Source of the DNA: Sandaracinaceae bacterium | GTDB lineage: Bacteria; Myxococcota_A; Polyangia; Polyangiales; Sandaracinaceae | Reading direction: 5' to 3' | Assembly: GCA_044220955.1 (NCBI GenBank) | Contig: JBGAQA010000012.1 | Coordinates: 1-19,257, forward strand | DNA length: 19,257 nucleotides | Part shown: piece after piece, positions 1 through 19,257 of the stretch | How the letters are laid out: each line of letters opens with the position of its first letter | How positions within the stretch are numbered: position 1 is the stretch's first letter | Made by a program: the position numbers and the translations under genes | The notes under the pieces: generated by a model | Told to the model about the DNA's origin: nothing | Database searches by the model: none | What the model saw: the letters and a program-made list of their open reading frames with translations, nothing else

Positions 1-2
1 CC

Positions 3-407
3 TGCCGCGCGTGCGCCGCAGACAGCGAGTGCTCGAGCGCGATGGATCGCTGCGTACCGATGCAGTTCATGGGCGCCGCCCACGGCAGCTACTGCCTGCG
101 GCAGTTCAGCGCCGGCTGCATGCGCCCGTACACGGTGCCGACCACGGCCCGCGCGAGCACGTCCGGCGCCGCCGCCGCGATGTACTGCGGAGTGGACGAG
201 ACCGTCACGAGCTGCGAGGCCGTGCAGTCGCTTCGCGACGACGTCAGCTGCACGGTCCCCGGGGACTGCGGGGCGACGGGAATCGACGACGGCCTGTGCC
301 AGACGGTGAACGGCGTCGCCAACAAGTGCACGTACGCGTGCGGCACGTCCGCCGACTGCCCGACTGGTCGGAATTGCGGCGGCGCCGGCTACTGCGGCTC
401 GCCCTGA
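3..407 (+). CDS. C-terminal part of a Cys-rich, probably secreted hypothetical protein (5'-truncated by the window edge)
   Basis: The frame of ORF 42..407 is open back to position 3 (CRACAADSECSSAMDRC...). It has GC-rich third positions, regularly spaced Cys (CTYACGTSADCPTGRNC) and a TGA at 405-407. Confidence 0.75.
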   Translation, partial: CRACAADSECSSAMDRCVPMQFMGAAHGSYCLRQFSAGCMRPYTVPTTARASTSGAAAAMYCGVDETVTSCEAVQSLRDDVSCTVPGDCGATGIDDGLCQTVNGVANKCTYACGTSADCPTGRNCGGAGYCGSP

Positions 408-464
408 ACGTCAGGCGCGTCGCTGAGCCGCCCTCGCATCCGTCCATTTTCTAGTGGTTTCTGA

Positions 465-537
<73 letters not shown>

Positions 538-548
538 GAGCAGCGAAA

Positions 549-577
549 CCGTTACCGTTTCCCGTCGGCCACGTCAA
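549..577 (-). promoter_or_regulatory. Putative sigma70-type promoter of tRNA-Gly
   Basis: Minus strand TTGACG (577-572), 17-bp spacer, then TAACGG (554-549), 11 nt upstream of the tRNA 5' end. The -10 match is weak. Confidence 0.55.
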
Positions 578-588
578 GCGCGGGAGCG

Positions 589-1812
589 TCAGAGGCCGAA
601 GGCGTCGATCGGGACGCGGGCGACGAAGGAGATGCTCGAGCCGCCCGTGGTGAGCGCGGTCCCGAGGATCACCGTTCCGTCGGTCGATGCCGCGAGCACG
701 TTCGTGAGCGCGTAGCCGTCGGGGATCGGGACGCCGGCCGCTGTGAGGATCTCCTGGAGCGGGCGCATGCCCATCGCGGCCGTCCACACGAACGCGGTCG
801 TGGCGCCGAAGCCGCCGCTGCCGCCGAAGACGAGCGCGCCCTGCGCGGCGATCGCGTTCGGGTACGTCGCGTCGCCGCCGAGGCCGCCGGGGAGCAGGCC
901 CATCGAGACGACGCCGCCCGCCTCGGTCCACACGAAGCCCTCCTGGTTCCAGATGCCCGCGAGCACGGAGCCGTCGGCGCTGATCGAGAGCACCTCGCCG
1001 GGCGCGTCGGGCGTGCTCCCCGGGAGCAGCATGCCCGTACCGTCGGCGTGCCAGACGGCGGGCCAGCGGTCGACCATGTCGGTCTGCGCGAAGCCCGCGA
1101 CCACCGATCCGTCGTCCGAGATCACGCTCGCGCGGTTCACCGGGAGGCCGCCGCCCGCCGGCGCCGAGCCGAGTCGGTCCAGCGCCGCGGCGGTGGTGCC
1201 GCTCGCGCCGCGCGTCCAGCGGTACGCGAGCGGCACGCAGCCGTCCCACGCGAGCCCGACCAGCACGCTGCCGTCGGCGCTCACGTCCCACGCGCCGGCG
1301 CGGTCGAAGTCGCAGCCGGTCGTGAACGGATCGGGCTCGTCGCTCCAGTCGCCGCTCTCGGTCCACGAGCCCGCGTGGATGGGCGTGCCGTGCAGCGCGG
1401 ACACACGCCCGGTCGCCGAGATGCCGGTGGCGAAGTCGTGCGCCGGGTCGCCCACCGTGGTCGCGAGGTGCAGCACGCCCGCCGCCACGTCGAAGAGATA
1501 CAGATCGCCCGCCGCGGAGCCGGGATCCTGGATCGCCGCCGTCGCGCCGTCCGGTGTGAGGTCGACGGGCCATCCGTAGTTGATCCACCGGATGCCGGTG
1601 CCCGTGAGGCCCGGGCCCGCGTCGGAGCCCGCATCGGGGCGCGCCGAGGCGTCTGCCGCCCCGGCGTCGAGCGCGCTCGCGGCATCGCCCGTCCCGGCGT
1701 CCGACACCGTCGCCGCGTCGGGCGAGGCCGCGGCGGGTCCGCCACACCCGGCGAGACCGAGCGCGGCCACGAGGAAGAACGGACCGAGCGGGAGCGTGCG
1801 GAGTGAGCCCAT
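589..1812 (-). CDS. Lipoprotein with extracellular beta-propeller-type repeats (HAF-repeat-like)
   Basis: ATG at 1812 gives MGSLRTLPLGPFFLVAALGLAGC (signal peptide plus LAGC lipobox), then a DAG-rich linker. About 7 repeats of the type AWDVSADGSVLVG / ASVISDDGSVVAG / VLSISADGSVLAG / VLAASTDGTVILG follow. The track start at 1962 would overlap the divergent gene. Confidence 0.8.
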   Translation of the reverse strand: MGSLRTLPLGPFFLVAALGLAGCGGPAAASPDAATVSDAGTGDAASALDAGAADASARPDAGSDAGPGLTGTGIRWINYGWPVDLTPDGATAAIQDPGSAAGDLYLFDVAAGVLHLATTVGDPAHDFATGISATGRVSALHGTPIHAGSWTESGDWSDEPDPFTTGCDFDRAGAWDVSADGSVLVGLAWDGCVPLAYRWTRGASGTTAAALDRLGSAPAGGGLPVNRASVISDDGSVVAGFAQTDMVDRWPAVWHADGTGMLLPGSTPDAPGEVLSISADGSVLAGIWNQEGFVWTEAGGVVSMGLLPGGLGGDATYPNAIAAQGALVFGGSGGFGATTAFVWTAAMGMRPLQEILTAAGVPIPDGYALTNVLAASTDGTVILGTALTTGGSSISFVARVPIDAFGL

Positions 1813-1836
1813 GCTCGTGATGTAGCGCCCTCTCGC

Positions 1837-1866
1837 GGGGCATACTTGGGCAACTTTGGGCAGCTT
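1837..1866. promoter_or_regulatory. Three tandem 10-bp direct repeats, candidate winged-helix regulator binding site
   Basis: The minus strand reads AAGCTGCCCA-AAGTTGCCCA-AGTATGCCCC. The TGCCC core recurs with exact 10-bp periodicity in the divergent promoter region. Confidence 0.55.
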
Positions 1867-4684
1867 CGATCCAGCACAGCGAATCCTCCTCGACGGCTGC
1901 GAGGTCGACCTCGGGCAGGCCGAGCTGGTGCGCGGCGCCGAGCGGCAGCGGCTCACGACCAAGGAGCTCGAGGTGCTCCACTATCTGGCGACGAACCCCG
2001 GGCGTCCGATCTCGCACGAGGAGCTGCTGGAGAAGGTGTGGGGCCACTCGCGGCTGGCCTCGACGCAGCCCGTCTACAGCGTGCTGAAGCGGCTCCGGCG
2101 CAAGGTCGACGGGCACGGCGAGCACCGGCACCTCGTCACCGTGCACGGCGTCGGCTACCGCTTCGAGCCGGCGCGCGCGACCGCCACGCAGCGCGCACCT
2201 CTCTCCACGCCCCCGCCTCCCGCCTCGTCGCTCGTCGGCCGCGACGTCGAGCTCACGGCGGTCGATGCGTGCTGGGACGAGGGCGCGCGCATCGTCTCGC
2301 TCGTCGGGCCGGGCGGCGCGGGCAAGACGGCCCTCGCGCGGGAGCTCGCGCTCCGCTGGGCGGCGCGTGTGCGGGACGTGGTCACGTGCGACCTCGCGTC
2401 GATCGACGCAGCGGGCGACGTGCGGCGCGCGGTGTCCCTCGCCGCCGGCGCCCGGGCGAGCGAGGGCGAGGACGCCGGCGGCCCGGACCCGATCCTCGCC
2501 GCGCTGCGCTCGCGCGGGTGCTGGGCCCTCACGCTCGACGGTGCCGAGCACCTGCTGGACGAGGTCGCGTCGCTCGCCGTCGAGCTCTCGCCCGCGGTTC
2601 GCGTGCTCGTCACTTCGCGTGAGCGGCTGGCGATCCCGGGCGAGCGCGCGATCGACGTGGGACCGCTCACGGCTCCCGACGGAGAGCGGCTCTTCCGCGA
2701 TCGGGCGCGCGCAGCGGGCGCGGCGATCGATCCTGGGGCGAGCGTGGCCGAGGTCGTGGCACAGCTCGACGGGCTGCCGCTCGCGATCGAGCTCGCGGCG
2801 GCGCACGCGGCCATCGTCTCGTTCGAGCGGGTGCAGCGCGAGCTCGACCGGCAGCTCGATCACCTCGTCGCCACGCGGCGCGGGGCCCCGGCGCGCCACG
2901 CGACGCTGCGCCGCTCGGTCGAGTGGTCGTGGGGACTGCTCGACCCGGAAGAGCGCGCGGTGCTCGCGCAGTGCACCGTGTTCGCCGGGGGATTCACGCT
3001 GGAGGCGGCCGACGCGGTGATCGCGGCATCGGGCAGCGGCCCGCGCCCCCGGCTCGTCCGGCTCCGCGAGCGCTCGCTCCTGCGCGTGCTCGCCGAGGGC
3101 GCGGGACGCGAGCGGCTCGGGCTCTACCGGACCGTCGCCGAGCTGGCGCACGAGCACCTGGCCGATCGCGACACGGTCGAGGAGCGGCACGCGGCCTGGG
3201 CGCACGCGCTCGTCGTCGAGAGCGGCGTGCTGGAAGACCCGCCGCGGCCCGGCGCGTTCGCGGTGCTCGCGCCGGAGATCGAGAACCTCGCCACGGCGCT
3301 GCGACGGGCGCTCTCGCGCTGGCCGGATCGCGCGGCCGACCTCGCGCTCGCGCACCACCACGTCACCGCGCGCACGAGCGGCCGCGGCGAGGACGCGCTG
3401 CTCCGGAGCGCGCTCGAGGTCGCGGGTCCGGAGAGCGCGCTGCGGCTGCGGCTCGTGCTGGGGCGTTCGCTGCAGCACCAGGGCGCCGAGGGCGCGCGCT
3501 TCCTCGACGAGACGGTGGAGCTCGCGCGCGCGTGCGGGAGCGTGCGGCAGGCTCTCGAGGCCGAGCGGCTCGCCGCCGCGGCGCGCACCGCGATGGGCGA
3601 GCCCGCCGCTGCCCTGGTCCGCCTCGCGACGCTCCTCGATCGCGCGCGCGCGGCGCACGACGCGGGCGTCGTGACGGGCCGGATCGCGCTCGATCTCGCC
3701 GAGGCACACCTCGCGTCGGGCAGCGTCGATCGCGCGGGCGTGCTGGCGACCGACGCCGCACGACGCCTCGAGGCCGGCCGGGATCCGAGCCAGGCCGCGC
3801 GCGCGGCGGGCGTGCTCGTGCACGTGCACCGCGAGAGGCGCGAGCACGAAGACGGCCTCGCGGCGCTCGAGCGCGCGCGGCGCCTGCTCGAGGAGGCGGG
3901 GGACGAGGTCGCGCTCGCGCGCCTCGAGCTCGATCGCGGCGTCTGGCTCGCCGACCTCGGGCGCTCGTCCGAGGCCGAGGCGGCGCTCGATGCGGCCATC
4001 GCGGCGCACCACCGGCTCGGCCTGGTCGCGGGCGAGATCCGCGCGCGCGACTGGATGGTGCTCGCCCTGCTCGGGCTCGGGAAGGACGCCGAGGCGCTCG
4101 CGCAGGCGCGCGAGATCCAGCAGCTCGGCATCGACCTCGGGCGGCGCGTGTACGAGGCCGAGCGCGCGTTCGGCGCGACCTGGCTCGTCACCGGCGCGAT
4201 CGACGACGCCGACCTCGCGTTCGGCCGCGCGCTGGACGTGCTCGCCGAGCGTGGGACCGCGACGGTACGCGGCCACGTGCTCTCCGCGCGCGCGCTCGCG
4301 CGCATCCTCGCCGGGAGGCTCGCCGACGCCGAGGTCGACCTCGCGGAGTGCGCGCGCATCCACGCAGGACGCGGGAGCGACGCTGCAGAGCGCCATGCCC
4401 TCGCTGAGCTCGCGCTGGCCCGCGAGCTCGCGTCACCGCGAGAGACGACCGACGCCGCGCTCGACGCGGCCGATGCGGGGGGAGGGAGCAGCTGGGACCA
4501 GCGCCACGCGCTCGGGCGTCGCGCCGTGGTGGCCATCGTCCGGGCGCGGCGCGCGGGACACACCCCGGCCGAGCTCGCGCGGCTCCACGCGGAAGCACGC
4601 GCCGCCCTCCTCGACGGCGCCGCCGCGCCGACCGACTACTTCACGCGCTGCTCGCTGCTGCTGATCGACCACGTCGCAGGCTGA
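1856..4684 (+). CDS. Transcriptional regulator: OmpR-type winged helix + STAND/NB-ARC-like ATPase + TPR-like helical repeats
   Basis: N-terminal Trans_reg_C-like segment (LTTKELEVLHYLA...ISHEELLEKVWG...LRRKV...LVTVHGVGYRF). Walker A GPGGAGKT, Walker B LTLDGAEHL, VLVTSRE, LDGLPLAIELAA and RHATLRRSVEWSW follow, then Ala/Leu-rich helical repeats. TTG start; an in-frame TAG at 1823-1825 limits upstream extension. Confidence 0.9.
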   Translation: MGSFDPAQRILLDGCEVDLGQAELVRGAERQRLTTKELEVLHYLATNPGRPISHEELLEKVWGHSRLASTQPVYSVLKRLRRKVDGHGEHRHLVTVHGVGYRFEPARATATQRAPLSTPPPPASSLVGRDVELTAVDACWDEGARIVSLVGPGGAGKTALARELALRWAARVRDVVTCDLASIDAAGDVRRAVSLAAGARASEGEDAGGPDPILAALRSRGCWALTLDGAEHLLDEVASLAVELSPAVRVLVTSRERLAIPGERAIDVGPLTAPDGERLFRDRARAAGAAIDPGASVAEVVAQLDGLPLAIELAAAHAAIVSFERVQRELDRQLDHLVATRRGAPARHATLRRSVEWSWGLLDPEERAVLAQCTVFAGGFTLEAADAVIAASGSGPRPRLVRLRERSLLRVLAEGAGRERLGLYRTVAELAHEHLADRDTVEERHAAWAHALVVESGVLEDPPRPGAFAVLAPEIENLATALRRALSRWPDRAADLALAHHHVTARTSGRGEDALLRSALEVAGPESALRLRLVLGRSLQHQGAEGARFLDETVELARACGSVRQALEAERLAAAARTAMGEPAAALVRLATLLDRARAAHDAGVVTGRIALDLAEAHLASGSVDRAGVLATDAARRLEAGRDPSQAARAAGVLVHVHRERREHEDGLAALERARRLLEEAGDEVALARLELDRGVWLADLGRSSEAEAALDAAIAAHHRLGLVAGEIRARDWMVLALLGLGKDAEALAQAREIQQLGIDLGRRVYEAERAFGATWLVTGAIDDADLAFGRALDVLAERGTATVRGHVLSARALARILAGRLADAEVDLAECARIHAGRGSDAAERHALAELALARELASPRETTDAALDAADAGGGSSWDQRHALGRRAVVAIVRARRAGHTPAELARLHAEARAALLDGAAAPTDYFTRCSLLLIDHVAG

Positions 4685-4721
4685 CCCCCGGCGCGTCCGC
4701 GGCGTGCTACGAACGCGACAA

Positions 4722-4765
4722 GGGTCCAGCGCGGGCTGGAGGATCGGATGGTCGGGCCGCCATCC
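4722..4765 (+). ncRNA. Candidate nhaA-I motif (Li+-I class) riboswitch in the nhaA leader
   Basis: GGG-TCCAGC-GCGG-GCTGGA hairpin, a short linker, then a GGATGG-TCGGGCCG-CCATCC hairpin. The GGTCGGGCCGCC core and two-hairpin layout match my recollection of the nhaA-I motif, and the element sits directly at the 5' end of nhaA. Confidence 0.7.
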
Positions 4766-6196
4766 ACGCCTCCCATGCGTCCGAGCTCGCCCGATCATCG
4801 CCCACCGACCGCCGCGGCTGCGCCTCCCGAGGCGTGGGAGCCGCTCGTGCGGCTCGGCCGGCTGGCGGGGAGGCCGCTCGAGCGCTTCCTGCGCATCGAG
4901 GCGGCGAGCGGCGTCGTGCTCGTCGTCACCGCGCTGGTCGCGCTCGCCTGGGCCACCTTCGCGAGCGCGAGCTACGAGGCGGTGTGGCAGACGCCCGTCG
5001 GCGTGCGCATCGGCGGCTGGTCGTTCGAGCAGACGCTCGCGTGGGTGGTGAACGACGGCCTCATGGTCGTCTTCTTCTTCGTCGTCGGGATGGAGATCCG
5101 GCGCGAGCTGCACCACGGCGAGCTGAGCGAGTGGCGGCGTGCCGCGCTCCCGGCGCTCGCGGCGCTCGGCGGGATGATCGCTCCGGCGCTCCTCTACCTC
5201 TCGGTCGCGTCGACGCCGGCCGCGCGGAGCGGCTGGGGCGTGCCGATGGCGACCGACATCGCGTTCGCGGTCGGCGTCCTGGCGCTGCTCGGCAAGCGCG
5301 TGCCGGCCGCGCTGCGCGTGCTGCTGCTCGCCCTGGCGGTGATCGACGACCTCGGCGCGATCGTCGTCATCGCGCTGTTCTACTCGTCGGGCGTCGCCCC
5401 GATCGGCCTCGGCGTCGCGGCGCTCGGGGTGGCAGCCATCCTCGCCATGCAGCGCTTCGGCGTGCGCACCAAGCTGCTCTACGTCGCTCCCGCGCTCGTC
5501 GCGTGGGCGGGCGTCTACGCGGCAGGCGTGCACCCGACGATCGCGGGCGTGATCGTGGGCCTGCTCACCCCGGTCCGGGCGTGGCTCGGCCACGACGGCT
5601 TCATCCGCGGCCTGCGCAAGGAGCTCGACGCGCTCGCCGCGGCGTCCCCCGCGGAGCGCTCGTCGCGCGAGCTGGCCGAGCACCTCGGGCACGTGGACGC
5701 GGCGCGCCGCGAGGCGATCTCGCCCGCCGAGAGCCTCATCGAGCGGCTGCACCCCTGGGTGGCGTTCGGGATCATGCCGCTCTTCGCGCTCGCGAACGCC
5801 GGCGTGCACGTCGAGGCGCTGCCTGCGGACATGGCCTCGCTCGCGGCGATGGGCGGCGTGATGCTCGGCCTCGTCGTGGGCAAGCCGCTCGGCATCCTCG
5901 TCACCTGCTTCCTCGCGGTGCGCCTGCGGGTCGCGACCCTGCCGGCGGGGATCGGCGCGCGGCAGCTCGTGGTGCTCGGGGCGGTCGCCGGGATCGGCTT
6001 CACGATGTCGATCTTCGTCGCCTCGCTCGCGTTCACCGGGCCCGCGCAGCTCGCGGCGGCCAAGCTCGGCGTGCTCGCGGGCAGCGCGATCGCGGCCGTC
6101 CTCGCGCTCGCGCTCGGGCGCTGGCTCCTACCCGTCACGACGAGCCCCGCGATCGCGGCGAGCGCGGACGAGGCCGAGAGCTCGACCGAGCAGTAG
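4748..6196 (+). CDS. nhaA: Na+/H+ antiporter NhaA
   Basis: Motifs WVVNDGLMVVFFFVVGMEIRRE, GWGVPMATDIAF, LAVIDDLGAI (DD ion-binding pair), GVHPTIAGV, PLFALANAGV, GKPLGI and GIGFTMSIF. The start is ambiguous: ATG 4748 has GGAGG at 4738-4742, and there is an in-frame ATG at 4775. Confidence 0.97.
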   Translation: MVGPPSTPPMRPSSPDHRPPTAAAAPPEAWEPLVRLGRLAGRPLERFLRIEAASGVVLVVTALVALAWATFASASYEAVWQTPVGVRIGGWSFEQTLAWVVNDGLMVVFFFVVGMEIRRELHHGELSEWRRAALPALAALGGMIAPALLYLSVASTPAARSGWGVPMATDIAFAVGVLALLGKRVPAALRVLLLALAVIDDLGAIVVIALFYSSGVAPIGLGVAALGVAAILAMQRFGVRTKLLYVAPALVAWAGVYAAGVHPTIAGVIVGLLTPVRAWLGHDGFIRGLRKELDALAAASPAERSSRELAEHLGHVDAARREAISPAESLIERLHPWVAFGIMPLFALANAGVHVEALPADMASLAAMGGVMLGLVVGKPLGILVTCFLAVRLRVATLPAGIGARQLVVLGAVAGIGFTMSIFVASLAFTGPAQLAAAKLGVLAGSAIAAVLALALGRWLLPVTTSPAIAASADEAESSTEQ

Positions 6197-6236
6197 CGCC
6201 GGGAATGTGCCGCACGCGCCGCGCGTACCACCCGCC

Positions 6237-7286
6237 GTGCGCTCCGCAGTCCGCGGCCTCGCGGCCCTCGCCATCGCCATCGCCCTCGCCCTCGCGCCCC
6301 CGGCACGCGCGAACTGGCTCGGCGCGGCCGCCGCCCACGAGGATCGCGAGGGGCCGATCGCCGTCTGGAGCGCCACCGAGCTGGCGGTGAGCCGGGACGA
6401 CGGCGCGAGCTTCACGACGCTCGCGATGCCGGTCACGAACGTTCGCCGCGTGCTCGTGGAGCGGAGCGGCGCGCTGCTGGTGCTCGGCGGGACGGCGGGC
6501 GGCGACCAGGCGCTGCTCACGCGTGTGCACCCCGACGGTGCGCTCGAGCCGATCGAGGTGCCCGGCTGGATCTCGGCCATCGAGACGGGCGGCGACGTGC
6601 TCGTGGGCCTCATGCCCTACGAGGGATCGGTCGTGATCTCGCGCAGCCGAGGGCCGCTCGCGACCTACCGCCTGCCGCCTCTCTTCGATCGCGCGGCGTG
6701 CACCGAGGACGGCGCCGCCGACGCCGCCGCCCTCGCCGAGTGCCTCGCGGAGCGCTCGATCTCGACGGACGCGTCGGTCGCGGTCGATCGCGACGGCACG
6801 GCGCACGTCGTCGACGTCGAGGTGAACACCTGCGGCAGCTCGGACCGACTCGAGTGGGCACGCACGATCACGGTCCACCCGGACGGCCACGCCCGTGACG
6901 CCCGCCTCCGGATCACGCCCGTCGATCCGGTGTACCCCACACGCTGGACCGCCGCGTGGCGCGGCTGGAGCTACGCCCTCGCGAGTGACGGTCGGCTCGC
7001 GTCGCTCGTCGCGGGCCGCACGCGAGTGCTCGAGGGAGCGCGCGGCGAGGCGTCTCCGGGCGGAACCGCGCTGGCGACGGTGGGCAACGGCGCGATCACG
7101 CTCGCGCAGGTGGGCCGAGGCGTCGTGCGCCTCGACGGCGATCGGGTCCGCGTGCTCGTGACGCTCGAGGGCGACGCCGACCTCGCCGACGTCGACGCGC
7201 GAGGCCGCGTGCTCGCCCTCTCGGCCGACGCGCTCCGGCGCTGGAGCCGCCGCTCCGGCTGGGAGACGCTGACGAGCGCGCGCTGA
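6237..7286 (+). CDS. Secreted hypothetical protein, beta-rich, with a possible BNR/Asp-box-like motif
   Basis: GTG at 6237 gives a signal peptide (RSAVRGLAALAIAIALALAPPARA). SRDDGASF resembles an Asp-box (SxDxGxTW/F). Alternative start at 6207. Confidence 0.65.
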   Translation: MRSAVRGLAALAIAIALALAPPARANWLGAAAAHEDREGPIAVWSATELAVSRDDGASFTTLAMPVTNVRRVLVERSGALLVLGGTAGGDQALLTRVHPDGALEPIEVPGWISAIETGGDVLVGLMPYEGSVVISRSRGPLATYRLPPLFDRAACTEDGAADAAALAECLAERSISTDASVAVDRDGTAHVVDVEVNTCGSSDRLEWARTITVHPDGHARDARLRITPVDPVYPTRWTAAWRGWSYALASDGRLASLVAGRTRVLEGARGEASPGGTALATVGNGAITLAQVGRGVVRLDGDRVRVLVTLEGDADLADVDARGRVLALSADALRRWSRRSGWETLTSAR

Positions 7287-7304
7287 GGGCGTCGCGCGCG
7301 CTCG

Positions 7305-8576
7305 TCAGCAGGCGGAGCCGCTCGGCAGGCACGCCCAGCCGACTCCAGTGGCCGTGAGGCACGCGCTGCAGTACGAGCCGGAGGCGCAGCCCGTGGTGCG
7401 GCAGTCTGCCGGGTCCACGCACGCGCCGGCGTACGCGACGTCGGTGCCGCTCGCCTCCGCGTCGCAGGGGTTCGAGTAGGTGTGACCGTCGCAGCCGCAC
7501 GTCGGCGAGTAGTAGAGCGGGCACGCGTCCGGGCGCGGCCGGCACATCCCTCGCGCGCCGCAGACGCCGCCCTCCGGCACGTCGCACCACTCGCTCGCGG
7601 CGCAGGGCGTCGCGCCTGGGCCGCCGCACTCGGTCGTGACGTCGCACGAGCCCACGCCCAGCACGGAGGTGCCCGCGGCGTTGGCCGCGCAGGCGTTGGG
7701 ATACGTGACGCCGTCGCAGCCGCAGACCGGCGCGTAGATCTCGATGCAAGCCTCGGGTCGCGGGCGGCACACGCCCGTCGCGTCGGCCGCGCCGCAGAGC
7801 GCGTCGGGGGCGTAGTCGCAGAACTCGTTCGCCTCGCAGGTGAAGCCGGCCAGCCCACCGCACGCGGACGTGCTGCACGCGCCCTCGTACGCGACGTCGA
7901 CCCCGGCGACGTTCGCGTCGCATGCGCTCGAGTAGGTGGCGCCGTCGCAGCCGCAGACCTGGCGCACCACGGGCGGGCACGCGAGCGGACGATGTCGGCA
8001 GACGCCGGACGCGCTCGCGCCGCAGCCGGAGGCGTCCGCATAGTCGCAGAACGACTGGGCGTCGCAGGTCCGCGCCGCGTCGCAGCCCAGCGCCTCGCAG
8101 CTCACGTGCGACGCGACGCACGCGGAGGACGTCGCCGCGATGCGGGCGCAGTCGACGCCGCGGCACGAGCACCCGACCAGGCCGGTGCACGCGGAGCCGT
8201 CCCAGTACCAGCCGAGCACCGCGTCGCACGCCCCCACGGCAGCGGCGTCCTCGGGTGTGCACGGGTCGTCGCACGCGCCCGAGCGCGCGACGTCGACGCC
8301 GGCTCCGTGCGCGACGCACGGGTTGTCGTACGTGTGCCCGTCGCAGCCGCAGACCGGGGAGGTGTAGGCCGGGCATGCGCCGGGAACGCCGGCACAGAGC
8401 CCGAGCGAGCCGCCGCGTCCACAGGCGTCCCCCTGGGGGTAGTCGCAGTAGGCTCCCGGCCCGCAGGCGCTCGTCCCGGAGCAGAGCAGCACCGGGTGGA
8501 CCTCGACGAGACACCCCGCGAGCGAGCATGTCGCGACGCCGAGCGCGGCCAGCCAGAGCGAAATCGGAGCGCGCAT
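7305..8576 (-). CDS. Cys-rich lipoprotein with four Kazal-type protease-inhibitor repeats and one Kunitz/BPTI-like segment
   Basis: GGAGG lies 7 nt before the ATG, followed by a signal peptide with an LAGC lipobox. Four copies of xCGCDGxTYxxxC: PVCGCDGHTYDNPC, QVCGCDGATYSSAC, PVCGCDGVTYPNAC, PTCGCDGHTYSNPC. Confidence 0.88.
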   Translation of the reverse strand: MRAPISLWLAALGVATCSLAGCLVEVHPVLLCSGTSACGPGAYCDYPQGDACGRGGSLGLCAGVPGACPAYTSPVCGCDGHTYDNPCVAHGAGVDVARSGACDDPCTPEDAAAVGACDAVLGWYWDGSACTGLVGCSCRGVDCARIAATSSACVASHVSCEALGCDAARTCDAQSFCDYADASGCGASASGVCRHRPLACPPVVRQVCGCDGATYSSACDANVAGVDVAYEGACSTSACGGLAGFTCEANEFCDYAPDALCGAADATGVCRPRPEACIEIYAPVCGCDGVTYPNACAANAAGTSVLGVGSCDVTTECGGPGATPCAASEWCDVPEGGVCGARGMCRPRPDACPLYYSPTCGCDGHTYSNPCDAEASGTDVAYAGACVDPADCRTTGCASGSYCSACLTATGVGWACLPSGSAC

Positions 8577-8720
8577 GACCGAACCTCCGTCGTCGACCTA
8601 GGCGCGGCGAGCGCGGGCGCAGGGGCGGGCCCGCGCCCCTGCTGCGAACACGCACGAGCCGGCCACGCGGGGCTGGCGGGACCGGCTGGCGAGGCGCGAT
8701 GGAGTGCTTACCGAGAGGTC

Positions 8721-9314
8721 ATGCAGCCACGCACTCGCTCGCTCCTGGTCGCGACGCTCTGCGCGGGGTTCCTCGCGCTCACGGCGATTTCCTGCGCACC
8801 GATCCACCGCCGCACCGGCTGGGCCACGTACTACGTGACGATCGAGGATCACGTCGTCGATCGCTTCGGGCTGGTGCAGAGCGCGCTCTGTGGCGACTAC
8901 GTCACCTTCGTCGGCGTGATCGACGCGACCTGCCCGGAGCACCCGATGGTGTGGTCGTACGCACAGGTCGTCGCGCTCGACTGCACGTACCGCAACGCCG
9001 CCGGCGGGTACGAGTACTACTGGGACTACTTCTCGTTCCCGGATGGGTACATCGCGGAGCCCGACTGCGACGGGCTGCACCGCCAGGGCGTGACGCAGGT
9101 CGCGCTCGGCTCGACGCCCGCCCAGCCGCGGGACGACGAGCACCGATTGCTCCTCGGGGCGGGCGTCGCCCTCGCCTCTCCGGCCCCGACGATCGCCGAC
9201 CTGCGCGTCGCGCTCGATGCCCACCTCGGTGGCCCGCCGGTCACCACGCTCGCCACCGACGCGCTCGGCGCCGCGCGCGTGAGCGCGGTGACGCTCGTGC
9301 CCGACACCGACTGA
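8721..9314 (+). CDS. Hypothetical lipoprotein (197 aa)
   Basis: GAGAGG precedes ATG 8721, giving MQPRTRSLLVATLCAGFLALTAISC (lipobox-like). The body is rich in aromatic residues and Cys. This is the 3' part of track ORF 7482..9314. Confidence 0.7.
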   Translation: MQPRTRSLLVATLCAGFLALTAISCAPIHRRTGWATYYVTIEDHVVDRFGLVQSALCGDYVTFVGVIDATCPEHPMVWSYAQVVALDCTYRNAAGGYEYYWDYFSFPDGYIAEPDCDGLHRQGVTQVALGSTPAQPRDDEHRLLLGAGVALASPAPTIADLRVALDAHLGGPPVTTLATDALGAARVSAVTLVPDTD

Positions 9315-9331
9315 GCCCGGGCGCCACGACC

Positions 9332-10195
9332 ATGTTCGGCACGATCATCGTCGCGACCGACTTCTCGCCGTGCGCCGCGAGGGCGGTGCGGGTCGCGGCG
9401 GCCTGGGCTGGTGCCCTCGATGCGACGCTCGACGTCGTTCACGTCTTCGACCTCCCGGTCCAGGCCGTGCCGCATGGCGGACCCTGGCTGAGCCCGGAGA
9501 TCGCACTTCGACACGGGCGCGAGCTGGGCGAGCGCCTCGAGCACGTCGTCGACGCTGCCCGCGCCAGCGCGTCGCGGACCAGCGGCGTCCTGCTCCGCGG
9601 ACGGCCCTACGACGCGATCGCGCGGCACGCCGCCGCGCGCCGAGCCGAGCTCGTCGTGGTGGGTGCGCACGGGCTCGGGATGCTCGAGCGCGCGCTCTTC
9701 GGGAGCGTGGCCGACCGCGTCGTCAGGACGGCCCCCTGCTCGGTGCTGGTGGTTCCCGAGCACGATCGCCCCGAGCTGCTGCCCAAGACGATGGTCGTGC
9801 CGACCGACTTCTCGACGCGCGCGACGCACACGGTGGAGCGTGCGCTCGATCTCGCGCGCACGCTCGGCGCGCGCGTCGAGATCCTGCATGCGTGGGAGTG
9901 GCCGCGCGGGGCGCCGCGCCAGGGCGGGCTCGCGGAGGACATCGCGGGCGCGGCGCTCGCGCGTGTCCGCGCGGCCCACCCGAGCGCCGCGGGCGTCGAG
10001 GTGCACCACCACGCACACGAGGCGGCACCCGCGGACGCGATCCTCGCCCTCGCGGCGCAGACACACGCGGATCTCGTCGTGATGGCCCCGAGCGGCGAGC
10101 GAGACCTCCCGGCACGGCTGCTCGGCAGCGTCACCGAGCGCGTCGTGCGGAGCGCGCTCGTGCCGGTGCTGGTGCTGCGCGACGCGCAGCCCTGA
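9332..10195 (+). CDS. Universal stress protein with two tandem USP domains
   Basis: Domain 1: MFGTIIVATDFS...ELVVVGAHGLGMLERALFGSVADRVVRTAPCSVLVV. Domain 2: TMVVPTDFS...DLVVMAPSG...LLGSVTERVVRSALVPVLVL. Confidence 0.93.
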   Translation: MFGTIIVATDFSPCAARAVRVAAAWAGALDATLDVVHVFDLPVQAVPHGGPWLSPEIALRHGRELGERLEHVVDAARASASRTSGVLLRGRPYDAIARHAAARRAELVVVGAHGLGMLERALFGSVADRVVRTAPCSVLVVPEHDRPELLPKTMVVPTDFSTRATHTVERALDLARTLGARVEILHAWEWPRGAPRQGGLAEDIAGAALARVRAAHPSAAGVEVHHHAHEAAPADAILALAAQTHADLVVMAPSGERDLPARLLGSVTERVVRSALVPVLVLRDAQP

Positions 10196-10242
10196 CGCTC
10201 GACACGCGCCGCGGGCACGGGGGCGGCGCCGACGCCCGGACG

Positions 10243-11277
10243 TCAGAAGTGCGGGACGCCGCAGCGGGTGCAGACGGAAGGGCAGGTCTCGTAGCCCGGC
10301 GCGCGGCCCGAGATCGAGGCCCAGAGCGCGCTCGGCCAGCCGAGCGGCGCGCTGCAGCCCCCGCCGTCGTCGGGGAGGTAGTAGTCGATCGGGTGCGTCG
10401 GGCGCGTGACGGCGCAGAAGTGCGCGGCGGTGGAGTGCCCGCCCGAGCAGACGCTGCCCGACGCGTCGGTGCCCATGTAGCCGGTGCGCGTCGTGCCCCC
10501 GCCCGAGAAGCCGACGACCCAGCCCGCCGGGTAGATGTGATCGGGGTGATCGGGATCGCTCAGCGAGACGAGCTGGACGGGACCGAGCGCCGTGTCGCTC
10601 CCGCCGAACTCCGAGTTGAGGTGAAGGTGGTTGAAGTGGATCCACTCACCGGAGTCGAGATCGGCGAACTCGGGCTGGAAGCCGGAGCCGGCCGTGTAGA
10701 CCGCCGTGAGCTGCGATCGATGCGGCAACGCGATCGGCGTGCCGTCGGCCATGTGGTAGTCGGTGTCCCAGTTCCCGCTCGTGTACTGGTACTGGTAGGT
10801 GATGCGGCAGTTCCACCAGTGCACGCACGCGCCGCCCGGGCAGTACGTGCTGGCGTTCGAGGTGGTGGGATCGGACGGACACACGTCGTTCACGCCCGTC
10901 GGCATCGACACGCAGGGGCCGTGCGCGCACGCGTCCGTCTCGGTGAGGCCGCCGACGCAGCGCTGGCGCGCGAGGCGGTCGGGCGTGCAGGTCCAGATGC
11001 TCGTGCTCCCCGAGGCGGAGTGGGAGCAGTCCGGCGGGCCGGCGTCGGGCGCCGGAGGCGCGACCGCGTCGGCGCCCGCGTCGACCGACGGCATGGCCGC
11101 ATCGGACCCGGGCGCGGCGTCGCGGCCGGGACCGGCGTCGACACCGGGAGCGCTCCCGTCGATGCGAGAGGACGCGTCGCCGCCCCCGTCGACCCGATCG
11201 CGCGAGCGCAGCTCCCCCTCGCACCCGGGGAGCGCCCCCAGCAGCAGCACGACGAGCAAGGCGATGCAGCGCGCCAT
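10243..11277 (-). CDS. Lipoprotein with a Cys-rich region and a divergent M23 (LytM) peptidase-like domain
   Basis: Signal peptide plus LPGC lipobox and a DAG linker. Then DYHMADGTPIAL, FNHL, PAGWVVGFSGG and STAAHFC occur in the order of the M23 motifs DxxxxxGTPVxA, YxHL, GxxIGxSG and STGPHLH. Confidence 0.7.
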   Translation of the reverse strand: MARCIALLVVLLLGALPGCEGELRSRDRVDGGGDASSRIDGSAPGVDAGPGRDAAPGSDAAMPSVDAGADAVAPPAPDAGPPDCSHSASGSTSIWTCTPDRLARQRCVGGLTETDACAHGPCVSMPTGVNDVCPSDPTTSNASTYCPGGACVHWWNCRITYQYQYTSGNWDTDYHMADGTPIALPHRSQLTAVYTAGSGFQPEFADLDSGEWIHFNHLHLNSEFGGSDTALGPVQLVSLSDPDHPDHIYPAGWVVGFSGGGTTRTGYMGTDASGSVCSGGHSTAAHFCAVTRPTHPIDYYLPDDGGGCSAPLGWPSALWASISGRAPGYETCPSVCTRCGVPHF

Positions 11278-11291
11278 GCGCCCATCGTAGG

Positions 11292-13025
11292 TCAGTTCGA
11301 GGCGGCCTGTGCGCCCTTGAGCAGCTCGCGCGCCGCGTCACGCGTCTTCTTGGTGATCGAGAGGCCCCCGAGCATCCGCGCGACCTCCTCGAGCCGATCC
11401 GCCGGGCCGAGCGGCTCGATCGTGCTGCGGGTGCGGCCGTCCTCGATCTGCTTCTTCACCTGGAAGTGCTGGTCGGCGTAGACCGCGATCGGCGCCAGGT
11501 GCGTGATCACCAGCACCTGATGGTGCCGCGCCACCTCCTTGAGCTTCTTGCCGATGACCTCGGCGACCGCGCCGCCGACACCCGTGTCCACCTCGTCGAA
11601 GACGTAGAGCCCCGACGCCCGACCCTCCGCCTCGCGCAGGCCGGCGAGCACCCGCTTGATCGCCAAGAGGGCCCGCGAGAGCTCGCCGCCCGACGCGATC
11701 CGGCGCAGCGGGCGCGCGTCCTCGCCGACGTTGGCGGCGATGAGCAGCTCGCAGCGATCGATCCCGCTGGCCGAGAGCCCGGCCCCGTCGACCGAGCGCT
11801 CACCGCCCGCATCGAGCGGAGCGACGTCCACCCTCACCTCCGCGCCGCCCATCCCGAGCGAGCCGAGCTCGTCCGTGATGGCGCGCCCGAGCCGGTCGGC
11901 CGCCTTCTTCCGAGCGGCCGAGAGCGCGCGGGCGAGGCGCGTGGCCGACTCCAGCGCGGCCGCCCGCGCACGCTCGCGCCCCTCGATCCGATCTTCGGCC
12001 GACGCGAGCGCATCCAGCTCGGAGCGCGCGCGATCGCGGAACGCGAGGACGCCCGCGATCGGATCCACGTCGCCGACCCCTCCGTGCTTGCGCGCCAGCC
12101 GACCGAGCCGGTGCAGCCGCTCGTCGACCTCGGAGAGCCGCTCGGGATCGGACGACACCCCGCGCGCGTAGTGGCCGAGATCGCGCGCGACCTCCTCGAG
12201 CTCCGCGCGAGCCGCCTCGAGCCGCTCGGCCGGACCGCGGAGGCGCGCGTCGACCCCAGCGGCCTCTTCGAGCGCCCGCCCGAGCTGCGCGAGCTCGTCC
12301 GCGATCGAGCGCTCGCGCGAGTAGATCGCGTCCTCCGCACCCCGGGCCGCCGCGAGGAGCTTCTCGGCGTGCTTGAGCCGGTCTCGCTCCGCCGCGAGCG
12401 CGCCGATCTCGCCGGGCTCGGGCGCGAGCGCCTCGATCTCCTTGAGCTGGAAGCGCAGCACGTCCTCGCGATCCTCGCGCCCGCGCGCCTGGTCCTTCGC
12501 CTCGGCGAGCGCCTCTTCGGCGGCCTTCAGCGTCGCGAACGCCGCCTTCATCTTCGCCCGCTCTGCCTCGAGCCGCCCGTAGGCGTCGAGGTACCCGAGG
12601 TGCCGCGCCGGATCCGTCAGCGAGTGGTGCTCGTGCTGAGAGCTGACGTCCGCCAGGCCCGCGGCGAGCTCCGCCAGCTCGCCCTGCGTCGCGAGGGTCC
12701 CGTTGACGTAGGCGCGCGAGCGGCCGCTCGCCGACACCACCCGCCGCACGATCAGCTCGTCGGTCCGGTCGATGCCGCGCGCCAGCAGCCGCTCGCGGAG
12801 GATCGCGTCCCCGGACACGTCGAACGTGGCCTCCACCTCGGCCTGCGGCGCGCCCGTCCGCACGAGCTCCGGCTTGCCCTTGGCGCCGAGCACCAGATCG
12901 ATCGCATCGACGAGGATGGACTTGCCGGCGCCCGTCTCCCCAGTGACGACGTTGAGGCCTGGGCCGAGCTCCACCTCCAGCTCGTCGATGATCGCGAAGC
13001 TCCGAACGCGCAGGAAGGTCAGCAC
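11292..13025 (-). CDS. recN: DNA repair protein RecN
   Basis: LRVRSFAIIDELEV, Walker A VVTGETGAGKSIL, GRSRAYVNG, Q-loop SQHEH, a coiled coil, signature ASGGELSR, Walker B FDEVDTGVGG and H-loop QVLVITHL. GTG at 13025 with GGAG 5 nt upstream is preferred over 13043. Confidence 0.97.
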   Translation of the reverse strand: MLTFLRVRSFAIIDELEVELGPGLNVVTGETGAGKSILVDAIDLVLGAKGKPELVRTGAPQAEVEATFDVSGDAILRERLLARGIDRTDELIVRRVVSASGRSRAYVNGTLATQGELAELAAGLADVSSQHEHHSLTDPARHLGYLDAYGRLEAERAKMKAAFATLKAAEEALAEAKDQARGREDREDVLRFQLKEIEALAPEPGEIGALAAERDRLKHAEKLLAAARGAEDAIYSRERSIADELAQLGRALEEAAGVDARLRGPAERLEAARAELEEVARDLGHYARGVSSDPERLSEVDERLHRLGRLARKHGGVGDVDPIAGVLAFRDRARSELDALASAEDRIEGRERARAAALESATRLARALSAARKKAADRLGRAITDELGSLGMGGAEVRVDVAPLDAGGERSVDGAGLSASGIDRCELLIAANVGEDARPLRRIASGGELSRALLAIKRVLAGLREAEGRASGLYVFDEVDTGVGGAVAEVIGKKLKEVARHHQVLVITHLAPIAVYADQHFQVKKQIEDGRTRSTIEPLGPADRLEEVARMLGGLSITKKTRDAARELLKGAQAASN

Positions 13026-13094
13026 CGTGGCTCCACTCTCCACCCGACGATTACCACGGCCGCCGACTGACGCGATCCGGTACCCTGGCGTCAG

Positions 13095-14621
13095 ATGCGT
13101 CTCGGGGCCCTCGCGCTCGCATTCCTCATCTCTCTGTCACTCGCTCCCGTGGCCCTCGCCCAGGGCGGGCGTCGGGTCGCCGTGGACCGCTTCCGCGGCC
13201 CGCGTGCCGCGCACGCGCGCAGCCTGCTCGTACGCGACCTGGAGGATCACGGCTACGTCGTCGTGAGCGACGCCGAGGTCACGGCCGCTCGCCGCGAGCT
13301 GGGCTACGGCGCCGGCACGCTCGAAGCGCAAGAGTACGTCGGCCTCGCGCGGGAGCTGCGCGTGGTCGCGTTCGTCGACGGTCGCGTCGGCCACGCCCAC
13401 CGGACGTGGCGGCTCGCCGTGCACGTGCGCAACGGCGCCGACGGATCGGATCTCGGCAGCGCCAGCTGGGGCGGCCGCACGCAGGGCGCGATCGACGGGA
13501 TCGGCCGCAACGGCGCCGAGCGCCTGCGCGAGTTCCTCGATGCCGCGACCGCGCCGGGCGCGGCGGTCCGCGCGACGCCCGACGGCGAGACGCCCTGGTA
13601 CGCCGGTGGCGCGGACGCCGAGGTCGCGGCGGAGGCCGACGAGGAGCCGGAGCACGAGGACGCGGAGCCCGAGCTCACCGACGCGAGCACGCGCTACGAC
13701 TGGCTCCGCTTCTCGGCCTCGGGCGGCTCGCTCTGGCGCTCGATGCAGGCCGACGCGCGCGTCTACGCGGTGCGCCGCGGCATCGCGGCCGCCGATCCGG
13801 GCACCGAGCTGGTTCACGAAGGGCGCGGCTACACCTCGAGCGGCATCGGCCACGCGGAGCTCGGCCTCGAGGCCGAGTTCTTCCCGGGCGCGCTCGGCAA
13901 CCAGCCCTTCCCCTACCTCGGGCTCGTCACGTCGTTCCGGCACTCGGTTCTGCTCGGCTCCTCGGGCTGCCGCCGGACGTCGCCCGACTGCACCTCCGGG
14001 GGGCGCGTCGGGGTCGGCACGGACCAGCTCGACGTCCAGGCCGGGCTGCGCTTCCGGTATCGCCTCGGGGCGAGCCGGCGCGACGTGCAGCTCTTCGGCG
14101 ACGTCGTGTACGGCTACTCGACCTTCACGTTCGACACGGCCGCCCTGCAAGAGCTCGACTACCAGGCGATCCTGCCGCCGATGGAGTACCAGTGGCTCGG
14201 GATCTCCGTCGGCCTCGACTACGGGATCATCCCGGACGTGCTCTTCGTACAGGCGCGCGGCGGCTACCGGATCGGCGTGGGGCTCGGCACGCAGGCGCGC
14301 AACGTCTGGGGCATCGACTCGAGCAACGCGGGAGGCTTCGATCTGAGCCTCGAGCTCAAGCACGAGGCCAACTGGCTCGCGCAGGGCATCTTCGTGAGCC
14401 TGCGCTTCGAGTACTTCCAGTTCACCACGAACTTCCGCGGCCAGGTCGGCTGCGCGACCACGTCCTGCTCGCCGACGGGCACCCAGCCCTGGACGAACAA
14501 CGATCTCTGGGAGCTCTGGCCGGTCGGCCCCGACAACTCCACGGTCGTCGGCGGCATCCGCGACGCAGTGCCGGACAACTACGTCCGCTGGGGGCTCTAC
14601 CTCGGCTACGCGTTCCGCTGA
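13095..14621 (+). CDS. Secreted protein, probable outer-membrane beta-barrel with an N-terminal periplasmic alpha/beta domain
   Basis: Signal peptide (MRLGALALAFLISLSLAPVALA), an N-terminal domain and an acidic linker (EADEEPEHEDAEPE). Many amphipathic aromatic strands follow (VQAGLRFRYRL, GISVGLDYG, FVSLRFEYFQF), ending in WGLYLGYAFR. Confidence 0.75.
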   Translation: MRLGALALAFLISLSLAPVALAQGGRRVAVDRFRGPRAAHARSLLVRDLEDHGYVVVSDAEVTAARRELGYGAGTLEAQEYVGLARELRVVAFVDGRVGHAHRTWRLAVHVRNGADGSDLGSASWGGRTQGAIDGIGRNGAERLREFLDAATAPGAAVRATPDGETPWYAGGADAEVAAEADEEPEHEDAEPELTDASTRYDWLRFSASGGSLWRSMQADARVYAVRRGIAAADPGTELVHEGRGYTSSGIGHAELGLEAEFFPGALGNQPFPYLGLVTSFRHSVLLGSSGCRRTSPDCTSGGRVGVGTDQLDVQAGLRFRYRLGASRRDVQLFGDVVYGYSTFTFDTAALQELDYQAILPPMEYQWLGISVGLDYGIIPDVLFVQARGGYRIGVGLGTQARNVWGIDSSNAGGFDLSLELKHEANWLAQGIFVSLRFEYFQFTTNFRGQVGCATTSCSPTGTQPWTNNDLWELWPVGPDNSTVVGGIRDAVPDNYVRWGLYLGYAFR

Positions 14622-15040
14622 CGCCGGCGCGTCCGACGCGCCCGGACGATCGACGCCAGGGCCATCGACGCCGAGAGCGCGAGCGGGGCCATCCGCTCGC
14701 TCACGCCGCCGCGCGTGGGCACCGACACCGAGCACCCGTGCCTCTGCTCCGGCGGCGCCTGCGTCGCGGGACCGCTGCAGTAGAGGGCGAAGCCGACGGT
14801 GGCCCCGCCTCCGGCGCATCGAGGGATCATGCCCCGCGCGCGGAGCCCCTGGTCCGCCTGCACGTCCACCTCTCCATGGAACGTCGAGACCGACTCGCAG
14901 GGCCCGCCGCCGAGCCCTTCTTGCGTGGGAACCGTGCACGTCTCGACGAACCCGGGATCCGGCGGAACGTCGGCGGCCGCGGAGCGAGCGCCGGCGAACG
15001 TGGCGAGCGCCGTGAGGAGCGCGAGCTTGCGGGGCGTCAT
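14606..15040 (-). CDS. Small secreted protein with a MYXO-CTERM-like sorting tail (144 aa)
   Basis: ATG at 15040 gives MTPRKLALLTALATFAGARSAAA-DVPPDP. There are four Cys in the body and a C-terminal GCSVS...hydrophobic stretch...RARRTRRR. It overlaps the convergent gene by 16 bp. Confidence 0.7.
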   Translation of the reverse strand: MTPRKLALLTALATFAGARSAAADVPPDPGFVETCTVPTQEGLGGGPCESVSTFHGEVDVQADQGLRARGMIPRCAGGGATVGFALYCSGPATQAPPEQRHGCSVSVPTRGGVSERMAPLALSASMALASIVRARRTRRRQRNA

Positions 15041-15094
15041 GGGGAGCGAGCCTATCGCGTTGTGCGGGCGCGGCCGAGGAGGCACCGTCCCGGG

Positions 15095-15931
15095 GTGCGG
15101 ATCTTCGTCACCGGCGCGACCGGCTTCGTCGGCGGCAACGTGGCGCGCGACCTCGCGGCGCTCGGCCACGCCGTGGTGCCCGGGCGGCGCCCGTCGCTCA
15201 CGCTCGAGGCGCCCACGATCCCCGAAGCGGTGGACGCCGTCGTGCACTGCGCCGCGATCGCCAGCGTGGCCGCGTGCGACGCCGACCCCGCGCGCGCCGA
15301 GTCGATCAACGTCACGGGCAGCCGGACGCTCGCGGAAGAGGCGGCGCGGCGCGGGATCCCGCTCGTGCTCACGTCGACGGACCTGGTGTTCGACGGCGGC
15401 GCCGCGCCCTACGGCGAGGACGCGCCCACGTCCGCGCCCACCCTCTACGGCCAGACGAAGGCCCGCGCCGAGCGGGCGGTGCTCGACGCGGACCCGGGCC
15501 ACGTGGTCCTGCGCCTCGCGCTCGTCGTCGGCGCCCACGACGGAGCGCCCGGCGGCTTCCTCGCGTGGCTCGTCGATGGCCTGCGCGCGCGCCGCCCGAC
15601 CGCGCTCTACACCAACCAGGTGCGCGCGCCGCTCTTCGTCGGGGACGTGGCGCCCGTGGCGCACGCCGCCGTCACGCGCCGGCTCGCGGGCGGCGTGTAC
15701 CACCTCGCGAGCGAGCGCGGCGTGACCCGCGAGGACGTGGGCCGCGCCGTCGCGCGCGCGTTCGCGCTCCCGGACGACGCGATCGTTCCGACGGCGCTGG
15801 ACCGCGGCCCCACCCTGCCCGCGCTCGACGACTGCACGCTCGACGCGAGCAAGGCCCGGCGTGCGCTCGGCATCGCCTTCACGCCCATCGACGAGGCGCT
15901 CGCCCGCGTTCGCGCGGCGCTCAGCGGGTGA
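15095..15931 (+). CDS. RmlD/RfbD-like NAD(P)-dependent oxidoreductase (dTDP-4-dehydrorhamnose reductase family, extended SDR)
   Basis: GTG start after GAGGAGG. Motifs RIFVTGATGFVG, VVHCAA, INVTG, STDLVFDG, YGQTK (YxxxK) and GGVYHLA. Confidence 0.88.
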   Translation: MRIFVTGATGFVGGNVARDLAALGHAVVPGRRPSLTLEAPTIPEAVDAVVHCAAIASVAACDADPARAESINVTGSRTLAEEAARRGIPLVLTSTDLVFDGGAAPYGEDAPTSAPTLYGQTKARAERAVLDADPGHVVLRLALVVGAHDGAPGGFLAWLVDGLRARRPTALYTNQVRAPLFVGDVAPVAHAAVTRRLAGGVYHLASERGVTREDVGRAVARAFALPDDAIVPTALDRGPTLPALDDCTLDASKARRALGIAFTPIDEALARVRAALSG

Positions 15932-16703
15932 CGTCTGGGTGGTGCGCTCGCGCGGCCGCCATGCGCGCGTCGGCCATGGTCGTCATGCCGAAGCCGTCGA
16001 TCCGCGGATGCGCCCGGAAGTTGCGATAGCGCGCCGTCACGACCCGACCGCTCGCGTTGCCCTCCACGGTGTGGAGCGTGCTGCCCTCGACGTAGCGGAC
16101 GATCGCGCTGTGGCCCCAGGTGGGTGTGGCGATGCGGACGTAGTCGCCCGGTCGCGGACGGAACTCGAGCCAGTCGGAGGACTCACGATCCACCCAGGCG
16201 TCGTGCCGCCGGTACCAGGCGCGGATCGTCGTGTTGCTGGTCAGGTGCCAGCCGCCCCCGTCTCCGTAGCCGCCGCTGAACGGCGCTCCGGCGACGCGGT
16301 ACACCCAGGAGACGAAGTCGCTGCACCAGAGGGTCCCCGTGACCCAGTGGCCGAGCGGTCCCGGCGCTTCGATCCGCGTCGCGCCGACCTCCGCGAGGTG
16401 GTGGCCCTCCTCGGCCAGCGCGATCTCGACGATCCGCGTGCCCTCGACCGACGAGACCGAGCGCCGGGACACGTGCGCGGGCCGGCACGTGAGCTCCTCG
16501 GCGCGGTAGCCCTCGTCGCAGAAGCAGTACGCCTGCGCGTCCTCCGACACGCACTCCCCGTGTCGTGAACAGCGCACACCGTCGCAGGGGGCGGGCGCCG
16601 CGGGCGGATCGCGGCGAACCGGCTGCTGGCCGAGCGCGCCCCCCGGCAGGCCGAGGCCGACCACCGTCAGGACGAGCGCCGCCGCGGCTCCCCTCATGGG
16701 CAT
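15921..16703 (-). CDS. Secreted EGF-like + CHAP-domain protein (putative peptidoglycan amidase/endopeptidase)
   Basis: Signal peptide from ATG 16703 or 16697. Six-Cys EGF-like module CDGVRCSRHGECVSEDAQAYCFCDEGYRAEELTC. CHAP motifs LWCSDFVSWVY, PRPGDYV, WGHSAIV and TVEGN. Confidence 0.82.
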   Translation of the reverse strand: MPMRGAAAALVLTVVGLGLPGGALGQQPVRRDPPAAPAPCDGVRCSRHGECVSEDAQAYCFCDEGYRAEELTCRPAHVSRRSVSSVEGTRIVEIALAEEGHHLAEVGATRIEAPGPLGHWVTGTLWCSDFVSWVYRVAGAPFSGGYGDGGGWHLTSNTTIRAWYRRHDAWVDRESSDWLEFRPRPGDYVRIATPTWGHSAIVRYVEGSTLHTVEGNASGRVVTARYRNFRAHPRIDGFGMTTMADARMAAARAHHPDVTR

Positions 16704-16745
16704 CTCTGACGTACGGGGGCGCGCCCGGGTTTGATCCCCGGCCGC

Positions 16746-16789
16746 TTGACCCGGCAGGCCAGGACGCGTATCCATCCGTTCATCCGGAT
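16746..16789 (+). promoter_or_regulatory. Putative sigma70 promoter with a palindromic operator ATCCG-N6-CGGAT
   Basis: TTGACC (16746-16751), 17 bp, then TATCCA (16769-16774). The palindrome ATCCG-TTCATC-CGGAT (16774-16789) covers the likely start site and ends 6 nt before ATG 16796. Confidence 0.65.
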
Positions 16790-16795
16790 TCACAG

Positions 16796-17743
16796 ATGCA
16801 TGCGTCGATCGAGGGACTCTCGGATCTGTTCGCGGTGCTCGGGGATCCGACGCGGCTGCGGATCGCGTGCGTCCTGGGCAAGCACGAGCTCACCGTGGCC
16901 GAGCTGACCGAGCTGCTCGGGCTGGCGCAGTCGCGGGTGTCGACCCAGCTCGCCCGCCTGAAGGACGCGGGGGTGCTCAGGGACCGCCGCGCCGGGACGA
17001 GCGCGTTCTATGCCGTCGACGAGGGCACGATGCGCGGCGAGGCGCGCGAGGCGCTGGCGATCGCCCGCCGCTCGCTCGACGCCCGCGCGCTGGAGGCCGA
17101 CGTCGCCAGGGCGGCCGCGCTGGTGAAGCGCCGCGAGGGCGCCAGGGGCTGGCCGGAGACCGTCGCGGGCCGGATGGAGAAGCACTACTCACCTGGCCGC
17201 ACCTGGGAGTCGATGGCGCTCGCGTTCCTGCAGCTCGTCGAGGTCGGGGACGTGCTCGACGCCGGCTGCGGCGACGGGACGGTCGCTGCGCTCGTCGCGC
17301 CCATCGCGACGAGCCTGACCTGCGTGGATCGGAGCGAGCGGATGGCCGAAGCGGCGCGCGAGCGCCTCGGTAGGCGCGCGCGCGTCGTCGCCGGCGACGT
17401 CGAAGCGCTGCCGCTGCCGGACGCGGCCTTCGACACCGTCCTCTTCATGCACGTGCTCGCGTCCGTGCAGGATCCCGAGGCCGCGCTGGAGGAGGCCGCC
17501 CGCGTGCTGCGCCCGGGCGGCAGGGTGCTCGTCGTCACGCTCGACAAGCACGATCACCTCGACGTCGCCTCCGCCTACGGCCACGTCCACGCCGGCTTCC
17601 GCCCCAAGCGCGTCGCCCAGATGCTCGAGAGAGCGGGGCTCGAGGTCGTCCGTTCCGAGGTCACGTCGCGCGAGCGACGCGAGCCATTCTTCTCCGTGGT
17701 CAGCGCCGTCGCGCGCAAGGCAATCGAGCGAGGTCCCCGATGA
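16796..17743 (+). CDS. ArsR-family HTH + SAM-dependent methyltransferase-fold regulator of methionine metabolism (SamR/SahR type)
   Basis: ArsR helix-turn-helix LGDPTRLRI...ELTVAEL...[15 protein letters not shown], linker [18 protein letters not shown] motif [18 protein letters not shown] and RVLRPGG. Its stop overlaps the metH start (ATGA). Confidence 0.9.
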
Positions 17744-19257
17744 GCGAGAACGAAACCGTCCTGCCGAAGTACCTCCGCGAGCTGCTCGACGAGCGCATCG
17801 CCATCCTCGACGGCGCGATGGGCTCCCTCATCCAGCTCGAGAAGCTGGAGGAGAAGGACTTCCGCGGCGCGCGCTTCGGGAACCACGGCGTGGACCTCAA
17901 GGGCAACAACGACCTGCTCGCGCTCAGCCGACCCGACGTCATCCGCAAGCTCCACGAGCGCTACTTCGAGGCGGGCTCGGATCTGGTCGAGACGAACACG
18001 TTCTCGTCGACGGCGATCGCGCAGGCGGACTACGGCCTCTCGGAGCTCGCCTACGAGCTCAACGTGCGCTCGGCCGAGCTCGCGATGGAGGCGGCGCACG
18101 AGTGGACCAAGCGCACGCCCGACAAGCCGCGCTTCGTCGCAGGCGCGATCGGCCCGATGAACCGGACGCTCTCGCTCTCGCCGGACGTGAACGACCCGGG
18201 CTTCCGCGCGGTGACGTTCGACCAGGTGCGGGACGCGTACGCCGAGCAGGTGCGCGGGCTGATCGACGGCGGGGTCGATCTCATCCTGATCGAGACGATC
18301 TTCGACACGCTGAACAGCAAGGCGGCGATCGTCGCGGTCGAGCAGGTCTTCGCCGAGAAGAAGAAGCGCCTGCCGGTGATGATCTCGGTGACCATCACGG
18401 ATCGCAGCGGCCGGACGCTCAGCGGGCAGACGGTCGACGCGTTCTGGACGAGCGTCCGGCACGCGCGGCCCATCAGCGTGGGCATCAACTGTGCGCTCGG
18501 CGCGAACGAGATGCGGCCCTTCCTCACCGAGCTGGCCAAGGTCGCGGACACGCGCATCTCCTGCTACCCGAACGCGGGCCTGCCGAACGCGTTCGGCGGC
18601 TACGACGAACAGCCCGCCGACACCGGGCGCTTCCTGCGCGAGTTCGCCGAGGCGGGCCTGGTGAACATCGTGGGCGGCTGCTGCGGAACGACGCCCGCGC
18701 ACATCGCCGCGATCGCGAAGGCCGTGGGCGGCGTGGCCCCGCGCAAGACGCCCGAAAACGATCACCTCGCGCGCTACTCCGGGCTCGAGACGCTGACGGT
18801 GCGGCCGGACTCGAACTTCCTGATGATCGGCGAGCGCACGAACGTCACGGGCTCGCGCAGGTTCATGAACCTGATCAAGGGCGGGGACTTCAACACCGCG
18901 CTCGAGGTCGCGCTCGATCAGGTGCGCAGCGGCGCGAACCTGCTCGACGTGAACATGGACGAGGGGATGCTCGACTCGGAGGCGTCGATGACGCGCTTCC
19001 TGAACCTCGTGGCTTCGGAGCCCGAGATCTCGCGCATCCCGATCATGATCGACAGCTCCAAGTGGAGCGTGATCGAGGCGGGGCTCAAGTGCGTGCAGGG
19101 CAAGGCGGTCGTGAACTCCATCTCGCTCAAGGAGGGCGAGGAGAAGTTCGTCGAGCAGGCGCGCGCGTGCCGGCGATACGGCGCGGCGGTCGTGGTGATG
19201 GCGTTCGACGAGGGCGGACAGGCCGAGACGGCCGATCACCGGCTGAAGATCGCCGAA
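17740..19257 (+). CDS. metH: Cobalamin-dependent methionine synthase (3'-truncated by the window edge; absent from the ORF track)
   Basis: Translated by hand from ATG 17740: [126 protein letters not shown] and VVVMAFDE. Confidence 0.98.

Follow-up and report, generated by a model that had tools for sequence, protein, structure and literature searches.

The window analysed here is a stretch of 19,257 nucleotides of DNA from a Sandaracinaceae bacterium, in which an nhaA-I RNA motif lies upstream of an nhaA gene. The features of this locus are as follows.

1856 to 4684, + strand: upstream gene with winged-helix Trans_reg_C and AAA_22 domains and helical repeats, ending 37 nt 5ˊ of the aptamer
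4704 to 4713, + strand: extended −10-like element GTGCTACGAA, which fits the GTGCnAnnnT motif of orthologous leaders without its final T
4722 to 4765, + strand: nhaA-I aptamer (Rfam RF03057; 41.5 bits, gathering cut-off 37)
4722 to 4725, + strand: conserved 5ˊ GGGU (Rfam alignment)
4726 to 4739, + strand: P1, five base pairs (CCAGC/GCUGG) with a GCGG loop; the basal pair is C4726-G4739, and G-C in orthologs (Rfam alignment, ortholog comparison)
4738 to 4742, + strand: GGAGG, formed by the last two P1 bases and the conserved AGG junction; a strong Shine-Dalgarno (SD) match 5 nt 5ˊ of ATG 4748
4746 to 4765, + strand: P2 with the conserved loop TCGGGCCG at 4752-4759 (Rfam alignment)
4748 to 4750, + strand: candidate ATG start within the 5ˊ arm of P2, reading in frame into nhaA without a stop
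4766 to 4774, + strand: 9-nt spacer with neither a hairpin nor an SD (ortholog comparison)
4769 to 4773, + strand: CCUCC, complementary to GGAGG and immediately 5ˊ of ATG 4775; not conserved
4775 to 4777, + strand: ATG at the orthologous start position; preferred start
4775 to 6196, + strand: nhaA, Na+(Li+)/H+ antiporter of 473 amino acids (482 if read from 4748)
4789 to 4799, + strand: 11-nt complement of 4747-4757 (10 Watson-Crick pairs and one G-U), a second anti-aptamer helix located within the coding region

The ORF at 4775-6196 encodes NhaA, as the initial annotation had it, with a score of 381.9 bits for TIGR00773 (cut-off 254) and a match to PF06965. When the protein is aligned to solved NhaA chains, its ATDIAF, IDD and GKPLG motifs, which we take to have a catalytic role, are intact. 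The gene is the single nhaA copy found in this 88%-complete genome, and its closest relatives are mostly from Myxococcota, with identities of up to 79%. A quick tree of 43 NhaA fragments contains no supported sister group, and therefore the order of events is not derivable from the tree. Searching for the locus by protein sequence gave mainly distant nhaA genes.

No terminator was found by a terminator scan between the end of the upstream gene at 4684 and the aptamer, so read-through into the nhaA leader is possible. Likewise, no terminator follows P2. A terminator mechanism was rejected, as a scan of 4200-5200 gave a single terminator-like site, which falls within the gene (5054-5071). The lack of a terminator in the leader suggests that control is presumably translational.

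The nhaA-I aptamer and the base of P1

A cmscan search of the whole window against Rfam yields two matches, a tRNA and the nhaA-I motif (RF03057) at 4722-4765, the latter with an E value of 2.3e-5. The riboswitch class named in the initial annotation is thus confirmed by the covariance-model check that it had proposed, whereas nhaA-II gives no match. Among the three Rfam matches obtained for 4600-4900 at E values up to 10, neither the DUF1646 (Na+-I) nor the nhaA-II (Li+-II) model is represented. The F6 and IRES matches in this permissive scan fall far under their own cut-offs.

In the Rfam alignment all conserved bases of the window aptamer are intact, namely GGGU, AGG, P1, P2 and the P2 loop. 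The element is a real member of the nhaA-I motif family located upstream of nhaA. The class is already known, and the aptamer itself is not new. Its score ranks 28th of 30 nhaA-I matches, at the lowest-scoring end of the family, and the predicted fold of 4718-4800 is not better than those of shuffled sequences (z −1.12; 27 of 200 shuffles as good).

The sequence elements described in the initial annotation are all present where it placed them, including both stems, the loop, GGAGG at 4738-4742, the ATG codons at 4748 and 4775 (in frame with nhaA), CCTCC at 4769-4773 and TG-C-TACGAA at 4705-4713. The extent of P1 needs correction. Its proposed arms TCCAGC/GCTGGA (4725-4730/4735-4740) exist as sequence, but in the Rfam model U4725 and A4740 stay single-stranded as parts of the conserved GGGU and AGG, so that P1 has five base pairs and not six. 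The arms of P2 are GGATGG (4746-4751) and CCATCC (4760-4765), and in the Rfam model P2 is closed by U4752-G4759. U4752, the 5ˊ base closing the P2 loop, corresponds to position 54 in the numbering of the D. propionicus RNA. With the 16S tail of this genome, GGAGG at 4738-4742 pairs at −9.3 kcal/mol. That this GGAGG forms part of an Na+-II-type aptamer core is an observation absent from the initial annotation.

The C-G pair at the base of P1 sets this copy apart. It is the only C-G type among 96 nhaA-linked aptamers, the other 95 being G-C (a few of the 96 are linked to nhaA by weak tblastn matches). In the swap both bases change and pairing is kept, turning GCAGG into GGAGG, and the Na+-II prototype, the D. 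propionicus RNA, bears the same pair. Because the remainder of P1 (CAGC/GCUG) is of the ortholog type, with G-CAGC in 25 of 62 orthologs and C-CAGC in 2 of 62 C-G types, the swap probably arose in place.

Aptamers of the C-G type are common elsewhere among the matches listed, including in Elusimicrobia, Verrucomicrobiota, Omnitrophota and other groups. The pattern scans for this type required U at position 54, and counts from them are to be read as at least the number given, among the matches listed. Terminator-like tails follow 22 of 62 C-G types, compared to 1 of 87 G-C types (among the matches listed). Fifteen of 63 ORFs located 3ˊ of C-G types among the matches listed have a Pfam match, none of them to NhaA; they include Na/H exchangers (2), DUF1646 (2), Na/Ca exchangers (2), GT20 (2) and Rnf-Nqr (1). 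A C-G base of P1 marks a widespread subgroup tied to terminators and to Na+ and osmotic genes. The combination of GGAGG with an AUG or GUG in P2 is ordinary C-G-type aptamer sequence, present in 59 of 62 among the matches listed and often 5ˊ of terminators. The 5-nt spacing between GGAGG and ATG 4748 is the shortest seen.

Orthologous leaders and the short spacer of the window copy

The nhaA-I motif is present in 23 of 101 related genomes, the window genome included. A pattern built from the P2 core and the conserved PEAW codons recovered 113 loci, which together with two metagenome loci gave 62 distinct leaders with a full aptamer and an NhaA frame (the filter admitted a G-C or C-G pair at the base of P1, and the pattern allowed a distance of 58-88 nt). 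The P1 base pair is G-C in all 62. P1 pairs 2-5 and P2 pairs 3-6, which the pattern did not fix, are paired in 60-62 of the 62 with several pair types, and the stems thus hold up in the covariation check in relatives that the initial annotation had called for. The aptamer is absent from the stretch examined at nhaA genes of other genomes of the same genus (L234, L240, L242 and L247).

In 60 of the 62 orthologous leaders the start codon lies 20-40 nt after P2 and the spacer contains a hairpin of −5 kcal/mol or lower. Within the free ensemble, 51 of the 60 hairpin-bearing orthologs have their SD region paired to the loop or to the P2 3ˊ arm. On these models, the orthologous nhaA leaders are predicted to share a translational platform that consists of a spacer hairpin and an extension pairing the SD region with the 3ˊ side of P2. 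The window copy lacks this hairpin and the 20-40 nt spacer, and comparison with the orthologs indicates that the ancestral hairpin-plus-SD spacer has been lost from it. An assembly error behind the short spacer was ruled out, since a contig from another study (X13) is identical over 4631-4781. A related strain (X2) differs by six substitutions and two indels within 4678-4702, and no difference in 4703-4788 appears among the 40 of 176 rows listed.

A second leader of this design was sought in two metagenome pattern scans, which gave zero and two matches, neither of them an nhaA leader. The corresponding genome scan gave 62 leaders, all of the G-C type. As far as these comparisons reach, the leader design appears unusual and is seen in one lineage only.

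The triplet within P2 that is AUG in the window copy is ATG in 48 of the orthologous leaders, GTG in 10 and another triplet in four. Its frame relative to nhaA is random (20/20/22 in the 62 orthologs; in frame and open in 15), indicating that in this family the P2 AUG is a stem position and not a start. The same is seen for the 25 C-G types with an identified gene, for which the frames are 9/5/11; nine are in frame, five of these are open, and there is no enrichment. On these counts, the idea that the P2 AUG generally serves as a start codon was rejected.

A GTGCnA motif is located 19-39 nt 5ˊ of the aptamer in 35 of the 62 orthologous leaders (shuffles: mean 2, maximum 7; distal control: 0), and in 29 of these 35 it is followed by a T four bases later. 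The −10-like element of the initial annotation corresponds to this motif. The window version begins at 4704, 18 nt 5ˊ of the aptamer. GTGCTA occurs seldom in this genome, with a chance of 0.0006 per 35 nt. However, its TACGAA lacks the last T of the ortholog motif, and a sigma-70 scan found no promoter in 4200-5200. If active, the element would plausibly start the RNA near 4720.

Predicted rival folds and the two candidate start codons

Folds were modelled for RNAs starting at 4720 with varying 3ˊ ends, using a nearest-neighbour model. For transcripts ending at 4773-4795, the predicted minimum-energy fold combines GGAGG:CCUCC pairing with an extended P2. For example, the RNA ending at 4773 reaches −24.8 kcal/mol in this rival fold, compared to −18.5 kcal/mol for the locked aptamer. 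The pairing of CCTCC with the SD and the extension of P2 put forward in the initial annotation are therefore recovered as a predicted fold, but not as a family feature. CCTCC follows P2 in 1 of 61 C-G types, which is the window copy alone, and in 6 of 86 G-C types (among the matches listed), so a conserved CCUCC anti-SD was ruled out. In addition, CCTCC turns up in the 12 nt that follow P2 in 244 of 5000 shuffles. Several G-C-type leaders from proteobacteria, L282, L308 and L335 among them, carry a sequence complementary to the junction just 5ˊ of the start, as does, by eye, the validated A. caulinodans construct.

From 3ˊ ends at 4810 onwards, an 11-bp helix formed by 4747-4757 and 4789-4799 is the best predicted fold, with the GGAGG:CCUCC fold behind by 1.4 kcal/mol at 4810 and 4860 and by 7 kcal/mol at 4830. 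This longer helix, which the initial annotation did not contain, would capture the P2 5ˊ arm and the conserved loop. A helix equal to it occurs in 86 of 2000 shuffles and in 35 of 2000 genome 60-mers, and the overall duplex energy is unremarkable, being matched by 762 of 2000 shuffles. Each rival helix is thus at a chance level of 2-5%, and neither is conserved. A conserved helix against the P2 5ˊ arm was also rejected, as at least eight Watson-Crick pairs are available in 4 of 146 leaders, near chance.

In the nearest-neighbour model the rival folds are more stable than the aptamer by 6-19 kcal/mol. The aptamer lies 16.1 kcal/mol above the free fold, a gap that ranks 126 of 146 against a family median of 11. 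This gap far exceeds what the binding of a millimolar ion would pay for at equilibrium, which suggests either that control is kinetic or that the tertiary stability of the aptamer is underestimated.

Two in-frame AUG codons, at 4775 and 4748, are candidates for the start of NhaA. The distance to the E of PEAW is 18 codons from 4775 and 27 from 4748, compared to 10-19 (mode 17) in orthologs. SD pairing is absent at 4775 (+1.9 kcal/mol) and strong at 4748 (−9.3 kcal/mol). The local opening cost is 14.1 kcal/mol at 4775 and 18.5 at 4748, whereas genome starts have a median of 12.2 and a 90th percentile of 18.4. A third candidate, GTG 4847 (with GGGAG 6 nt upstream), was rejected because it would lose the conserved PEAW motif; it also sits in a strong hairpin.

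Starts of the SD-less kind are frequent in this genome. A GGAG, GAGG or AGGA word is missing at 87 of 122 unambiguous starts, a small subset picked by a crude ORF rule, and such words occur at 35 of the 122 starts compared to 107 of 1000 internal controls. Twenty-two of the 122 starts look leaderless, and 65 have neither an SD nor a leaderless-type −10.

The predicted effect of the aptamer on access to AUG 4775 depends on the footprint assumed for the ribosome, because two footprints give opposite results. Opening −9 to +15 costs 4.3-8.8 kcal/mol with the aptamer locked versus 13.8-15.1 in the free ensemble, whereas with a footprint of −12 to +12, which reaches into P2, the aptamer state does not make the site more accessible (10.7-14.8 versus 7.6-9.0). 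Opening of AUG 4748 costs 8.3-20.6 kcal/mol in the aptamer state and 16.3-27.9 in the free ensemble. The initial annotation had proposed that an alternative fold buries the start. AUG 4748 is indeed paired in both rival folds, but it is paired in the aptamer fold as well, and so this codon fits an ON switch poorly.

Known alkali-cation riboswitches and readings of the window leader

According to the available text of PMC9646797, nhaA-I RNAs are Li+-activated ON switches with KD values of about 20-30 mM, in which the bound ion makes the base of P1, the junction and the P2 loop more stable and switches expression on. The ion response assumed in the initial annotation is thus validated for the class. 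For most nhaA-I RNAs, the authors only speculate in this text that control is exerted via ribosome access. The window copy resembles this Li+-I group (RF03057; PMC5737381, PMC9646797, as far as available) in that it passes the Rfam cut-off with the conserved GGGU, AGG, P1, P2 and loop intact, carries U at position 54, is located directly 5ˊ of nhaA and has no terminator. However, its basal P1 pair is C-G, whereas it is G-C in the Rfam consensus and, in the text of PMC9646797, in the tested P. monteilii, R. eutropha and A. caulinodans Li+ constructs. In addition, P1 is very short, there is no SD before the gene, and the spacer hairpin of the orthologs is missing.

A terminator-bearing nhaA-I variant from D. 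propionicus (‘hypo’) responds to Na+ and defines Na+-II (PMC9646797, available text). The window copy shares the GGGUCC...GGAGG base of P1 with this RNA, but the tested Na+-II RNA has C at position 54 (most nhaA-I RNAs have U), an intrinsic terminator and a hypothetical gene, where the window copy has U, no terminator and nhaA. Its combination of a C-G P1 base with U54 is that of the laboratory mutant M4 (C54U), which responds to Li+, Na+ and NH4+; mutant M2, with the junction GG changed, gives no response (both in the available text of PMC9646797). That text ties selectivity to position 54 and not to the P1 base pair, for which a role in ion selectivity is suggested here by analogy. The window copy fails the Li+-I group at the P1 base pair and Na+-II at C54 and the terminator, and for this reason is assigned to neither subclass. 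Because Li+ versus Na+ sensing has so far been tied to one position, the window copy is of interest as a natural counterpart of M4 located before nhaA.

Na+-I riboswitches (DUF1646; PMC9337991, available text) are similar in their two-stem layout, conserved P1 base and P2 loop, and ON logic, but they are typically terminator-based, and the window copy gives no DUF1646 match in 4600-4900 up to E 10. The direct-occlusion switches SAM-II and preQ1-I (PMC10907184, available text) would be comparable if AUG 4748 were used, as the SD would then lie inside the aptamer. However, their SD is located at the aptamer 3ˊ end and their ligand turns translation off, whereas the SD of the window copy would be mid-aptamer, with the start and six codons in P2, and the class to which it belongs acts as an ON switch.

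The best explanation, which we favour tentatively, is that the element is an nhaA-I-family alkali-cation riboswitch, an ON switch for the translation of nhaA that uses a remodelled expression platform, with AUG 4775 as the start. The RNA would start near 4720, and P1 and P2 would fold first. When no ion is bound, CCUCC at 4769-4773 would capture GGAGG, or 4789-4799 would capture the P2 5ˊ arm and loop. Either rival fold would destroy the aptamer and shut AUG 4775 into a long hairpin, resulting in low translation. With Li+ or Na+ bound, the aptamer might hold off invasion for a time sufficient to keep 4766-4800 open, and ribosomes would then initiate at the ancestral AUG 4775 without an SD. Given that the rival folds are the more stable ones in the nearest-neighbour model, such control would have to be kinetic. 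Both Li+ and Na+ are probable ligands, because the C-G P1 base of the Na+-II prototype together with U54 is the combination of M4, and the window copy most likely works like a Li+/Na+ ON switch.

This ON switch at AUG 4775 is supported by the lack of listed changes at 4703-4788 in the X2 strain (among 40 of 176 rows listed) and by another leader, L196, which pairs a C-G aptamer with a 7-nt SD-less spacer, an out-of-frame P2 AUG and an anti-aptamer over its own start. The layout of L196 indicates that the design can do without the P2 AUG. Further points in favour are the Rfam match and the NhaA identity, the ortholog-like N-terminal length given by AUG 4775, its lower opening cost, the pairing of AUG 4748 in every fold, the drop in opening cost with the −9 to +15 footprint, the frequency of SD-less starts in this genome and the junction complements placed just 5ˊ of the start in other leaders. 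Counting against the same reading are the absence of an SD at 4775, the dependence of the ON direction on the footprint, the unconserved rival helices with their 2-5% chance levels, the large gap of 16.1 kcal/mol and the failure of the pattern scans to find a second leader of this design. It also leaves the co-occurrence of the C-G swap and the spacer loss in one copy unexplained. In the available text of PMC9646797, translational control by non-terminator Li+-I RNAs is only speculated upon, and the window copy offers a natural deletion of the platform shared among the orthologous leaders. At 80 nt, the leader lends itself to cheap tests of translational Li+-I control and of Li+ versus Na+ selectivity.

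The co-occurrence of two rare features, the C-G type (1 of 96) and the loss of a hairpin kept in 60 of 62 leaders, favours another reading, which we nonetheless consider unlikely, in which the start has moved into the aptamer. NhaA would begin with MVGPP at AUG 4748, and the aptamer would overlap codons 1-6. The downstream SD would have been lost, C4739G would have made GGAGG, G4726C would have restored P1, and CCUCC would serve as a classical anti-SD. The ortholog-type remainder of P1, consistent with a swap in place, the SD energy of −9.3 kcal/mol at 5-nt spacing and the cheaper opening of 4748 in the aptamer state agree with this path. The ion would favour the less closed aptamer fold, giving a weak ON response, or would lock the SD and AUG by direct occlusion, giving an OFF response that is backwards for an exporter. 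Moreover, AUG 4748 is paired in all folds, with an opening cost at the 90th percentile of genome starts, and an open in-frame path from P2 arises by chance in 15 of 62 orthologs and 5 of 25 C-G types. GGAGG with a P2 AUG or GUG is plain C-G-type sequence (59 of 62 among the matches listed), and AUG 4775 is still present. A further-reaching form of the claim is slightly less probable again: a start codon moved into the sensor, with one swap that compensated for the lost platform by making an SD from the ligand-binding junction and may have widened the response from Li+ to Na+, so that aptamer, ribosome-binding site and six codons are one 44-nt sequence. Initiation at 4748 would give an aptamer that overlaps its own coding start and, if this were true, a natural change of expression platform, possibly also of sign and ligand range, by two substitutions and one deletion. 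A literature search, with subscription papers mostly outside it, found no paper on an nhaA-I start codon within the aptamer or on a myxobacterial nhaA-I leader.

It is less probable still that the switch is decaying or only weakly regulating, such that the platform has been deleted, the aptamer persists and nhaA output is low or near constant, governed by the promoter, by transcription running on from the upstream gene or by stable structure nearby. The low score (41.5 bits, 28th of 30 matches), a promoter-like element without the T found in 29 of 35 orthologs, the wide energy gap that disfavours the aptamer, the chance-level frequency of the rival helices and the four same-genus nhaA genes without an aptamer in the stretch examined are all consistent with decay. 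However, the swap is double and pair-preserving, the conserved bases are all intact, X2 keeps 4703-4788 while the flank changes (among 40 of 176 rows listed), and nhaA is intact and single-copy. The least probable of these readings, which we regard as quite improbable, is that both AUGs matter. GGAGG would recruit the 30S subunit when the aptamer is open, yielding a mix of two N-termini, or would be a loading site from which ribosomes pass to AUG 4775. C-G types exhibit no frame enrichment that would speak for such use of the P2 AUG, although the two AUGs are in frame and 27 nt apart and the length of the N-terminal tail is variable. In leader L146, the stop of a P2 mini-ORF overlaps the next start, and by eye the A. 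caulinodans construct likewise contains a short ORF upstream, with a stop codon that overlaps the AUG following it.

Expression platforms of nhaA leaders

A promoter-like motif, GTGCnAnnnT, is conserved among the 62 orthologous nhaA leaders (L386-L496). In 51 of the 60 representatives with a spacer hairpin, an extension of this hairpin pairs the Shine-Dalgarno (SD) region with the 3ˊ side of P2, the second stem of the nhaA-I aptamer. These leaders have in common a translational platform that has apparently gone without description so far. Across G000, the genome to which the window belongs, SD words occur at just 35 of 122 unambiguous translation starts. Many of the 122 are preceded by TAnnnT ending 5-14 nt upstream, and this placement suggests that leaderless genes are frequent.

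In the nhaA-I reporter construct from A. caulinodans, as interpreted by eye from the supplement to PMC9646797, the aptamer is followed by an SD, a complement of the conserved AGG junction between P1 and P2, and an AUG at the head of a 28-codon ORF. The stop of this ORF overlaps a second AUG, whose SD is held in a hairpin. Translational coupling may be the working mode of this validated reporter. No mention of this was found in the portion of the main text of PMC9646797 that was examined.

Aptamer variants and their distribution

Among the matches listed, aptamers with a C-G pair at the base of P1 and U at position 54 (L111-L231) constitute a widespread subgroup, and terminator-like tails are frequent in it (22 of 62). 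The genes downstream of C-G types, among the matches listed, include those for Na+ transport, Rnf-Nqr, DUF1646, and trehalose-phosphate synthase. Members of the C-G/U54 subgroup are candidate natural sensors, either of Na+ or with a broad range.

In L196 (300-400), the aptamer is followed by an SD-less 7-nt spacer complementary to the 5ˊ arm and loop of P2, and this pairing takes in the start codon. The P2 mini-ORF of L146 ends in a stop that overlaps the following start.

Genomes G007 and G091 each carry three nhaA-I copies. Two of those in G007 (G007:C1:6712045-6712784; L003 and L024) lie on the same strand, separated by ~690 nt, and precede genes other than nhaA, as does the aptamer in G004 (entry L001). 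In other genomes of the genus to which the window belongs, nhaA lacks an aptamer in the stretch examined (entries L234, L240, L242, and L247).

Other genes in the window

465-537, minus strand: tRNA with anticodon CCC, tRNA-Gly as read from the alignment (Rfam scan)
6207-7286, plus strand: 359-aa ORF directly after nhaA, with a signal-like N-terminus
7305-8576, minus strand: Cys-rich repeat protein
16796-17743, plus strand: methyltransferase-domain gene (Pfam domain search)

The 359-aa ORF has zero matches in NCBIfam or Pfam. The methyltransferase-domain gene, whose N-terminal part we take to be ArsR-like in appearance, overlaps the start of a plus-strand gene (17740-19257) that presumably resembles methionine synthase.
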